Notes under the pieces: model-generated
Seen by the model: only the letters and a program-made list of their open reading frames with translations
The model's database searches: none
What the model was told of the DNA's origin: nothing
Made by a program: the position numbers and the translations under genes
Shown: piece after piece, positions 1 to 64,000 of the stretch
How the letters are laid out: every line of letters starts with the position of its first letter
Numbering within the stretch: the first letter of the stretch is position 1
Assembly: GCA_035758545.1 (NCBI GenBank)
Contig: DASTWQ010000073.1
Span: forward strand, 7,274 to 71,273
Length of the DNA: 64,000 nt
Origin: Holophagaceae bacterium
GTDB lineage: Bacteria > Acidobacteriota > Holophagae > Holophagales > Holophagaceae
Direction of reading: 5' to 3'

Positions 1-94
1 AGGAGCCACCGGCGAAGGCAAATATCTTAGCTTCCACTAAATAAAATATTAGTCAACAATACTAAGATTTTGACAACCATCCCAAAAACAGGAC

Positions 95-123
95 TTGACG
101 CGTCCTCGACGCTTTTCCATGAT
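95..123 (+). promoter_or_regulatory. putative sigma70-type promoter of groES-groEL
   Basis: TTGACG (95-100), a 17-nt spacer, then CATGAT (118-123), directly abutting the CIRCE operator. The region upstream is AT-rich. Confidence 0.4.
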
Positions 124-149
124 TAGCACTCGACGAAGATGAGTGCTAA
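123..149. promoter_or_regulatory. CIRCE operator (HrcA-type heat-shock repressor site)
   Basis: TTAGCACTC-N9-GAGTGCTAA, a perfect match to the CIRCE inverted-repeat consensus, about 40 nt upstream of the groES ATG. Confidence 0.92.
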
Positions 150-189
150 CACCCCCAGCGCGGGGACTCATCCATCCCAGGAGGAACCC

Positions 190-477
190 ATGGCGATCAA
201 GCCCCTCTACGACCGCGTGCTGCTCAAGCGCGTGGAGCCCGCCGAGACCATCAAGGGCGGGATCATCATTCCCGACACCGCCAAGGAGAAGCCCATGGAG
301 GCCGAGGTGGTGGCCGCGGGCGAAGGCAAGTTCGACGACGGCGGCAAGCGCATGCCCATGTCCGTCAAGGCCGGCGACAAGGTCCTGATCGGCAAGTACA
401 GCGGCACCGAGGTGAAGCTGGACGGCGTGGACCACGTGATCGTGCGCGAGGACGAGATCCTCGCCGTGCTGTCCTGA
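190..477 (+). CDS. groES: co-chaperonin GroES
   Basis: [17 protein letters not shown]...IPDTAKEKP is a canonical GroES sequence. The ATG at 190 is preceded by AGGAGG. The ORF-track start at 139 lies inside CIRCE and adds 17 non-conserved residues. Confidence 0.95.
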
Positions 478-555
478 CGGACAGCGCCAGGCTCTGGGCC
501 TTCGGCTCCAGGCTTTCGCCAAACACTTGGCAAACGCCTAGAGCCAAGAGCCTAA

Positions 556-2238
<1,683 letters not shown>

Positions 2239-2287
2239 AGGGCAAGGCAAGGCTGGAAGCCGGAGACTGGAGGCTTCCTGAAACGGA

Positions 2288-2316
2288 AAGGCCCCGCGAT
2301 TGCGGGGCCTTTCCCT
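2288..2316 (+). terminator. rho-independent terminator after groEL
   Basis: AAAGGCCCCGC-GATT-GCGGGGCCTTTCCCTT forms a GC stem followed by a T-rich tail. A second hairpin, GGAAGCC...GGCTTCC, lies at 2245-2268. Confidence 0.6.
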
Positions 2317-2356
2317 TGTCCCGGGGCGCCGATCCCGGTAGCGTCTCCGCAACCTC

Positions 2357-4363
<2,007 letters not shown>

Positions 4364-5134
4364 TCAGAGCCGCCGGAGGACCCGCTCGATGGAGACCGCC
4401 TTCCGGCCCTCGGTGGTCACGAGGACGGCGTGCAGCTGGAGGTCCCCGGAGGCGACCTCGTATTTCGCGCGGAGGGGCCCGAGGAAGCGGGCCAGGCTCG
4501 CCTCCTTGCGCATCCCGATGACGCCCTCGTAGGGGCCCGTCATGCCGATGTCCGTGACGTAGGCGGTGCCGCCGGGCAGCACCTTGGCGTCCAGGGTGGG
4601 CACGTGGGTGTGGCTTCCCACCACCGCCGCCGCCCGGCCGTCCAGGTGCCAGCCCATGGCCTGGGCCTCGCTCGTGGCCTCCGCGTGCATGTCCACCAGC
4701 ACGAGGTCGGCGCGCTCCTTCTGGAGGAGGGCGTCCACGCAGCGGAAGGGGTCGTCGCAGGGGGGCATGTGGACCCGGCCCATGAGGTTCACCACCAGGA
4801 CCTCCTCCCCGGAGCGGGTGTGGAGCTTCGCGAAGCCTTGGCCTGGGGTGGACGGCGGGTGGTTCGCCGGCCGCAGCAGGCGGGGCTCCTGCCGGAAATA
4901 GGCCTCGATGCCCTTCACGTCGAAGGCGTGGTTGCCGGTGGTGATGACATCCACGCCGAGCTCCCCGAACCACTGGCGGGCGATGGCCTCGGTGATCCCG
5001 TGGCCGTGGGCGGCGTTCTCGCCGTTCACCACGACGAAGTCCAGCGCCAGCTCCCGCCGGAGCACCGGCAGGTGCGCTTCCAGGAGCCGGCGCCCCGGCT
5101 CGCCCACCACATCGCCCAGACAGAGGATCCGCAT
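4364..5134 (-). CDS. ymdB: YmdB-family metallophosphoesterase (2',3'-cyclic-nucleotide phosphodiesterase)
   Basis: MRILCLGDVVGEPGR, NGENAAHGHG, GNHAFD, DMHAEATSE and GSHTHVPT are collinear with Bacillus YmdB. Confidence 0.9.
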   Translation of the reverse strand: MRILCLGDVVGEPGRRLLEAHLPVLRRELALDFVVVNGENAAHGHGITEAIARQWFGELGVDVITTGNHAFDVKGIEAYFRQEPRLLRPANHPPSTPGQGFAKLHTRSGEEVLVVNLMGRVHMPPCDDPFRCVDALLQKERADLVLVDMHAEATSEAQAMGWHLDGRAAAVVGSHTHVPTLDAKVLPGGTAYVTDIGMTGPYEGVIGMRKEASLARFLGPLRAKYEVASGDLQLHAVLVTTEGRKAVSIERVLRRL

Positions 5135-5150
5135 CCCTCCAGGCTAAAAG

Positions 5151-5177
5151 AAAACGGGCGGCTCGCGCCGCCCGTTT
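5151..5177 (-). terminator. rho-independent terminator after the TonB-dependent receptor gene
   Basis: On the minus strand: ACGGGCGGC-GCGA-GCCGCCCGT followed by TTTTCTTTT. Confidence 0.6.
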
Positions 5178-5196
5178 CCGTGGTCCTTCGCGTGGA

Positions 5197-8097
5197 TCAG
5201 AAGCTGAACCGCGCGCCCAGCTGCACCTGGCGGCCGGAAGGGAAGCCACCCACGCCCTGGGACGTGCTCAGCAGGGGATTGCCGTCATTGCTGGTCTTCG
5301 CGACGACATCATAGGTGTACTGATTGTGGTCGTTGAAGACATTGAAGACGTCGGCGCTCAGGGTGAGGGCCAGCTTCCGGGTGAATCGGAAGGCCTTGCG
5401 GAGGCCGAGATCCACGTAGGTGGTGGAGCCGTACCGGAAGGCGTTCCGGCCGGAATCCATGCCGTTCACGTAGAAGCGGTCGTTGCCGAAGATGCCGTCC
5501 TTGTTCAGGTCGCTGCCATAGGTGAGGCTGTAGGGCGATCCGGAGGCATATTTCACGGTGGTGCTGAACTGGATGCCGGTGTGGCGCTCCAGGTAGCTGA
5601 CGTAGCCGGTGACCACGTCGCGGCGGTCCGTGTCGGCGTAGCCCCAGTCGCCGCCCAGATTCTGAGTGTTCTGGGTGGAGTAGCTGGAGAAGTTCCGCTC
5701 GTTGGAGTCGTTGTCCTTGTTCGTGGAGCGGGTGTAGAAGAGCTGGGCCTCGAAGGGGCTGCCCTCCTGGTGGAACTTGGCGCTGAAGGTCAGGGCGTGG
5801 TACCAGCTCTCGACATCCGAGGTGTAGGCCATGATCTGCTTGTAGGCCGTGTTCGGGCGGACCGTCGGGAACACCTCGCGGCCGGCGGCGTTGGCGGTGG
5901 GCGTGCCCAGGTTCAGGTCCCTCAGGCGCTCCAGGTTCACGGCGTGCGCCGCGGCCCACTCCAGGCCCAGGACCCAGCCCCCGAAGGCGCGCTCCGCGCC
6001 CAAGCTCAGGCGGTCGGTGCGGGGGTTCTTGAAGTTCTGGTCGAAGGTGAAGACGTTGGTGGTGGGGATGGTCGCGCCCGTCGGGAAGGACGAGAAGGAG
6101 AAGGGATTGGCGGCGTTGAAGGCGCCGTTGATCGGAATCCCGAAGGTGGCGGCGTCGCCGGGGAAGAAGGACACGGAGGCGCCGCGGTAGCTGTTCGCCG
6201 CGAAGACCTGGTAGAGGAACACCGAAGGGGTCCGGCTGATGTAGCGACCGCCATTGAGGCGGACAACCGTCTTGCTGCCTTCTCCGCCGGGGGTCCAGGT
6301 CAGGCTGAACCGGGGCGAGAAGCCGCTGTCATTGGGGATCTTCGAGGTCAGGGGCAGGGGATTCGCGAGAATGTTGTTGGTGTCGAGGATCGGGAAGTCA
6401 GGATGCTCCTGACGGTCCCAGCGAAGACCCAGGCCGAACTTCAGGTAGTCATTCAGGCGCTGATCGAACTGCACAAAGGCCGCCATCTCCTTCTCGGAGG
6501 CGTCGAAGGTCCCCGCCTGCTTGGCGGTGAGGCCGTTGAGCCCGAAGAACTGCTGATAGCTGGACCAGGCGCCGTTCTCAAAATTGGTGAGGCTGGTGAA
6601 CCGGTAGCCGCCGGCGGAGAAGGCGGCGAACGTCTCGGAGACCTTGGTGTTGTTGTAGTCGATACCGGCCTTCAGCTGCGAGGTGGCGGTGACGAAGGAG
6701 AGGGTGTCCTTCAGCTGGGTGCGCTTGGTCTCGAATTCGCGGGTGAAGGGGTAGGTGCCGTAGTAGCTCGTGTTGGAGCCGTTCTGGCTGATCTGCACCT
6801 GGGGCAGGGTGGAGTGCGCTTCGCGGGGCAGCTCGTCCTTGACGTAGTTGACCTCGGCCTCGTTGAACCAGTTGGCGTTGATGGCCCAGTTCCACTGGAC
6901 CACGCCCTGGAGGGTCTTCACGTCATCGGAAGCGGTATTGCTGTACCCGGTGGAGATGCCCGTGCTGGTGAGGCCCTGGAACTTGGAGTAGTTGATGCGG
7001 AACTGCAGGGCGTGGTCGGCGTTCACGATCCAGTCGATGCGGCCGAAGGCGGTGTCGGAGTCCGACTTCTTGTCGTAATTCCCGCCCTGGGCGATCAGGG
7101 CCGCGTCATTGGCATTCGCGGGATTGAGGGTCAGCGGGTTGTCCTGGCCGCCCCAGATCTGGGTGATGGGCTCCGTGCGGCGCTGGCCGTCATAGACGAA
7201 GAAGTAGAAGAGCTTGTCCTTGATGATCGGGCCGCCCACGGAGAACCCGAACTGGTTCTGGGTGAAGTCGCCGATCTGCTTCTGGCTCCCGTTGATGACA
7301 GGCTCGTTGGCGATCATGTCCTTGGGGCGGGTGTAGAAGAAGACGCTGCCGCCGAAGTCGTTGGTGCCGCTCTTGGTGATGGCGTTCACGTAGCCGCCGC
7401 CCATGCGGCCGTACTCCGCGGAGGCGCCGTCGGTGACCACCTGGTACTCGCGGATGGCCTCGATGCTGACGGTGAAGGGGGTGGTGCCCTCGGCGGCGCC
7501 GGTCTGGCCGCCGAAGAAGGGCTCGTCCACGTCGCCGCCGTCGATCTGGATGGCGGTGTTCACGCCGCGCTGGCCGGCGATGGCCAGGTTGCCGCGCTGG
7601 TTGTCGACGATCACCTGCGGGGCCGAGGTGGCCAGGCTGGTGAAGGAGCGGTTCAGGACCGGCAGGTTCTGCAGGGCGTCGGGGTTGATGATGGCGGCCT
7701 GGGTGGCGCGCTCGGCGTCCACGGGGGCGGCCTGGGCGACCACCTCGACGGTGGCCACGGACTCGGCGGCCAGCTTCACGTTCAGGGGGGCGGCATCGCC
7801 GAGGTTCAGGTTCTCGTGGATGTTCGACGCAGTCTGGTAACCAGGCTTCGACACCGTCACCGCGTAGGGGCCGACAGGCAGGTTGACGGCGAGGTAGCGG
7901 CCGTTGCCGTTGGTCTGGACGACGCGGGTGAAGCCGGTCTCGTCGTTGCGGATGGAGATGGTGGCGTCAGCGAGCGGCTGGCCATTGGAATCGGTCACCT
8001 GGCCGGCGAGCTGGACGTTGACGCCCTGGGCCGCGAGGGGGGCGGCGGCGACAAGCAGGGCCATCAGGGCCGAGCCCTTCAAATGCCTCATGGTCAT
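5197..8097 (-). CDS. TonB-dependent outer-membrane receptor with CarboxypepD_reg-like N-terminal domain
   Basis: Signal peptide; VTDSNGQPLADATISIRN...GRYLAVNLPVGPYAVTVSKPGY (carboxypeptidase-regulatory fold); a long beta-barrel region ending in QLGARFSF. The start was chosen at MTMRHL because GGAGGA lies 7 nt upstream. Confidence 0.85.
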   Translation of the reverse strand: MTMRHLKGSALMALLVAAAPLAAQGVNVQLAGQVTDSNGQPLADATISIRNDETGFTRVVQTNGNGRYLAVNLPVGPYAVTVSKPGYQTASNIHENLNLGDAAPLNVKLAAESVATVEVVAQAAPVDAERATQAAIINPDALQNLPVLNRSFTSLATSAPQVIVDNQRGNLAIAGQRGVNTAIQIDGGDVDEPFFGGQTGAAEGTTPFTVSIEAIREYQVVTDGASAEYGRMGGGYVNAITKSGTNDFGGSVFFYTRPKDMIANEPVINGSQKQIGDFTQNQFGFSVGGPIIKDKLFYFFVYDGQRRTEPITQIWGGQDNPLTLNPANANDAALIAQGGNYDKKSDSDTAFGRIDWIVNADHALQFRINYSKFQGLTSTGISTGYSNTASDDVKTLQGVVQWNWAINANWFNEAEVNYVKDELPREAHSTLPQVQISQNGSNTSYYGTYPFTREFETKRTQLKDTLSFVTATSQLKAGIDYNNTKVSETFAAFSAGGYRFTSLTNFENGAWSSYQQFFGLNGLTAKQAGTFDASEKEMAAFVQFDQRLNDYLKFGLGLRWDRQEHPDFPILDTNNILANPLPLTSKIPNDSGFSPRFSLTWTPGGEGSKTVVRLNGGRYISRTPSVFLYQVFAANSYRGASVSFFPGDAATFGIPINGAFNAANPFSFSSFPTGATIPTTNVFTFDQNFKNPRTDRLSLGAERAFGGWVLGLEWAAAHAVNLERLRDLNLGTPTANAAGREVFPTVRPNTAYKQIMAYTSDVESWYHALTFSAKFHQEGSPFEAQLFYTRSTNKDNDSNERNFSSYSTQNTQNLGGDWGYADTDRRDVVTGYVSYLERHTGIQFSTTVKYASGSPYSLTYGSDLNKDGIFGNDRFYVNGMDSGRNAFRYGSTTYVDLGLRKAFRFTRKLALTLSADVFNVFNDHNQYTYDVVAKTSNDGNPLLSTSQGVGGFPSGRQVQLGARFSF

Positions 8098-8248
8098 GGA
8101 AAGTTCCTCCAAAAGTCAGGGTGCATAGGGCGCTCTGATATACCAAGCACAAAGTGGTGAACTTCCGGCTTCATCACTGCGCGGAACAAGGCCATGAAGC
8201 CCTTGTAAGCCCTCAAGCTGCTAGGCTTCCTCCATCCCGGGAACCCCC

Positions 8249-9991
8249 ATGACGCGCCTCCGATCCTGCCTGCCCGCCCTGCTCGTCGTCCTTCCCGCCG
8301 CCGCCCAGGGCTTCATGCCGGTGTCCGAGGTCCAGCCGGGGATGAAGGGCTACGGCAAGACCGTCTTCAAAGGCGGGAAGATCGAGCGCTTCGAGTTCGA
8401 GGTGCTGGGCATCCAGGCGGGCGCGGCCCCCGGCGGCGCCCGCATCCTGGTGCGCTGCAGCGGCGGTCCCCTGGCGGAGACGGGCATCATCGCCGGCATG
8501 AGCGGGAGCCCCTGCTACATCGGCGGCCGGCTGGTGGGCGCGCTCTCCACGGGCTTCACCTTCGAGAAGGACGCCATCGGCGGCATCACCCCCATCGAGG
8601 CCATGGTGGAGCAGCTCAAGGACGTGCCCGAGCAGCCCGGCCGCGGCACGCCCCTCGTCCTGCCCAAACTGGCCCCGCCGGCGGTGCTGAAGTCGGCCCT
8701 GCAGGGGCAGATGATCCCGGTGGCCTCCCTGTTCCCCGCGGAGCCCGGCGCCCTGCCGCTGCCGGTGGCGGGTTCGGCGCTCGGGCCGGAGACCCGGGCC
8801 CTCTGGCAGGGTCTGCCGGTCCAGTTCCTCGCGGCCCCGGCCCTCGCGCCGGATTCGAGCGCCTCCGCCAGCCCTCTGGAGCCCGGCGGCATGGCCGCCA
8901 TCAACCTGGTGCAGGGGGACCTCAACCTCACGGTGGGCGGGACCATCACCTACGTCCAGGGGCGGAAGCTGCTGCTCTTCGGCCATCCCCTCTTCAACCT
9001 GGGCGCCGTGGACCTGCCGCTCTGGTCCGCCAGCGTGGCCGCGGTGCTGCCCAGCTACGCCTCCTCCACCAAGCTCGCGCTGCCGGTGAAGGAGGTCGGC
9101 GCGCTCCGGGCGGACCGCCTGACCGGCGTGGCGGGGGTCCTCGGCGCCCAGGCCCGCATGATCCCGCTCCGCATCGGCCTCAACCTCGGGGGCCGGAAGA
9201 ACCTCGCCTTCAGCTACGAGATCATGGACCACCCGCTGCTCACGCCCCAGCTGGCGGCCACGGTGCTGAGCCAGACCCTGGAGTCGCAGGTGCGCGGGGT
9301 CGGCTTCCAGAGCCTCTCCCTCCAGGGGAACATCAAGCTCGCGGGGCAGGATCCCATCCAGATCGACAGCGTGGTCGCGGACTTGAACTCGACGCGGCTC
9401 GCCATGTTCCTGGGGGGCATGCTGCAGGCGGTCTGCTTCAACCCCTTCGAGAAGCCCGTCTTCGAGGGGATCAGCCTCACGGTGAAGGCGGAGGAGAAGC
9501 TCGACCTCGCCGGCGTGGCGGGCGTGCGGATCCTCAAGGGCCGAGTGCGGCCCGGCGAGACCCTTCCCATCCTCGTGACCCTGCAGAACGTCCAGGGCGT
9601 GCGGGAGCAGGCCACCCTCAACATTCCCATCCCGGAATCCGCCCGCCCCGGCAAGGCGACGCTGCTGGTGGGCGACGGCCTCAGCCTGATGGCCGCGGAT
9701 CCGGACCAGCAGTCCATCCAGGTCTCGAGCCTCACCGACGTGGTGCGGCTCCTCAACGGCGCCCTGAGGAACAACCATGCCTACGCTCTGCTGGTGCAGG
9801 ACGACGCCGGCGTGGGCGTCCGCGGCGGCCGAATCGAGGGCCTGCCGCCCTCGGTGGCGAACCTGGTGGCCTCGGACGGCGGCGCGGACAGTGGCCGCCT
9901 CAAGCGCCGCATCATCGGCCGGAGCGTCCTGCCCCTGGACCGGGAGGTCCGGGGCCTGGCCTCCATGGACCTCGAGATCGAAGTCGACTGA
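8249..9991 (+). CDS. SpoIVB-like peptidase S55 domain protein (secreted)
   Basis: Signal peptide, then EVQPGMKGYGKTVFKG...GIIAGMSGSPCYIGGRLVGA, the S55-type serine protease motif GMSGSP. Confidence 0.7.
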   Translation: MTRLRSCLPALLVVLPAAAQGFMPVSEVQPGMKGYGKTVFKGGKIERFEFEVLGIQAGAAPGGARILVRCSGGPLAETGIIAGMSGSPCYIGGRLVGALSTGFTFEKDAIGGITPIEAMVEQLKDVPEQPGRGTPLVLPKLAPPAVLKSALQGQMIPVASLFPAEPGALPLPVAGSALGPETRALWQGLPVQFLAAPALAPDSSASASPLEPGGMAAINLVQGDLNLTVGGTITYVQGRKLLLFGHPLFNLGAVDLPLWSASVAAVLPSYASSTKLALPVKEVGALRADRLTGVAGVLGAQARMIPLRIGLNLGGRKNLAFSYEIMDHPLLTPQLAATVLSQTLESQVRGVGFQSLSLQGNIKLAGQDPIQIDSVVADLNSTRLAMFLGGMLQAVCFNPFEKPVFEGISLTVKAEEKLDLAGVAGVRILKGRVRPGETLPILVTLQNVQGVREQATLNIPIPESARPGKATLLVGDGLSLMAADPDQQSIQVSSLTDVVRLLNGALRNNHAYALLVQDDAGVGVRGGRIEGLPPSVANLVASDGGADSGRLKRRIIGRSVLPLDREVRGLASMDLEIEVD

Positions 9992-9994
9992 CGG

Positions 9995-12127
9995 ATGGCA
10001 CCCATGCGCGCACGCACCCTCCTCCTCGCGGCCCTCGCCCTGGCCCTCCTCGCGCCGGCTTCCCTGGCCGCGGACCAGCCGAAGGCGCGGTTCGCGAGCT
10101 TCGACGACTGGATCGGCTCCGTCTCCAAGGGCGTGAGCGTCGGCGCGGACGGCGCCCTCCGGCTCGCCCCGGCCGAGCGCCGGGTGGGCCAGCTCCCGGA
10201 AGGGGTGATCTGGTGCGCCGCGCCGGACGGCCAGGGCGGTGCCTACCTCTCCGCCGGCACGGAAGGGAAGCTCTACCACTACGCCAACGGCCAGATGCGC
10301 CCCCTCGCCCAGGTGAAGGGCGGCATCGTCTTCGCGATGGCCAAGGTGGGCCAGGACCTCATCGTGGCGCCCAGCGGCGACGGCAAGCTCTACCGGGTCT
10401 CCAGCGCGGGGACCGTGAAGCCCTGGTGCGACCTGGAGGCGGGCACCGTGTGGGCCATGCGGGCCGAAGGCACCGAGGTGGTCTGCGCGGCGGGCGGCCC
10501 CTCGGGGGCCGTGCTGATCTCCGCCCGGGAAGGCGCCAGCCGCAAGCTGACGGGCCTCCCGGAGGAGACCGCCTTCACGGCCCTCTGCCCGGACGGCTCC
10601 GGCGGCTACTACGCCGGCACCCTGGGGCGGGGCCTGGTGGTCCACTACAACCGCGTCACGGACCGCCTTGAGATCCTCATGGACACGCCCTTCGAGGAGG
10701 TCCGCGCCCTGGCCTTCGAGGGCGGCGATCTCTACATCGGCGCGGACAACGGGCTGGCCTCCAGCCTGCAGAGCGGGAAACTGGAGAAGCGCGAGGGATT
10801 CCTGACCTCGGACCCGCAGGCCTCGCCCCGGTGCGCGGTGATCCGTCTGGCCAAGGACGGCGTGCCGCAGACCCTCTGGCAGAGCGCCCGGAGCCAGGTC
10901 TATGCGCTCCAGGCGTGGAAGGGCCGCATGCTGGTGGGCACCGGGAACCGCTCCCTCATCTTCGCCCTGCCCCTGGACGCGAAGGACCGGGACGCGAACC
11001 CCTTCGAGCTGCTCACCGAGCTGGGGGCCGGCCAGGCCACCGCCTTCCTGCCCGCGGGCGCGGAGCTGCTGGTTGCCGCCTCCAACCCCGCCGAGATCCA
11101 CGCCCTGTCCGAGCTCCAGGCCACGGAGGGCTCCCTGGAGTCCCCGGTGATCCGGGCCCAGCCCCTGGCGGACTGGGGCCGCGCGGTGCTCGACGCCGAG
11201 ACGCCGGAAGGGACCTCGGCGACCCTCCAGTTCCGCACGGGCTTCACCGAGGAGCCGGACGCCACCTGGACCCCCTGGACGCCGCCGCTCCGCAGCGGCG
11301 AGCTGCCGAGCCTCGCCCCCTCCCGCTTCGCCCAGTTCCGGGTGCGCCTCTCGGCCACCCGGGGCGGCGCCACGCCCGTGGCCCGGGCCGTCACGGTGCG
11401 CTACGCCAACCGGAACCTGCCGCCGCAGTGGGAGGGCGTCGACATCCTGCCGCCGGGCCTCGTCATCACCCGCAGCGCCCCGCCGGACGACATCGGCATC
11501 GAGCGCGTGCCCCTGGAGACCCAGAAGCTGATCCCCGCCCTGGGCTACGCCGGCAGCGAGCGGCGCAGCTTCCGCCGCGGGTCCCAGAGCTTCACCTTCC
11601 GCATCTCGGATCCCAACGGCGACCAGCTGGAGTTCCGGATCCGCCTGCTGCCGGACCGCGGCGCGCCGATCCCTCTGGAGGACCACTGGAAGGAGCGCTT
11701 CTTCGCCTTCGACACCCTGCCCGTGCCCGACGGCCGCTACCGCCTGGAGGTGACCGCCTCCGACGCGCCGAGCAACCCCTTCAACCTGGCCCAGACCTCC
11801 ACCTGGACCACGCCGGCCTTCGTCCTGGACCACACGCCGCCGGAGATCTCCGGGCTCACCGCCGCCCGGGAGGCCGGCGGCCTGCGGATCCGCTTCACCG
11901 CCACGGACGCCGCCTCGGTGGTGAAGGAGGCCGCCGTGAGCGCCGACGGCCAGACCTGGGTGGAGATCGCGCCCCAGGACCGGGTCTTCGACCAGGGCTC
12001 CGAGAGCTTCGACGTCACCCTTCCGCCGGAGCTGGTGAAGGGCGATCGGGTGCTGGTGCGGGCCACGGACGAGGGTGAGAATGAGCAGACGGCCACCGCG
12101 GCCGTCGGCGCCCCCGGGAAGAAATGA
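9995..12127 (+). CDS. secreted hypothetical protein (repeat/propeller-like N-terminal half, Ig-like C-terminal half)
   Basis: Signal peptide MRARTLLLAALALALLAPASLAA. Starts 3 nt after the S55 peptidase stop. Recurrent GxLY/GKLY strand-like repeats. I could not name a family. Confidence 0.65.
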   Translation: MAPMRARTLLLAALALALLAPASLAADQPKARFASFDDWIGSVSKGVSVGADGALRLAPAERRVGQLPEGVIWCAAPDGQGGAYLSAGTEGKLYHYANGQMRPLAQVKGGIVFAMAKVGQDLIVAPSGDGKLYRVSSAGTVKPWCDLEAGTVWAMRAEGTEVVCAAGGPSGAVLISAREGASRKLTGLPEETAFTALCPDGSGGYYAGTLGRGLVVHYNRVTDRLEILMDTPFEEVRALAFEGGDLYIGADNGLASSLQSGKLEKREGFLTSDPQASPRCAVIRLAKDGVPQTLWQSARSQVYALQAWKGRMLVGTGNRSLIFALPLDAKDRDANPFELLTELGAGQATAFLPAGAELLVAASNPAEIHALSELQATEGSLESPVIRAQPLADWGRAVLDAETPEGTSATLQFRTGFTEEPDATWTPWTPPLRSGELPSLAPSRFAQFRVRLSATRGGATPVARAVTVRYANRNLPPQWEGVDILPPGLVITRSAPPDDIGIERVPLETQKLIPALGYAGSERRSFRRGSQSFTFRISDPNGDQLEFRIRLLPDRGAPIPLEDHWKERFFAFDTLPVPDGRYRLEVTASDAPSNPFNLAQTSTWTTPAFVLDHTPPEISGLTAAREAGGLRIRFTATDAASVVKEAAVSADGQTWVEIAPQDRVFDQGSESFDVTLPPELVKGDRVLVRATDEGENEQTATAAVGAPGKK

Positions 12128-12447
12128 CCTTCGATCGCTTCTGGCCCGCCTACCTGGCCGAGCACCGCAGCCGGCGGAACCGCCGGCTGCACCTGGCCGG
12201 GACCCTGGGCTACCTGGCGCTGCTGGCGGCGCTGCTGGCGACGCGCCACTGGAGCTGGCTCTGGTCCGTGCCGGTGCTGGCCTACGGCTTCGCCTGGGCC
12301 GGCCACTTCCTGGTGGAGAAGAACCGCCCGGCGACCTTCCGGCACCCCTGGCTCTCGCTGATCGGCGACCACCGCATGGCCGCCCTCATGCTCACGGGGC
12401 GGCTGGACGCGGAGTTCACGCGGCTGGGGATCCCGACGAAGCCCTGA
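12124..12447 (+). CDS. DUF962 (Mpo1-like) membrane protein
   Basis: FWPAYLAEHRSRRNRRLHLAGT...YGFAWAGHFLVEKNRPATF. ATGA overlap with the upstream gene. Confidence 0.75.
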   Translation: MTFDRFWPAYLAEHRSRRNRRLHLAGTLGYLALLAALLATRHWSWLWSVPVLAYGFAWAGHFLVEKNRPATFRHPWLSLIGDHRMAALMLTGRLDAEFTRLGIPTKP

Positions 12448-13654
12448 GCAGGCCCGCCCAGGCCCGGGGATCGTTGGCGTAGCCCGGGAAGACGGTCCCG
12501 AGGTCCCGCAGGCCCAGGTGCTTCGTGAGCGCCTCCCCCAGCAGGGCCCGGTGCTCGAAGGCCACCTTCAGGTCCCGGCCCTCGTTGAGGTCCCCGTCGC
12601 CCAGGCCCTTCCAGGCGTTCAGCACCCGGCCGCCCTTCACGCCGCCGCCGGCGACGAAGGCCGCGGAGCCGTGGCCGTGGTCCGTGCCGCGGGTGCCGTT
12701 CTCCCGGGCGGTGCGGCCGAACTCGGTGAGGGTCACGAGGCAGATCCGGTCCATCCGGTCCGAGAGGTCCGTGAGGAAGGCGCCGAGGCTGTCGCCGAAG
12801 TCCTGGAGCCGCGCCGACAGCTGGCCCTTGGCGGCGCCCTGGGCGACGTGGGTGTCCCAGCCGCCGCAGTCGGTGACGGCGATGCGCAGGCCCAGGTCCG
12901 CCTTGATGAGCTGGGCGATCTGCTGCATGCGCTTGCCGAGGGGGCTGCCGGGATAGTCCGCGCCGGGGGCCGGCGCGATGGACCGCGGATCCCGGGCCTT
13001 GAGGTCCTTCATGGCCTGGAAGGCCTCGTCCCCGGCGCCCCGGAGGCTGCGGTCCAGGGCGGCGGCGTACATGGATTCGAAGCCCCCCGCGGCCGGGCCC
13101 TCCGGCAGCCGGAAATCGTCGAGGCTTCCCAGGGCGAGGGCCGGCACCGGGCCCTGGAGGATGCGGGGCAGGGTGGGCTGAAGAGCCACGGCCTCGAAGG
13201 GGCCGCGGGTCCCCGGCATCGCCGCGAGGGCGCGGTCCAGGCAGCCGTCCTCGGTGCGCTTCACGCCTGGCGTACCGCTCTCCAGGAAATCCTGGGCATC
13301 GAAGTGGGACCGGGTCGGATCCGGCGAGCCGGCGCCCATGACCGGAGCGAGGACTTTGGCGTCGTAGAAGGGCTTCAGCCTCGAAAGCGCGGGATGCAGG
13401 CCGAAGAAGCCGTCCAGGCGCAGGGCCTCGTCCTTCGGGATGGCGAGGGAGGGCCGCAGGTCGTAGTAGCGGGGCTCGCCCACCGGGGGCAGCGCCGAGA
13501 GCGCGTCGCAGGCGCCCCGCTGGATGACGACGACGAGGATCGGGCCCTGGCCCGCCGCCGCGGCGGCGGCCGCGCGCAGCGTCCGGGGCGCGAGGCCCAG
13601 CCCCGCGAAGGCGAGGCCCGAGGCGGAGGCCTGAAGGAAGATCCGGCGTTGCAT
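12416..13654 (-). CDS. DUF1501 domain protein (sulfatase-like fold, Tat signal)
   Basis: MQRRIFLQASASGLAFAGLG is a twin-arginine signal. ...TEFGRTARENGTRGTDHGHG is a typical DUF1501 C-terminal motif. RBS GGAGGTGA. Confidence 0.85.
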   Translation of the reverse strand: MQRRIFLQASASGLAFAGLGLAPRTLRAAAAAAAGQGPILVVVIQRGACDALSALPPVGEPRYYDLRPSLAIPKDEALRLDGFFGLHPALSRLKPFYDAKVLAPVMGAGSPDPTRSHFDAQDFLESGTPGVKRTEDGCLDRALAAMPGTRGPFEAVALQPTLPRILQGPVPALALGSLDDFRLPEGPAAGGFESMYAAALDRSLRGAGDEAFQAMKDLKARDPRSIAPAPGADYPGSPLGKRMQQIAQLIKADLGLRIAVTDCGGWDTHVAQGAAKGQLSARLQDFGDSLGAFLTDLSDRMDRICLVTLTEFGRTARENGTRGTDHGHGSAAFVAGGGVKGGRVLNAWKGLGDGDLNEGRDLKVAFEHRALLGEALTKHLGLRDLGTVFPGYANDPRAWAGLLRASSGSPAA

Positions 13655-13656
13655 GG

Positions 13657-15240
13657 TCACCTCCGCTGGAATTCGGGGCTGCCCAGGAGGAAGCCCAGGA
13701 GCTGAGTGGAATCCACCGGCCGGCGCTCGCCGTCGGCGTAGGTCTGGGGCTGGGCCTCCACGGCCTTCAGCAGCGCTGCGCGGGTGCCGTCCGAGAGGCC
13801 GCCGGGCACCAGCCTCGGCGCCAGGGCCGCCAGGGCCTGGTCCGGCGCGTCCGCGGGCGGCAGCGGCACCTCCGGCCACGTGACGCCGGGCACCTGGCGC
13901 TTCGCCAGCGCGCCGCCGAAGCGCAGGCGCTCCACGAGGGCGCCGGTGCTCACCCAGGCGTCGGCGGTGTCCTTGTAGCCCGTGGGCGGCTGGCAGCGGT
14001 AGAGGGGTTCGCCCATGCGCGCCAGGGTGCGCGTGAGGGGCAGGGGGTCGTCCACGTGGCCGTCCAGGGCGCGGATGGAGGACGCCACGAACTCGAAGGG
14101 CGTCTTCACCTTCGCGCCCGCGGCCGCCTTCGACCAGAACTCGGGGCTCGTGAAGAGGGCCTCGTAGACCGCCCGCAGGTCGCCGCCGGTGCGGAGATAG
14201 GCCTGGGCGACCCGGTCCACCGCCGCCGGCGGCGGCTGGTCCGCGATGAAACGGCGGCAGAGGAGGAAGGCCAGGTGCTTCGCGGTCGCCGGCGAGGCCG
14301 CCAGCAGGTCCAGCACCCGCTCGCCGTCCGCGCGGCCGCCCTCGGCGATGCGCACGCCGAGCACGATCTTGGGGTCGTCGTCGTGGGCCCGCGGGCGGAA
14401 CACCGGCGCCGCGGCGCGCTGGGGCGTCTCCAGGGACCAGCCGGTGAAGCAGCGGGCCACTTCCCGGACATCGGCCTGGGTGTAGCCGCCGTCCACGCCG
14501 AGGGTGTGCAGCTCCATCAGTTCGCGGCCGTAGTTCTCGTTGAGACCCTTGGGGCCCTTGGCCCCGAGCCGCGGTGCCTGGAAGCCGTCCTTCACGCTGA
14601 GCCAGTTGTCCAGGTAGAAGAGCATGGCCGGATGCCAGGCCACGGCCTCCAGCAGGTCCCGGAAGCGGCCGAACACGTGGGGGCGGATGGCGTCCCGCTC
14701 GTAGCTGGGCACGAACCAGCGGTCGAGGCCCTTCGACTCGTCCACGTTGAAGTGGTTGAACCAGAAGTCCACGAGCACTTCCTGGAGCTGGTCGCGGCTC
14801 TCCACGGCGCGCATCAGCTTCTGGCCCGCCTGCTCGTCGGCGATGCGGGCGGGGCGCTGCTCGAAGGGCACCAGCGCCGCCAGCCGCGCCTTGAAGTCCG
14901 GATCGGCGGGATCCAGCCCCTTCGCCTTGGCCACCGCCTGGGGCCGCGGGAAGGCGGCCTGGATCTCGGCGAGGCTCATGGCCTGGGTGGGGAAGGCCTT
15001 CCGGACCGAGGCCTCCAAAGCCGGCTCCGGCGCGGGATGGAGCTGGGCCTGGAGCCAGCCTGCGAGCGCCGTGTCGCCGCCCTTCGCGAGGGCGTCCACC
15101 TCGCCGGGCCTCGGGCCGAAGGTGAGGCGGTCCAGCAGGTGGGCGGCCTTCTCCCGGGCGCTCAGCGGGCTCGGGGGCAGGCCCGGGGTCTGGGCCGCCA
15201 TGGGCGCGGCCACCAGGAGGATCGGCAGGGCGAGGCGCAT
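13657..15240 (-). CDS. DUF1800 domain protein
   Basis: Signal peptide; LLDRLTFGPRPGE and DFWFNHFNV are DUF1800 hallmarks. Its stop lies 2 nt upstream of the DUF1501 start codon. Confidence 0.85.
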   Translation of the reverse strand: MRLALPILLVAAPMAAQTPGLPPSPLSAREKAAHLLDRLTFGPRPGEVDALAKGGDTALAGWLQAQLHPAPEPALEASVRKAFPTQAMSLAEIQAAFPRPQAVAKAKGLDPADPDFKARLAALVPFEQRPARIADEQAGQKLMRAVESRDQLQEVLVDFWFNHFNVDESKGLDRWFVPSYERDAIRPHVFGRFRDLLEAVAWHPAMLFYLDNWLSVKDGFQAPRLGAKGPKGLNENYGRELMELHTLGVDGGYTQADVREVARCFTGWSLETPQRAAAPVFRPRAHDDDPKIVLGVRIAEGGRADGERVLDLLAASPATAKHLAFLLCRRFIADQPPPAAVDRVAQAYLRTGGDLRAVYEALFTSPEFWSKAAAGAKVKTPFEFVASSIRALDGHVDDPLPLTRTLARMGEPLYRCQPPTGYKDTADAWVSTGALVERLRFGGALAKRQVPGVTWPEVPLPPADAPDQALAALAPRLVPGGLSDGTRAALLKAVEAQPQTYADGERRPVDSTQLLGFLLGSPEFQRR

Positions 15241-15299
15241 GGGAAGGGCTCCGGGACCTTAGTGCCCCGGAGCCCTGGAACGGTTGAGCCTGACTTTGC

Positions 15300-16076
<777 letters not shown>

Positions 16077-16109
16077 GGCGCACCTCAAAAGGCCTATCCT
16101 ACCGGACAG

Positions 16110-17696
16110 ATGAGCCCCGGTCCCGACCTCGATCCCCGGCGCCGCCCCTGGTGGGAGGTCCCGGCCGTCGCGGCCCTGGTGCTGGCGGCGGCGAACCTCC
16201 TCCTCTGGCGATGGGCCGAGGGCCGCCGGATCACCAACGAGGAGCACATCTTCCGCGGCCGGGCGGAGCTGCTCGTCCACGACATCCAGACCCGGGTGGA
16301 GAACGACGCCGACGCCCTCCGGGCCCTGCGGGGCTTCGTCCAGGCCCAGGGCACCCCGAGCCCCGCGGGCTGGGAGGCCTTCCTGGGGTCCCTCAACGCC
16401 CGGGACCGCTACCCCGGCATCCGCAGCTTCCAGTTCGACCAGCGGGTGGACGCCGCCGCCCAGGAGGCCTTCGACCGCCGCGCCGTGGAGGAGGGCCGGC
16501 CCCGCATCTGGGACCTCCCGAACGGCCGGGGCGCGGCGCCGAGGACGGCCCCGGTCTACTACCCGATCCTCCTGACGGAACCTCCGGACCCGGCGATCCT
16601 CTCCTTCGACGCCTCCAGCCGTCCGGAGGCCTGGGCCGCCACCCAGGCGGCGGCCGGGGATTCCGGGCGCCTGGCCCTGGGGCCGCCCTTCCAGCCCCTC
16701 CAGTCCCCCGGGGCCAGGCTCCTCCCCATGGCCGCGCCGATCTTCGCGGCCACGCCCCATCCGCCGGATGCGGCGGCCCGCCGGGAGGCCCTCCGGGGCT
16801 TCGTGGTCCTGCTGCTGGATCCGGACGCCATGCTCAAGGACCTCGGCGACGGCGCCCTCCTGGACTACGAGATCCGGGACGGCGAGGCCCTCGTGCACGC
16901 CCGGGGGGGCGCCGCCGGATCCGCCGGGCTGGACCTGGTCCACCACCAGGACCTCGCCATCCATGGCCGCACCTGGACCGTCACCGTGCGCCCCACCGCC
17001 TGGTGGGGGAAGCTGGGCCGGGGGGAGTCCTGGCAGGTGCTGGGTTCGGGCCTGGCCGTGAGCCTGGGCCTGCTCGCGGCCCTGACCGTCCTGGCCCAGG
17101 CCCGAGAACGGGCCCTGGGGCTGGTGGACCGCCGCACCCGGGAGCTGCGGGAGGCCAACCGGGCCCTGCTGGACCTCGCCACCACGGATCCCCTCACGGG
17201 CCTCCTGAACCGGCGGGCCATGGACCTGCGGCTGGCGGAGGAGGAGGCCCGGGCCGCCCGGGAGGGCACAGCCCTGGCGCTGGTCAGCGTGGACGTGGAC
17301 TTCTTCAAGCACGTGAACGACAAGTACGGCCACGCCATGGGGGACGCGGTGCTGCGGGACCTGGGCCGCCTCCTGCGGGAGGCCACCCGCCTCACGGACC
17401 ATGCGGCCCGCATGGGCGGCGAGGAGTTCCTGCTGCTCTGCCCCAACACCGACGCCACCGGGGCGGCGGTGCTCGCGGAGGGCCTGCGGGCGCGGTTCGA
17501 GGCGCTGGTCCACGAGGAGGGCGGCGAGCGCATCCGCGTCACCGCCAGCTTCGGTGTCTCGGCCTCGGAGCCCGGGGCGCCGGTGGAGGCCGCCCGGCTC
17601 CTGCGCCGCTCGGACCGCGCCCTCTACCGCGCCAAGGCCGAGGGCCGGAACCGGGTGGAGGTCTGGGTGCCGCCCGTGGCGCCCGCCGAGGCCTGA
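16110..17696 (+). CDS. CHASE-domain diguanylate cyclase (GGDEF)
   Basis: N-terminal TM, a periplasmic CHASE-like region, a second TM, then DPLTGLLNRR ... RMGGEEFLLL (GGEEF active site). Confidence 0.85.
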   Translation: MSPGPDLDPRRRPWWEVPAVAALVLAAANLLLWRWAEGRRITNEEHIFRGRAELLVHDIQTRVENDADALRALRGFVQAQGTPSPAGWEAFLGSLNARDRYPGIRSFQFDQRVDAAAQEAFDRRAVEEGRPRIWDLPNGRGAAPRTAPVYYPILLTEPPDPAILSFDASSRPEAWAATQAAAGDSGRLALGPPFQPLQSPGARLLPMAAPIFAATPHPPDAAARREALRGFVVLLLDPDAMLKDLGDGALLDYEIRDGEALVHARGGAAGSAGLDLVHHQDLAIHGRTWTVTVRPTAWWGKLGRGESWQVLGSGLAVSLGLLAALTVLAQARERALGLVDRRTRELREANRALLDLATTDPLTGLLNRRAMDLRLAEEEARAAREGTALALVSVDVDFFKHVNDKYGHAMGDAVLRDLGRLLREATRLTDHAARMGGEEFLLLCPNTDATGAAVLAEGLRARFEALVHEEGGERIRVTASFGVSASEPGAPVEAARLLRRSDRALYRAKAEGRNRVEVWVPPVAPAEA

Positions 17697-17697
17697 G

Positions 17698-18411
17698 TCA
17701 GCCCAGGTGCTCGTGGAGGAAGGCCAGGGTGAGGGCCCGGGCCTGGCGGGCCGCGGCGCCGGAGTAGACCTGGGGGCGCATGTCGCAGTTGAAGCCGTGG
17801 TGGGCGTCGGAGATGACCAGCTCCAGGAAGGGCTTCTTCGCGGCGCGGAGGGCCTCGACGAGGACCGGCCGCTGCTCCCAGGTGAGGGTCGCGTCCAGGC
17901 CGCCCCAACAGAAGAGGTGCGGCCCGCTGAGCTTCGGCGCCCGGTCCGCGAAGGTGTGCATCATCCCGCCGTAGTAGCTGGCGGCGCAGGCCAGGGGCAG
18001 CATGGTGTTGGCCAGGTAGGCCATGCGCCCGCCCATGCAGTAGCCGATGGCGCCGAGGCCATTGCCGCCGGCCTGGCGGTCCTGGGCGAACCAGGCGCCG
18101 CAGGCCTTCACATCCGCCTCGATGGTCTCCAGGGTCATGAGGCCCATCTGCGCCTTCACCGCCGGCATGTCGTCGTAGGGGAAGGTGCGGCCCGGCGCCG
18201 TGCGGTGATAGAGCTCCGGGGCCAGGGCCACGAAGCCCTCCGCCGCGAACTTCTCGCAGAGCTCCTGGATGTGCTCGTTGACGCCGAAGGCCTCCTGGAA
18301 GACGAGGAGCCCCGGCGCCTTCGCCCGGCCCTCGGGCCGCGCCAGCCAGGCGCGCATGCGGGTGCCGTCCGCCACCTCGAGTTCGATCCAGCTTCCGTCC
18401 GGCATCTGCAT
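17698..18411 (-). CDS. dienelactone hydrolase family protein
   Basis: GLLVFQEAFGVNEHIQ..., GYCMGG nucleophile elbow, and HGF near the C-terminus. The start at MQMPDG has a GGAGG RBS. Confidence 0.85.
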   Translation of the reverse strand: MQMPDGSWIELEVADGTRMRAWLARPEGRAKAPGLLVFQEAFGVNEHIQELCEKFAAEGFVALAPELYHRTAPGRTFPYDDMPAVKAQMGLMTLETIEADVKACGAWFAQDRQAGGNGLGAIGYCMGGRMAYLANTMLPLACAASYYGGMMHTFADRAPKLSGPHLFCWGGLDATLTWEQRPVLVEALRAAKKPFLELVISDAHHGFNCDMRPQVYSGAAARQARALTLAFLHEHLG

Positions 18412-18439
18412 GGGGCCTCCTGCCAGTAGACTAGTCCCC

Positions 18440-19288
18440 ATGTTCAATGCGCCGCACCCTGAGAGCTACCGGGACGCCCTCCGCGCCTTCCTCCGGGAGG
18501 ACTGGGGCACCCAGGACTGGACCACGGCCTCCGTGCCGGACCGGCCCATGACGGGCCGCATCCGCGCCAAGTCGGACCTGGTGCTGGCGGGCCTGCCGGT
18601 GGCCGCGGAGGTCATGCGGATCGTGGATCCGGCGGTCCGCATCGACCTCCGGGCCCAGGACGGGGACAAGGTCGGGCCCGGCGCAGAGGTCATGGCCTTC
18701 GAGGGCTCCAGCCACGGCATCCTCCTGGCCGAGCGGATGATGCTGAACCTGCTCCAGCGCCTCTCGGGCACGGCCACCCTCACCCGCGCCTTCGTGGACG
18801 CGGTGGCGGGCACGGGCGCCCGGATCCTCGACACCCGCAAGACCACGCCGGGCCTCAAGCTGCTGGAGAAGTACGCCGTGCGCTGCGGCGGCGGCGTGAA
18901 CCACCGGCTGGGCCTCGGCGACGGCGTGCTCCTGAAGGAGAACCACCTCGCCGCCATGGGCGGCATCAAGCCCGCGGTGGAGGCCGCCCGGGCCTCGGCG
19001 CCGAACCTGGTCCGCATCGAGGTGGAGGTGGAGCGCCTGGAGCAGCTGGCGGAGTGCCTAGCCCTGCCCGAGGTGGATGGCGTGCTGCTGGACAACATGG
19101 AGCTGTCCACCCTGGCGGAGGCCGTCCAGATGCGGAACCGCAGCGGCCGGCACCTCTTCCTGGAGGCCAGCGGCAACCTCAGCCTGGAGCGCGCCCGCCC
19201 CGTGGCCGAGACCGGCGTGGACTTCCTCAGCGTCGGCGCCCTCACCCACAGCGCCCCGTCGGCGGACCTGAGCCTGAGGCTGGACTAG
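18440..19288 (+). CDS. nadC: nicotinate-nucleotide pyrophosphorylase (carboxylating)
   Basis: ERMMLNLLQRLSGTAT, DTRKTTPGLK, YAVRCGGGVNHR, and SGNLSLE at the C-terminus. Confidence 0.9.
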   Translation: MFNAPHPESYRDALRAFLREDWGTQDWTTASVPDRPMTGRIRAKSDLVLAGLPVAAEVMRIVDPAVRIDLRAQDGDKVGPGAEVMAFEGSSHGILLAERMMLNLLQRLSGTATLTRAFVDAVAGTGARILDTRKTTPGLKLLEKYAVRCGGGVNHRLGLGDGVLLKENHLAAMGGIKPAVEAARASAPNLVRIEVEVERLEQLAECLALPEVDGVLLDNMELSTLAEAVQMRNRSGRHLFLEASGNLSLERARPVAETGVDFLSVGALTHSAPSADLSLRLD

Positions 19289-19294
19289 GTACTC

Positions 19295-19843
19295 ATGCTT
19301 CGCAGCGATGGCAGGCAGGTGACGCTGAAGCAGGATCGTTTTCACCTGGACCGGGTCTGGAAACGAGAACCGGAGCCTGGAACCGTCCAGTACTACTTCG
19401 GGTGGCGCACATCCGTCGCTCAGGCCCTACGTCTGCTTGAGCCAGATACCGACTTCACTCTTACGGACATCGGAATGTGGGGGGATCTAGGCTGGATCGA
19501 CCTGAAGCGAGTACCAAGCCTCCAGACGGTTGGAGAGGCGCTCGATTGGCTGCTGAGCCATCCGGATCACCATTCGGACCTGGTCAATTTCGATTGCCGG
19601 ATCGCCGGTGAATTTGACCTGTGCAGCCATGATGATGCAGAGGTGACACTGCAAGGACCCGCGGGTGAGTTGATCGAGAGATGGGCGGGTGCTCTGTTCC
19701 TCAGCCGTGGATTTGAAGCCACGATGATGCTGAATCTCATGCAAGAGAATCTCGGGAAGTGCATTGCGATAGAGGCGCCGTCCCAGATCCTAGGGATCTA
19801 CGAGACCCTCGATGAATGCAATGAGGCTCATCCAGAGAAGTAG
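19295..19843 (+). CDS. hypothetical acidic protein in a low-GC patch
   Basis: 182-aa ORF with clearly lower GC than its flanks and no competing antisense ORF. I recognise no family. Confidence 0.55.
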   Translation: MLRSDGRQVTLKQDRFHLDRVWKREPEPGTVQYYFGWRTSVAQALRLLEPDTDFTLTDIGMWGDLGWIDLKRVPSLQTVGEALDWLLSHPDHHSDLVNFDCRIAGEFDLCSHDDAEVTLQGPAGELIERWAGALFLSRGFEATMMLNLMQENLGKCIAIEAPSQILGIYETLDECNEAHPEK

Positions 19844-19918
19844 GACTGGGACCAGCGTGTCTCCGTGGATCTCCGCTCCTCCGCGGCCTCCGCGTAAGTT
19901 GTTTTCGCCCCTGAAGAT

Positions 19919-20347
19919 TTATTTTCCTTCGTCCGCCCGCACCACGAGCACGTCGCAGGGGGCGTGGCGGACCACCCGGGCGGCGGTGCTCCCGAAGAGG
20001 AGGCGGGCCAGGGCCGTGTGGCCCACCTGGGCGACGACGAGGAGGGTGTCCGGGCCGCAGGCGCTGACCAGCTCCTCCGCCGGGGAGCCCCAGACCACCT
20101 TGGTTGCGGCCCCCGGGAGAGCCTTCACCCAGTCCGCCAGCTGCTCCCGGGCCTGCTCCTCCAGGCTCTGGAGCCAGGCGGGGTCCGGCAGGGCGATCTG
20201 GGCCTCGGGCAGGAGGGGCGCCGGGGGCTGCAGCACGTGGAGGGCCGTGAGGGGCACGCCCAGGCGGCTGGCCCAGGCGGCGCCCCGGTCCAGGGCCAGG
20301 CGGCTGGCGGCGGAGAAGTCCACGCCCACGAGGACGGACTGGATCAT
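19919..20347 (-). CDS. universal stress protein (UspA family)
   Basis: MIQSVLVGVDFSAAS ... LLFGSTAARVVRHAPCDVLVV. Confidence 0.85.
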   Translation of the reverse strand: MIQSVLVGVDFSAASRLALDRGAAWASRLGVPLTALHVLQPPAPLLPEAQIALPDPAWLQSLEEQAREQLADWVKALPGAATKVVWGSPAEELVSACGPDTLLVVAQVGHTALARLLFGSTAARVVRHAPCDVLVVRADEGK

Positions 20348-20413
20348 GGCGGCCTCCGGGATGCTGTCCCCCAGGGTAGGCTCCTGGGGGAATGCCGGCA
20401 GGGGCTTGAAAAA

Positions 20414-20427
20414 GGTGTTCAAACACC
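20414..20427. promoter_or_regulatory. 14-bp palindrome in the usp / pirin divergent intergenic region
   Basis: GGTGTT-CA-AACACC is a perfect inverted repeat, nested in TTGAA-N7-TTCAA, 26 nt upstream of the pirin ATG. Confidence 0.3.
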
Positions 20428-20452
20428 CAAACTGGATCCCGGGAGGCTTCCC

Positions 20453-21151
20453 ATGCGCGTCCTTCGCCCCGCCGCCGCGCGCGGCCACTTCGACTTCGGC
20501 TGGCTCGACACCCACCACAGCTTCGCCTTCGGCGAGTACTTCGATCCCGAGCACCTGCAGTTCAGCGACCTCCGGGTCCTCAACGAGGACCGGGTGAAGC
20601 CGGGCAAGGGCTTCGGCACCCACGGCCACCGGGACATGGAGATCCTCACCTGGGTGCTGGAGGGCGCCCTGGAGCACCAGGACTCCCTCGGCAGCCGCGG
20701 CGTCATCCGGCCCCTGCAGGCCCAGGTCATGAGCGCGGGCACCGGCATCCGCCACAGCGAGTTCAACGCCTCGGAGACCGAGCCCGTCCACTTCCTCCAG
20801 ATCTGGATCCTGCCGGAGGCCCAGGGCCTGGCGCCCCGCTACGGCCAGGTGGACTTCCGCCCCGAGGAGTTCGCCGGCCGCTGGCGCCTCATCGCCAGCC
20901 GGGACGGCGCCGACGGCTCCGCGGTGATCCACCAGGACGTCCGCATCCACGCCGCCCGGCTCGCCAAGGACATCGCGCTCCCCCGGGAGCTGGATCCCGC
21001 CCGCCGCTACTGGCTGCAGGTGGCCAAGGGCGCCGTGCAGGCCGATGGCCAGGCCCTGGCCGCCGGTGACGGGCTGGCCATCTCGTCCGAGACCGCCCTC
21101 ACCCTCGTGGCAGACTCCGAGGTGGACGTCCTCCTCTTCGATCTGAGGTGA
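20453..21151 (+). CDS. pirin family protein (short, YhhW-like)
   Basis: GFGTHGHRDMEILTWVLEG...HQDS and AGTGIRHSEFN. RBS GGGAGG. Confidence 0.9.
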   Translation: MRVLRPAAARGHFDFGWLDTHHSFAFGEYFDPEHLQFSDLRVLNEDRVKPGKGFGTHGHRDMEILTWVLEGALEHQDSLGSRGVIRPLQAQVMSAGTGIRHSEFNASETEPVHFLQIWILPEAQGLAPRYGQVDFRPEEFAGRWRLIASRDGADGSAVIHQDVRIHAARLAKDIALPRELDPARRYWLQVAKGAVQADGQALAAGDGLAISSETALTLVADSEVDVLLFDLR

Positions 21152-21155
21152 GCCC

Positions 21156-22004
21156 ATGGCCCCCCGCGCGATCCGCACCCTCGTCACCGGCCGGCCCACC
21201 CAGGACGGCAACGGCGTGCCCCTCACCCGGGTGCTGCCGAACCCCGCCCTGGGCCGGCTGGACCCCTTCCTCATGCTGGACCACTTCGGCCCGCTCACGC
21301 TGCCGCCCGGCAGCGACGCGGGCTTCCCGCCCCATCCCCACAAGGGCTTCATGACCTACACCTACCTGGTGCAGGGCGCCTTCCGCCACCGGGACAGCCG
21401 CGGCGGCCACGGCCTCCTCGCCCCCGGCGGCGCCCAGCTCATGGTGGCGGGCCGCGGCATCGTCCACGAGGAGATGCCCGTGCCCGAACATCTCGAGACC
21501 GGCGGCGCCATCGAAGGCTTCCAGCTCTGGATCAACCTGGCCAAGGCCCACAAGGGCATGGAGCCCGGCTACACGGACCTGCCCGCGGAGGTGCTGGCCT
21601 GGCGGCCCATCCCCGGCGGCCGGCTCAAGGCCCTGGCGGGATCCTGGCTCGGCGAGGCGGATCCCATCTCCGTGCCCACGCCCTTCGCCTACGCCCATGT
21701 GGAGCTGGAGCCCGGCGCCCGCTTCGACCACCCGATCCCCGCGGGCTGGAACGCCGCGGTCTTCGTGCTGGAGGGCGCCGCCTCGATCGCCGGCGGGACC
21801 GCCGGGAAGGACCAGCTCGCGGTGCTCGACACGGAGGGCGACCTCGTCCTGGAGGCGCCCGAGGGCGCCGCCGTCCTCGTCTTCGCGGGCCAGCCCCTGA
21901 ACGAACCCGTCGCCCAGTACGGCCCCTTCGTCATGACCACCGAGGCCGAGCTGGAGCAGGCCTTCCAGGAGTTCCGCCGCGGGGCGATGGGCTCCCTGCA
22001 CTGA
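21156..22004 (+). CDS. pirin family protein (two-domain)
   Basis: GFPPHPHKGFMTYTYLVQG..HRDS and QLWINL. Confidence 0.9.
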   Translation: MAPRAIRTLVTGRPTQDGNGVPLTRVLPNPALGRLDPFLMLDHFGPLTLPPGSDAGFPPHPHKGFMTYTYLVQGAFRHRDSRGGHGLLAPGGAQLMVAGRGIVHEEMPVPEHLETGGAIEGFQLWINLAKAHKGMEPGYTDLPAEVLAWRPIPGGRLKALAGSWLGEADPISVPTPFAYAHVELEPGARFDHPIPAGWNAAVFVLEGAASIAGGTAGKDQLAVLDTEGDLVLEAPEGAAVLVFAGQPLNEPVAQYGPFVMTTEAELEQAFQEFRRGAMGSLH

Positions 22005-22027
22005 CCTTCAGGAAGCCGCGCTTCGGG

Positions 22028-22216
22028 CTACTTCGAACGTGCCCAGACCAGCGCCACGATGGCGCCGCCAAGACACATACCGGTGCCGATGAGATGCACG
22101 AAATCCACCGCTCGAATTTGGGCGAGGGTCGGGCGGGCGAGCATGCTGACAAGGCCTAAGAGACCAAAACCTGCGAGTACGAAGGCGACCCGAAGGGATT
22201 CACGGCGTGAGCTCAT
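22028..22216 (-). CDS. small two-TM hypothetical protein
   Basis: MSSRRESLRVAFVLAGFGLLGLVSML...GTGMCLGGAIVALVWARSK contains two hydrophobic helices. An alternative start at 22276 is possible. Confidence 0.45.
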   Translation of the reverse strand: MSSRRESLRVAFVLAGFGLLGLVSMLARPTLAQIRAVDFVHLIGTGMCLGGAIVALVWARSK

Positions 22217-22336
22217 GGATGAGCACCCCTCAAGCGTGGTGGATGGGAAGTCGGAACGATAGGTGCTGCCTAACACCCGGCATGTAGCCGGCGCCTGCAG
22301 TTTTGCGCGCGTCGGCTACTTGCCAGACATTAGCCG

Positions 22337-23137
22337 TCATTGTTTATCTTCTCGCGAGCGTCTCAGCGCCTGGGCTTCATTCAGAATGTCTTCACGCGCT
22401 TCCCGCTCAAAGTTCTCAAGCTTGAGGCGCTCGAAGCCTTCAGGGTTGCGCTCGCAGTGATAATGATGGTGACGCATACGCGCCTCTTCTGCTTCCCTTT
22501 GCGCCTCCGCCTTCGACTTTGGCCACTTACCCATAAGCCGAAGCGCTTTTTCTACAGCTTTATATAGGCTGTAAATTAGCACTATGACGCCCAGCCAGTC
22601 ACTCCACCACTCAAGAATCGCGACGCATGCTGGAACCAGTGCGGCCCAGGCGAAAACGATCCACCACCCTAGGCGCAGGTGCTTTGCTTTCTCCAGGGCT
22701 TGCCCCCGCAGGTGCTGCTTGGTCCTAAACGGAATACCGGCGTAGATCCTTTTGAGGTACGAGACGTCGAGCGCATTCTTGGGGAGCTCATCGTTCGTTA
22801 GCAAGCGCCATTCAGAAATTATCGCATTTGTCTTGGCGTCAAAGTATCCAATCAGGTGGCTGCAGGACCGGTAACTTTCAAGGCATATTAGGCTTCCTGT
22901 GTCATCGAAAGCAGAGACCATGATCGGTACTGGGTATCGCTCCAACCATGCGACTAGTTCTGTCTCCATCGTCGCTGCAATGTCTTCCGGCGCTTTGGCC
23001 ATATCGAGAACGACAATCTGGACTGTTGCAAATTGGTGCCCTGAGATCGGCGGGTGGTATTCAACGAAGTACCAGCCTCGGTCTTCTTTCGTTGCATCGA
23101 AGAACAGCTGATGCGTCTCCGGCATTGGAATGCCCAT
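22337..23137 (-). CDS. hypothetical protein: soluble N-domain, 2-TM hairpin, charged His-rich C-terminal helix
   Basis: 266-aa ORF in low-GC DNA. TM hairpin LGWWIVFAWAALVPACVAILEWW / WLGVIVLIYSLY. C-terminal KAEAQREAEEARMRHHHYH...REAREDILNEAQALRR. Confidence 0.65.
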   Translation of the reverse strand: MGIPMPETHQLFFDATKEDRGWYFVEYHPPISGHQFATVQIVVLDMAKAPEDIAATMETELVAWLERYPVPIMVSAFDDTGSLICLESYRSCSHLIGYFDAKTNAIISEWRLLTNDELPKNALDVSYLKRIYAGIPFRTKQHLRGQALEKAKHLRLGWWIVFAWAALVPACVAILEWWSDWLGVIVLIYSLYKAVEKALRLMGKWPKSKAEAQREAEEARMRHHHYHCERNPEGFERLKLENFEREAREDILNEAQALRRSREDKQ

Positions 23138-23231
23138 AATGACGGCTAACGGTGGTAGTAAGTGGATCCGCCGCGACGCGGTGGGGTCCGCTTGGGAGAT
23201 AGGTTAGGCATTTGAGCCTCGCCGAATTTGA

Positions 23232-23693
23232 TTAACCCTGACGATCTTGATTGCCTTCTGTATTGGCAGAGCTATTCGTAGAGATGCTCTTAGAAATAGC
23301 AAACCCTGCCACAGCAGAGAGGATCGGCAACCCCGCTTCTGCGCTGATTGCCTTGGTGAGGAGGAGTAAGGCAAGGATGATTACAATCAATACGGCAACA
23401 ACAACCTGCAGGTAAGTAGTCCAAAATTCGTTCCGACGCAGGAGAAAGTCTTTGTTTGAATCAACAAAATGCCTCGGCAGATTCGCACGAAATCCAATGC
23501 CCGACGCGTAATTGAGGAATCGATCCATGATTTCCATCCATTCATATCGACTGCCAAGGATGGATTGATCGGCGAGGTATCTCCCAAAGCGGAAGATGCA
23601 CCAAAGCGCAAACGTGCCGATGAAAAGTACGATGGTGCAGTACCAGGTGGTTGGTGACTCGAACCAGGTCATTACTCGATCTCCTTGTTTCAA
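23232..23693 (-). CDS. hypothetical membrane protein (about 3 TM)
   Basis: 153 aa. Hydrophobic segments WYCTIVLFIGTFALWCIF, YLQVVVAVLIVIILALLLL and GLPILSAVAGFAI. Low-GC codon usage. Confidence 0.6.
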   Translation of the reverse strand: MKQGDRVMTWFESPTTWYCTIVLFIGTFALWCIFRFGRYLADQSILGSRYEWMEIMDRFLNYASGIGFRANLPRHFVDSNKDFLLRRNEFWTTYLQVVVAVLIVIILALLLLTKAISAEAGLPILSAVAGFAISKSISTNSSANTEGNQDRQG

Positions 23694-23728
23694 TTTTGAG
23701 TTGAGACAGCACGCATCATCCAGATGCT

Positions 23729-24373
23729 TTACTTTCGACGAGAGCGGCGGCCTTGAGACCGCCCAGCGGACTCAAAGACGTCCGCCCGACGGAGGGGTTG
23801 GGCGTCGGGCTCATCGTGAACGAGGATTCCGCCAGAGGACGAGTGAAGGTGGTCCGATTCGTGGAGACCGAATAGGCCGCCGAGGTAAACCATGAGTGCT
23901 TGGAATCGGCCTTTAGCCTGGAAAACCCACTCGCGGTTGATCGACTTGTACCACTCAGGTTGGAGTGCATCACCAAGCACCATCTTCTCCGGTTCGGCCT
24001 GGTCTGACAGCTTCGGTCCGAGAACACGCTCCGGTTTGCCATGGGCCAGCTTGTCTCTCAACCGAAAGACCTCGGTTGCAAACTGAAGAGGCTCTTGACC
24101 CCAGTTGGGATCGCATCCGGCGGTGGTATGGAGGACATTTACCTTCGACTTCCACGACAGCCGCTCTATCTCGTCCCAAAACGGAATCGCTCGGGCACCG
24201 AGCGAGTTGAGGTATGACTCGATCGAGAATGCAATAAAGACGACGACCGGTGCCAACGGCAAACGCACTTGATCATCTCGTTCAAGCAGGCCGTACATGG
24301 ACATCAGTGCGCCTACTGACCTGCTCTGTGCGGTGAAATCTGAGAAGGCCTGGTAGTAGCGCATGTACGGCAT
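23729..24373 (-). CDS. HEPN-like putative RNase
   Basis: 214 aa. FRLRDKLAHGKP matches the HEPN R-x4-H motif (R[ND]xxxHG form). An upstream helix IAFSIESYLNSLG carries a conserved-type acidic residue. The start was set at the compositional switch; the ORF-track extension to 25333 is antisense to rarA. Confidence 0.6.
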   Translation of the reverse strand: MPYMRYYQAFSDFTAQSRSVGALMSMYGLLERDDQVRLPLAPVVVFIAFSIESYLNSLGARAIPFWDEIERLSWKSKVNVLHTTAGCDPNWGQEPLQFATEVFRLRDKLAHGKPERVLGPKLSDQAEPEKMVLGDALQPEWYKSINREWVFQAKGRFQALMVYLGGLFGLHESDHLHSSSGGILVHDEPDAQPLRRADVFESAGRSQGRRSRRK

Positions 24374-24498
24374 TCTGACGCCTAACTTTGAAATAGGCGA
24401 ACAGGTTGGTGGAGGGCCAATCCAACCTGACACGGTCGCTCGGGTGGGTGTGAAGGATCTTTGCGGCTTAGGATAGCCGCAGCAGGCGGGCCGGAGCC

Positions 24499-25947
24499 TC
24501 AGTCGCCGTCCTTCGGCTCCGCGATCAGGGCGCGGCGGAGGGTGAAGCGGGGGCCGCCCAGGCGGGCGAGGGCGCGGGCGAGGGCCTCGCGGCTGCAGGC
24601 CAGGTCGGCGGCCCAGGCTTCCATCGGGAGGGTGCCGCCCTCGGGGTGATCGGCCACCCAGGCCTCCCACAACGCGCCGAGCCGGGCGGTGTCGGGTTCT
24701 TCGCGGTCGCGCCAGCTGCGCTCCTGGGGGCGGATGGGCTGGTGGAAGCGCTCGCCCTGCAGCCGCTCCGGCAGGAAGGCCTGGGGCTTGTCGTAGTCGC
24801 TGTGGGAGTAGTGGTAGCCCTCGCCGCGGCCGGCCTTGCGGGCGGTGGCGGTGTGGGCGTCGCGGATGGCGTCGGGGATGGGCGCGTCCTCGGCGGCCAG
24901 CGCGGCGTCGATGGCGGTGATGGTGGCGTTGCTCTTGGGGGCGTTGGCCACGTAGATGACGGCCTGGGCCAGGGGGATGCGGGCCTCGGGCCAGCCGATC
25001 TGCTCCACGGCGCGGCTGGCGGCCTCGGCCAGGAGGAAGGCCTGGGGATCGGCGTTGCCCACGTCCTCCGCCGCCGTGACCATCAGGCGCCGGGCGATGA
25101 AGCGGGGGTCCTCGCCGCCGCGGATCATGCGGGACACGTAGTAGAGCGCGGCGTCGGCGTCCGAGCCCCGCAGGCTCTTCTGGAAGGCGCTGGCCAGGTC
25201 GTAGTGGCCGTCGGCGCGGTCGAACATCATGCGCCCGCCCAGGGCGTTCTGGAGCGATTCCAGGTCCGGCGCCTCCATGCCGAGCCAGATGTCCAGGCCC
25301 GACAGCGCGGACCGCAGGTCGCCGCCGGCCCACTGGGCCAGCCAGTCGAAGGCCTCGGAGGGCTGCGGCGCGCCGGGCCGCTCCTGGGCCCAGGCCCGCT
25401 GCAGCACCGTCCGGATGCTGGCGGGCTCCAGCCCCTTCAGGGCGATGAGCGTGCAGCGGCTGCGGAGCGCGGGGTTCAGGTAGAAAGCTGGATTCTCCGT
25501 GGTGGCGCCGATGAGCACCGCCTCGCCCCGCTCCAGGAAGGGCAGCAGGATGTCCTGCTGGGCCCGGTTGAAGCGGTGGATCTCGTCCAGGAAGATCACC
25601 GGCGCCGCGCCCTTGAAGAGGGGCATGGAGGCCTGGTCCAGGAGGAACTTCTTCAGCTCCGCCGCGGAGCCCGTGACGCCGCTGAACTCCACGAAGCCCC
25701 GGCCCGCCTGCTCCGCGAGGATGCGGGCGAGGGTGGTTTTGCCGGTGCCCGGCGGGCCCCAGAGCACCATCGAGGGCAGCCTCCCCCCGGCCGTCAGCCG
25801 CGACAGCGCCCCCTTGGGCCCCAGCAGGTGGTCCTGCCCCACGACCTCGTCGAGGGCCTTCGGGCGCATGCGTTCGGGGAGCGGGGCGGCGGGGATCAAG
25901 CGGTACCTGGGAATTCCCAGCTTAGCGGCGGGAGGAGGCCCCGGCAC
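24499..25947 (-). CDS. rarA: replication-associated recombination protein A (AAA+ ATPase)
   Basis: PERMRPKALDEVVGQDHLLG, Walker A GPPGTGKTT, Walker B IFLDEIHRFN, and ATTENP. Confidence 0.9.
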   Translation of the reverse strand: MPGPPPAAKLGIPRYRLIPAAPLPERMRPKALDEVVGQDHLLGPKGALSRLTAGGRLPSMVLWGPPGTGKTTLARILAEQAGRGFVEFSGVTGSAAELKKFLLDQASMPLFKGAAPVIFLDEIHRFNRAQQDILLPFLERGEAVLIGATTENPAFYLNPALRSRCTLIALKGLEPASIRTVLQRAWAQERPGAPQPSEAFDWLAQWAGGDLRSALSGLDIWLGMEAPDLESLQNALGGRMMFDRADGHYDLASAFQKSLRGSDADAALYYVSRMIRGGEDPRFIARRLMVTAAEDVGNADPQAFLLAEAASRAVEQIGWPEARIPLAQAVIYVANAPKSNATITAIDAALAAEDAPIPDAIRDAHTATARKAGRGEGYHYSHSDYDKPQAFLPERLQGERFHQPIRPQERSWRDREEPDTARLGALWEAWVADHPEGGTLPMEAWAADLACSREALARALARLGGPRFTLRRALIAEPKDGD

Positions 25948-26013
25948 TTGTGATCCCGGTCCATGGCCCCCGCGGCGCGGGCGCCTAGGCTGGCTTCAGC
26001 CAGGAGGTGGCCC

Positions 26014-26461
26014 ATGTTCGTCAAGGACCTCATGACGCGGAAGGTCTTCACCCTGAGGGCGGATCAGAAGGCCCTGGAGGCCCACGAGATCATGGACTGG
26101 GCCCACGTCCGGCACGTGCCGGTGGTGGATGGGGAGGACCACGTGCTCGGCCTGGTGAACCGGCAGGACCTCCTGCGCGCGGCCCTGGCCCGGATCTCCT
26201 CGCGGGCGAACCTGGGGCCGGACCAGCAGCTGGCCCTGATCCCCCTGGACGCCATCTGGGAGCGGCACGTCCGCACCGTCTCCCCGGAGGCCACCGTGCG
26301 GGACGCGGCCCGGCTCATGCGGGCGGAGAAGCTCAGCTGCCTGCCGGTGGTGGAGGGCGGCAGGCTCGTGGGGATCCTCACGGACCACGACATGCTGAAG
26401 GCCCTGGAGGCCTCCGCGGAGCTGGAGCTGGTCAGCGTCGAGCGGGTCAGCCCCGGGACGG

Positions 26462-26490
<29 letters not shown>
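26014..26490 (+). CDS. CBS domain pair protein
   Basis: [14 protein letters not shown] ... [15 protein letters not shown] ... [27 protein letters not shown]. Confidence 0.85.
26446..26475. repeat. perfect 15-bp tandem duplication
   Basis: GTCAGCCCCGGGACG occurs twice, giving [10 protein letters not shown] in the CBS protein tail. The second copy contains the msrA stop codon on the other strand. Confidence 0.9.
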
Positions 26491-27109
<619 letters not shown>

Positions 27110-27169
27110 CGGGGACCTCGCTGATCCTGGGGTGCCGCCAGGGGGCCGCCTGTGATGCGAGAATGGCCC

Positions 27170-28315
27170 ATGGCGTTCGTCTACCTCGACAACCATGCCA
27201 CCACCCGGGTGGATCCGGCGGTGCTGGAGGCCATGCTGCCCTGGTTCAGCGAGCGCTACGGCAACGCCAGCTCCGCGCACCCGATGGGCCATCTGGCCGA
27301 GGGAGCCGTGGTCCAGGCCCGGGCGCAGGTGGCGGCGCTCCTGAACGTGTCGCCAGCGGAACTGGTCTTCACCTCCGGGGGCACGGAAGGCCTCAACCAC
27401 GCCCTCCGCGGCGTCATGGAGGCCTTCCCCGCCAAGCGGCACCTGGTGACGACGGCGGTGGAGCACAGCGCCCAGCTGGCGGTCTGCGACCTGCTGCGGC
27501 GGTCCGGCGTCGAGGTCACGATTGTGGGCGTGGACGGTGAGGGCCGCCTGGACCTGGACGCCCTGGAGGCCGCCATCCGGCCCGACACGGCCCTGGTGTC
27601 GGTGATGGCCGCCAACAACGAGACCGGCGTGCGCTTCCCGGTGGCGGAGGCCGCCGCCCGGGCCAAGGCCAAGAGCGCCCTTCTTCACGTGGACGCGGTC
27701 CAGGCCGCGGGCAAGGTGCCGGTGGACGCCGGCGCCTGGGGCGTGGACCTGCTCACGCTGAGCGGCCACAAGTTCCACGGCCCCAAGGGCGTCGGCGCCC
27801 TCTTCATCCGACGGGGGCTGCGCCTGAAGCCGCTGATGCCGGGGCACCAGGAGCGCGGCCGGCGCGGCGGCACCGAGAACGTCCCGGCCCTGGTGGGCCT
27901 GGGCAAGGCCGCGGAACTGGCCGCGGCGCGCCTGCCGGAGATGGGGCGGGTGGCCGGGCTCCGGGACCGGCTGGAGGCGGCGATCCGGTCCATCCCGGAC
28001 AGCCATATCCACGGCGCCGGGGCGGAGCGGCTCCCGACGGCCTCCCTGGCGGGCTTCGCCGGGATCGAGGGCGAGGCCCTGCTCCTGAAGCTGGCGGAGC
28101 GCGGCGTCTGCGTCTCCACCGGCAGCGCCTGCACCACGGGCCAGAAGGAGCCCAGCCACGTGCTGAAGGCCATGGGCGCCCCGGCGGACCTCGCCAAGGG
28201 CACCGTGCGGTTCTCCCTCAGCCGGGAGACCACCGAGGCGGAGATCGCCGCGGTGGCGGAGCTGCTGCCGGGCCTCGTGGCCGAGCTGCGGGCCCTGTCG
28301 CCCTTCGCGCGCTAG
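27170..28315 (+). CDS. cysteine desulfurase (class V aminotransferase, NifS/IscS-like)
   Basis: [23 protein letters not shown] (PLP lysine), and STGSACTTG (active-site Cys loop). A GTG at 27152 is an alternative start. Confidence 0.9.
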
Positions 28316-28322
28316 GCCCCCG

Positions 28323-29285
28323 CTAGGCGCCGGCCAGCAGCGCGTCCATGGCCTCTTCCAGGGCCGCGTCCAGCCAGCGCAGGCCCGGCACGCCCCGGCC
28401 CAGGTAGCCCATGTGGCCGCCGCCCTCCACCACCTGGAGCTGCACGCCGGGCCCCAGGGCGCAGGCCTCCACGTCGGAGGCCGGGGCGAAGGGGTCGTCC
28501 CGGCTCGTGAGGATCAGCGTGGGCGTCTCGATGCCGCCCAGGTGGGGCCCGGCGGAGCAGCGGGCGTAATAGTCCTCCCGGCTTTCGAAGCCGCCGGCCG
28601 GGGCCGTGTAGGCCGTGTCGAAGTCCCGCAGGTCCGCGAAGGGCGGGAAGGTCGGGAACGCGGGGATGAGGCCGAAGGCGGCGCGCTCCCGCACCTGGGC
28701 CTTGAGCATGCGCACGAAGCGGAGGTCGTAGACGCGGTTGAAGCCCCGCGTGATGCGGCGGCTGCAGGCGTCCAGGTCCACGGGCGGGTTCACGGCGATG
28801 GCCGCGTCCGGCAGCGTGAGGTGGCGGTCCCGGCCCAGCAGGAGCAGGAGCATGTTGGCGCTGATGGAGAAGCCGATGGCCAGGTGCCGCTGCTCCGGGA
28901 AGAGCCCCTGGCCCATGAGGAAGACCGTGGCGAGATCGAGGGTGCTGCCGCTGTGGTAGGGCCGCGCCGCGGCGCCGCGGCCCTCCCCGGCGCCCCGGTG
29001 GTTCACGGCGATGACCGAGTGCCCCCGGGACCAGGCCAGAGCCGCGGCCCGGCGCATGTAGTCCGCGTCCGCGCTGCCGCCCAGGCCGTGGAAGAGGTGC
29101 ACGGCCACGCCGCTGGTGCCCCGCGCCACCCGGAGCTTGAGGACATCCTGGTCCGGCAGCTTCAGGGAGAGGCTCTGCCAGGGCGGCGTCACGCACCGGC
29201 TGGGGAGCAGATGCGCGAGGATCGTCTGCGCGTGGGGGCCCTTCGCCCACCAGGGCGGGCGGAAGGGAGGGACCTCAATCATCAT
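28323..29285 (-). CDS. alpha/beta hydrolase (YheT/ABHD-like)
   Basis: [25 protein letters not shown] nucleophile elbow, and GGHMGY. Confidence 0.85.
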
Positions 29286-29800
29286 TCATCGCGCTTGTAG
29301 ACCTGGGTGTAGTCGAAGGCCTGGTCCAGCTTCGGGTGCGAGTAGGTGGTCCGGATGGTGAGGGTGTCACCATCCAGCTCCAGGGCGTCGGTCAGCGTAT
29401 AGCCGTCCCCCTGGAGCACCAGGGTCAGGCTGTTGGGCGCGTTCTGCTTGAGGCTCGCCTGGAACTTCTCCTCGTCGTCCCGGCGGGTCCAGGCCACGGC
29501 GGTGGCGTTGAGGTCCAGGTTGATGGGCACTTCCTTGCCGAACGTGAGGGAGTAGCCCGCGCCGCCGAGCACGCTCAGGTGGTCGTAGGGCAGGCAGGCG
29601 TTGGTGAGCCTCTTCTTCCAGAGCGTCCGCTGGAGGATGTTCATGCCCTGGACGAAGGAGGCGATGCGGTCCTTGATGGCGTCGCTGTCCGGCACGGACA
29701 GGCTCCACTCGCCGTCCCACTTCACCTTGGCCGCGGGCTTCGGCTTGGCCTTGGCCTGACCCGGGGACACGAGGGCGGGCGGCATCAACAGGAAGGGCAT
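29282..29800 (-). CDS. hypothetical secreted protein
   Basis: 172-aa ORF at native GC. TCAT stop-start overlap with the downstream hydrolase. No family recognised. Confidence 0.55.
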   Translation of the reverse strand: MPFLLMPPALVSPGQAKAKPKPAAKVKWDGEWSLSVPDSDAIKDRIASFVQGMNILQRTLWKKRLTNACLPYDHLSVLGGAGYSLTFGKEVPINLDLNATAVAWTRRDDEEKFQASLKQNAPNSLTLVLQGDGYTLTDALELDGDTLTIRTTYSHPKLDQAFDYTQVYKRDE

Positions 29801-29851
29801 GGGGGCCTCCGGTCAGGATGGGGATGGGCCGCCAGTCTAGCGCCCCGGGAA

Positions 29852-30424
29852 TCAGCCCTTCCAGCGCCTCGGATCGTCCTCGGGCAGGCCCAGCTGATCC
29901 AGCACCCGAGTGGCGAAGGTGTCCACCAGGTCCGGGATGCCCTGGGGCCTGGTGTAGTAGCCGGGCATGAGGGGCATGACGATGGCCCCGGCATCGTGGA
30001 CCCGGAGCATGTTCTCCAGGTGGATGCGGTTCAGGGGCGTCTCCCGCAGGCAGAGCACCAGGGGGCGGCGCTCCTTGAGGCAGACATCCGCGGCCCGGCT
30101 GACCAGGCTCTCGCTCACGCCCGCGGCGATGCGGCCCAGGGCCCCGGCGGAGCAGGGGACGAGGACCATGCCGTCCTGGCGGAAGGAGCCCGAGGCGATG
30201 TCCGCCCCCAGGTTGTGCTCGTTGCGAAGGCCGATCTTGGGGTTGAGGCCCGCCAGGTCCTCGGCCTTCAGGCCGGTCTCATCCAGGAGGCAGCGTCGGC
30301 CCGTGGGCGAGACCAGCAGGGCGACCTCCGCCACCTCTGGATGGGCCGCCAGGCGCTTCAGCACCCCCACGCCGAAGGCCGAGCCGCTGGCTCCGGTGAT
30401 GGCGAGGGTGAGGCGCTTGGGCAT
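29852..30424 (-). CDS. ubiX: flavin prenyltransferase UbiX
   Basis: LTLAITGASGSAFG, VPCSAGALGRIA, and LKERRPLVLCLRETPL. Confidence 0.92.
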   Translation of the reverse strand: MPKRLTLAITGASGSAFGVGVLKRLAAHPEVAEVALLVSPTGRRCLLDETGLKAEDLAGLNPKIGLRNEHNLGADIASGSFRQDGMVLVPCSAGALGRIAAGVSESLVSRAADVCLKERRPLVLCLRETPLNRIHLENMLRVHDAGAIVMPLMPGYYTRPQGIPDLVDTFATRVLDQLGLPEDDPRRWKG

Positions 30425-30431
30425 GGGGACC

Positions 30432-31796
30432 TCAGAGGGCCAGGAACGCCGGCCCCACCTGTGTGATGCTCCCCGCGCCGAAGGTCATCAACAGGTCCCC
30501 GGGGCGGGTGAAGTCCTTGAGGATCTCCGGCAGGTCCTCGACCTTGGGCACGAAGTGGACCTCCTTCTGGCCATGGGCCCGCAGGCTCTCCACCACCGTC
30601 TCGCCGGTCACGCCCTCCAGGGGCGCCTCGCCGGCGGCGTAGATGTCCGTGATCACCACGGCGTCCGCCTCGAAGAAGGCCCGGCCGAACTCCTCCAGCA
30701 GGGCCTCGGTGCGGCTGTAGCGGTGGGGCTGGAAGGCCACGACGATGCGGCGGTCGGGGAAGCCCGCCCGGGCCGCCGCCAGGGTGGCGGCGATCTCGGT
30801 GGGGTGGTGACCGTAGTCGTCCACCACCAGGACCCCGTCCTTCTCGCCCTTCTTCGTGAAGCGCCGCTCGGCGCCGGTGAATTCCGCGAGGCTCGCGCGG
30901 ATGCTCTCCACGCCGACCCCCAGCTCCCGGGCCACGCCCATCGCGGCGAGGGCGTTGAGCACCATGTGGTGGCCGGGGACGCCCAGCTCGAACTCGCCCA
31001 GGTCCTCGCCGGCGGCGGCGACCTTGAAGCGGGTGCGGAAGCCCTCCTGGCGGATGTCCGTGGCCCGCAGCTCCGCCTGGCGGCTGGTGCCGTAGGTGCG
31101 TACGGGGCGCTTGAGCCGGGGCAGGGCCGCGGCGGCGTTGGCGTCGTCGATGCAGAGGAATACGGAGCCGTAGAAGGGGATCTTGTTGGCGAAGGCCACG
31201 AAGGCGTCCTGGATCTCCGCCAGGTCCGCATAGTGGTCCAGGTGCTCCCGGTCGATGTTCGTGATCACCGCGATGGTGGGGCTCAGCATCAGGAAGCTGC
31301 CATCGCTCTCGTCGGCCTCGGCCACCAGGTAGGCGCCCTTGCCGAGCTTGGCGTTGCTGCCGAGGATGCCCAGGCGCCCGCCGATGACGATGGTGGGGTC
31401 GAGCCCGCCGTGGAAGAGGAGCTGGGCCACCATGCTGGTGGTGGTCGTCTTCCCGTGGGAGCCCGCCACGGCGATGCCCTGCTTGAGGCGCATGAGCTCC
31501 GCCAGCATCTCGCCCCGGGGGATGACGGGGATCTTGGCCTGGTGGGCGGCCACCACCTCGGGGTTGTCGTCCTTCACGGCGCTGGAGATCACCACCACCT
31601 GGGCGCCCTCGATGTGGCGGCCGTCGTGGCCCTCCAGCACGCGGATGCCGAGGGACTTCAGGCGCTCGGTGGTGGCGGAGGCCTTCTGGTCCGAGCCGCT
31701 CACCTGGAACCCGAGGTTGGCCAGCACCTCGGCGATGCCGGACATGCCGATGCCGCCGATGCCCACGAAATGGATGGCTTTGATCTGGCCGAACAC
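30432..31796 (-). CDS. murC: UDP-N-acetylmuramate--L-alanine ligase
   Basis: [30 protein letters not shown], and [10 protein letters not shown]. Confidence 0.95.
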
Positions 31797-31873
31797 GCGC
31801 GCTCCTCTGGATCCTCCAGCTTAAGCAACCTCGGCCCCGCCGGGCGCATCCAATGCACAGGGGCAGGCTGGAT

Positions 31874-31889
31874 TGGCACGAGGCTTGAA
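31874..31889 (+). promoter_or_regulatory. possible sigma54-type -24/-12 element
   Basis: TGGCAC-N5-TTGAA, 32 nt upstream of the lipoprotein ATG. The -12 element reads GA rather than the conserved GC. Confidence 0.25.
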
Positions 31890-31920
31890 CTGCCTTCCTG
31901 CGCTTACCCAAGGAGGTCCC

Positions 31921-32727
31921 ATGAACCTGCGCCTTCTCTCCCTCCCGGCCGCCCTCGGCCTCGCCGCGGGTTGCATCTCGCCCCAGATCCGAGGCGCGAT
32001 GCCTCAGGGGCACACCCAGCGGTCCACCTCCGAGCAGGCTCCCAGGCTGCCGAACGCCCCCGCCGACCGGGGCACCTTCCCGGCCCCTGCGACGCGGGTC
32101 CAGGAGACCGGTGGCCGCCGGGGCGGGACGGGCCTCGGCCGGCCCCATCCCGGTCCCATGGGTCCCACCGGCGCAGACAAGTCCCTGCCGCCGCCCCTGG
32201 ACCATCGCCTGCCCCCGGGCACGCCGACGGCCACCTTCCACCGCACCTACCAGCCCTGCCGGGAGCAGCCCAACGACGCGTTCTGGACTCGCCGCTGCCA
32301 CGCCATCCAGGAATTCCTCCTGACGGAATCCCGGAGGGCCTTCATCCCCGCGGTGGCCTTCCCCGTGGATTCGGACCACCTGCAGGGCACCTCCATCGCG
32401 GGCGTGGGCTGGCGCGCCTATGGCTTCTTCGTGCCTCCGGGCGGGAAGGTCCGCGTCCTGCTCGACCACCCCAACAAGGCCTGGTTCAACCTCTACCTCG
32501 TGAACAAGTGGGGCAACAGCGTCGAGGGCGCCCGGCAGGTGCTGGGCCGCCGGGAGCTGCGCCTCGAGAACGTCACGAAGGAGGTGCAGGCGGTCTACGT
32601 GGTGGTGGACGACCCCGGCCTCATGGCCACGGAAGGGAAGCCCTACACGCTGACCCTGCAGCGCTCCTTCGATCCCGCGACGGTGGCCTCCGGCGACCTC
32701 AAGATCGCCCAGGGCATCTGGAACTGA
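31921..32727 (+). CDS. hypothetical lipoprotein
   Basis: MNLRLLSLPAALGLAAGC is a lipobox. RBS AGGAGG. Pro/Gly-rich linker followed by a globular C-terminal domain. Confidence 0.65.
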   Translation: MNLRLLSLPAALGLAAGCISPQIRGAMPQGHTQRSTSEQAPRLPNAPADRGTFPAPATRVQETGGRRGGTGLGRPHPGPMGPTGADKSLPPPLDHRLPPGTPTATFHRTYQPCREQPNDAFWTRRCHAIQEFLLTESRRAFIPAVAFPVDSDHLQGTSIAGVGWRAYGFFVPPGGKVRVLLDHPNKAWFNLYLVNKWGNSVEGARQVLGRRELRLENVTKEVQAVYVVVDDPGLMATEGKPYTLTLQRSFDPATVASGDLKIAQGIWN

Positions 32728-33678
32728 TCAGGCCCAGGGGCAGTCTCCGGTGACCTGGAGCCGGAAGCTGTCCCGCTCCACGGCGAGCTCGGCGCGGTCC
32801 CGCGCCGCGGCGGGCTCGCCGTCCAGGTGCCAGGGTGCGGGGCGGTCGAGGTGGAGGATGGCCCGCAGGATCCGGCCCTCCTGGCGCAGGGCGCTGTGGC
32901 CGTCCTCGCGGAAGAGGGCCGGGCCTTCGGCGAGGGCGCCGAAGAGCGAGGGGCGCCGGAGCGCGGCCCACTGCAGGGCGCCGTCCCGCGGATCCGCGTG
33001 GGGCGCGATCCAGAGCCCGGCCCCGAACTGGGGCAGGTTCGCGAAGCAGAGGCTCCAGGGCGCTTCGGGCAGCTCCGGCTCGTCCCCGCGCCAGGCGGCC
33101 TTCAGCTTGTCGAGGGCGGTGGCCGGCTCCGGCGCCGCCGGCCGCTGGGCGTCCCACCGCGCCTTCAGCGGTTTCTCCGAGCGCCAGAGCCGCAGGGAGA
33201 GCCGGGCGTAGCCGAGGAAGCCCCGGCTGCCCAGGGCGTCGAAGCCGTGGGCCACGGCGGCCTCGAAGCCCGTGCCGCAGAGGTTCAGGAAGGGCTCGCC
33301 GTCCAGCAGGCCCAGGTCCACCTTCAGCTCCCGGCCCTCCAGCAGTCGCCGGATGGCGCCCGCGGGATCCAGCGGCGTGCGCAGGCCCCGCACGGCCCCG
33401 TTGCCGCTGCCGCCGGGTACCGCAGCGAGGGGCACGGGGCAGCCCGCGGCCCGCAGGGCCTTCATCGCGTGGTGCACGGTGCCGTCGCCGCCCCAGACCA
33501 GCAGCGGGCCGCCCGCGGCCCGGGCCTGGGCGATGGCGGGGGCGTAGTCCCAGGGTGGCCCGAAGGGCAGGGGCTCGATGCGGGCCCGCAGGTCCGCGGG
33601 GAGCTTTCGCAGCACCGCGTCCGGATCCTTCCGCGCCGTGCCCGAGGCCGGGTTGAAGAGCAGGGGGAGCCCGGTCAT
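32728..33678 (-). CDS. diacylglycerol/lipid kinase family protein (YegS/LCB5-like)
   Basis: LLFNPASG, LLVWGGDGTVHH, and VPGGSGNG. Confidence 0.8.
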   Translation of the reverse strand: MTGLPLLFNPASGTARKDPDAVLRKLPADLRARIEPLPFGPPWDYAPAIAQARAAGGPLLVWGGDGTVHHAMKALRAAGCPVPLAAVPGGSGNGAVRGLRTPLDPAGAIRRLLEGRELKVDLGLLDGEPFLNLCGTGFEAAVAHGFDALGSRGFLGYARLSLRLWRSEKPLKARWDAQRPAAPEPATALDKLKAAWRGDEPELPEAPWSLCFANLPQFGAGLWIAPHADPRDGALQWAALRRPSLFGALAEGPALFREDGHSALRQEGRILRAILHLDRPAPWHLDGEPAAARDRAELAVERDSFRLQVTGDCPWA

Positions 33679-34184
33679 CGCCCCGGCGCCTTCAGCTCCC
33701 AGGCCTGGAGCAGCTCGCCGTCCTTCACCCGGAGCCGGAACCGCCGTCCCCCCAGGGCCGCGCCGGGATCGGGCGCGAGGAAGTAGAGCCGGGTCCCGTC
33801 CGGCAGCTGCTGGCGGAAGACCTGGTGGTGCTGGGTCAGCAGGAAGGACTGCTTCTGCCGCAGGCGCAGCAGGTCGCCGGAGGAGGCCAGGGGATTCCAG
33901 CGCCAGGGCCAGGCGTCCCGCTCGGGGAAGCGCGGGCAGGCGCCGGGCTCCAGCTCCCAGACCGCCGCGTACTTCTTCAGCTCCGTGAGGGTGAGGGGAT
34001 CCGAGACGGGCGCGCCTCCCTCGGGCACGGGCCCCTGGGGGACGCGGTAGGCCCGGACCATGGGCGGGATCCCCCGGTAGCCGGCCTGGGCCATGGCCCA
34101 GGCGAGGAAGTCCGCGCCGAGCCAGAGCAGCGGCGCGAGGAGGAGGGCGGTGCCCCAGGTGCCCAGCTGGCGGGTGGCTCTCAC
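33675..34184 (-). CDS. hypothetical membrane-anchored protein
   Basis: GTG start, N-terminal TM (WGTALLLAPLLWLGADFLAW), and a 4-nt overlap with the lipid kinase gene. Confidence 0.5.
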   Translation of the reverse strand: MRATRQLGTWGTALLLAPLLWLGADFLAWAMAQAGYRGIPPMVRAYRVPQGPVPEGGAPVSDPLTLTELKKYAAVWELEPGACPRFPERDAWPWRWNPLASSGDLLRLRQKQSFLLTQHHQVFRQQLPDGTRLYFLAPDPGAALGGRRFRLRVKDGELLQAWELKAPGR

Positions 34185-35090
34185 TCAGGTCCTCCGGAAT
34201 CGGGTCGGGGGCGCCTCCAGGTCCAGGGGCGCGCCAGTGATGGGATGCGTGAGGGAGAGCCGCCAGGCATGGAGCCAGAGCCGGTCCGAAGGGGCGCCGC
34301 CGTAGAGGGCGTCGCCGAGGATCGGCCGTCCCAGGCTCGCCAGGTGGACGCGGATCTGGTGGGTGCGCCCCGTGCGGGGGCGGGCGAGGATCCAGTGGGG
34401 GCCTTCCAGCGTCGCCCGCAGCTCCGGCGGCACGGCTTCGAAATCCGTGCGCGAAGCCTTCGGATCCATCAGGTCCCCATCGCAGCCGAAGCGCCCCGGA
34501 TCCGCGTGGCGGATGCGGCCGATGGGGCGGTCCACCGCGCAGGGCTCCAGGGGCTCCGACAGCCGCGCCAGGTAGGCCTTGCGCACGCCGCCTTCGGTGA
34601 ACTGCTTCGTCAGGGAGGGATTGGCCTTCGGGTCCTTGGCGAAGACCAGCAGCCCTGAGGTGCCCAGGTCCAGCCGATGGTGGAGGAAGAGCTTCAGGTC
34701 CGGCCGCTGCTTCCGCAGCATCGCCAGCAGGTCGTGCTGGTCCGAGGCCCAGGTGCCCTGGGTGGGCAGGCCCGCGGGCTTGTCCACCGCCAGCAGCGCG
34801 TCGTCCTCGAACACGATGGGGATCTCGATCTGCGGCGCCGGGGGCAGGTGGGGATCGAAGGCCACCCGCACCTCCGTGCCCGGCGCCACCACCTTGCCCG
34901 CCACCCGCACCCGCTTCCGGGCCACCTGGACGCCGCCCAGCTGAAGGGCCTCCCGGGCCTGGCGCCGGGACAGCTCCGTCCGGGCCGCGATCAGCTGATC
35001 GAGGCGGAGCCCCGCCTCGGAGGGGTCCACGGTGAAGGTCCAACGCTGCAAGGCCACGCCTTCCAGCCTATTCGGATTGAATGTTGACAA
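34185..35090 (-). CDS. RluA-family pseudouridine synthase (RluD-like with S4 domain)
   Basis: LHHRLDLGTSGLLVFAK catalytic Asp motif and RPRTGRTHQIRVHL. The start at 35090 is a TTG and is uncertain. Confidence 0.85.
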   Translation of the reverse strand: MSTFNPNRLEGVALQRWTFTVDPSEAGLRLDQLIAARTELSRRQAREALQLGGVQVARKRVRVAGKVVAPGTEVRVAFDPHLPPAPQIEIPIVFEDDALLAVDKPAGLPTQGTWASDQHDLLAMLRKQRPDLKLFLHHRLDLGTSGLLVFAKDPKANPSLTKQFTEGGVRKAYLARLSEPLEPCAVDRPIGRIRHADPGRFGCDGDLMDPKASRTDFEAVPPELRATLEGPHWILARPRTGRTHQIRVHLASLGRPILGDALYGGAPSDRLWLHAWRLSLTHPITGAPLDLEAPPTRFRRT

Positions 35091-35126
35091 TTTTGGTCAA
35101 CATATTGTTGAGTAAAAAGGTCAACT
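35082..35126. promoter_or_regulatory. two tandem operator-like palindromes upstream of cysK
   Basis: TGTTGAC-N7-GTCAACA (35082-35102) and TGTTGAG-N7-GTCAACT (35106-35126), phased 24 bp apart in an AT-rich 49-nt divergent intergenic region. Confidence 0.5.
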
Positions 35127-35139
35127 TTAAGGAGCCCCC

Positions 35140-36117
35140 ATGACCCACCGCCCGAACCGCGTGGAGCACGCCTACCAGCTCATCGGCCACACCCCCGTCG
35201 TCCGCCTTCAGCGCCTCGTGCCCGAAGGCTCGGCCTCGGTCTTCGTGAAGCTGGAGAGCCAGAACCCCGGCGGCAGCGTGAAGGACCGCATCGCCCTCGC
35301 CATGATCGAGGACGCCGAGGACCAGGGCCTGCTCAAGCCGGGCATGCGCCTCCTGGAGGCCACCAGCGGCAACACCGGCATCGGCCTGGCCTTCCTGGCC
35401 GCGGCCAAGGGCTACGGGATCACCCTCGTCATGCCCGACACCATGACCGCGGAGCGCCGCGCCCTGCTCAAGGCCTACGGGGCCCACCTGGTGCTGACGC
35501 CCGGCGCCGGCGGCATGAAGGCCGCGGTGGAGCAGGCCGATGCCATCGCCGCCGCCCACCCCGGCCGCTACTTCCAGGTGCGCCAGTTCGACAACCCCGC
35601 CAACCCGGCGGTCCACCGCCGCACCACCGCCGAGGAGCTCCTGGCCCAGGTGCCGGAGCTGGACGCCTTCGTGGCGGGCGTGGGCACCGGCGGCACGGTG
35701 ACGGGCGTGGGCGAGATCCTCGCCCAGCGCAAGCCCGGCACGGTGGTGATGGCCGTGGAGCCGGAGACCTCGCCGCTCCTGAGCAAGGGCGAGACCGGGC
35801 CCAACAAGATCCAGGGCATCGGGCCGAATTTCGTACCGGCGATCCTCAACCGCGACGCCTTCCAGCGGGTGCGCCCCGTGAGCTACGAGGACGCCGTCGC
35901 CACCGCCCGCCGACTCGCCCGGGAGGAGGGCCTGCTGTCCGGCATCAGCACCGGCGCCATCGTCTTCGCCGCCCTGGAGCTGGCGAAGGAGCTCGGCGCG
36001 GGGAAGACGGTCGTGGCGATGCTCTGCGACACCGGCGAGCGCTACCTGAGCCACCCGCTCTACGCCGAGTTCGAGGCGCCCGTGGACGAGGCCCTGGTCG
36101 AGGCCGCCAGGGCCTGA
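35140..36117 (+). CDS. cysK: cysteine synthase A (O-acetylserine sulfhydrylase)
   Basis: IGHTPVVRL, KLESQNPGGSVKDRIA (PLP lysine), and GVGTGGTVTG. Confidence 0.95.
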   Translation: MTHRPNRVEHAYQLIGHTPVVRLQRLVPEGSASVFVKLESQNPGGSVKDRIALAMIEDAEDQGLLKPGMRLLEATSGNTGIGLAFLAAAKGYGITLVMPDTMTAERRALLKAYGAHLVLTPGAGGMKAAVEQADAIAAAHPGRYFQVRQFDNPANPAVHRRTTAEELLAQVPELDAFVAGVGTGGTVTGVGEILAQRKPGTVVMAVEPETSPLLSKGETGPNKIQGIGPNFVPAILNRDAFQRVRPVSYEDAVATARRLAREEGLLSGISTGAIVFAALELAKELGAGKTVVAMLCDTGERYLSHPLYAEFEAPVDEALVEAARA

Positions 36118-36164
36118 GCCGCCGGAGCCTGAGCTGCGGGGGACCTGTGCGAGGATGGGGCGCC

Positions 36165-36830
36165 ATGCGCCCCGTCCTCGCGGTCCTTCCCGTCCTCCTC
36201 GGCCTGCCCGCGAGTCTGGCGCCGCTGGCCGCGCAGCCGCCGGACCCGGCCCGGGTCCGGGCCCGGGAGGTGTTCGCCCAGGTGAACTGGGCCCGGCAGC
36301 ATCCCCAGGCCGCGGCGGAGGCGCTCCGGGGCTGGCTCAAGGCCTTCGAGGGGGACCGCTACCTCTGCGTCCCCGGCGAGCCCCGGCTGAGGCTGGAGGA
36401 GGGCCGGGCGGCAGTGGTGGAGGCCATCGCCTTCCTGGACCGGCAGCCGCCGGTGCCGCCGGTGGCCTGGTCGGACCGGCTGGCCCGGGCCGCCCGGGCC
36501 CTGGCGGCGGACCAGGCCCGGCTGGGGGGCCTCGGCCACCAGGGCAGCGACGGGAGCCTGCCCTCGGACCGGGTGGCGGAAGACGGCCCGCCGGCGGCGG
36601 CCCTGGGCGAGGTGGCCACCTACGGCACCTTCGGCGAGCCCGGTGATCCCCGGAGGGCGGTCCTGGCGCTGATCGTGGACGACGGGGTCCGGGACCGGGG
36701 GCACCGGAAGGTGATCTTCGACCCTCAGTACCGCCTCGCCGGCGCCGCTTGGGGCCCGCATCCGCTCTACACCCGCATGGCGGTGGTGGACTTCGCCTCG
36801 GCCTTCCTCCCGGTGGCGCCGCCGCACTAG
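36165..36830 (+). CDS. CAP/SCP (PR-1-like) domain secreted protein
   Basis: Signal peptide; VNWARQHP..., GHQGSDGS, and GHRKVIFDP, as in YkwD-type CAP domains. Confidence 0.7.
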   Translation: MRPVLAVLPVLLGLPASLAPLAAQPPDPARVRAREVFAQVNWARQHPQAAAEALRGWLKAFEGDRYLCVPGEPRLRLEEGRAAVVEAIAFLDRQPPVPPVAWSDRLARAARALAADQARLGGLGHQGSDGSLPSDRVAEDGPPAAALGEVATYGTFGEPGDPRRAVLALIVDDGVRDRGHRKVIFDPQYRLAGAAWGPHPLYTRMAVVDFASAFLPVAPPH

Positions 36831-36878
36831 GGGCCGCCTGCTCCGGGGGCGGCGGGGTGCTAGGCTTGCTGCGCCCCC

Positions 36879-37664
36879 ATGCCCTGGATCGCATCCCTCG
36901 GCGCCGCCGTGCGCCACTTCCTGGAGTACGCCGGTGACCTCGCGCACCTGGCCTGGCGCGCCCTGGCGGGGCTGCTCCGGCTGGACGGCGCCCGGGCTCG
37001 GGCCGTGGGGCCGGTGCTCAAGGCCCAGCTGAGGTTCACCGGTGAGCAGGGCCTCTGGCTCGTGGCCGGTGCGGGCGGGATCCTCGGCGCCGTCACCCTG
37101 CTCCAGGCCTACGCCCAGCTCGCGGCCTTCGGCCCCGGGCAGTACACGGGGCTGCTGCTCTCCGCGGTGATCCTCCGGGAGCTGGGGCCCGTCCTCGCGG
37201 CGGTGCTCGTGATCGGGCGCAGCGGGACCGCCATCGCCGCGGAGTTCGCCACCATGCGGCTCGGCGAGGAGATCGAGGGCCTGGAGGCCCATGGCGTCGA
37301 CCCGGCCCAGTACCTGATCCTGCCGCGCCTGCTGGGCGCCATGGCCTCGCTCTTCGCCCTGATGGTCTTCCTGGACGCCGCGGCGCTGCTGGCGGGCTAC
37401 GCCATCGCCAAGCTCCGCCTCGGCATGCCCTGGGACCTCTTCTGGACCCAGGTGCGGGCCTCCCTGGCCCTCCGGGACTTCGGGCTCACGGCCCTCAAGG
37501 GCGGCGTCTTCGGCGCCCTCATCGCGCTCCAGGCCTGCTACTTCGGGCTCTCGGTGAAGGCCAGCCAGACGGAGGTGCCCCAGGTGGTGACGAAGGCGGT
37601 GGTGGCGGCCCTCGTGAGCGTCTTCGTGGCGGACGGCCTCTTCGTGGCGTTGCTCTATGCCTGA
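36879..37664 (+). CDS. mlaE: MlaE-family ABC transporter permease
   Basis: ILRELGPVLAAVLVIGRSGTAIAAEFATMRLGEEIEGLEAHGVDP..LILPRLL. Confidence 0.85.
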   Translation: MPWIASLGAAVRHFLEYAGDLAHLAWRALAGLLRLDGARARAVGPVLKAQLRFTGEQGLWLVAGAGGILGAVTLLQAYAQLAAFGPGQYTGLLLSAVILRELGPVLAAVLVIGRSGTAIAAEFATMRLGEEIEGLEAHGVDPAQYLILPRLLGAMASLFALMVFLDAAALLAGYAIAKLRLGMPWDLFWTQVRASLALRDFGLTALKGGVFGALIALQACYFGLSVKASQTEVPQVVTKAVVAALVSVFVADGLFVALLYA

Positions 37665-38343
37665 GCCCCTCGCCCTCTCCGCCTCCGGCCTGCGGCTGGC
37701 CGCCCCGGACGGCCGGACGATCCTCCGGGACGCCTCCCTGGAGTTGCCGGCAGGCGCCCGGGCCTGGATCGAGGGCCCGCCGGGCTCCGGCAAGCGCGCG
37801 CTGCTGAAGGTGCTCGCGGGCCTGCTGGCCCCCCAGGCCGGCGAGGTGCGCCTGGGCGGCGTGCGGCTCTGGCCCGGCGACGGCGCCGGGCAGCTGCGGG
37901 GCCGGCCGCGGCTGGGCTTCGCCTTCGCCCAGGGCGGCCTGCTCTCGAACCTCTCCCTGCGGGAGAACCTCGCGCTGCCCCTCCGCTTCGCGGGCCGCGC
38001 GCCGCGGCAGGTGGAGGACGACCTCGCGGCCGCCCTGGCCCGTTACGGGCTCGCAGACCAGGCGGACCTGAGGCCCCACGCCCTCGGCCCCCGGAGCCGC
38101 CGCCTCATCCAGTGGGCCCGGCTGGACCTGCTGGATCCGGAGGTCATCTTCCTCTCCGAGCCCTTCGCGGACCTGGACGGGCCCGCCCTGGAGCTGGCCA
38201 TCGAGGCCCTCGCCCGCTGGGCGGGGGACCCTTCCCGCCTCCTCGTCGCCGCCGGGGATCCGGCGCAGGCGTCCCGCCTCCCGGGCGCGCGTCGCCTGCG
38301 CCTGGAGGCCGGCACCCTCCATCCCCTCGGGAGCGCCCCATGA
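37657..38343 (+). CDS. MlaF-position ABC ATPase-like protein with degenerate motifs
   Basis: Walker A GPPGSGKR, Q-loop FAFAQ, signature region LGPRS instead of LSGGQ, Walker B VIFLSEP (Ser in place of Asp), and no switch His. Confidence 0.75.
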   Translation: MPEPLALSASGLRLAAPDGRTILRDASLELPAGARAWIEGPPGSGKRALLKVLAGLLAPQAGEVRLGGVRLWPGDGAGQLRGRPRLGFAFAQGGLLSNLSLRENLALPLRFAGRAPRQVEDDLAAALARYGLADQADLRPHALGPRSRRLIQWARLDLLDPEVIFLSEPFADLDGPALELAIEALARWAGDPSRLLVAAGDPAQASRLPGARRLRLEAGTLHPLGSAP

Positions 38344-39296
38344 TCGTCAACCGGCAGGACGCCCGCCTGGGCTTCTTCGTGCTCGCCGCCCTGGCCCTCT
38401 TCCTGGGCCTGCTCATCTACGCGAGCGCCCCCAAGGTGACGGAGCGGACCCATCCCTACGCCGTGCGGCTGGACGACCTCCAGGGCGTGGACGTGGGCAC
38501 GCCGGTGCTGCTGCAGGGCTATCCCGTGGGCCGGGTCGAGACGGTCCGGCTGCAGCGGGAGGGGACGGTCTACAGCTTCCGCGCGGACCTCTCCCTCAAG
38601 GACGGCATCCTCCTCTGGGACGGCACCAAGGCCGCGGTCATCAGCCAGGGGCTCAGCGGCGTGGCGTTGGCGCTGGTGCTGCCGCCGGTGGCCCAGCGCA
38701 CCGCCGCGCTCCAGGACGGCGCCGTGCTTCCGGGGGTGGCGGGCAGCAGCCTCGATACGGTGATCGCCAAGGCCGACAAGCTCCTCACGGACCTGGACAC
38801 CTCCGTCACCGATCTGCGGGCCCAGTTCCAGCAGCGGGGCGCGGGCGTGGTGCTGGACCATCCGGCGGTGGCCAAGGCGCTCAAGGATCTGGACGCGACG
38901 CTGCGGTCCTACCAGGGGCTCGCGGAGCAGGGGAAGCGGGCCGTCGCTGGCCTGGACCCGGCGCTGGCGGACCTCCAGGCGGGCCTCCGCCAGGTGCGCA
39001 CGCTGCTGGAGACCCACCGGGGCGATCTGGACGCCACCGTGGCGAACCTGGCCACGCTCACCCAGCGCATGAACGCCCTCAGCGCCTCCCTGGACGAGGC
39101 CGTGCGCACGGACCAGCCCCAGCTCGCGGAGACCCTCAAGGGCATCCAGGCCCTCACGAAGAACCTGCAGGAGCTCACGGAGCTGCTCAAGCAGAAGCCC
39201 CACTGGGCGGTCTGGGGCTCTCCGAGCGACGCCGCGCGTCAGAAGGCCAAGGACGCGGCGGCGGCCCAGGAGCCTGCGGCGGGGAAGCAGCCCTAG
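38340..39296 (+). CDS. mlaD: MlaD/MCE-family substrate-binding protein
   Basis: N-terminal TM, an MCE core LQGVDVGTPVLLQGYPVGRVETV, and a long helical C-terminus. ATGA overlap with the upstream gene. Confidence 0.8.
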   Translation: MIVNRQDARLGFFVLAALALFLGLLIYASAPKVTERTHPYAVRLDDLQGVDVGTPVLLQGYPVGRVETVRLQREGTVYSFRADLSLKDGILLWDGTKAAVISQGLSGVALALVLPPVAQRTAALQDGAVLPGVAGSSLDTVIAKADKLLTDLDTSVTDLRAQFQQRGAGVVLDHPAVAKALKDLDATLRSYQGLAEQGKRAVAGLDPALADLQAGLRQVRTLLETHRGDLDATVANLATLTQRMNALSASLDEAVRTDQPQLAETLKGIQALTKNLQELTELLKQKPHWAVWGSPSDAARQKAKDAAAAQEPAAGKQP

Positions 39297-39586
39297 AGCT
39301 TGTCCAGGCCCTCGACCCCGATGGTGGGCAGCCAGGGCAGCAGCTCGTACTGGGCGCAGCCCTGCTGCACGAAGGGATCGCCGTCCCGGAGGGCGTCCAG
39401 GGTCTGGGCCGCGCCCTCGTCGGGCACGCGGAGCAGGAGCGCGCCGCCGTTGCGGGGATCCAGCGGCCCCGAGGCCAGCAGCAGGCCCTTCGCCTGGAGC
39501 TCCCGCAGGTAGGCGCGGTGCTCGTCCAGCAGCTTCAAGGCCTCCTCGAGGGGCTTGCGGTACCGGAAGATGGCGAGGGCGTACAT
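39293..39586 (-). CDS. YciI family protein
   Basis: 97 aa with HRAYLRELQAKGLLLASGPL...GGALLLRV...DPF. Confidence 0.85.
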   Translation of the reverse strand: MYALAIFRYRKPLEEALKLLDEHRAYLRELQAKGLLLASGPLDPRNGGALLLRVPDEGAAQTLDALRDGDPFVQQGCAQYELLPWLPTIGVEGLDKL

Positions 39587-39608
39587 GGGGGCTCCAGGGG
39601 GTCAGGGC

Positions 39609-39673
39609 TGAGGCTGCGAGGGGTGAGGGTCGAAGCCTTGCCTCGCCACCTCACGGCCTCATCGCCTCACACC
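39609..39673. repeat. REP-like imperfect palindromic intergenic element, copy 1
   Basis: GAGGCTGCGAGGGGTGAGGG - loop - CCTCGCCACCTCACGGCCTC, followed by CCTCAC repeats. Shares the 13-nt CCTCGCCACCTCA with copy 2. Confidence 0.5.
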
Positions 39674-40621
39674 TCAATCTCGCACGATGCGGGTGCCGAC
39701 GGCGTCGAAGCCGTGGCCCTTGAGGGCGTCCGGCGAGGTGATGAGCACCTCCTCGCCGCCGCCGTCCAGGTAGGCCAGGGCGCTCTCGATCTTGGGGCCC
39801 ATGCTGCCGGGGGGGAACTGGCCTTCGGCGAGGTGCTTCCGGGCCTCGGCGGCGGTCATGCGGTCCACCCATCGCTGGGTGGGCTTGCCGAAGTCCAGGG
39901 CCACCTTGGGGACGCCGGTGAGGACCACGTAGAGCTTCGCGCCGAGCTGGGCCGCCAGCAGCGCGCTGAGGCGGTCCTTGTCGATGACGGCCTCGACCCC
40001 TACGAGGAAGCCGCTGGCGTCCCGGATGACGGGGATGCCGCCGCCGCCGCCGGCGATGACCGCGTGGCCCGTCTGCAGCAGCATCCGGATGGCCTCCAGC
40101 TGCACGATCTCCAGGGGGCGCGGGCTCGGGACGACCTTGCGCCAGCCGCGGCCCGAGTCCTCCCGCATCTTCCACTTCTTCGCCTTCATGAGGTCCAGGG
40201 CGCGGAACTCGGGATAGAAGGGCCCGACGAACTTGGTGGGGTTCTCGAAGCCGGGATCGTGCTGGTCCACGACCACCTCGGTGAGCACCGTCGTCACCGG
40301 GGTCTCCAGCTGCTCGAAGCGGAGCCGGTTCGTGAGCATGCGCTCGATCATGTAGCCCATGGAGCCCTGGGTCATGCCCACGGCGATGTCCAGGCTGTAG
40401 GGCGGGATCTGGGTGGCCGCCGCCTCCTGCTGGATGAGCAGGTTGCCCACCTGGGGGCCGTTGCCGTGGACGACGCAGAGGCTGTAGCCCGCGGCCACGA
40501 CCCGGGCCAGGGTCTCCGCCGTCTCCCGGGCGTTCTCCAGCTGCTCCTCCTGGAGGCCGCGCTCCTTCTCCTTGAGCAGGGCGTTGCCGCCGATGGCGAG
40601 GAGGGCGATGGGGCGGGTCAT
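39674..40621 (-). CDS. arcC: carbamate kinase
   Basis: IALLAIGGNALL, VVHGNGPQVG, and AGGGGGIPV. Confidence 0.92.
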   Translation of the reverse strand: MTRPIALLAIGGNALLKEKERGLQEEQLENARETAETLARVVAAGYSLCVVHGNGPQVGNLLIQQEAAATQIPPYSLDIAVGMTQGSMGYMIERMLTNRLRFEQLETPVTTVLTEVVVDQHDPGFENPTKFVGPFYPEFRALDLMKAKKWKMREDSGRGWRKVVPSPRPLEIVQLEAIRMLLQTGHAVIAGGGGGIPVIRDASGFLVGVEAVIDKDRLSALLAAQLGAKLYVVLTGVPKVALDFGKPTQRWVDRMTAAEARKHLAEGQFPPGSMGPKIESALAYLDGGGEEVLITSPDALKGHGFDAVGTRIVRD

Positions 40622-40756
40622 GGGCCGGATCCGGAAAAGAGTCGAGTGTAGCGCCCGGCCCCGCGCCCCCCAAGGCCGCGCTTCCGTCGGGGCGCCGGGG
40701 GCGCCTAGACTTGGGTTTTCCCCGATGCCCCGTCTCCCTGTTCCAGGCCTCCGCGC

Positions 40757-41446
40757 ATGATCGACACCGTCCGCACCGTCGAGACGCCGGAGGGCATCGC
40801 CCTCGAGTTGCGCCCCGCGGGGCCCGTGCCCCGGGCCATGGCCTGGGCCCTGGACATGCTCATCCGCATCTCCATCTACCTGGCGGCGGGGATGGGGCTC
40901 GCCCTCCTGGGCGGAGCCGGCGGGGGGATCCTCCTGATCCTCGTCTTCCTCCTGGAGTGGTTCTACCCGGTGCTCTTCGAGGCGCTGTGGGAGGGCCGCA
41001 CCCCGGGCAAGCGGGCCCTGGGCCTGCAGGTGCTCATGGAGGACGGCCGCCCCGAGGGCTGGGGCCCGGCCATGCTGCGCAGCCTGCTCATGTTCGTGGA
41101 CTTCCTGCCGGCCCTCTACGGCGCGGGACTGGTCGCCATGCTCACGGGCCGGGAGGGCCGCCGCATCGGGGACCTGGCGGCGGGCACGGTGGTCGTCCAC
41201 GCCCCCCAGCCGCCGCCCCGCCAGCCGATCCTCGCTGGCGCCGCCCGGCCCATCCTGCCGCCGGCGCCCCTCAGCCTGGAGGAGCAGCGCGCCATCGCCG
41301 CCTTCGCGGAGCGGGCGCCGGGCCTCACGCCCGAGCGGGCCCAGGAACTGGCCGACCTGCTGGAGCCCCTCACCGGCATGACCGGAGCCGGCGGCGTGGC
41401 GCGGCTCCAGGCCATGGCGGCGGGCATCCGCGGGGAGCGGCCGTGA
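40757..41446 (+). CDS. RDD family membrane protein
   Basis: GPVPRAMAWALDMLIR ... GRTPGKRALGLQV, a typical RDD core. Confidence 0.8.
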   Translation: MIDTVRTVETPEGIALELRPAGPVPRAMAWALDMLIRISIYLAAGMGLALLGGAGGGILLILVFLLEWFYPVLFEALWEGRTPGKRALGLQVLMEDGRPEGWGPAMLRSLLMFVDFLPALYGAGLVAMLTGREGRRIGDLAAGTVVVHAPQPPPRQPILAGAARPILPPAPLSLEEQRAIAAFAERAPGLTPERAQELADLLEPLTGMTGAGGVARLQAMAAGIRGERP

Positions 41447-42420
41447 AGCAGCAGGCCTTCGAAGCGCTCCATCAGACCTCCTGGGAGGCCTTCGAGGCCC
41501 TGCTGCGGGATGGGCAGGGTCCGGCCGCGCCCTCGGACGCGGACCTGAAGGAGCTGCCCCGGCGCTACCGGCTGGTCTGCCACCACCTCGCCCTGGCCCG
41601 GGAGCGCGGCTACGCGGCGGGGCTGGTGGACCGTCTCAACGGCCTGGCGCTCCGGGGCCATCAGCGCCTCTACGGCGTGCGCCAGGGCGCCCTCTCCGGC
41701 GCGCTCCGGTTCTTCACGCAGTTCCCCCGGACGGTGCGGAAGCGGTGGCGCGCCATGGCCCTCGCGGCCCTGGTCTTCTACGGGCCCGCCGTCGCCCTCA
41801 CCTTCGGCGCCAAGGCCAACCCGGAGATCGCCTACCTCATCGAGGACCCGGTCTCCCTGGCCTCCATGGAGTCCATGTACCAGTCGGACCACAAGGCCTT
41901 CGGCCGCTCCGGGGAGTCGGACACGGACGTGCAGATGTTCGGCTTCTACATCTGGAACAACATCCGCATCAACTTCCAGGTCTTCGCGTCGGGGCTGCTG
42001 GCGGGCCTGGGCTCCCTCTTCTTCCTCTTCTGGAACGGCGCCCACGGCGGCGCGGTGGCGGGCTACCTCACCCACCAGGGGCTCGGGCGGAACTTCTGGT
42101 CCTTCGTGGCGACCCATTCGGCCCTGGAGCTCACCTCCCTGGTGATCGCCGGCGGCGCGGGCCTGCTGCTGGGGCAGGCCCTGCTGTTCCCCGGCCGCCG
42201 CAGCCGGTCCCAGGCCCTCCGGCGCGCCGCGAAGGAGGGCCTCATCCTCGCCATGGGCTCGGCGCTCATGGACGTCGGCGCGGCGGGCATCGAGGCCTTC
42301 TGGTCCTCCAGCGCCCTCATCCCCGTGGCGGTGAAGCTCTCCGCGGCGGGGGGCCTCTGGACCCTCGTGCTGGGCTACTTCGCCCTGGCCGGCCGGGGAA
42401 GGCGGGACGCGGATGCTTGA
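41443..42420 (+). CDS. SpoIIM-like (DUF95) integral membrane protein
   Basis: GTG start overlapping the upstream stop (GTGA). NNIRINFQVFASGLLAGLGSLFFLFWNG and HSALELTSLVIAG motifs. Confidence 0.7.
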   Translation: MKQQAFEALHQTSWEAFEALLRDGQGPAAPSDADLKELPRRYRLVCHHLALARERGYAAGLVDRLNGLALRGHQRLYGVRQGALSGALRFFTQFPRTVRKRWRAMALAALVFYGPAVALTFGAKANPEIAYLIEDPVSLASMESMYQSDHKAFGRSGESDTDVQMFGFYIWNNIRINFQVFASGLLAGLGSLFFLFWNGAHGGAVAGYLTHQGLGRNFWSFVATHSALELTSLVIAGGAGLLLGQALLFPGRRSRSQALRRAAKEGLILAMGSALMDVGAAGIEAFWSSSALIPVAVKLSAAGGLWTLVLGYFALAGRGRRDADA

Positions 42421-43891
42421 GCGCCTCCAGCTCCGCCTGCGCCCCCGTCGGGCCTGGGAGGCCGTGGATTCGGGCTTCGCGCTCCTGCGGGCCCATGGCC
42501 GTTCCATCTACGCGGCCTGGCTGGCGGGCCTCCTCCCGGTCTCCGCGGCGCTCTTCGCCTGCTTCTGGGACCGGGCCTGGATCGCGATGCTGCTGGTCTG
42601 GTGGCTGAAGCCCCTCTTCGATCGCCTGGCCCTCCACGCCCTGGCCAAGGCCACCTTCGGGGAGCGGGCCACCCTCCGGTCCCTGCCGGGCGCCCTCGGG
42701 TCCGTCTACCGCCGCGGCGCCGTCGCGGGCCTGCTGTGGCGGCGCTTCAGCCCCAACCGGGCCTTCACCCTGCCGGTCTGGCAGCTGGAAGGGCAGGGCG
42801 GGGCGGGCTACCGTCGCCGGGCGCCGGTGCTCCTGCGCCGCGTCCATGGACCCTCCCTCCTCTTCACCGCCGTCTGCTTCGTGCTCACCCTCACCCTCGC
42901 CATCGCCCTCGGGCTGGGGATCCTCTACCTGGTGCCGGACGGCCTCCTGGACACCGCGGCGCCCCGGCTCTTCAACGGCGGGGATCAGCCCGGGCCCCTG
43001 TTCTACCTGATGCCGATCCTGGCCACGGCGATCCTGGAACCCTTCTATGTGGCCGGCGGATTCGGGCTCTACCTGAACCGGCGGGTGCAGCTGGAGGCCT
43101 GGGACCTGGATCTGGCCTTCCGCCAGCTGGGCCGGCGGCTGCTCACGGGCGCGGGCCGCGGTGCGGCGGTCCTCGCCCTGGCGGCGGGCCTGCTCGCCGG
43201 CGGGGTGCTCCGGGCGGCGGTCCCCGGGGGGGTCGCGGAAGCGCCGGCTCCGCAGGCCCAGGCTCCGAAGCCCCTGGTCCCGAAGGCTGAGCTGAAGGAG
43301 GTCCTGAAGGCGCCGGAATTCCAGACCTGGTCCGAGGAACGCACCTGGCACTGGAAGTTCTCGGGTCCGAAGGTGAACGCCCAGCCCCGGTTCCAGATGC
43401 CGGAAGGCCTGCTGCGGGCCCTGGGCCTCATCCTGAAGGGCTTCATCATCCTCCTCGTCCTGGCGGGCGTGGGGTGGTTCCTCTGGCGCTTCGTCGGCGC
43501 CCGCCGCTTCGGGCTGGACCGGGACCAGGACGGCGCGCCGGCACCGGACCAGCTCTTCGGCCTGGACATCCGCCCCGGCGCCCTCCCCAAGGACGTGGCG
43601 GCGGCGGCCCTGGCGCTCTGGCGGGCCGGCGACGCCCGCGGCAGCCTCAGCCTGCTCTACCGCGGCGCCCTCGCGCGGCTGGTGCACGAGCGCGGGCTGG
43701 ACCTGCCGCCGGGCGCCACGGAGGGGGACTGCCTCCGCCGCTCCGGCGAGGTGCTCGCCCCGCCGGCGGGAGCCTATTTCCGGGTCCTCACCCTCAGCTG
43801 GCAGGCCCTGGCCTACGCCCACCGGGATCCGTCCGATGGCGAGGGACTCTGCCGTGACTGGACGGTGCACTTCGGTGGTGGCCGTGGCTAG
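42413..43891 (+). CDS. membrane protein with C-terminal DUF4129-like domain
   Basis: Multi-TM N-terminal half. C-terminal LSLLYRGALARLVHERGLDLPPGATEGDCLRR resembles DUF4129. 8-nt overlap with the upstream gene. Confidence 0.65.
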   Translation: MLERLQLRLRPRRAWEAVDSGFALLRAHGRSIYAAWLAGLLPVSAALFACFWDRAWIAMLLVWWLKPLFDRLALHALAKATFGERATLRSLPGALGSVYRRGAVAGLLWRRFSPNRAFTLPVWQLEGQGGAGYRRRAPVLLRRVHGPSLLFTAVCFVLTLTLAIALGLGILYLVPDGLLDTAAPRLFNGGDQPGPLFYLMPILATAILEPFYVAGGFGLYLNRRVQLEAWDLDLAFRQLGRRLLTGAGRGAAVLALAAGLLAGGVLRAAVPGGVAEAPAPQAQAPKPLVPKAELKEVLKAPEFQTWSEERTWHWKFSGPKVNAQPRFQMPEGLLRALGLILKGFIILLVLAGVGWFLWRFVGARRFGLDRDQDGAPAPDQLFGLDIRPGALPKDVAAAALALWRAGDARGSLSLLYRGALARLVHERGLDLPPGATEGDCLRRSGEVLAPPAGAYFRVLTLSWQALAYAHRDPSDGEGLCRDWTVHFGGGRG

Positions 43892-43913
43892 CCGCGCCCG
43901 CGGCGCGGACCGG

Positions 43914-45082
43914 ATGCGCATCCTGGGGCTCCTGCTGCTGGGGCTCGTGACCCTCGGGACGGTGACCTGGTTCGTGGCCCGCAACCTGGAGGTGAGGCAG
44001 GAGCGGGTCTGGGAGGGCTACCACGGCGAGGCCCGCACGAACGACTTCCTGGCGGCGGTCCGCCTCCTCGGCCGCCTGGGCCGGGAGACCCATGCGGTGC
44101 GGGGCGTGCCGCTGCCGAAGACCCTCGGCCCCCGGGACGCCCTGATCCTGCCGGCGCGGCATCTGCGGATGACCCCGGGGCAGGTGGCCGACCTGCGGGC
44201 CTGGGTGTCCGGCGGCGGCCTGCTGGTGGCCGAGGGCACCTTCGCCGAGGACCCCGATTCGGACCGGGTGAACGATCCCCTCTTCGAGGCCTTCGGCGTC
44301 CGGCTGGTGAAGAACGGCCTGGAGACGCCCAAGCTCTCCGAGGGCGAGGACTACGAGGCCTGGAAGACGCGCGTGAAGGCCTTCGAGCGCGGCCACGGCG
44401 TCGTGGAAGTGGATCTCAACGGGACCGCCAACCAGGTGGATCTCGGAGCCTACGACCGGCTGGCCTATGAGGGGTCCGAAGCGGACCTCGGCGCCGGCGG
44501 GAAGATGCTCTTCCTCCGGGAGGGCGAGGGCTCGGTCTTCCTCTTCACCCACCTCGACGCCCTTCGCAACAGCCAGATCGGGCAGGAGGACCACGCGGAC
44601 TTCCTCGCAGCCCTGGTGAGCCGCCGGCCGCCGGGCGCGAAGGCCTGGCTGGTCTACGAGGAGGAGCCGCCCTCCCTCGTGGCCTGGCTCCGGGCCAATG
44701 CGTGGATGGTGTTGGCCTCGCTGGGCCTGCTGACGGTCCTGTTCCTGTGGCGGGGCCTGAGGCGCCTGGGCCCCCGGCTCCCGGATCCGGCCCTCGACCG
44801 CCGCAGCCTGGTGGAGCACCTGGCCGCCGCCGGCCGCTTCCAGTGGAGCCTCCGGGAGGGCGAGGCCCTCCTGGCCGCGGCCCAGGCCGCCCTGGCGGCC
44901 CGGCTCCGGGCCGCGCACCCGGCCCTCGCCGCGCTTCCCCCCGACCGCCAGGTGGCGGCGCTGGCGGAGCGCAGCGGACTCTCTGAGGCCCAGGTCTTCC
45001 ACGCCCTCCGCTACGGCCGCCACGCCGACGCCCGCGATTTCACCGACGCCCTCCACACGCTCGAACGCCTGAGGACCCACCT

Positions 45083-45086
<4 letters not shown>
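43914..45086 (+). CDS. DUF4350-like membrane-anchored protein
   Basis: MRILGLLLLGLVTLGTVTWFV is an N-terminal anchor, with a second TM near the C-terminus (WMVLASLGLLTVLFLW). Sits immediately upstream of MoxR. Confidence 0.6.
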
Positions 45087-46062
<976 letters not shown>

Positions 46063-46066
<4 letters not shown>

Positions 46067-47397
46067 CGGTCCGCGGCGAAGGGCAGGGCCGGGTGACCCC
46101 CGGGTGGCCGCTGCTGGCGGCGGCCCTGGGCTGGGCCCTGCTCGCCCTGGTGGCGGCCTTCCTGCCCCGGCTGCTTCCGGCCTGGCGCCTGGCGGGCTGG
46201 ATCCTGCTGGGCGCGGCCTTCCTGGACCTGGCGGCGGTGCTCGGCATCCGGCGCCTGGAGCTGGAGCGGCGGGCCCCCTTCATCCTGCCCAACGGCGCGC
46301 CCACGCCGGTGCGGCTGCGGATCCGCAACGCCCATCCCTTCCCGGTGACGCTCACGCTCCACGACGGCCACCCCGGCGGCATGGAGGCCCGGGGCCTGCC
46401 CTGCCGGCTCCGGGTGCCCGCCCGGGGCTGGGCGGAGCACACCTACCGCCTGCGGCCTGCGGGCCGCGGCGCCTTCGCCTTCGGGCCCGCGGACCTGCTC
46501 GTGCGCTCGCCCTTGGGGCTCTTCGAGCGGGCCCTGCGCCGCGGGCCCTCCCAGCCCTTCCGGGTCTACCCCGATTTCGCCGCCGTGCGGAAATACGCCC
46601 TCATGGCCACCCGGGGCCGCCTCGCCCAGCTGGGCGTCCACCGCAAGCGCCGCCGGGGCGAGGGCATGGAGTTCCACCAGCTCCGGGAGTACCGCCAGGG
46701 GGACGCCCTGCGCCAGATCGACTGGAAGGCCAGCGCCCGGGTCCGCAAGCTCATCAGCCGCGACTACCAGGACGAGCGGGACCAGCGGATCCTCTTCCTC
46801 CTGGACTGCGGGCGCCGCATGCGGGCCCTGGACGTCGGGCTCTCCCACTTCGACCACACCCTGAACGCGCTGCTGCTGCTCTCCTACGTGGCGCTGCGGG
46901 AGGGCGACGCCGTGGGCCTGCTCACCTTCTCCGGCCCCGCCCGCTGGCTCCCGCCCATGAAGGGGCCCCAGGTGCTGGACCGCATCATGGAGCTGGTGCA
47001 CGACCTGGAGCCCGAGCCCCGGGCCACGGACTACCTCGCCGCCGCGGAGGCCCTGGTGGCGCGCTTCCCCAAGCGCGCCCTGGTGGTGCTGGTGACCAAC
47101 CTGCGGGATGAGGACGACGACACCCTGCGCCCGGCCATGGCGCTCCTGCGGCGGCGGCACCGGGTGCTGCTGGCCAGCCTCCGGGAGCGGGCCCTGGACG
47201 AGGTGCTGTCGGCGCCGGTGCAGGGCTTCGACCAGGCCCTCCTGCACGGCGCCGCCCACCAGTTCCTGGCGGACCGGAAGGCCGCCCTGGACCGCCTGGC
47301 GGCCCTCGGCACCCCGGCCTTGGACCTGCTGCCGGAGCAGCTGCCCCTGGCCCTCGTGAACCGCTACCTGGCCCTCAAGCGCGGCGGGGAGCTCTAG
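46063..47397 (+). CDS. DUF58 (vWA-like) protein
   Basis: N-terminal 2 TM, GEGMEFHQLREYRQGDALRQIDWKASAR, and LLDCGRRM. Confidence 0.88.
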
Positions 47398-47460
47398 CGG
47401 CGCCTGAAGCCTGGAGCCGGGGCCCCCCGCCCGCTAGAATCGAAGTTTTACGCGGGTTCC

Positions 47461-48387
47461 ATGCAGATCCAGGATCTCATCCTCCGGCTCCAGCGCTTCT
47501 GGGCGGACCAGGGCTGCCTGGTCGGCCAGCCCTACGACCTCGAGAAGGGCGCGGGCACCATGAACCCGCTGACCTTCTTCGGCGCTCTGGGGCCGAAGCC
47601 CTGGAACGTCGCCTACGTGGAGCCCAGCCGCCGCCCGGCGGACGGCCGCTACGGCGAGAACCCCTTCCGCGTCTACAAGCACCTGCAGTTCCAGGTGATC
47701 CTCAAGCCTTCCCCCGCCAAGGTGCAGGAGCTCTACATCCAGAGTCTGGAAGCCCTCGGGATTGATCTCTCCGTCCACGACCTCCGCTTCGAGGAGGACA
47801 ACTGGGAGAGCCCGACCCTGGGCGCCTGGGGCGTGGGCTGGCAGGTGGTGCTGGACGGCATGGAGATCAGCCAGTTCACCTACTTCCAGCAGGTGGGCGG
47901 CCTCGACTGCCGGCCCGTCTCCGCCGAGCTGACCTACGGCATCGAGCGCATCTGCATGTTCCTGGGCGGCCACGACAACATCTTCGACCTGCCCTACGGC
48001 ACCGTGCGCACCGACGAGGGCGAGCACACCGTCACCTACGGCCAGATGCGCCAGCGGGAGGAGTTCGAGCTGAGCGCCTACAGCTTCGAGCACGCCGACC
48101 TGGACCTGCACCGCACCCTCTTCGAGGCCTACGAGGCCGAAGGGAAGAAGCTCCTCGCCCTGGGCCACTTCCGCAGCGCCTACGAGCAGGCCCTCAAGAT
48201 GAGCCACACCTTCAATGTCCTGGACGCCCGGGGCGCCGTGAGCACCACCGAGCGGCCCGGCATCATCAAGCGCGTGCGGGACCTCGCCTGCGCCTGCGCG
48301 CGGGCATATGTGGAGCGGGAACATCAATCCGGCGATTCCGGCGATGCCAGCGATTCAAAAACCACGCAGGGCGGAGGTGCGAAATGA
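47461..48387 (+). CDS. glyQ: glycine--tRNA ligase alpha subunit
   Basis: [36 protein letters not shown], and FNVLDARGA. Has an unusual low-complexity C-terminal tail, [10 protein letters not shown]. Confidence 0.95.
48328..48354. repeat. 9-bp tandem repeat (3 units) inside the glyQ 3' end
   Basis: TCCGGCGAT TCCGGCGAT GCCAGCGAT. Confidence 0.8.
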
Positions 48388-50435
48388 GCGGGACCCGCAC
48401 CTTCCTGCTGGAGCTGCACTGCGAGGAGATCCCGGCGCGGTTCCTGGGTCCCCTCAGCGATGAGTTCGCGACGGCCCTGGCGGGCGTCTTCGGAGACTTG
48501 GAGATCTCCAAGGCCTACTCCCCGCGCAAGCTGTCCTGGTCCTGCGCGCTGCCGGAGATGCAGGCGGATCAGACGGAGACCCAGGTCGGCCCGCCCCAGC
48601 GCATGTGCGTGGGGGAGGATGGCCAGCCGACCATGCAGGGGCTGAAGTTCGCGGAGAAGTGGGGCGTGAGCTTCGACGCCGTGCGCTTCGAGCAGCCGGC
48701 GGGCAAGAAGGAGCCCTGCGCGGTGGTGACGGTCACCCGCAAGGGCCGGCCCACGAAGGAGCTGCTGGCGGAGGCCCTGCCGGGCCTCATCGCGGGGCTC
48801 CATGTGCCCAAGGCCATGCGCTGGGGATCCTCGGCCTTCGAGTTCGTGCGGCCCATCCGCAGCGTCCTCTGCCTCTTCGGCGAGGAGGTCGTGGACTTCA
48901 CCGTGGACGGCGTCCGCTCCGGGAACACCACCTGGGGCCATCGCCTCTACCACCGCCAGAATCCGGAGCCCCTGGTCTTGGCGCGGCCCGAGGACTACGA
49001 GGCGGTGCTGGCGAAGGCCGGCGTCGTCGTCTCCTTCGCTGAGCGCAAGGTCGCGCTCGCCCAGCAGCTGGACCAGCTGGCGGCCGAGGTCCAGGGCCGG
49101 GTGGTGGCCGATGACCACCTGCTGGACACCCTCGCGGAGATCGTCGAGGTGCCGAAGATCGTCCGCGGCGACTTCCCCCGGGATTTCCTGGAGCTGCCCA
49201 AGGAGGTACTGGTCACCAGCCTGAAGGAGCACCAGAAGGCCTTCTGCGTGGAGGACGCCGAGGGGAACCTGCTCCCTCACTTCCTCACCGCCGCCAACCG
49301 CGCCGACGACCCCAAGGGATTCGTCAAGGCCGGCAACGAGTGGGTGCTGAAGGCCCGGCTCTATGACGCCCGCTTCTTCTTCGCCGAGGACCGGAAGCAC
49401 CCCCTGGAGAGCCGCCTCGTGGCGCTGAAGCAGCTCACCTTCCAGCGGGAGCTGGGCAGCTACTTCGACAAGACCGAGCGGGTCGAGATGCTCATGCAGC
49501 GCCTCGCCCGGGAGCTGGGGCTGGATGAGGCCCAGGCCATGATGGCCGCCCGACTCGCCAAGGCGGACCTGCGCACCTTGATGGTGGGCGAGTTCCCGGA
49601 GCTGCAGGGTGTCATGGGCGGCGAGTACCTGAAGCACGAGGGCGCCCCCGCCCCCGTGTGGAAGGCCGTCAAGGAGCACTACCGCCCCGCCGGCGCCGAC
49701 GACGCGCTGCCGGAGACGGAGCTGGGCGCCCTCCTCTCCATCGCCGACAAGCTGGACACCGTCGCCGGCTGCTTCAGCATCGGCCTCATCCCCAGCGGCT
49801 CCAAGGATCCCCTCGCCCTGCGCCGCGCGGGCCAGGGCATCGTGCGGATCCTGTGGGAGCGGGGCTGGGCGTCGGTGAGCCTGGACCTGGTGCTCGACCT
49901 GGCCGCCGCCGGGAAGACGCTTCAGGATCCCGCGGCCTTCCGCGACAGCCTCGCGTCCTTCTTCCAGGACCGCGTCGCCTACCAGTTGGAGCAGGCGGGC
50001 TATGCCGGCGCCGTACGCCGGGCCGCCCTGGCGGCGGGTTGGGCCGACCTGCGGGATCTGAAGGCCCGCTGCGAGGCCCTCTCCGCCTTCGCGGAGGACC
50101 CCCGCTTCGCCAGCCTCGCCCAGAGCGCCAAGCGCATCGCCAACATCCTCAAGGACGAGGCGCCCGCCGAGGCCTTCGACATGGACCTGGACTACATGAC
50201 CAATGAGGAGCGGATGCTGGTGCAGGACATCCGCGAGCTGAATCCGACCCAGCTGCCCTGGTCCTACCCTGAGCTCTTGGAGCGACTCGCCGCGCTCTCG
50301 CCGGTCCTCGAAACCTACTTCGAGAAGGTCATGGTGAAAGATCCGGATCCCAAGATCAGGAGCAACCGCCTCGCCTACCTCCACAAGCTCCGCCAGACCT
50401 TCCTGCGCGTGGCCGACTTCTCACAGTGGCAATGA
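48384..50435 (+). CDS. glyS: glycine--tRNA ligase beta subunit
   Basis: 683 aa with [13 protein letters not shown] and [17 protein letters not shown] overlap with glyQ. Confidence 0.93.
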
Positions 50436-50448
50436 GCCATTGAAATCC

Positions 50449-50473
50449 CCGGAATCGCCGGAATCGCCGGATA
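50449..50473. repeat. 9-bp tandem repeat (2.7 units) downstream of glyS
   Basis: CCGGAATCG CCGGAATCG CCGGATA, followed by a T6 run at 50480-50485. It is the reverse complement of the glyQ 3'-end repeat. Confidence 0.8.
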
Positions 50474-50494
50474 CCTTGGTTTTTTGAGGCCCCC

Positions 50495-52024
50495 ATGCAC
50501 CATGAGCGCATCGCCATCCTGGACTACGGCAGCCAGTACACCCGGCTGATCACGCGGCGGCTGCGGGAGCTGGGCGCCTTCGGCCTGGTCTACGGCTCCG
50601 GCGCCACGGCGGCGGAGATCGCCGGGCCTGACCTGAAGGGCGTCATCCTCAGCGGCGGGCCCATGTCCGTGCTGGAGGACGGCGCGCCGGGGCTGGATCC
50701 GAAGATCCTGGAGCTGGGCGTGCCCATCCTCGGCGTCTGCTACGGACAGCAGCTCCTGGCCCGGGATCTGGGGGGCCAGATCCACCGCTCCAGCAGCCGG
50801 GAGTATGGCAAGTCGGAGATCACCGCCACGCCCGAGGATTCGCTCCTCTTCAGCGGGCTGCCCCACCAGCAGGTGGTCTGGATGAGCCACGGCGACCACG
50901 TGGAGGCCGCGCCCGCAGGCTTCAAGGTGACGGCGCGGACGCCGACGGTGCCCGTGGCGGCCATGGAGGATCCCTCCCGGGGCCTCTACGCCATCCAGTT
51001 CCACCCCGAGGTGACCCACACGGCCCAGGGCACGCCCCTGCTGCTGAACTTCCTCAAGGCCTGCGGCATGGCCCTTGACTGGAACGCAGGCAACTTCATC
51101 GAGGAGAAGGTGACCGCGATCCGCGAGCAGGTCGGGACCGGCAAGGTGGTGCTCGGCCTCAGCGGCGGCGTGGATTCCAGCGTGGCGGCCCTGCTGCTGC
51201 ACAAGGCCATCGGCGACCAGCTCACCTGCGTCTTCGTGGACCACGGCCTGCTCCGCAAGGACGAGATGACGCAGGTCCAGACGATGTTCGCCCCCTTCGA
51301 GCTGAAGGTGAACTGGGTGGACGCCTCCGCCGAGTTCCTGGACGCCCTGAAGGACGTCACGGACCCGGAGCAGAAGCGCAAGATCATCGGCGGGAAGTTC
51401 ATCGAGGTCTTCGAGCGCGAGGCGAAGAAGGTCGACGCGGACTTCCTGGGCCAGGGCACCACCTACCCGGACGTCATCGAGTCCAGCGGCATCGGCGGCG
51501 CCATCCTCGTGAAGTCCCACCACAACGTGGGCGGACTGCCGGAGCGCATGAAGCTGAAGCTCGTGGAGCCCCTGCGGGAGCTGTTCAAGGACGAGGTCCG
51601 GGCCACGGGCCTGGCCCTCGGCCTGCCGGAGGAGATGAACCAGCGGCACCCCTTCCCGGGCCCCGGCCTCGCCGTGCGCCTGCCGGGCGCCATCACCCGC
51701 GAGCGGGTGACGGTGCTCCAGAACGCCGACGCCATCTTCATCCAGGAGCTGAAGCAGAGCGGCTGGTACGGGAAGACGAGCCAGGCCTTCGCGGTGCTGC
51801 TGCCGGTCCAGACCGTGGGCATCATGGGCGACGAGCGCACCTTCGAGTGGATGTGCGCCATCCGCGCCGTGACGAGCGAGGACTTCATGACCGCGGACTG
51901 GGCGCGCCTGCCCCACGAGCTGCTGGACAAGATCGCCCAGCGCATCGTCCGCGAGGTGAAGGGCATCAACCGCGTCGTCTTCGACATCACCTCGAAGCCC
52001 CCCGCGACCATCGAGTACGAATGA
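50495..52024 (+). CDS. guaA: GMP synthase (glutamine-hydrolysing)
   Basis: ILDYGSQYT, GVCYGQQ, LSGGVDSSV, and the C-terminal PPATIEYE. Confidence 0.97.
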   Translation: MHHERIAILDYGSQYTRLITRRLRELGAFGLVYGSGATAAEIAGPDLKGVILSGGPMSVLEDGAPGLDPKILELGVPILGVCYGQQLLARDLGGQIHRSSSREYGKSEITATPEDSLLFSGLPHQQVVWMSHGDHVEAAPAGFKVTARTPTVPVAAMEDPSRGLYAIQFHPEVTHTAQGTPLLLNFLKACGMALDWNAGNFIEEKVTAIREQVGTGKVVLGLSGGVDSSVAALLLHKAIGDQLTCVFVDHGLLRKDEMTQVQTMFAPFELKVNWVDASAEFLDALKDVTDPEQKRKIIGGKFIEVFEREAKKVDADFLGQGTTYPDVIESSGIGGAILVKSHHNVGGLPERMKLKLVEPLRELFKDEVRATGLALGLPEEMNQRHPFPGPGLAVRLPGAITRERVTVLQNADAIFIQELKQSGWYGKTSQAFAVLLPVQTVGIMGDERTFEWMCAIRAVTSEDFMTADWARLPHELLDKIAQRIVREVKGINRVVFDITSKPPATIEYE

Positions 52025-52110
52025 GGTGCGAGGCGGCGAGGTGGTGAGGCCTGAAGGCACCACGATCATCCCGCCTCCGGACCTCGCCACCTCATGCCTC
52101 GGGACCTCAC
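52023..52110. repeat. REP-like imperfect palindromic intergenic element, copy 2
   Basis: GAGGTGCGAGGCGGCGAGGTGGTGAGGC - 32-nt loop - CCTCGCCACCTCATGCCTCGGGACCTCAC, with a 12-bp stem (52038-52049 paired to 52082-52093). Confidence 0.45.
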
Positions 52111-52557
52111 ATGGCCAAGCGACCTGAACCCGTCCGCAAGTCCGTCAAGGACGTCTTCGACGACCTCCTGGCGGGGCACCGGGAGGCCTCCTTCTCCGGG
52201 CCGGAATCGGCGCTGAAGTACCTGGACCGCACCTTCGGGAGCCAGGGCAGCCTGCCCAACGGCGTGAAGTGCCTGGCCTACAGCCTCATGGCCGAGGCCT
52301 GCGCCGAGCTCTCCCGCTGGGAGCGGGCCGCGGAGGCCGCGGACAAGGCCCTGGCCCTGCTGCCGGAGCTGGAGGCGGCCACGGGCCACGGCTACCGGGC
52401 CGCCCTGGAGGGCCTGGCGGCCTTCGAGCGGGGCATCCAGGCCCACTCGGAGCTGGGCCAGTTCGACCGGGCCCTGGCCATCTGCGACCAGGCCGTGGCC
52501 CTGGGCCTCGGCGCCCACTACGAGGCCAAGCGGGACAGCCTGGACTGGGCGCGCTGA
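52111..52557 (+). CDS. hypothetical helical (TPR-like) protein
   Basis: 148-aa ORF at native GC with Ala/Leu-rich helical repeats. No family recognised. Confidence 0.5.
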   Translation: MAKRPEPVRKSVKDVFDDLLAGHREASFSGPESALKYLDRTFGSQGSLPNGVKCLAYSLMAEACAELSRWERAAEAADKALALLPELEAATGHGYRAALEGLAAFERGIQAHSELGQFDRALAICDQAVALGLGAHYEAKRDSLDWAR

Positions 52558-52649
52558 GGCTCAAGCCGGGCCTGAGGTCGGACGATAGGTACCCGGAAGG
52601 CCCCCCGGCCGGGCTTTGCCGTATCCTGTCCCTCACCGCTGGAGCCTTC

Positions 52650-53744
52650 ATGGCCGTAGACATCCAGGTCGTGCCCGCCGCGACGACCATCCTGGTGGTC
52701 GACGACCTGCCCGTGGTGCGCCTGAGCCTCCGCCACATCCTCCAGCACGAGGGCTTCCAGGTCCGGGAGGCCGCCAACGCCGAGGAGGCCCGGGCCCTTC
52801 TGGCCGAAGGCGGGATCCAGCTGGTGCTCAGCGACATCGAGATGCCCGGCGGGGACAGCGGCCTGGACCTGGTGAAGAGCCTGGAGGACCGCATCCCCCA
52901 GGTGGCCTTCGTCATGGTCACCGCCATGGACGACACCACCCTGGCCATCGACTGCATCCAGCACGGCGCCTTCGGCTACGTGGTGAAGCCCTTCCAGCCC
53001 CGGGAGATCGTGGTCCAGGTGAACAGCGCCCTGCGCCGTCGGCTCCTGGAGATCGACTTCCAGGACCGGGAGAAGGTGCTGGCCCGCAAGGTCCGGGAGC
53101 AGACCGAGGAGATCCGCGCCAGCCGGGAGGAGGTCTCCATCCGCCTGCTGTCCGCCTGCGAGTACCGGGACTTCGAGACCGGCGCCCACGTCCGCCGCAT
53201 CGGCCTCTACGCCGCGGAGATGGGCCGCCTGCTGGGCTGGGACGACGACCAGGTGGACTGCATCCGCGCGGCGGCGCCCCTCCACGACATCGGCAAGATC
53301 GGGGTGCCCGACGCGGTGCTGCTGAAGCCCGGGGACCTCACGCCCGAGGAGTGGATCGTCATGCGCCAGCACACCACCAAGGGCGCGGCGATCCTGAAGG
53401 GCTCCAACGTGTCCTTCATCCAGATGGGGGCCCGCATCGCCGCCTGCCACCACGAGAAGTGGGACGGCACCGGTTACCCCAACGGGCTCTCCGCCCACGA
53501 GATCCCCGTGGAAGCCCGCATCACCGCCATCGTGGACGTCTACGACGCCCTGGTGCACAAGCGCCACTACAAGGACCCCTGGCCCGAGGATCTCGCCATC
53601 GAGTTCATGCGCAAGCGCTCAGGGTCCCACCTGGATCCGGACCTCTTCTCGCTCTTCGAGGCCCACCTGGCAAGGTTCCGGGCCATCCGGCTCGCCAACC
53701 CCGATGAGCGGGAGCCGGACTTCGCGGACGCCTGGAGCGGCTGA
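52650..53744 (+). CDS. response regulator with HD-GYP phosphodiesterase domain
   Basis: REC: ILVVDDLPVV...LSDIEMPGGDSG. HD-GYP: PLHDIGKIGVPD and HHEKWDGTGYPNG. Confidence 0.88.
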   Translation: MAVDIQVVPAATTILVVDDLPVVRLSLRHILQHEGFQVREAANAEEARALLAEGGIQLVLSDIEMPGGDSGLDLVKSLEDRIPQVAFVMVTAMDDTTLAIDCIQHGAFGYVVKPFQPREIVVQVNSALRRRLLEIDFQDREKVLARKVREQTEEIRASREEVSIRLLSACEYRDFETGAHVRRIGLYAAEMGRLLGWDDDQVDCIRAAAPLHDIGKIGVPDAVLLKPGDLTPEEWIVMRQHTTKGAAILKGSNVSFIQMGARIAACHHEKWDGTGYPNGLSAHEIPVEARITAIVDVYDALVHKRHYKDPWPEDLAIEFMRKRSGSHLDPDLFSLFEAHLARFRAIRLANPDEREPDFADAWSG

Positions 53745-53805
53745 GGCGCTCGCGGGGCCCAGGGCGCCGCGGGGGGATGGTAGCCTTCGGATTCCGGAGG
53801 ACGCC

Positions 53806-54891
53806 ATGGCCGCTTCGCTCGCCGACTACCGCACCCTGGGCCGTTCGGGCCTGCGGGTGAGCCCCCTCTGCCTGGGGACCATGACCTTCGGCCAGGACTG
53901 GGGCTGGGGCGCGGACGAGGCCGAGAGCGTCCGGATGCTGGACCGCTACGCGGAGCAGGGGGGCAATTTCCTGGACACCGCCAACATCTACACCAAGGGC
54001 CACTCGGAGGTGATCCTCGGCGACTACCTGAGGGAGCGGGGCGGCCGGGACCGCTGGGTGATCGCCACCAAGTTCTGCGGCAACCTGCGCTCCGGGGACC
54101 CCAACGCCGGTGGAGCCTCCCGCAAGTCCATCCTCCAGAACCTCGACGAGAGCCTGCGGCGCCTGCGCACGGACTTCGTGGACCTCTACTGGATGCACTT
54201 CAACGACCCGCACACGCCCATGGACGAGACCATGCGGGCCCTGGATGACGCGGTGCGGGCCGGGAAGGTGCGCTACCTGGGCTTCTCGGACACGCCCGCC
54301 TGGCGGGTGACGGAGGCCCAGATGCTGGCGCGGCTCAAGGACTGGACGCCGCTCATCGCCCTGCAGATCGAATACTCCCTGATCGAGCGCACGGTCGAGC
54401 ACGACCTGCTGCCCATGGCGACTGCCTTCGGTCTGGGGGTCACCCCCTGGTCGCCGCTGAAGGGCGGCCTGCTCTCGGGCAAGTACGGCCGCAACCGCCA
54501 TCCCGAGGGCGAGGGCCGGCACAAGCCCGACTCACGCTACCTGACGGAGGGCACCTATCGCATCCTGGACGCCCTGGAGGCGGTGGCGGCGGAGCAGGGC
54601 GCGGGCATGGCGGAGACGGCCCTGGCCTGGGTGATGGCGAAGCCCGGCGTGGCCTCGCCGATCCTCGGTGCCCGCACCCTGGCCCAGCTGGACGGCAACC
54701 TGAAGGCCCTCGCCCTCACCCTGACGCCCGCCCAGCTCGCGCGGCTGGACGAGGCCTCGGCGCCGGCGCCCATCTTCCCCCACGGCTTCCTGGTGAACAC
54801 CAAGAACGTCATGCAGGGGGGCACGAGGGTGAACGGCCTCGCCTCGGAGGTCTGGCCCCTGGCGCCGAAGACCGACGCCGAGCGGTGGTGA
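53806..54891 (+). CDS. aldo/keto reductase
   Basis: YRTLGRSGLRVSPLCLGTMTFG, FLDTANIY, and GFSDTPAW. RBS GGAGGA. Confidence 0.9.
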   Translation: MAASLADYRTLGRSGLRVSPLCLGTMTFGQDWGWGADEAESVRMLDRYAEQGGNFLDTANIYTKGHSEVILGDYLRERGGRDRWVIATKFCGNLRSGDPNAGGASRKSILQNLDESLRRLRTDFVDLYWMHFNDPHTPMDETMRALDDAVRAGKVRYLGFSDTPAWRVTEAQMLARLKDWTPLIALQIEYSLIERTVEHDLLPMATAFGLGVTPWSPLKGGLLSGKYGRNRHPEGEGRHKPDSRYLTEGTYRILDALEAVAAEQGAGMAETALAWVMAKPGVASPILGARTLAQLDGNLKALALTLTPAQLARLDEASAPAPIFPHGFLVNTKNVMQGGTRVNGLASEVWPLAPKTDAERW

Positions 54892-54901
54892 GGAGGGCGG
54901 A

Positions 54902-57658
54902 TCAGGCGCCCAGGACCTCCCCCACGAGTCTGCGCAGGTCCGCCAGCCGGTAAGGCTTGGGCAGGAACCAGGTGTTCGGCTGCTTGAGGAGGTCGGGGGT
55001 GCGGCTGTTGGGATCGAAGCCGCTGCTGAGGATCACCGGGAGGTCCGGCCGGCTGGCGCGGATGTGGCCGAGGGCCTCGGCACCGTCCATCCTCGGCATG
55101 GAGAGGTCCAGGATCACCAGGCGCAGGTCGTCCCCCCGCCGGGCCACTTCGCTGAGGGCCTCGCGGCCGTCCGCGGCCTCCAGCACCTCGAAGCCCATGC
55201 GGCGCAGCAGCGCCCCGGCGGTGAGGCGGATGTCGGACTCGTCGTCCACCAGGAGCACCAGGCCCTCGGCCCGCTCCAGGGCGTAGGGCCCGGTGGAGCT
55301 TCCGGCGGCCGCCAGCACCGGGCGGTCCGGCAGGGGGAAGCGGAGCGAGAAGGTAGTGCCTTCCCCGGGCTGGCTCGCCACGGCGGCCCGCCCGCCGTGG
55401 GCCTTCAGGATGCCCTGGAGCGTCGAGAGCCCCAGGCCCCGGCCGGTGGCCTTGGTGGTGAAGAAGGGATCGAAGATCCGGGCCTGGACCTCCGGGCTCA
55501 TGCCGGCGCCGGTGTCGGAGACCTCCACCACGACCGAGCCTGCGCCGGAGGCGTTCTCGGAGGCCGGGGCCGCGTCCACGAAGCTGCGGAGGACGATGGT
55601 CCCCTCCTGCTCCCCGATGGCCTCGGCGGCGTTGGTGACGAGGTTGAGCAGAACCTGCTGGAGCTGCACGGGATCGCCCTCGATCAGGGGCAGCCCCTCC
55701 GCGAGCTCGAGCTTGAGCTGGATCTTCTTCGAGACCGAAGCGGACATGAGGGCCGTCAGCTCCCGCATGGCGGCGTTCAGGTCCACGGGGCGGATCTCCA
55801 CCTGCGCCTGGCCCGCGTAGGCGAGCATCTGCCGGGCCAGGTCCCCGGCCCGGCGCAGGGTCGCGGCCATGGCCTCGAAGAAGGGCTCGGCGGCGCCGGA
55901 CTCCGGCAGGTTCATGCGGGCCAGCTCCAGGTTGCCGATGAGGGCGGTGAGCAGGTTGTTGAAGTCGTGGGCGACACCGCCGGCCATGAGCCCCAGGCTC
56001 TCCAGCTTCTGGGCCTGGCGCAGGGCCAGCTCCGTCTTCATGCGCAGGGTGACGTCCATGAACCCGGCGAGGATCGCGTCCTTGCCCGCGTGGCTCACCA
56101 GGGCGGCGGAGACGAGGACCCGGCGCAGCCGGCCCTTCTGGGTGAGGATGTCCACCTCCACGCCGTCGGCGCGGCCCTTGGTGAGGACCTCTTCCCGGAG
56201 CCGGGCCCGGTCCTCCTGGCGCACGTAGAAATCCGCGGTATGGAGCCCCGCCAGCCGGCCCTCGGGGATCTCGAAGAGGGCGTGGCTCGGCGCGTTGGCC
56301 TGCAGCAGGCTGCTGTCGGCCACGTCCACCAGCAGGAGCGGCACCGGGGCCATCTCGAAGAAGCGCTGGAACTCCAGCTCGGACCGCCTCAGCGCGTCCT
56401 CGGCGGCCCGCCGCTTGGAGAGGTCCCGGAACACGTCCAGGGTCAGGGGGCGCTTGGCGTCCAGGGCGATGGAGATGTCCGTCACCTCCACCGGGATCTG
56501 GCGGCCGTCGAGGGTGTTCAGGATCCGCTCCCTCAGCGCCGCGGTGTAGCGGTGGATGCCCGAGTTGGTCAGTTCCCCGCTGCTGGGCTCGCTGCGGTCC
56601 AGGAACTCCCGGATGGAGCGGCCCTCCAGCTCCCTCGCCGCCGCGGCGCCGAACAGCTCCAGTGCGGCGGGGTTGGCGTAGCGGATGCGGGAACCCTCCC
56701 GAAGGAGGATGGCGTCCGGGAACTGCTCCACCAGGTGGCGGTAGCGCGATTCGCTCTCCAGGAGGGAGCCCTGGGTCCGGCGCTGGTCCTCCGCCGCGCA
56801 GGCCAGCACCATGATCGAGAGGGCCTCCGTGGCCAGGAAGAGCTGGATCCAGACCAGCATCAGGTCCGGCGTGAGGGACTGCACCGGAAGGGGCCCGTGC
56901 CCGTGAGTGCCCTCCATGAGCGCGGTGTAGGAGACGGCGAGCAGGGAGAGGGCAGCGCCCCAGGGCCCGGTGCGCAGGGCCGCGCCCACGAGGAGCGGGA
57001 AGGGCAGGAACATCATCAGGCCCACCACCCCGTCCGGGGCGCCCATATGCAGCCCCCAGCGGGTGACGGCCGTGGTCGCGGCCATCCAGAGCAGGGATTC
57101 GCCGACGCGGCGGGCCAGGAGGGTCCGCTCCGTGGGCCAGGCCAGGACCAGGGGAGGCAGGAAGAGGTGGCTGAGCAGCACCGAGCACGACCACACCGCG
57201 CCGGTGAAGGGGGAGGGCAGCGGCACCGAGGCGAGGTGGGTGGCGAGGATGCCGAGGGGCCCCGCCAGCAGGCCATTCACCGTGCCGGCCAGGCCAAGGA
57301 TGAGGGCGTCCGGGATCCGGCTCAGATCCATGGGCCGCCCCTTGAGGAGTGCCGTGGCCAGCCAGGCTCCGGCCAGGACCTCCAGGGGATCCGTCAGGGC
57401 GAAGGCCAGGGAGGGCCCGAGCGTCCAGCTCTGGGCCAGGTTCACGAAGAACGCGGCGACGGTGGCGGCGGCCAGGAAGAGGGGCCACTGGCGCCGGGGG
57501 AAGCGGAGCAGCACCGCGAAGAGGAAGCCGCTGGGGAGCCAGATGGCTTCCATCAGGAAGGAGATCTTCAGGGCGGGCAGGGCGCTGAGGACGTCCAGGA
57601 ACGCGTAGACCGCCGCCACGGCGGCGACCTTCAGGGCGAGGGAGCGGGCGGGCGTCAT
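54902..57658 (-). CDS. hybrid sensor histidine kinase (MASE1-like, 2x PAS, HisKA, HATPase, REC)
   Basis: Multi-TM N-terminus, H-box VAHDFNNLLTALIGNL, NLVTNAAEAI, DTGAGM, GRGLGLS. REC: VLLVDDESD...ILDLSMPRMDG. ATG at 57658 with a GGAGGG RBS. Confidence 0.85.
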   Translation of the reverse strand: MTPARSLALKVAAVAAVYAFLDVLSALPALKISFLMEAIWLPSGFLFAVLLRFPRRQWPLFLAAATVAAFFVNLAQSWTLGPSLAFALTDPLEVLAGAWLATALLKGRPMDLSRIPDALILGLAGTVNGLLAGPLGILATHLASVPLPSPFTGAVWSCSVLLSHLFLPPLVLAWPTERTLLARRVGESLLWMAATTAVTRWGLHMGAPDGVVGLMMFLPFPLLVGAALRTGPWGAALSLLAVSYTALMEGTHGHGPLPVQSLTPDLMLVWIQLFLATEALSIMVLACAAEDQRRTQGSLLESESRYRHLVEQFPDAILLREGSRIRYANPAALELFGAAAARELEGRSIREFLDRSEPSSGELTNSGIHRYTAALRERILNTLDGRQIPVEVTDISIALDAKRPLTLDVFRDLSKRRAAEDALRRSELEFQRFFEMAPVPLLLVDVADSSLLQANAPSHALFEIPEGRLAGLHTADFYVRQEDRARLREEVLTKGRADGVEVDILTQKGRLRRVLVSAALVSHAGKDAILAGFMDVTLRMKTELALRQAQKLESLGLMAGGVAHDFNNLLTALIGNLELARMNLPESGAAEPFFEAMAATLRRAGDLARQMLAYAGQAQVEIRPVDLNAAMRELTALMSASVSKKIQLKLELAEGLPLIEGDPVQLQQVLLNLVTNAAEAIGEQEGTIVLRSFVDAAPASENASGAGSVVVEVSDTGAGMSPEVQARIFDPFFTTKATGRGLGLSTLQGILKAHGGRAAVASQPGEGTTFSLRFPLPDRPVLAAAGSSTGPYALERAEGLVLLVDDESDIRLTAGALLRRMGFEVLEAADGREALSEVARRGDDLRLVILDLSMPRMDGAEALGHIRASRPDLPVILSSGFDPNSRTPDLLKQPNTWFLPKPYRLADLRRLVGEVLGA

Positions 57659-57677
57659 GGGTTGGCGTCCCTCCACC

Positions 57678-58844
57678 TTAACGAGCCACCAGGGCCCGGG
57701 ACAGGCCCTCCAGGCCCCGGGCGAAGGTCTCCGGGGGCGGGAGCAGGCTTATCACCAGGAACCCCTCCGTCGGCAGGTCGAAGAAATGGCCCGGATGGAC
57801 CAGCACGCCCTCCTGCTCCAGCAGCCTCAGCGCGAAGGTCTCGTCGGAGTCCACGGCCGGGCGCCGGAGCAGGACCGACCAGCCGCCGCCCACCGGGAGC
57901 CGGGAGCAGGCGGGGGTCGCCTCCAGCCAGGCGTCCAGGGCCGCGAGGTTCGCCGCGCACCGCGCCAGGGCCTGGGAGCGCAGGCCCGGCGCCTGGGCCA
58001 GGATCGCCGGGGCGGCGGCCTGGGCGGAGGCGCTCACACTGAGGTACTGGTCCGCCGCGAACTCCAGGGCCTCCAGCCAGCGGGCCGCCTCAGGACCCCG
58101 GGCGGCGATCCAGCCGAGCTTCACCTGGGGCAGCAGCGCGGCCTTGCTGAGCCCCGAGAGGACGAAGACGGGGCAGGGCGGATCCCGGTCCTCGAGGGCC
58201 GTGGGCAGGTGGCCGGGCTCGGGCTCCAGGGGGAAGCCGGCGAAGACCTCGTCCACGATCAGGACCAGCCCCCGCCGGGCGCAGAGCCCCGTCAGCTCCC
58301 GCCATTCGGCCCGGGAGAGGTACTGCCCGGTGGGATTGTTCGGGGAGACGACGCAGACCGCCCGGGTGCGCGGCCCGCAGGCCGCCTCCAGGGCCACCAG
58401 GTCCAGGTGCCACCGCTCGTGGCGCCAGGCGGGCACGGAGACGGCCCGCAGGCCCTCCAGGCGCGCCAGCCATTCGAAGAGCGGATAGCTGGGGCTCGGC
58501 ACCAGCACCTCGTCGCCGGGATCCCCGAGCACCTTGAAGAGGAGCGCATAGGCCTCCGAGGTGGAGGCGGTGAGGAGCAAGTCCTCCGGCGCAAGCCCGT
58601 GGCCCTCGTGGGCCGCGATGGCCTCCCGCGCCGTCAGGGAGCCCCTCGGGTCCGGAGCGTAGGCCAGGACGCCGGCCGCGCCCAGGGCCTCCCGGATCGC
58701 GTCGCCGGGGTAGTCGAAGGCGCAGGCCGTGGGGTTGGAGGCCGTGAGGTCGAGGAGGAGCCGCCCGGCGCCCCGCAGCTCCGCCAGCCTTGCGCTGAGC
58801 GCGTTGGGGACGGAGAGGCCGGGCAGGCGCGAGGAGAGGCGCAT
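57678..58844 (-). CDS. class I/II PLP-dependent aminotransferase
   Basis: VVSPNNPTG, LIVDEVF, and LSGLSKAALLPQVKLGW (PLP lysine). Confidence 0.88.
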   Translation of the reverse strand: MRLSSRLPGLSVPNALSARLAELRGAGRLLLDLTASNPTACAFDYPGDAIREALGAAGVLAYAPDPRGSLTAREAIAAHEGHGLAPEDLLLTASTSEAYALLFKVLGDPGDEVLVPSPSYPLFEWLARLEGLRAVSVPAWRHERWHLDLVALEAACGPRTRAVCVVSPNNPTGQYLSRAEWRELTGLCARRGLVLIVDEVFAGFPLEPEPGHLPTALEDRDPPCPVFVLSGLSKAALLPQVKLGWIAARGPEAARWLEALEFAADQYLSVSASAQAAAPAILAQAPGLRSQALARCAANLAALDAWLEATPACSRLPVGGGWSVLLRRPAVDSDETFALRLLEQEGVLVHPGHFFDLPTEGFLVISLLPPPETFARGLEGLSRALVAR

Positions 58845-58853
58845 CGGACCAGC

Positions 58854-61800
58854 TTAGGGCCTGTCCGCGTCCCCGGTCCGGCCCTGCAGGACCCCCAGCA
58901 CCGCACTCCGCAGCTGCCGGAGCCGATACGGCTTCTGCAGGAAGGCCGAGGGCTGCTCCTCCCCATCGAGGCCCGCCTCCTCGGTGTAGCCCGAGGTGAG
59001 GATGACCGGCAGGTCCGGCGCTTCGGCCCGCATGGCCCGGAAGGCCTCCAGGCCCCCCATGCGGGGCATGGTCAGGTCCATGAACACCAGCGCGATCTCG
59101 CCCTTCCGCTCCCGGAAGCGGGCGAGGGCCTCCACCCCATCCCCGGCGGAGAGGACATCGGCGCACCCCAGGGTCTGGAAGAGCTCCACGGCGCTGCGGA
59201 GGATCTCGGGCTCGTCATCCACCACGAGCACACACCCGGGCAGCTGGAACTCTGACCCCGGGCCGGGCTGGGCCTCCTCGACCCGGGCGCCCACCTTCGC
59301 GGGCAGGTAGATGCGGAAGGTGGTGCCGTGGCCCGGGGCGCTCTCGATGCGGATGCCGCCCCGGTGCCCGCGGAGGATCCCCAGCATCGCCGAGAGTCCG
59401 AGCCCGCGGCCCTTGGCCTTGGTGGTGAAGAAGGGCTCGAAGATCCGGGCCAGCGTCCCTGCATCCATGCCGCAGCCCGTGTCCGCCACCTCCAGGAGGA
59501 GGTGCGGGCCGGGCTGGAGGCTCTGGGCCGGGAAGTCCCGGGCCGCGGAGGCCGCATCGATCTCCGCGAGGCCCGTGGTGATGCGGATCGCGCCATCCCC
59601 GTCGCCGATGGCGTCCGACGCGTTGGTCACGAGGTTCATGATCACCTGCTGCAGCTGGCCGGGATCCGCCTCCAGCGGGGGCAGGTCCGGCGCGAGGTCG
59701 CACCGGAGCGCGGCCCGCTTGGAGATGGAGACGGACAGGAGGTGCGTCAGCTCCCTCACCAGCTCGTTCAGGTCGATGATCTTGCTCAGGAAGCGGCCCT
59801 TCCCCGAGTAGGCGAGCATCTGCCGGGTGAGGTCCGTGGCCCGCTGGAGGCTCTTCTCCAGGGCGTCGAGGTAGGGCCAGGCCGGGGAGGAGGGATGGCT
59901 CCTCAGCTGGGCCAGGCTCAGATTCCCCATCATGGCGGTGAGCAGGTTGTTGAAGTCGTGGGCGATCCCCCCCGCCAGCACACCCAGGCTCTCCAGGCGC
60001 TGGGACTGCTGGAGCGCCTGCTCCGTGGCGAGCCGCTCGGTGATGTCCCGGGCCAGCACCACCAGGACGTCGCGGCCCTCCCGGTCCATGTGCGAGGCCG
60101 ACACCTCCACCTCCAGGAGCCCGCCGCCCGCCCGGCGGTACTGGCGGCGCCCGATGGACGCCTGCCCCTCGGCGACGATCCTGTCGACGTTCCGGCGGAT
60201 GGAATCAGGTTCCGCCTCCACCAGGGTCACCAGGTCCAGCCCCGGCAGGTCCCCCTCCCCGTAGCCGAGGGCGCGATGGAAGGCCCGGTTGGCCTGAAGG
60301 ATCCCGAGGGTCTCCGCGTCCACCAGGAAGATCATGTCCTGGGCCTGCTCCACCACGGAACGGTACAGGTTCTCGCTCTCTTTGAGGGCCTGCTCGGCGG
60401 CGTAGCGTCCGCTGATGTCCCGGAGGGTGCCGATCATGCGGACCGACTTCCCGTCGGGCATCGCCAGGAAGGCGCCGTGGTCCTCCACCGGCAGGTAGGT
60501 GCCGTCGGCCTTTCGCACGCGGTATTCGGTGAAGATGGGCTCCAGGTTCTCCAGCCCCCGTTGCAGCTTGGCCAGCTCCCGGTCGTAGTCGTCCGGATGG
60601 AGGCGCGCCCCCCAGGCCATCACGTCGATGACCAGGCCGTCCGGCAACCCCAGCAGGGCCTCCATGGGACCGGCCCAGCGCACCAGCCCCGAGGCGGTGT
60701 CGAAGTCGTAGGTCAGCTGCCCCGTCTCCTCGCTGATGAGGCGGAAGCGGGCCTCGCTGTCCCGGATGGCCTGCTCCATCTCGAGCCGCCGGGTCAGGTC
60801 GGTGAACACGGAGACCATGATCGGGCGCTCGCCCCCCTCCAGCATCTGGACGTGGGCTTCCACCTGGACCTCGGTGCCGTCCGCCCGGACGAAGGTGTAG
60901 TCCATGGGCGGGACCGGCTCCCCCGCCAGCATGCGGGCCATGCGCGCCTGGATGGCGGGCCAGTGGGAGGGATGGAGGAAGTCGAGGATCGGCTTGCCCA
61001 CGGTGGCGGCGGGGTCCGAGCGCGTGATGGCGGAGGCCGCCGGATTGGAGTAGAGAATCTTCCCGTCCTGGTAGGTGACCAGGCCCTGGGGCAGCATCTC
61101 CACCAGCCGCCGGAAGCGGGCCTCGCTCTGGCGCTGGGCCTCCAGGGCGAGGCGGTGGGAGGTGATGTCGAAGAAGCTCGCCACCGTGCCCGCGAAGCCG
61201 CCGGAGGAATCGATGCGCGGCGCGGTGCGGACGGACAGCCAGCTCAGGCGGCCGTCTCCGCGGAGGATCTCCAGGTCGATGGGTTCGCCTTCGCCGGGTC
61301 GCCGCCGCCCCAGCTGGGCGAGATGGGCCTCCCGGTGGGCCTCGGTCACGAAATCCAGGGTGCGGCGCCCCAGCAGGGCCTCCGTCTCCAGTCCGAAGAT
61401 GCGGCCGCAGGCGGTGTTCACCCAGAGCAGCCGGCCCTCCTCGTCCAGGATCGCCACGCCCTCGGCGAGGTTCTCCACCAGGCCGCTGTAGGTCTCCTGG
61501 GTCTCTCGCAGGGCCATCCAGGCCATGCGGCGCTCGAAGGATTCCTGGGCGATGACGAAGCGGCAGTCCCGGCCCTGGAAGGTCAGGTCCCGGGCGGTGA
61601 CGTCCACCAGGAACTCGGTGCCGTCCTTGGCCCGGTGGTGCCACTCCCCTACGGAGGTCCTGGACGGCGGGTAGGCCGCCAGGGTGGCGAGGAAGGCTTC
61701 GCGCTCCTCCTCCGGGCGGATGTCCGGCAGCCGCATCTGGAGGAATTCCTCCCGGCTCCACCCGTAGCGATGCACGGCGGCGCCGTTGACGGCGAGGAAG

Positions 61801-61943
61801 CGGAGCGTGGCCTTCTCGAAGATCCACGCGGGGTCCGGCAGGGCGTCGAGCACCGCGTGCAGGTCCGCCGCATCCCCGCGCGCCGCGGCCGCCTCCGGAT
61901 CGCCCGGCAGCGGGGCCATGGGAACCTCAGGTCGCCTGGGCAT
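58854..61943 (-). CDS. multi-PAS hybrid sensor histidine kinase with C-terminal REC
   Basis: At least four PAS-like modules, H-box IAHDFNNLLTAMMGNL, NLVTNASDAI, DTGCGM, GRGLGLS. REC: VLVVDDEPE...FMDLTMPRMGG. Confidence 0.88.
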   Translation of the reverse strand: MPRRPEVPMAPLPGDPEAAAARGDAADLHAVLDALPDPAWIFEKATLRFLAVNGAAVHRYGWSREEFLQMRLPDIRPEEEREAFLATLAAYPPSRTSVGEWHHRAKDGTEFLVDVTARDLTFQGRDCRFVIAQESFERRMAWMALRETQETYSGLVENLAEGVAILDEEGRLLWVNTACGRIFGLETEALLGRRTLDFVTEAHREAHLAQLGRRRPGEGEPIDLEILRGDGRLSWLSVRTAPRIDSSGGFAGTVASFFDITSHRLALEAQRQSEARFRRLVEMLPQGLVTYQDGKILYSNPAASAITRSDPAATVGKPILDFLHPSHWPAIQARMARMLAGEPVPPMDYTFVRADGTEVQVEAHVQMLEGGERPIMVSVFTDLTRRLEMEQAIRDSEARFRLISEETGQLTYDFDTASGLVRWAGPMEALLGLPDGLVIDVMAWGARLHPDDYDRELAKLQRGLENLEPIFTEYRVRKADGTYLPVEDHGAFLAMPDGKSVRMIGTLRDISGRYAAEQALKESENLYRSVVEQAQDMIFLVDAETLGILQANRAFHRALGYGEGDLPGLDLVTLVEAEPDSIRRNVDRIVAEGQASIGRRQYRRAGGGLLEVEVSASHMDREGRDVLVVLARDITERLATEQALQQSQRLESLGVLAGGIAHDFNNLLTAMMGNLSLAQLRSHPSSPAWPYLDALEKSLQRATDLTRQMLAYSGKGRFLSKIIDLNELVRELTHLLSVSISKRAALRCDLAPDLPPLEADPGQLQQVIMNLVTNASDAIGDGDGAIRITTGLAEIDAASAARDFPAQSLQPGPHLLLEVADTGCGMDAGTLARIFEPFFTTKAKGRGLGLSAMLGILRGHRGGIRIESAPGHGTTFRIYLPAKVGARVEEAQPGPGSEFQLPGCVLVVDDEPEILRSAVELFQTLGCADVLSAGDGVEALARFRERKGEIALVFMDLTMPRMGGLEAFRAMRAEAPDLPVILTSGYTEEAGLDGEEQPSAFLQKPYRLRQLRSAVLGVLQGRTGDADRP

Positions 61944-61960
61944 GGTGGATGGTTCGGATT

Positions 61961-62701
61961 CTAGGCAAATTCCTGCAGACCACCAGCCCTGTTCCGGACC
62001 ATTCTCCGGAGCGCGGGGTGGGAGAGGGCCGCGGCGGCCTCGATGGCCTCATCCGCCTCCAGCAGACGGATCCAGGGCGCCGCCTGGCCCAGCACCAGGC
62101 CCGGCTCCGGCCGCTGGAGGGTCCGGTCGAAGGCGAAGAGCACCTGCCGGGCGAGGATGATGGACTCCCGCCAGGGGCTCTGGGGCAGGGCCTCCGCCTG
62201 GTGGGGCGTGAAGGGGGCCTGGACGAGTCCCAGCAGCGCCTCCAGGCCCAGCCGCGGGTTCTGGAGCAGGGACAGCACCACGCCGGCGTCCGGGGCCCGC
62301 CAGGCATGCCGCCACAGCGGTGGCGGCGCCAGGATCGCCAGCGAGCGCCGTTCGCCCAGGGACAATCCCGGCCAGCCCTGCAGCAGCCGCTCCACCGACT
62401 GGGCCCGGGCCTGGGGATGGGCCGCGGCGTCCTGGGCGACCGCGGCGAGGGCCCGCCAGGGCAGGCGGCCCATCAGCCGCGCCCTCAGGTGGGCCGGGGC
62501 CTTCGGATGCTGGGCGACCCAGCGGAGCAGGAGGGGCCGCCGCCGCAGGTCCTCCAGGGCCGCCGCCGCCTCCAGCCAGCCCCGGGGCGGGTCCGGATGG
62601 CGCAGCAGCCGCAGGAACCGCTGCCAGGGCAGCTCCGCCGGAAGGCCCCAGGGGGCCTCGAAGCTCGGAACGGGACGCCGGATCTCCATCGCCGCCTCCA
62701 T
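61961..62701 (-). CDS. hypothetical helical-repeat protein
   Basis: The ORF shows a protein-like, non-low-complexity sequence (LLRWVAQHPKAPAHLRARL..., LSLLQNPRLGLEALLGL). The start is uncertain: 62689, 62701 or 62722. Confidence 0.4.
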   Translation of the reverse strand: MEAAMEIRRPVPSFEAPWGLPAELPWQRFLRLLRHPDPPRGWLEAAAALEDLRRRPLLLRWVAQHPKAPAHLRARLMGRLPWRALAAVAQDAAAHPQARAQSVERLLQGWPGLSLGERRSLAILAPPPLWRHAWRAPDAGVVLSLLQNPRLGLEALLGLVQAPFTPHQAEALPQSPWRESIILARQVLFAFDRTLQRPEPGLVLGQAAPWIRLLEADEAIEAAAALSHPALRRMVRNRAGGLQEFA

Positions 62702-62720
62702 CTTCGGCGACACTGGAGGC

Positions 62721-63350
62721 ATGGCGGCAACCTTTTCCATCCTCGGCCGGGGGCGCGCGGGCCGCGCCCTGGCGGACGCCTGGGGGCCCCGCGCGACGCT
62801 GCTCCCGGGAACCGCCGAGCCCGAGGGCCTCGTGCTGCTCGCCGTGCCGGACGACGCGATCCCCGCCCTCGCCGCGAGGTTCCCGGGCCGCTGCGCCCAT
62901 CTCTCGGGCAGCCTGCACCTGGAGGGCGTGCCGGGGCTGCATCCCCTCACGAGCTTCGACGGCCGGGCCGCGGACTGGACCGGCACGCCCCTGGCGGTGA
63001 CGGGAGCCGCGCCGGAGCCCCTCCTGGCCGCCTTCCGGGAGCTGGGCTTCCTGCCCTTCGACCTGCCGGCGGAGCTGAGGCCCCTCTACCACGCCTGCGC
63101 GGTGCTGGCCTCGGGCCACGCGGCCACGCTCTGGCTCGGCGCGGCAAGGCTGCTGGCGGAGCGCGGCGCGGCGCTGCCGGGGCGGGGCTTCCTGCCCCTG
63201 GCGGAGGCCACCCTGCGGAACGTCGAGGCCCACGGCGAGGCCGGTCGCACGGGCCCCTTCGTGCGTGGCGACGGGGGCACCATCGCCCGGGACGCCGCGG
63301 CGCTGCCGGAGGCCTGGCGCGAGGTCTTCCTGCGGCTGGGGTCCCTGTGA
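62721..63350 (+). CDS. Rossmann-like / DUF2520-type protein
   Basis: FSILGRGRAGRALADAW dinucleotide-binding loop and LYHACAVLASG, typical of the DUF2520 region. Confidence 0.55.
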   Translation: MAATFSILGRGRAGRALADAWGPRATLLPGTAEPEGLVLLAVPDDAIPALAARFPGRCAHLSGSLHLEGVPGLHPLTSFDGRAADWTGTPLAVTGAAPEPLLAAFRELGFLPFDLPAELRPLYHACAVLASGHAATLWLGAARLLAERGAALPGRGFLPLAEATLRNVEAHGEAGRTGPFVRGDGGTIARDAAALPEAWREVFLRLGSL

Positions 63351-63964
63351 GCTTCCGTCCGCCCCTGCCGCTCCGGGCGGAGACCCCCGCCGCCTGGGCC
63401 GAGGCCGCCCTGGCGGATCCCGAGGGCCTGCTCTCGGACCATGCTCACTGCGAGAAGAAGGCCGCCCTCGCGGCCCTCAGCCTGCTCCACGCGTTCCCGG
63501 GCGAGTCCCGGCCGGCGCTGCTCCTCGCGAAGCTCGCGGAGGAGGAGCTGAACCACTTCCGCCGGGTGCTCGAGGCCCTCCAGGGCTTCGGCTGGGGCCT
63601 CCGCCCCGACGGCGGCAACCGCTACGCCCAGGGCCTGCTGGCCGCCGCCGAGGCGGACCGGAAGGGCCGCAAGGGCCATGAGCCGCTCCTGGACCGCCTC
63701 CTCATCGCCAGCCTCATCGAGGCCCGGAGCTGCGAGCGGCTGCATCTGCTGGAGCGCGCCGCCGGCGCCCACCCAGAGCTGGCCGAGGCGGCCTGGCTGG
63801 CCTTCCTCTTCGAGCTGGAGCGCTGCGAGGCGGGCCACGCCCTGGCCTACCTCTCCCTCGCCGAGGACCGCTTCGGCGCCGCGGCGAAGGCGCGCCTGGA
63901 CTGGTGGCTGGACCGGGAGGCCGCCCTGGTGGCGGATCTGCCCTGGCGGGCCGCGGTCCATTGA
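63347..63964 (+). CDS. miaE: tRNA-(ms2io6A)-hydroxylase MiaE-like di-iron protein
   Basis: LLSDHAHCEKKAA, EELNHF, and LIEARSCERL. GTG start overlapping the upstream stop (GTGA). Confidence 0.8.
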   Translation: MSFRPPLPLRAETPAAWAEAALADPEGLLSDHAHCEKKAALAALSLLHAFPGESRPALLLAKLAEEELNHFRRVLEALQGFGWGLRPDGGNRYAQGLLAAAEADRKGRKGHEPLLDRLLIASLIEARSCERLHLLERAAGAHPELAEAAWLAFLFELERCEAGHALAYLSLAEDRFGAAAKARLDWWLDREAALVADLPWRAAVH

Positions 63965-64000
63965 TGGACCGCTGGTAGACTGCCCCTTTCCCGAAGCCGC

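Follow-up and report, generated by a model that had tools for sequence, protein, structure and literature searches.

A probable array of integron cassettes without integrase between rarA and a pirin gene in an uncultured Holophagaceae bacterium

We analyzed a stretch of 64,000 nt from an uncultured Holophagaceae bacterium (hereafter the window) and found that a low-GC islet between rarA and the pirin gene pirin2 very probably consists of three integron cassettes, A, B and C, followed by a truncated unit, D, with no integrase nearby. Such an element is a CALIN, defined by a minimum of two attC on the same strand, separated by less than 4 kb, and by the lack of intI in the vicinity (PMC4889954). 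We give this reading a probability of about 0.85. The tempting "four-gene defence system" gives way to a well-understood architecture, and the element is of a kind already known. The features of the locus are listed in Table 1.

Table 1. Positions of the cassettes, their recombination sites and the flanking genes in the window.
Feature	Positions	Strand	Description
rarA	24499-25947	-	Native flank upstream of the array, same strand; GC3 0.97
Spacer, 112 nt	24387-24498	-	rarA stop to first core site
Core site GTTAGGC (R' type, GTTRRRY)	24380-24386	-	5' edge of cassette A; crossover G|TT between 24386 and 24385
Gene A	23729-24373	-	HEPN-superfamily protein of 214 aa; 211 aa from ATG 24364 in the NCBI annotation
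attC_A, 78 nt	23803-23726	-	Degenerate; R'' GCCCAAC 23803-23797, R' GTAAAGC 23732-23726
Gene B	23232-23672	-	Membrane protein of 146 aa; ORF open from TTG 23693
attC_B, 66 nt	23209-23144	-	R'' GCCTAAC 23209-23203, R' GTTAGCC 23150-23144; crossover G|TTAGCC opens cassette C
Gene C	22337-23137	-	266 aa; alpha/beta domain (about 10-140), two-helix TM hairpin, C-terminal helical tail
attC_C, 68 nt	22335-22268	-	R'' GGCTAAT 22335-22329, R' GTTAGGC 22274-22268; by inspection and folding
ORF D	22028-22216	-	Candidate ORF, 62 codons, two predicted TM helices
pirin2	21156-22004	+	Native flank, convergent with the array; GC3 0.97; order with pirin1, USP and nadC kept in relatives

The islet differs sharply from its surroundings in composition. 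Its GC content is 0.546 (22005-24386) against 0.720 for the remaining window. Intervals of 300 nt between about 22050 and 24450 range from 0.48 to 0.63, and those of both flanks from 0.70 to 0.78. Only 19 of the 425 intervals of this size fall below 0.60, of which 15 belong to the islet, three to ORF E (19295-19843), and one to the groES end of the window. ORF E is a second single-gene low-GC insert on the same contig, 2 kb from the islet. The GC3 values are 0.66 for A, 0.55 for B, 0.60 for C and 0.67 for D, the last of which indicates that the DNA of the D region is foreign, against 0.96-0.98 for rarA, both pirin genes, and nadC. These computations bear out the abrupt switch in GC described in an earlier reading of the sequence (the original prediction), and its four ORFs on one strand with short gaps are also there. 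The same reading had extended the islet to 24498, while the foreign DNA most likely begins at 24386, with G|TTAGGC. The spacer between these two positions may be native intergenic DNA that served as a secondary site of insertion, or else a decayed attC or attI. Neither of the covariance models described below matches it, it holds no terminator-like or promoter-like site, and its comparison with one relative (L028) reveals only a common patch of 18 nt, which is not significant.

The junction was compared with that of 19 Holophagaceae/Geothrix relatives, whose rarA is 74-82% identical to that of the window; gene order was read only where contigs reach far enough. In these cases the order rarA-[gap]-pirin2-pirin1-USP(-nadC) is kept. 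The gap between rarA and pirin2 spans 12 nt to 3.2 kb: it measures just 12 nt in two relatives and is occupied by genes of native GC in the others. None of A-D was found in this gap in the fetched relatives. The rarA-pirin2 junction is an insertion point, and the horizontal acquisition that had been proposed is supported both by composition and by the pattern of presence and absence among relatives. On the rarA side the neighbours are rarA, a CBS-domain gene, msrA, and nifS, and on the pirin side two pirin genes, USP, E, and nadC (for flanking genes outside the PF00589 scan, the identification is by homology and by the order kept in relatives). Since the source is a MAG contig and the contrast in composition is extreme, one might suspect a mis-assembly that spliced a low-GC piece of another organism into a Holophagaceae contig. 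But the islet lies between genes that adjoin in relatives, both flanks keep their order, which a chimera would normally break, the islet starts precisely at a cassette core site, and the contig carries another low-GC insert, ORF E, close by. We therefore regard such an artefact as very improbable.

An integron cassette comprises a single ORF without promoter and, 3' of it, an attC site, which is an imperfect palindrome running from R'' (RYYYAAC) to R' (GTTRRRY). The folded bottom strand of attC is the substrate of the IntI recombinase, and the crossover takes place at G|TT. The sites are 55-140 nt long, with complementary ends, and include an R stem, unpaired spacers, an L stem with extrahelical bases, and a variable loop. 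As both ends of a cassette come from one site in the circular form, its 5' TTRRRY complements its own R''.

The boundaries of such cassettes are present in the islet. Core sites stand before A (GTTAGGC, 6 nt 5' of its first ATG), before C (GTTAGCC), and before D (GTTAGGC). Of the five GTTAGSC sites within the 64 kb of the window, four fall in the islet; its coding strand bears three, whereas local shuffles predict 0.31 (P = 0.005). Cassette B has a degenerate 5' end: the R' there reads GTAAAGC, and this end is recognisable only as GTAAAGCATCTG versus the expected GTTAGGCATTTG. The limits of cassette C are drawn by homology, since its DNA resembles four unrelated loci from exactly TTAGCC, 6-7 nt before the ATG and preceded by G (C in L008), up to the R'' beside the stop. 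A perfect 12-nt inverted repeat (I8), TTAGCCGTCATT / AATGACGGCTAA, ties this 5' end to the R'' of the same cassette, the TGA of C being placed just 5' of the conserved R'' GGCTAA(C/T), inside AATGACGGCTAA(C/T). In cassette A, GTTAGGCGTC and GACGCCCAAC are complementary at 9 of 10 positions; the latter, located at the normal stop position of A, is the complement of the core-site region bar one T-to-C change. The A family shows the same arrangement in other loci, where the 5' GTTAGGCAT... stands against ...ATGCCTAAC. Its TAA stop lies in or beside an R''-type box (NYYYAAC, mostly GCCTAAC) at 28 of 63 loci, and GTTAGRC is found 10-25 nt 5' of the ATG at 14 of 42 loci, against about 0.006 expected per 40-nt window. 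Counting the cassette of the islet, 6-25 nt lie between core site and ATG in this family, which is common among environmental integron cassettes. It had been stated that the borders of the islet hold no tRNA, integrase, transposase, or obvious direct repeats. There is indeed no tRNA in the window and no integrase nearby, but the statement on repeats overlooked the attC and GTTAGSC core sites between the genes.

We searched for attC sites with two covariance models, R1 and R2, built solely from attC of other metagenomes, without any sequence of the window. Across the 128 kb of searched strand both place attC_A first and attC_B second, exact to the base and on the strand of the genes. The scores are 22.9 bits (R1, E = 0.0058) and 26.6 bits (R2, E = 0.0016) for attC_A, and 13.5 bits (R1, E = 0.68) and 17.7 bits (R2, E = 0.12) for attC_B, which is marginal alone; these E-values are rough, and the models derive from cassettes of the same gene families. 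The next match in the window has 10.1 bits. For comparison, the best R1 match in 1.15 Mb of control loci reaches 16.2 bits, and the best R2 matches 25.1, 20.8, and 17.2 bits. In 431 kb of loci of the A, B, and C families, R1 gives 59 sites (E <= 0.05), of which 58 have the orientation of the genes, often in groups of four to five per array. Ten attC located 3' of A genes elsewhere have a common structure of 23 pairs, in which 87.8% of the cells are paired versus 30-37% with slid partners; the covariation score is 0.50 versus 0.06-0.14.

The individual sites are in different states. attC_A can be aligned with attC of other A cassettes, e.g., in L106, but its R'' has GCCCAAC versus the family consensus GCCTAAC, its R' has GTAAAGC versus the expected GTTAGGC, and the two boxes are complementary at 4 of 7 positions. 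The folded bottom strand of attC_B shows an R-box stem, 9/9 unpaired spacers, and a bulged L stem (-13 kcal/mol, z = -2.4). The hairpin of attC_C is more stable (-19.4 kcal/mol, z = -3.7), and its R'' has homologous counterparts in the C cassettes of L019 and L006; with the models, it gives 8.7 bits on the opposite strand with R1 (E = 7.5) and no match with R2. No attC was found in the D unit. From their sequence and predicted folds, these are putative substrates of IntI recombination. That the hairpins resemble attC by coincidence, and that the islet derives from some other mobile element (a prophage remnant, an integrative element, a transposon, or a MITE), is hardly credible. A few A homologues do lie in such contexts, one in a prophage (L002, by Peptidase_U49 and Mu F/capsid genes) and others beside a tyrosine integrase (L003-5). 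Yet the islet is bordered by neither an integrase nor a transposase, a tRNA, or a terminal repeat; viral contigs carry hardly any members of the A, B, and C families (1, 1, and 0 loci, respectively); and the model matches fall base-exact on intergenic sites.

In the islet, attC_A and attC_B are on the same (minus) strand and separated by 594 nt, well within 4 kb, and attC_C follows 875 nt further. The proximity of intI is evaluated within 4 kb by default, and also within 10 kb (PMC4889954). Among ten large ORFs within about 10 kb of the islet none matched the tyrosine recombinase profile PF00589, which fits the definition of CALIN. A complete integron would have, beside its array, an intI gene that encodes the IntI-specific insertion, an attI site, and a Pc promoter. 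Beside this array we found neither a recombinase gene nor a promoter-like site, and no sigma-70-like promoter was predicted within the islet.

Chromosomal integrons occur in Acidobacteria (PMC8352920) and the loss of intI can give CALINs (PMC4889954). The islet might thus be the relic of a complete sedentary chromosomal integron of the lineage that lost intI and attI, instead of an insertion at a secondary site. The decay of the attC sites would agree with this, as would the spacer 5' of A if it were a decayed attI or attC. We consider this scenario unlikely, since at the junction the 19 relatives show neither cassettes nor an integrase, two having just the 12 nt and the others native-GC genes, and the flanks, filled by conserved rarA and pirin genes, give no signal of an integrase pseudogene. 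IntI is known to insert cassettes at genomic GWT sites (10.1101/2022.09.11.507474). The cassettes may have arrived as a block that IntI inserted into a secondary site of the chromosome, or they may be what is left of a rearranged array. The array would now be decaying, with both R boxes of attC_A mutated and the last attC apparently lost. Any expression would presumably come from transcripts that run on from rarA; the array and rarA share a strand, and no terminator is predicted between them.

The presence of attC sites between the genes makes A, B, and C independent cassettes. Their families are each found in differing arrays and contexts: none of B, C, or D is near the A homologues in 9 + 67 = 76 loci, and the homologues of C (12 loci) and B (9 loci) stand without other genes of the islet. 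The families move independently of each other, and the cargo genes are functionally independent. The original prediction had instead proposed one horizontally acquired, co-functional defence or abortive infection (Abi) operon, made of a HEPN effector with membrane proteins as sensor or effector partners. The common strand, the short gaps, the foreign composition, and the HEPN-like character of A are all in line with it, and integron cassettes are rich in defence functions (10.1101/2024.07.02.601686). But this proposal fails on the lack of co-occurrence, an outcome that it had itself named as contrary to it, and is at odds with the attC sites between genes and with the differing GC of the A-D units (0.57, 0.49, 0.53, and 0.61). 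The check with PADLOC (PADLOC-DB 2.0) that it had suggested gave no significant match either, A, C, and D matching nothing at all, nor did searches of A-D against Pfam, NCBIfam, and PHROGs. We thus see very little chance that the four genes form such an operon.

The decay of attC_A has affected the protein encoded by A. Its homologues have about 188 aa, and its last 26 residues are a read-through into attC_A. The stop was lost because an R box of attC_A mutated: inside R'', TAA became CAA. The mutated R', GTAAAGC, now provides the TAA stop of the lengthened ORF. The family is large, with 238 homologues, none with a Pfam domain, and 957 cluster representatives (50% identity) at E <= 1e-3. Among 20 close relatives the residues E52, N56, R106, D107, H111, and G112 are invariant, and R106 and H111, in RDKLAH, are also invariant in 90 distant relatives (consensus FRNxLAHGK). 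The family motif is R-[DN]-x-L-A-H-G (Rx4H with a polar residue after R), with an invariant E...N upstream and a conserved ESDHL motif at the C-terminus.

The description of A as HEPN-like stands by way of its relatives and of the invariant R106 and H111, but not by a direct match. No Pfam HEPN model was matched by A or its 20 close relatives, even with a threshold of E < 10, and an hhalign comparison with a HEPN_Swt1 protein gave nothing. Remote relatives were fetched with the A-family profile (E <= 1e-11) and 90 of them tested against HEPN models: 29 match HEPN_RiboL-PSP (PF18735, best 4e-6), 18 match HEPN_MAE_28990 (PF18737), and 10 match RTasHEPN of PADLOC (best 4e-5). The structural model of A is all-alpha (core pLDDT 85-95), and its best neighbours by Foldseek are HEPN toxins and Csm6, at non-significant values (E 0.78-7, TM 0.32-0.57). 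The A family appears, from these profiles, to be a separate family of the HEPN superfamily without a Pfam model, and A is probably a stand-alone, metal-independent putative RNase using R106 and H111. No antitoxin partner was found, as cassette A has a single ORF and there is no conserved neighbour at the loci of its homologues. A is plausibly a single-gene stress or abortive-infection effector, and any role that it may have in defence is putative. A broader idea is tentative and rather doubtful: the family would be a widespread, integron-borne lone HEPN RNase, acting like Esos (see below) as a one-gene, antitoxin-free Abi or growth-arrest effector, and the B and C families would supply more one-gene membrane effectors to the pool of environmental cassettes.

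B and C had been called orphans, which they are not, since they have 235 and 383 homologues, respectively (E <= 1e-3). Both are conserved families of membrane-protein cassettes without a Pfam model. B carries a TM helix at its N-terminus, and its C-terminal half, RRNEFW...AEAGLPILS..GFAI.K, is conserved (alignment A7). In other loci it is a canonical single-gene cassette, GTTAGGC...ORF...GCCTAAC (L172) or GTTAGGT...ACCTAAC (L174-178), and in L174-178 an identical protein has neighbours that differ by contig. Searches of B against family models gave nothing significant, the best PADLOC hit being RTasSLATT (E = 0.18). No homologue of C has a Pfam domain; the tail carries an invariant or near-invariant motif, M-x-H-H-H-Y-H-C-x-x-N-P (alignment A8), and a fold search with its model (pLDDT 82.6) returned no significant match. 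The D unit is a terminal cassette remnant (22267-22005), with 23 nt between the stop of D and that of pirin2. Only the ORF of 62 codons is plausible, because the alternative start, a GTG at 22276, runs into the R' box of attC_C. NCBI does not annotate D, the protein collection lacks it, and tblastn gave no match to it in any of the fetched loci. Hence, of the four genes initially counted, A, B, and C stand, A with an artificially long ORF, but D is only a candidate.

The locus documents an integrase-less array of cassettes, some 20 points lower in GC than their uncultured Holophagaceae host, and a case where the decay of attC rewrites the C-terminus of a protein. Its signs can be read in raw sequence: same-strand orphan genes, GTTRRRY shortly before each start, and stops in or beside RYYYAAC. 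The lead is the cargo, i.e., three conserved cassette families without a Pfam model, among which the HEPN-type A family has hundreds of relatives and recurs in cassette arrays, prophages, and integrase-flanked islets. Since recent work has found many compact anti-phage genes among integron cassettes, it would be reasonable to include the A, B, and C families in functional screens.

Among known elements, the islet resembles the CALINs (PMC4889954) in having at least two attC on one strand within 4 kb, co-oriented and promoterless single-ORF cassettes, no intI near, cargo unrelated to resistance cassettes, and a small size, most CALINs having fewer than six sites (PMC4889954). It departs from the typical CALIN in that one attC is degenerate, the terminal one is missing, and the sites were found by purpose-built models. 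The GC content is 72% in its host, an uncultured Holophagaceae (Acidobacteriota), versus 49-57% in the cassettes. It is also similar to insertions in attG sites (SALIN and small CALIN; Loot et al., 10.1101/2022.09.11.507474), being intergenic between housekeeping genes, outside any transposon or integrase context, absent from relatives, and with a G|TT junction at its 5' end. Unlike in these insertions, the 3' junction (expected to be an attC minus its last 6 nt) is not preserved, so that an insertion by this mechanism is putative. The A protein, all-alpha in its predicted structure, is comparable in its length of about 190 aa, its Rx4H, and the invariant E...N upstream to the RiboL-PSP (PF18735) and MAE_28990/MAE_18760 (PF18737) families, against which its remote relatives score, whereas A and its close family miss all Pfam HEPN models and carry the ESDHL motif. 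The HEPN-MNT toxin-antitoxin (PDB 8xeh) is its best, though non-significant, fold match and also has a small HEPN domain with Rx4-6H; however, cassette A has no MNT or partner gene, and sequence similarity is undetectable. Esos, an anti-phage cassette of the chromosomal integron of Vibrio cholerae, has only a HEPN-like domain (Darracq et al., 10.1101/2024.07.02.601686). A resembles it, by description, as a single-gene cassette without partner gene in which the HEPN-like domain is the sole recognisable feature.

The islet between rarA and pirin2 is an integron cassette array of an ordinary kind, partly decayed and with no integrase nearby, and not a new multi-gene conflict system. Its GC content is 0.546, against 0.720 for the remaining window; in 300-nt windows, values range from 0.48 to 0.63 between about 22050 and 24450 and from 0.70 to 0.78 on either side. 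The contrast holds at third codon positions, with a GC of 0.66, 0.55, 0.60, and 0.67 in ORFs A, B, C, and D, versus 0.96-0.98 in rarA, both pirin genes, and nadC. The minus strand carries all four ORFs, and a search of the 64-kb window found no tRNA genes. Hence, the abrupt switch in composition, the four same-strand ORFs, and the lack of tRNA reported in the original prediction were all borne out, and the sequence observation itself is sound. Over the slightly shorter forms annotated by NCBI, A, B, and C match at 100% identity the hypothetical proteins VFT46_04050, VFT46_04045, and VFT46_04040, respectively, from a 77,259-nt contig of a Holophagaceae MAG. The first 300-nt window with a GC below 0.60 is explained by the lower GC of the region upstream of groES, where an inverted repeat, TTAGCACTC-N9-GAGTGCTAA, resembles the CIRCE (HrcA) operator.

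To compare the junction across relatives, we used 19 Holophagaceae/Geothrix loci from species-representative genomes, found by a scan with the RarA of the window (74-82% identity). The gene order rarA-[gap]-pirin2-pirin1-USP(-nadC) is kept in all relatives with enough flank. The rarA-pirin2 gap is 12 nt in two genomes, 59, 451, and 615 nt in three, and 1.0-3.2 kb in the others, where about ten of the gaps hold a 523-539-aa gene. The islet is absent from all relatives whose junction was covered: none of their gaps contains A-D, and the gap GC is native. The junction is thus a variable one, and the insertion of the islet there is specific to this lineage. The horizontal origin claimed from the sequence alone was thus correct, given the foreign composition and the different or near-empty junctions of relatives. 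A similarity search of the islet ends against these junctions, aimed at the insertion point, gave only short non-significant matches. Among the same loci (L024-L042), the junction carries a 261-264-aa membrane protein in two genomes, a VWA-like 312-aa ORF in one, and a 498-aa ORF besides a 535-aa gene in another.

The attC sites of integrons have the boxes R'' (RYYYAAC) and R' (GTTRRRY), and a cassette starts at G|TT. In the islet, a repeat search identified a 12-nt perfect inverted repeat (TTAGCCGTCATT / AATGACGGCTAA) whose two arms enclose ORF C exactly, and core-site motifs were read next to A, B, C, and D (see table). Four of the five GTTAGSC heptamers of the 64-kb window fall in the islet, whose coding strand has three of them where local shuffles predict 0.31 (P = 0.005). 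One GTTAGGC, between groES and groEL, was dismissed as a chance match. When the DNA of cassette C is aligned with four unrelated loci, homology begins exactly at TTAGCC, preceded by G in all aligned loci but L008 (C), and extends to R'' (GGCTAAC/T), which starts one base past the stop codon. The C homologue of locus L019 is preceded by a textbook 58-nt attC (GGCTAAC...GTTAGCC), and that of L010-L013 is flanked by two attC-like repeats of 117 and 132 nt that are 80% similar.

Two of these loci have further features. L019 encodes the closest C homologue (79% identity) within a cassette array bounded by attC sites, and the two-gene cassette before it encodes DUF5343 together with a HEPN_Swt1 protein of 189 aa (motif RSRNAIMH). 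L010-L013 come from a low-GC (0.41) genome, where the C homologue and an adjacent acetyltransferase gene each lie between pairs of 80-82% similar repeats. This arrangement resembles a sedentary array whose attC sites are homogeneous, and beside it lie genes for an MmeI-type restriction-modification enzyme and an Rce1-like (CPBP) protease.

Positions of the features in the window and in comparison loci
Locus	Feature	Position	Strand	Remark
Window	Islet	22005-24386		between rarA and pirin2
Window	GTTAGGC core site	6 nt 5' of the ATG of A	coding	sequence reading
Window	ORF A	23729-24373	-	likely HEPN superfamily
Window	attC_A	23803-23726	-	3' of A
Window	ORF B	23232-23672	-	membrane protein
Window	attC_B	23209-23144	-	3' of B
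Window	GCCTAAC, 52 nt, GTTAGCC	from the stop of B to 6 nt 5' of the ATG of C	coding	sequence reading
Window	ORF C	22337-23137	-	membrane protein
Window	attC_C (putative)	22335-22268	-	3' of C
Window	AATGACGGCTAAT (with the stop of C), strong hairpin, GTTAGGC	from the stop of C to ORF D	coding	sequence reading
Window	ORF D	22028-22216	-	may not be a gene
Window	ORF E	19295-19843	+	between nadC and USP gene
Window	GTTAGGC	579-585		chance match
Window	CIRCE-like inverted repeat	100-180		5' of groES (start 139, +)
L098	R2 match	3771-3840	-	25.1 bits
L051	R2 match	2301-2370	-	20.8 bits
L019	stretch of the cassette array	1217-2496		array includes the closest C homologue
L019	attC sites	1075-1206; 2523-2580		bound the array
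L010	repeat pairs	5857-5973 and 6784-6915; 6920-6975 and 7837-7892
L017	closest B homologue	7001-7560
L174	PF00589 fragment	1437-1709		upstream of P0268
L142	A homologue	8001-8552		GTTAGGC before it
L142	481-aa ORF	6484-7929		directly 5' of the A homologue

The bottom strand of attC_B folds into an R stem, unpaired spacers, and a bulged L stem (-13.0 kcal/mol, z = -2.4), and the minimum-energy fold of that of attC_C has a bulged central stem only (-19.4 kcal/mol, z = -3.7). A home-made attC scanner (regular expression and folding energy) gave 12.5 matches per 100 kb of control DNA and missed two real sites; being unspecific in GC-rich DNA, it was discarded and not used as evidence. When seven attC sites drawn from different cassette families were aligned with MAFFT, nothing but the R boxes lined up, and this alignment was unusable for a model. 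Hence, we took homologous sites instead and built a covariance model (R1) from 10 aligned attC sites (64-84 nt) found 3' of A genes in other metagenomes, with no sequence from the window. These sites share a 23-pair structure with compensatory changes in 13 pairs; the share of paired cells is 87.8%, sliding the partners lowers it to 30-37%, and the covariation score is 0.50, against 0.06-0.14.

An unfiltered R1 search of the entire window, on both strands, ranked attC_A first (22.9 bits, E 0.0058) and attC_B second (13.5 bits, E 0.68), with rough E-values and a maximum of 16.2 bits in 1.15 Mb of control loci; attC_C was a weak sixth. In 431 kb of A/B/C-family loci, R1 found 59 sites at E <= 0.05, frequently in arrays of four or five and on the gene strand in 58 cases. 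As some of these sites border homologues of B and C, R1 is not confined to the A family. A second model (R2), built from the 59 sites, again ranked attC_A (26.6 bits, E 0.0016) and attC_B (17.7 bits, E 0.12) at the top, the next match in the window scoring 10.1 bits and the E-values being equally rough; in the control loci, it gave 25.1, 20.8, and 17.2 bits. Chance is not a plausible reason for the two top matches to agree, to the base, with the intergenic sites predicted. Inspection, folding, and the R'' homology point to attC_C as a putative third site. The R2 control matches in L098 and L051, which are among the rarA loci, may be genuine isolated attC sites of unrelated genomes rather than false positives.

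ORF E is a second low-GC single-gene insert in the window (182 aa, GC 0.57, third-position GC 0.66). The two genes around it adjoin, about 20-28 nt apart, in L036, L037, and L039. Its protein is a singleton cluster (NCBI VFT46_04020) without significant match in Pfam, PADLOC, NCBIfam, or PHROGs. We considered it as a possible fifth cassette and rejected it, as neither a core site nor an attC was found by eye, R1, or R2.

The sample of the A family was widened by 67 metagenome loci, in which 28 of 63 A genes end with a TAA in or beside an R''-type box, mostly (GAT)GCCTAAC. A GTTAGRC lies 10-25 nt 5' of the ATG in 14 of 42 cases, where the background is 0.006 per 40 nt. The 5' TTAGGCAT... of these cassettes is complementary to the 3' ...ATGCCTAA, as expected if one attC gave rise to both; cassette A of the window has the 3' box GACGCCCAAC and the 5' end GTTAGGCGTC. 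In the window, one T-to-C change has made CAA of the TAA stop of the family, which explains the 26-residue tail of A that is absent from 188-aa homologues. The extended ORF stops at the TAA within GTAAAGC, the degenerate R' of attC_A. The 481-aa ORF beside the A homologue of L142 has an N-terminus (KLFISYSW...) that looks like a TIR-type domain.

If A-D formed one co-functional system, they should be found together elsewhere. We retrieved 238, 235, and 383 homologues of A, B, and C, all annotated as hypothetical and none with a Pfam domain. In four independent contexts, A homologues lie among metabolic genes, in a prophage beside a Peptidase_U49 gene, with a tyrosine integrase in Ralstonia, and between DUF2442 and thioesterase genes; tblastn found no B, C, or D encoded in these contexts or in the 67 metagenome loci. 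C homologues lie downstream of a PhdYeFM antitoxin, of a 268-aa gene adjoining a large helicase, of an Rce1-like gene with an MmeI-type restriction enzyme in its vicinity, or of the DUF5343 and HEPN_Swt1 pair, but never with A, B, or D in the fetched C loci. The nearest B homologue is solitary, and an identical B-family protein (P0268, L174-L178) has different neighbours depending on the contig. Since A, B, C, and D never occur together in the fetched loci, the single conflict system put forward in the original prediction fails by its own test, and the four do not belong together.

Upstream of P0268 lies a gene of 200 or 164 aa, and downstream of it one of 340 or 151 aa. L174 also has, upstream of P0268, a 90-aa fragment carrying PF00589 that may be what is left of an integrase. 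The closest B homologue (L017, 59% identity) stands alone between LysR and RF-1-domain genes, with a pirin gene near. The sequence 3' of it aligns with the attC_B of the window, its own boxes being mutated (GCCCACC ... CTTCCCC), and the whole resembles a fossilised single cassette.

Within about 10 kb, a tyrosine-recombinase domain is missing from all ten large ORFs that were scanned, and the other flanking genes are conserved housekeeping genes. The islet therefore fits the published definition of CALIN, clusters of attC sites lacking a nearby integrase (PMC4889954), which may arise by loss of intI, rearrangement, or integration at secondary sites. Insertion of cassettes by IntI at genomic GWT sites has been shown (10.1101/2022.09.11.507474), and the array would have arrived by such secondary-site insertion. 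Acidobacteria do have chromosomal integrons (PMC8352920), and the islet might instead be the remains of a decayed resident integron. We favour this less, because relatives have no cassettes at the junction and two of them are near-empty there. The preference for secondary-site insertion is tempered by the 3' junction, which is not preserved: D lacks an attC, and just 23 nt lie between its end and the pirin2 stop. It is also tempered by the 112-nt stretch 5' of A, which has no R1 or R2 match and no significant similarity to relatives. No sigma-70-like promoter was found in the islet and no terminator was predicted between rarA and A; read-through from rarA would be the likeliest source of any expression.

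None of A-D has a significant match in Pfam, PADLOC, NCBIfam, or PHROGs, the family matches of B being weak and inconsistent, nor do the models of A and C have one in Foldseek. B is a 146-aa membrane protein whose C-terminal half is strongly conserved in the alignment. C (266 aa) has an N-terminal alpha/beta domain and a TM hairpin followed by an invariant or nearly invariant motif, M-x-HHHYHC-x-x-NP (residues 221-232), which suggests metal binding. Its best Foldseek matches are tRNA-splicing endonuclease subunits, with non-significant values for the N-terminal domain (E 0.016-0.07, TM 0.17-0.37). D, an unannotated 62-codon ORF in foreign DNA for which searches found no relatives, may not be a gene. 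Scans of viral contigs returned one locus for A, one for B, and none for C, which sets the three apart from typical phage genes.

The interest of the islet now lies in its cargo, which is uncharacterised and widely distributed, and most of all in the HEPN-type family of cassette A. The A-family profile matches 957 representative clusters at E <= 1e-3, and 90 close and distant members share invariant F49, E52, N56, W66, R106, and H111 (consensus ...EAYLN...FRNxLAHGK). HEPN_RiboL-PSP of Pfam is matched by 29 of the 90 (best 4e-6), HEPN_MAE_28990 by 18, and RTasHEPN of PADLOC by 10. AlphaFold predicts A as all-alpha, its core being modelled with confidence; the best Foldseek neighbours of this model are HEPN toxins (E 0.78) and Csm6, all non-significant, and PDB sequence searches with A profiles gave nothing meaningful. 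By hhalign, the A family shows no relationship to the HEPN_Swt1 protein of L019. Given the HEPN matches of its relatives, the conserved motif, and the all-alpha model, A likely belongs to the HEPN superfamily, in a family without a Pfam model. The HEPN-like assignment thus draws indirect support from the relatives and the invariant R106 and H111, which would be catalytic, and not from a direct family or fold match. As cassette A holds a single ORF, it has no cognate antitoxin. The cassette 'Esos' of the V. cholerae integron has anti-phage activity and only a HEPN-like domain (10.1101/2024.07.02.601686), and is a precedent for a single-gene, HEPN-only cassette like A, to which we liken it by description rather than by sequence.

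Follow-up and report, generated by a model that had tools for sequence, protein, structure and literature searches.

A 64-kb stretch of DNA from a Holophagaceae genome, analyzed here in full and referred to below as the window, contains a small gene whose product is most likely a member of an undescribed HEPN family, to which the RiboL-PSP and MAE_28990 HEPN families come closest. To judge from the recombination-site sequences at its boundaries, the gene is an integron gene cassette, newly recognized here, and it heads an array of four cassettes that lacks an integrase and occupies the variable gap between rarA and a pirin-family gene. On balance, we favor a reading in which a promoterless cassette encodes a HEPN protein of this undescribed family, a predicted RNase that is probably harmless until triggered. 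By analogy, such a gene is probably a one-gene anti-virus or toxin device.

The features of the island are collected in Table 1. The open reading frame read-out of the window gives a 214-aa frame beginning MPYMRYY (23729..24373, minus strand), and the base composition shifts close by, from a GC content of about 0.74 in rarA to 0.57 in the HEPN-like coding sequence, with the change at about 24450. Both observations agree with a preliminary description of this DNA that placed the start near 24373; as to the exact start codon, however, the family alignment and a 211-aa database gene call favor ATG 24364 (MRYYQ), three codons 3′ of ATG 24373. The ORF track is indeed, as that description held, a 534-aa frame (23729..25333) that adds 320 extra codons to the gene, but these codons do not run antisense to rarA: rarA also lies on the minus strand, and they represent another frame of its sense strand. 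Thus the frame, motif, tail and compositional switch reported earlier hold good, whereas strand, start and orphan status required revision. Residue numbers given here (R106, H111, E52, N56) follow the 214-aa form and positions in the structural model the 211-aa form, in which the motif histidine is residue 108. Comparison of the window coding sequence with a homologue of 86% identity yields a dN/dS of 0.08, which at the sequence level shows the family to be under purifying selection. The coding sequence has neither a promoter of its own nor a clear ribosome-binding site, no promoter-like site was found within 21800-24700, and an Rfam search of the window gave no match.

Table 1. Features of the cassette array and its flanking genes (window coordinates).
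Feature	Position	Strand	Remarks
HEPN-like CDS	23729..24364	-	211 aa; alternative ATG 24373 gives 214 aa
R106-D-K-L-A-H111-G112 codons, R-x4-H motif	24038..24058	-	R and H invariant in A1-A3
E52-S-Y-L-N56 codons, Glu/Asn pair of second core helix	24206..24220	-	invariant in A1 and A2
GTTAGGC, attC R′ core (GTTRRRY); 5′ cassette boundary between G and TTAGGC	24380..24386	-	16 nt upstream of ATG 24364
GCCCAAC, attC R″ box (RYYYAAC) within CDS	23797..23803	-	CAA 23800-23798 = Gln192
Decayed attC of HEPN cassette	23726..23803	-	imperfect hairpin, degenerate R′ (GTAAAGC)
Cassette 2, 146-aa protein	23232..23672	-	2-3 hydrophobic segments; own AAGGAG ribosome-binding site
attC of cassette 2, GCCTAAC ... 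GTTAGCC	23144..23209	-	66 nt
Cassette 3, 266-aa protein	22337..23137	-	two hydrophobic segments; own family, 65 metagenome loci
attC of cassette 3, GGCTAAT ... GTTAGGC	22268..22335	-	68 nt; z -3.1 and -3.7
Cassette 4, 62-aa protein	22028..22216	-	two hydrophobic segments
rarA, replication-associated recombination protein A	24499..25947	-	MgsA_C + AAA
Pirin-family gene	21156..22004	+	convergent with array; other host flank

The R-x4-H motif to which the preliminary description drew attention, FRLRDKLAHGKP, is present as stated, with R106 encoded by 24058-24056 and H111 by 24043-24041. By itself the motif says little: shuffling the window protein produces R[ND]xxxH in 3.8% of cases, and in 0.29% when the trailing glycine is included. 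It carries weight because it is invariant across the family. In alignments of 24 (A1), 45 (A2) and 78 diverse sequences (A3), R106, H111 and N56 are retained throughout, down to a mean column identity of about 16%, so that R and H are conserved among homologues, as the earlier proposal required; for E52 this holds of A1 and A2, and A3 has it in at least 90%. The residue after the arginine is always D or N, the glycine after the histidine is conserved, and the RDKLAHG of the window subfamily aligns with the RNxLAHGK of a distant one. The family therefore shows, conserved family-wide, the pattern by which HEPN proteins are recognized, R-x4-6-H with a polar residue (N, D or H) directly after the arginine. 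The acidic residue proposed upstream of the motif can likewise be located, as E52 (24220-24218) within IAFSIESYLNSLG, but it belongs to the second core helix and not to the first.

Although the window protein had been considered an orphan, a search at E ≤ 0.01 found 238 close homologues of about 188 aa, none of them annotated, and a deeper one, at E ≤ 1e-3, recovered the representatives of 968 clusters formed at 50% identity, all equally without annotation. The family extends over Proteobacteria, Nitrospirota, Acidobacteriota, Planctomycetota, Verrucomicrobiota and Rokubacteria, and its window and distant subfamilies are homologous (hhalign probability 99.95%, E 9.5e-38, motifs aligned). A HEPN-clan profile match, as the earlier proposal implied, is absent for the window protein alone, which matched no Pfam, NCBIfam, PADLOC or PHROG model even at E ≤ 10 (the PADLOC-DB family HMMs, searched at the same limit, included AbiV, AbiU2, AbiD/F, AbiJ and ApeA), but such matches are recurrent and significant, if below cut-off, among its distant homologues. 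The only Pfam families to recur among 108 distant members are three from the HEPN clan, namely PF18735 HEPN_RiboL-PSP (21/108), PF18737 HEPN_MAE_28990 (13/108) and PF18730 (2/108), and all 36 of these family-level matches center on the R-x4-H motif. The best, to PF18735, reaches E 4e-6 and 27.3 bits against a gathering threshold of 28.4 bits, and every family match to a HEPN-clan model falls below the curated cut-off. The family consensus matches PF18735 at E 2.3e-5 and PF18730 across nearly the whole domain, both again under their curated cut-offs; HEPN_Apea gave one sub-threshold match (E 0.058), and sequence searches of the PDB with A1, A2, A3 and P0166 returned no relatives. A distant relationship to AbiD/AbiF has been described for HEPN_RiboL-PSP and HEPN_MAE_28990 (Anantharaman et al. 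2013, PMC3710099). Like the window family, PF18735 and PF18737 end their third helix in an R-[ND]-x3-H-G motif and carry an acidic/polar pair in the second helix; unlike it, they have gathering scores that the family does not reach, and the window protein itself matches neither. Their published contexts are an L-PSP fusion and operons with ParB, ParA or a methylase (PMC3710099), whereas the window family shows no such fusion or operon and consists of shorter (about 188 aa), solitary proteins.

An AlphaFold2 model built from the 78-sequence alignment (pLDDT 89, pTM 0.80) comprises helices at residues 12-29, 38-59 (with the glutamate), 93-108 (ending in the R..H motif) and 144-163, together with an insert at 63-81; the helix at 93-108 ends at His108 and a loop then leads to the helix at 144-163. 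In HEPN domains the motif closes core helix 3, where the loop towards helix 4 begins (PMC3710099), and the helix order, the position of the insert and the placement of both the glutamate and the R..H pair in the model agree with the published HEPN description (PMC3710099). The helix order and the insert of the predicted model fit the HEPN-like helical bundle anticipated in the preliminary description. In a Foldseek comparison with the PDB, the best match is the HEPN toxin 8xeh_D (prob 0.91, E 0.24, target TM 0.55, query TM 0.37), and the other matches with target TM 0.46-0.59 are HEPN proteins only (8xdj, 8yuf, 1ylm, 1wwp and 1wty), with E-values of at least 0.24 throughout and a query-normalized TM of about 0.4. 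These proteins, matched with prob up to 0.91, are MNT-associated HEPN toxins, which resemble the predicted model in a four-helix core bearing R-x4-H at target TM 0.46-0.59. They differ in lacking detectable sequence similarity to the window family, beside which no MNT gene stands in any locus examined, and the window family has a larger insert between helices 2 and 3, a linker of about 35 residues between helices 3 and 4, and terminal β-strands. The extra strands lie at both the N- and the C-terminus of the model and are atypical of minimal HEPN domains; the C-terminal tail is modeled at pLDDT 57-67. Foldseek matches to a first model, which drew on the 24 close sequences and reached pLDDT 77.7, had no meaning, and the 78-sequence model took its place; a search of viral folds in BFVD found nothing. 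Together, family conservation, helix order, the structural match and the profiles of distant homologues bear out, by an indirect route, the earlier suggestion of a partner-less HEPN-type protein.

The evidence that the gene is a cassette comes from its two ends. We took as attC a pair of R″ (RYYYAAC) and R′ (GTTRRRY) boxes around an imperfect hairpin of about 55-140 nt. At the 5′ end, a GTTAGGC heptamer occurs 9-31 nt before the start codon in 10 of the 38 independent family loci, and similarity between family loci ends upstream of it; in the window, a GTTRRRY boundary lies shortly 5′ of a single promoterless ORF, as expected of a cassette. At the 3′ end, the Gln192 codon CAA stands where homologues have a TAA or TAG stop. 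The box GCCTAAC, GCTTAAC, GTCTAAC or ACCTAAC occupies the same aligned position in L006, L013-L016, L019 and L010 and lies about one codon off in L020 and L023, and in all nine of these family loci the TAA of the box is the stop codon. Because TAA has changed to CAA in the R″ box of the window gene, its basic tail is translated attC, a 23-residue extension (QPLRRADVFESAGRSQGRRSRRK) read from the decayed site. The tail GRSQGRRSRRK singled out in the preliminary description is therefore real as sequence but is not a feature of the family protein, and it probably has no function. Elsewhere in the family, the gene has full, canonical attC sites on both sides (L033, L034) or a complete, canonical attC at its 3′ side (L019), and an IntI-like gene adjoins it in L013 and L017. 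A HEPN domain from a mobile integron cassette has been described before, in the 3jrt family (PMC3710099, Table 1). The window family resembles that family in being encoded by a cassette, yet it has no sequence match to any PDB chain and 3jrt is absent from the best 50 Foldseek matches, and the two families appear to be separate.

Downstream of the HEPN-like gene lie three further cassettes. A strict scan for attC boxes discriminates weakly by itself (one match in the island against two elsewhere); combined with pairing of the boxes in the fold, it yields two sites in the 64 kb, both in the island and belonging to cassettes 2 and 3. The bottom strand of the cassette 2 attC folds far better than its top strand. 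For cassette 4, ATG 22216 is the likelier start because GTG 22276, which would open an 82-aa ORF, falls in the preceding attC. All three downstream ORFs encode at least two hydrophobic 19-residue segments, so that the membrane-protein neighbors reported earlier are confirmed as such, but they are unrelated cassettes and not partners; searches of the three proteins against Pfam, PADLOC, NCBIfam and PHROGs gave nothing usable. rarA is the host gene directly upstream of the array and is co-directional with it. The island is strain-specific: a close relative lacks it, and among relatives the space between rarA and the pirin gene is occupied by ccdAB in one case and by nothing in another. A tblastn search with an IntI1 query found no IntI gene in the 64-kb window at E < 0.2, while the same query recovered IntI-like genes in L013, L017 and L061; a scan of the window for tyrosine-recombinase motifs was also negative. 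With no intI found in the window, the array is not a complete integron. Nor do the data support a classical genomic island, as no tRNA gene, integrase or flanking direct repeats were found in the window.

Because its R′ box is degenerate and an integrase is absent, the window copy may be immobile and poorly expressed. It is conceivable, if unlikely, that this copy is silent or decaying cargo, an immobilized cassette that contributes nothing to the cell. The missing IntI gene and promoter-like sites, the lost stop codon with read-through into attC, the degenerate R′ box and the close relative without the island would all fit such a fate. The ORF is nevertheless intact with every invariant residue present, and its dN/dS of 0.08 against the nearest homologue speaks for constraint. 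Moreover, as rarA is co-directional and no terminator-like site intervenes, read-through transcription of the HEPN-like gene is possible. Decay, in any case, would bear on the window copy alone and not on the function of the family.

We looked for partner genes in the family loci gathered with alignment A1. An all-against-all BLAST of ORFs of at least 50 aa within 3 kb revealed no neighbor shared among about 38 independent loci, which shows the family to be without a conserved partner gene. As the preliminary description had it, no MNT-like gene is adjacent in the window; no neighbor of the NTP_transf_2 type occurs in the window, or next to the family gene in any locus examined. Both nearby proteins considered as partners were rejected. 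For the 266-aa neighbor, whose family counts 65 loci, no co-occurrence with the HEPN family was seen, and searching with profiles did not change this. The 146-aa protein of cassette 2 is unrelated to the HEPN family, no homologue of it adjoins any family member, and a 150-aa ORF that overlaps one distant member is unrelated to it. The contexts themselves are scattered: some homologues adjoin an integrase, a DndB-like gene, a Lit-like peptidase or type III CRISPR genes, HigBA lies near those in L006 and L015, and several sit among housekeeping genes (L010, L112). Family genes are carried on cassettes, on integrase islands and at a prophage end, and are patchy across phyla; phage records contain no match to the family and plasmids only four distant ones.

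These observations bear on whether the gene is instead a toxin gene, either selfish or left over from a toxin-antitoxin module, that stabilizes cassette arrays and has no anti-phage role, its antitoxin being lost, encoded elsewhere or an unrecognized small ORF or RNA. HEPN toxins usually have an antitoxin, MNT or another, as partner (PMC3710099), the toxins that match the model best in structure are of the MNT-associated kind, and toxin-antitoxin modules are common in integron arrays, as illustrated by HigBA near two homologues and ccdAB in the same rarA-pirin gap of a relative. We nonetheless give this explanation a low probability: the family has no conserved neighboring ORF, only one ORF lies between the cassette boundaries, and the 5′ leader, at 16-31 nt, leaves no room for a second gene. 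Nor would a dN/dS of 0.08 across phyla be expected of an unopposed, constitutive toxin.

Slightly less probable is a HEPN fold in a non-defense role, whether a niche RNA-processing or stress RNase or a non-toxic ligand- or RNA-binding protein. HEPN domains do also take part in the maturation of RNA or act as binding modules that lack catalysis (PMC3710099), no PADLOC model matches the window protein, and the homologues amid housekeeping genes would be in keeping with such a role. Strict conservation of the arginine, the polar residue, the histidine and the glutamate, however, predicts an active RNase in HEPN families (PMC3710099). The patchy distribution, together with carriage by cassettes and integrase islands and at the end of a prophage, also points to accessory conflict genes rather than housekeeping ones. 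That the protein is no HEPN at all, but an unrelated helical protein with a family-specific metal- or ligand-binding R-x4-H motif, its weak matches reflecting generic helical similarity, is very improbable: the lack of any profile match at a curated threshold, the Foldseek E-values, the frequency of the motif in shuffles and the extra terminal strands would allow it, whereas the restriction of recurrent Pfam families among 108 relatives to the HEPN clan, with 36 matches centered on the motif and a best per-sequence E of 4e-6 that is significant for the library size, and the agreement of helix order, insert, glutamate and R..H placement with the HEPN definition all argue against it.

For the HEPN RNase that we favor, a defense role is suggested by analogy and by the scattered genomic context. 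The closest parallels are Esos of the Vibrio cholerae superintegron, a HEPN-only single-gene cassette (10.1101/2024.07.02.601686), and HNPBCG_15845 of V. mimicus, an AbiU2-like HEPN cassette (10.64898/2026.03.17.712381); both have measured anti-phage activity, for which growth arrest or abortive infection has been proposed (10.1101/2024.07.02.601686; 10.64898/2026.03.17.712381). Compared by description, each is, like the window gene, one small partnerless HEPN-only ORF in an integron cassette, but the window gene comes from an acidobacterium and sits in an array that lacks an integrase rather than in the superintegron of a Vibrio. In ApeA, one protein forms a HEPN anticodon nuclease that deoxydinucleotides activate (10.64898/2026.01.26.701840). 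This autonomous effector needs no antitoxin, since it stays latent until infection, and may show how a cell can tolerate a HEPN protein without a partner. It differs in having an N-terminal β-rich sensor domain of about 300 aa and in forming large ring oligomers (10.64898/2026.01.26.701840), whereas the window protein is a bare 188-aa domain.

HEPN domains with an intact motif are metal-independent endoribonucleases that usually act as dimers with a composite active site and leave 2′,3′-cyclic phosphate ends (PMC3710099). By extension, the window protein would be a metal-independent endoribonuclease, probably a homodimer, in which R106, H111 and E52 would form the active site and cleavage would leave 2′,3′-cyclic phosphate ends. 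More speculatively, with no antitoxin at hand, the protein might be kept harmless by weak expression, by latency until an infection cue, or by both; expression would be weak given that the gene has no promoter of its own and could receive at most read-through from rarA. An infection cue might then lead it to cut host tRNA, rRNA or mRNA and so halt growth, a form of abortive infection. A bolder proposal, which we advance only tentatively, is that the protein founds a family of minimal (about 188 aa), autonomous HEPN ribonucleases that sense and abort infection without a partner and that have spread as cassettes in at least seven phyla.

For the window, these results replace the picture of an orphan beside membrane proteins with that of a four-cassette, integrase-less array in the rarA-pirin gap. 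The tail of the HEPN-like protein illustrates that a cassette recombination site can turn into coding sequence, and cautions annotators that odd basic tails on cassette proteins may be translated attC. More broadly, the HEPN superfamily gains a sizeable unannotated family, of about 970 clusters, that is tied to integron cassettes, and recent work has established such cassettes as a reservoir of compact anti-phage genes. If the defense reading is true, the family would be a new anti-phage cassette family and, among HEPN effectors that are complete in themselves, one of the smallest. How nucleases of this kind stay inactive could be studied here in a simple system, a bare HEPN domain that the cell tolerates with no antitoxin.

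The minus-strand reading frame put forward in the preliminary description is present at 23729..24373 and reads MPYMRYYQAF...FRLRDKLAHGKP...GRSQGRRSRRK, and the mechanical ORF does extend by the claimed 320 codons, to 25333 (534 aa). That extension had been described as running antisense through rarA; however, rarA lies on the same strand, and the added codons are therefore an alternative frame of its sense strand. Homologues open with M-x-x-Y-Q and the gene as called in the database encodes 211 aa, which makes ATG 24364 the more likely start. GC content is 0.74 in both rarA and the pirin gene, 0.57 in the HEPN-like coding sequence and 0.55 across 22005-24498, the low-GC island between those two genes.

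R[ND]xxxH arises in 3.8% of shuffled versions of the window protein, so the motif by itself proves little, and the protein has no Pfam, NCBIfam, PADLOC or PHROG match even at E<=10; PDB sequence searches likewise found no relative. Unlike these negative direct tests, the family taken as a whole gives a consistent HEPN answer. R106, H111 and N56 (214-aa numbering, start 24373) are invariant in three alignments, one of 24 close sequences and two of mixed ones (45 and 78); in these, conservation of E52 is either complete or at least 90%. The remoter subfamily has the consensus FxAFxxEAYLNHxG ... LFxFRNxLAHGK; it is homologous to the close subfamily (hhalign probability 99.95%, E 9.5e-38), with RDKLAHGK of the close members placed on RNxLAHGK of the distant ones. 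When 108 distant members were scanned singly against Pfam (E<=0.01), 21 matched HEPN_RiboL-PSP (best E 4e-6, 27.3 bits; cut-off 28.4 bits), 13 HEPN_MAE_28990 and two HEPN_Cthe2314, any further Pfam family occurring once each, and the R-x4-H segment forms the centre of the short HEPN matches. The family consensus matches HEPN_RiboL-PSP at E 2.3e-5, and the HEPN_Cthe2314 match spans residues 47-175. By the models' own thresholds the family is a member of none of these three; present Pfam models narrowly miss it, the RiboL-PSP and MAE_28990 branch being the closest.

HEPN proteins carry their motif "at the end of helix-3", an acidic residue in helix-2 and a characteristic insert between helices 2 and 3 (Anantharaman et al., PMC3710099), and all three placements are matched by the predicted fold in an AlphaFold2 model built from the 78-sequence alignment (pLDDT 89, pTM 0.80; see Table). 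A Foldseek search of the PDB gave no match at E<0.1, with 8xeh_D, the HEPN toxin of a HEPN-MNT complex, as the best match (prob 0.91, target TM 0.55, rmsd 4.8); the remaining matches with target TM near or above 0.5 (0.46-0.59) are all HEPN proteins (8xdj, 8yuf, 1ylm, 1wwp, 1wty). The invariant motif, the sub-threshold Pfam matches of distant members and the helix order of the model thus bear out the core HEPN proposal, and the family very probably belongs to this superfamily.

The protein is not the orphan it was taken for. A word-indexed search recovered 238 homologues at E<=0.01, nearly all of ~188 aa and none with a Pfam domain or informative name, and a full profile search of 1.84 billion representatives returned 968 cluster representatives at E<=1e-3 (228 at E<=1e-10). 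A scan of one genome per species placed the family in Polaromonas, Nitrospira, Syntrophobacteraceae, Zetaproteobacteria, Rokubacteria, Pseudomonas, Stenotrophomonas, Opitutaceae, Planctomycetota and Methylomonas, among others, a patchy spread typical of horizontally moving genes. At two Pseudomonas loci (L021, L024) the gene lies directly 3' of a serine recombinase (resolvase/invertase-like) gene, without the cassette signature described below; the family is therefore also carried by other mobile elements.

Genes adjoining the homologues on long contigs differ each time, and include an integrase, a resolvase fragment, HigBA modules, DUF2442, thioesterases and housekeeping genes, with a Lit-like peptidase and phage genes in another neighbourhood. 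An all-against-all comparison of ORFs <=3 kb from the gene found no shared neighbour among ~38 independent loci, and the 146-, 266- and 82-aa ORFs of the window have no homologue near any family member. The 266-aa protein forms an unannotated family of its own, at 65 metagenome loci (L043-L107; 32-82% identity), from all of which the HEPN-like family is absent even by profile search; one of them, L061, has an IntI-like fragment near the gene. Thus, the window gene does lack an MNT partner and does have membrane-protein neighbours, as first described, but these neighbours are unrelated cargo. At L109 (4001-5043), a distant 196-aa member, P0292, is followed by an overlapping 150-aa ORF, so the wider family may include branches organised as two-gene units; P0292 and type III CRISPR genes for Cas10 and a CARF protein are ~2.5 kb apart.

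The main addition to the preliminary description is the identity of the gene as an integron cassette. The heptamer GTTAGGC, the canonical R' core (GTTRRRY) of the recombination site attC, precedes the start codon by 9-31 nt in 10 of 38 loci, and similarity between loci stops upstream of it. At the 3' end, an R'' box (RYYYAAC) occupies the same aligned position in L006, L010, L013, L014, L015, L016 and L019 and is about one codon away in L020 and L023; in each of these loci the stop codon is the TAA within the box (e.g. GAT GCC TAA C, ...D-A-stop). Complete canonical attC sites of 59-103 nt are present in L019, L033 and L034, and IntI-like genes lie beside the family gene in L013 (50% identity to IntI1) and L017.

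In the window the R'' box is GCCCAAC, and the stop-position codon is CAA (Gln192, 23800-23798), where TAA, TAA and TAG stand in the three nearest homologues. The frame therefore continues through the attC hairpin to a TAA in a degenerate R' box, and the basic tail, noted earlier as the end of the protein, is in fact translated attC, 23 residues long and with predicted disorder (pLDDT 57-67). C-terminal extensions of relative P0024 and at L017 likewise come from reading into or through the attC region, the P0024 tail SSFHRGDVL resembling QPLRRADVF of the window. Judged by sequence, the in-box stop codon appears to have been lost more than once in the family. No clear Shine-Dalgarno sequence is visible in the short leader after GTTAGGC. 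The island contains no promoter-like site, and no terminator-like site lies between rarA and the gene, so there is read-through transcription at most. That this copy is silent, decaying cargo, which would be compatible with the family-level reading, is doubtful: dN/dS between the window protein and an 86%-identical homologue is 0.08 (dS 0.85), and the protein is under strong purifying selection.

Scanning both strands of the whole window for paired R''/R' boxes around a stable hairpin returned only the two attC sites of the Table, both exactly between ORFs; the site after the 146-aa ORF folds at -12.2 kcal/mol on the bottom strand versus -6.5 on the top. Three of the four GTTAGGC heptamers of the 64-kb window fall in the 2.5-kb island, the fourth being at 579-585 (minus strand). 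No integrase was found within the 64-kb window, and the island, with its cassettes and attC sites, is therefore an array of four cassettes lacking an integrase, which fits the usual "CALIN" definition of IntegronFinder terminology. A perfect 12-nt inverted repeat (22330-22341 and 23138-23149) flanks the 266-aa ORF; in it, the R' end of the preceding attC pairs with the R'' start of the attC belonging to this cassette. The 112 nt from the rarA stop to the cassette boundary (24387-24498) hold a strong hairpin (CAGGTTGG...CCAACCTG) and no recognisable R'' box, and may be an attI-like site or the remnant of an upstream attC.

The host, an acidobacterium of the Holophagaceae, has a rarA 92% identical to that of a Holophagaceae MAG. 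In this relative (L108, 6227-6880) the rarA-pirin gap holds a high-GC ccdA/ccdB toxin-antitoxin pair with no obvious attC boxes; in an 88% relative (JGI 3300050821 contig) the gap is empty, at 447 nt. The island is strain-specific, and the content of the gap varies among Holophagaceae. A second low-GC dip (19295-19950; 0.56-0.58 versus ~0.73), which yielded no hit in the attC scan, may likewise be of foreign origin. GC is also lower at 1-2000 and 5000-8000 (0.62-0.67), with an unusually strong AT skew (+0.27) at 1-2000 and a GC skew of +0.22 at 6001-7000.

Table. Features of the window and of the AlphaFold2 model (model positions in 211-aa numbering)
Feature	Position	Strand	Remarks
rarA	24499..25947	minus	MgsA_C and AAA domains; same strand as HEPN-like gene
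GTTAGGC upstream of HEPN-like gene	24386-24380	minus	attC R' core
Degenerate R' box GTAAAGC	23732-23726	minus	holds TAA ending the HEPN-like ORF
attC after 146-aa ORF	23209-23144	minus	GCCTAAC...GTTAGCC
266-aa protein	22337-23137	minus	N-terminal soluble domain, two hydrophobic segments, His-rich charged C-terminus (MRHHHYHC)
attC after 266-aa ORF	22335-22268	minus	GGCTAAT...GTTAGGC; z about -3.1 to -3.7
182-aa ORF	19295..19843	plus	no Pfam match; inside 19295-19950 GC dip
Predicted helix	12-29
Predicted helix	38-59		Glu/Asn pair
Predicted insert	63-81
Predicted helix	93-108		ends exactly at R103...H108
Predicted helix	144-163		follows long linker

By analogy with established HEPN biochemistry (PMC3710099), the protein would be a metal-independent endoribonuclease, probably a homodimer, in which His111 would serve as general base and Arg106 would stabilise the transition state. 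Low cassette expression might allow it to be tolerated without an antitoxin; alternatively or additionally, the enzyme might stay latent until infection, as has been shown for the single-protein HEPN system ApeA (10.64898/2026.01.26.701840). An AbiU2-like lone HEPN cassette gave measured protection against T4 and T7 (10.64898/2026.03.17.712381), and integron cassettes are generally rich in compact defence genes (10.1101/2024.07.02.601719). The only homologue on a viral contig (L042 828-5311, IMG/VR) lies at a predicted prophage end, a location typical of accessory or defence genes, with a phage integrase and a DndB-like gene alongside; those at L003 and L011 adjoin a P4-type integrase and a Lit-like peptidase, respectively, and these contexts, with that of L109, agree anecdotally with a defence reading. 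An orphan or array-stabilising toxin with no defence role seems unlikely, and a HEPN fold serving a non-defence or non-nuclease role is quite improbable next to an invariant Arg/His pair. A protein that is not HEPN at all is very improbable given the motif, profile and model results. HEPN RNases, single-gene cassette versions included, are an already known kind; this family appears to be undescribed, with no model in Pfam, NCBIfam, PADLOC or PHROGs and no solved structure. What the analysis shows is a conserved, selected and solitary HEPN-like protein carried on a cassette.
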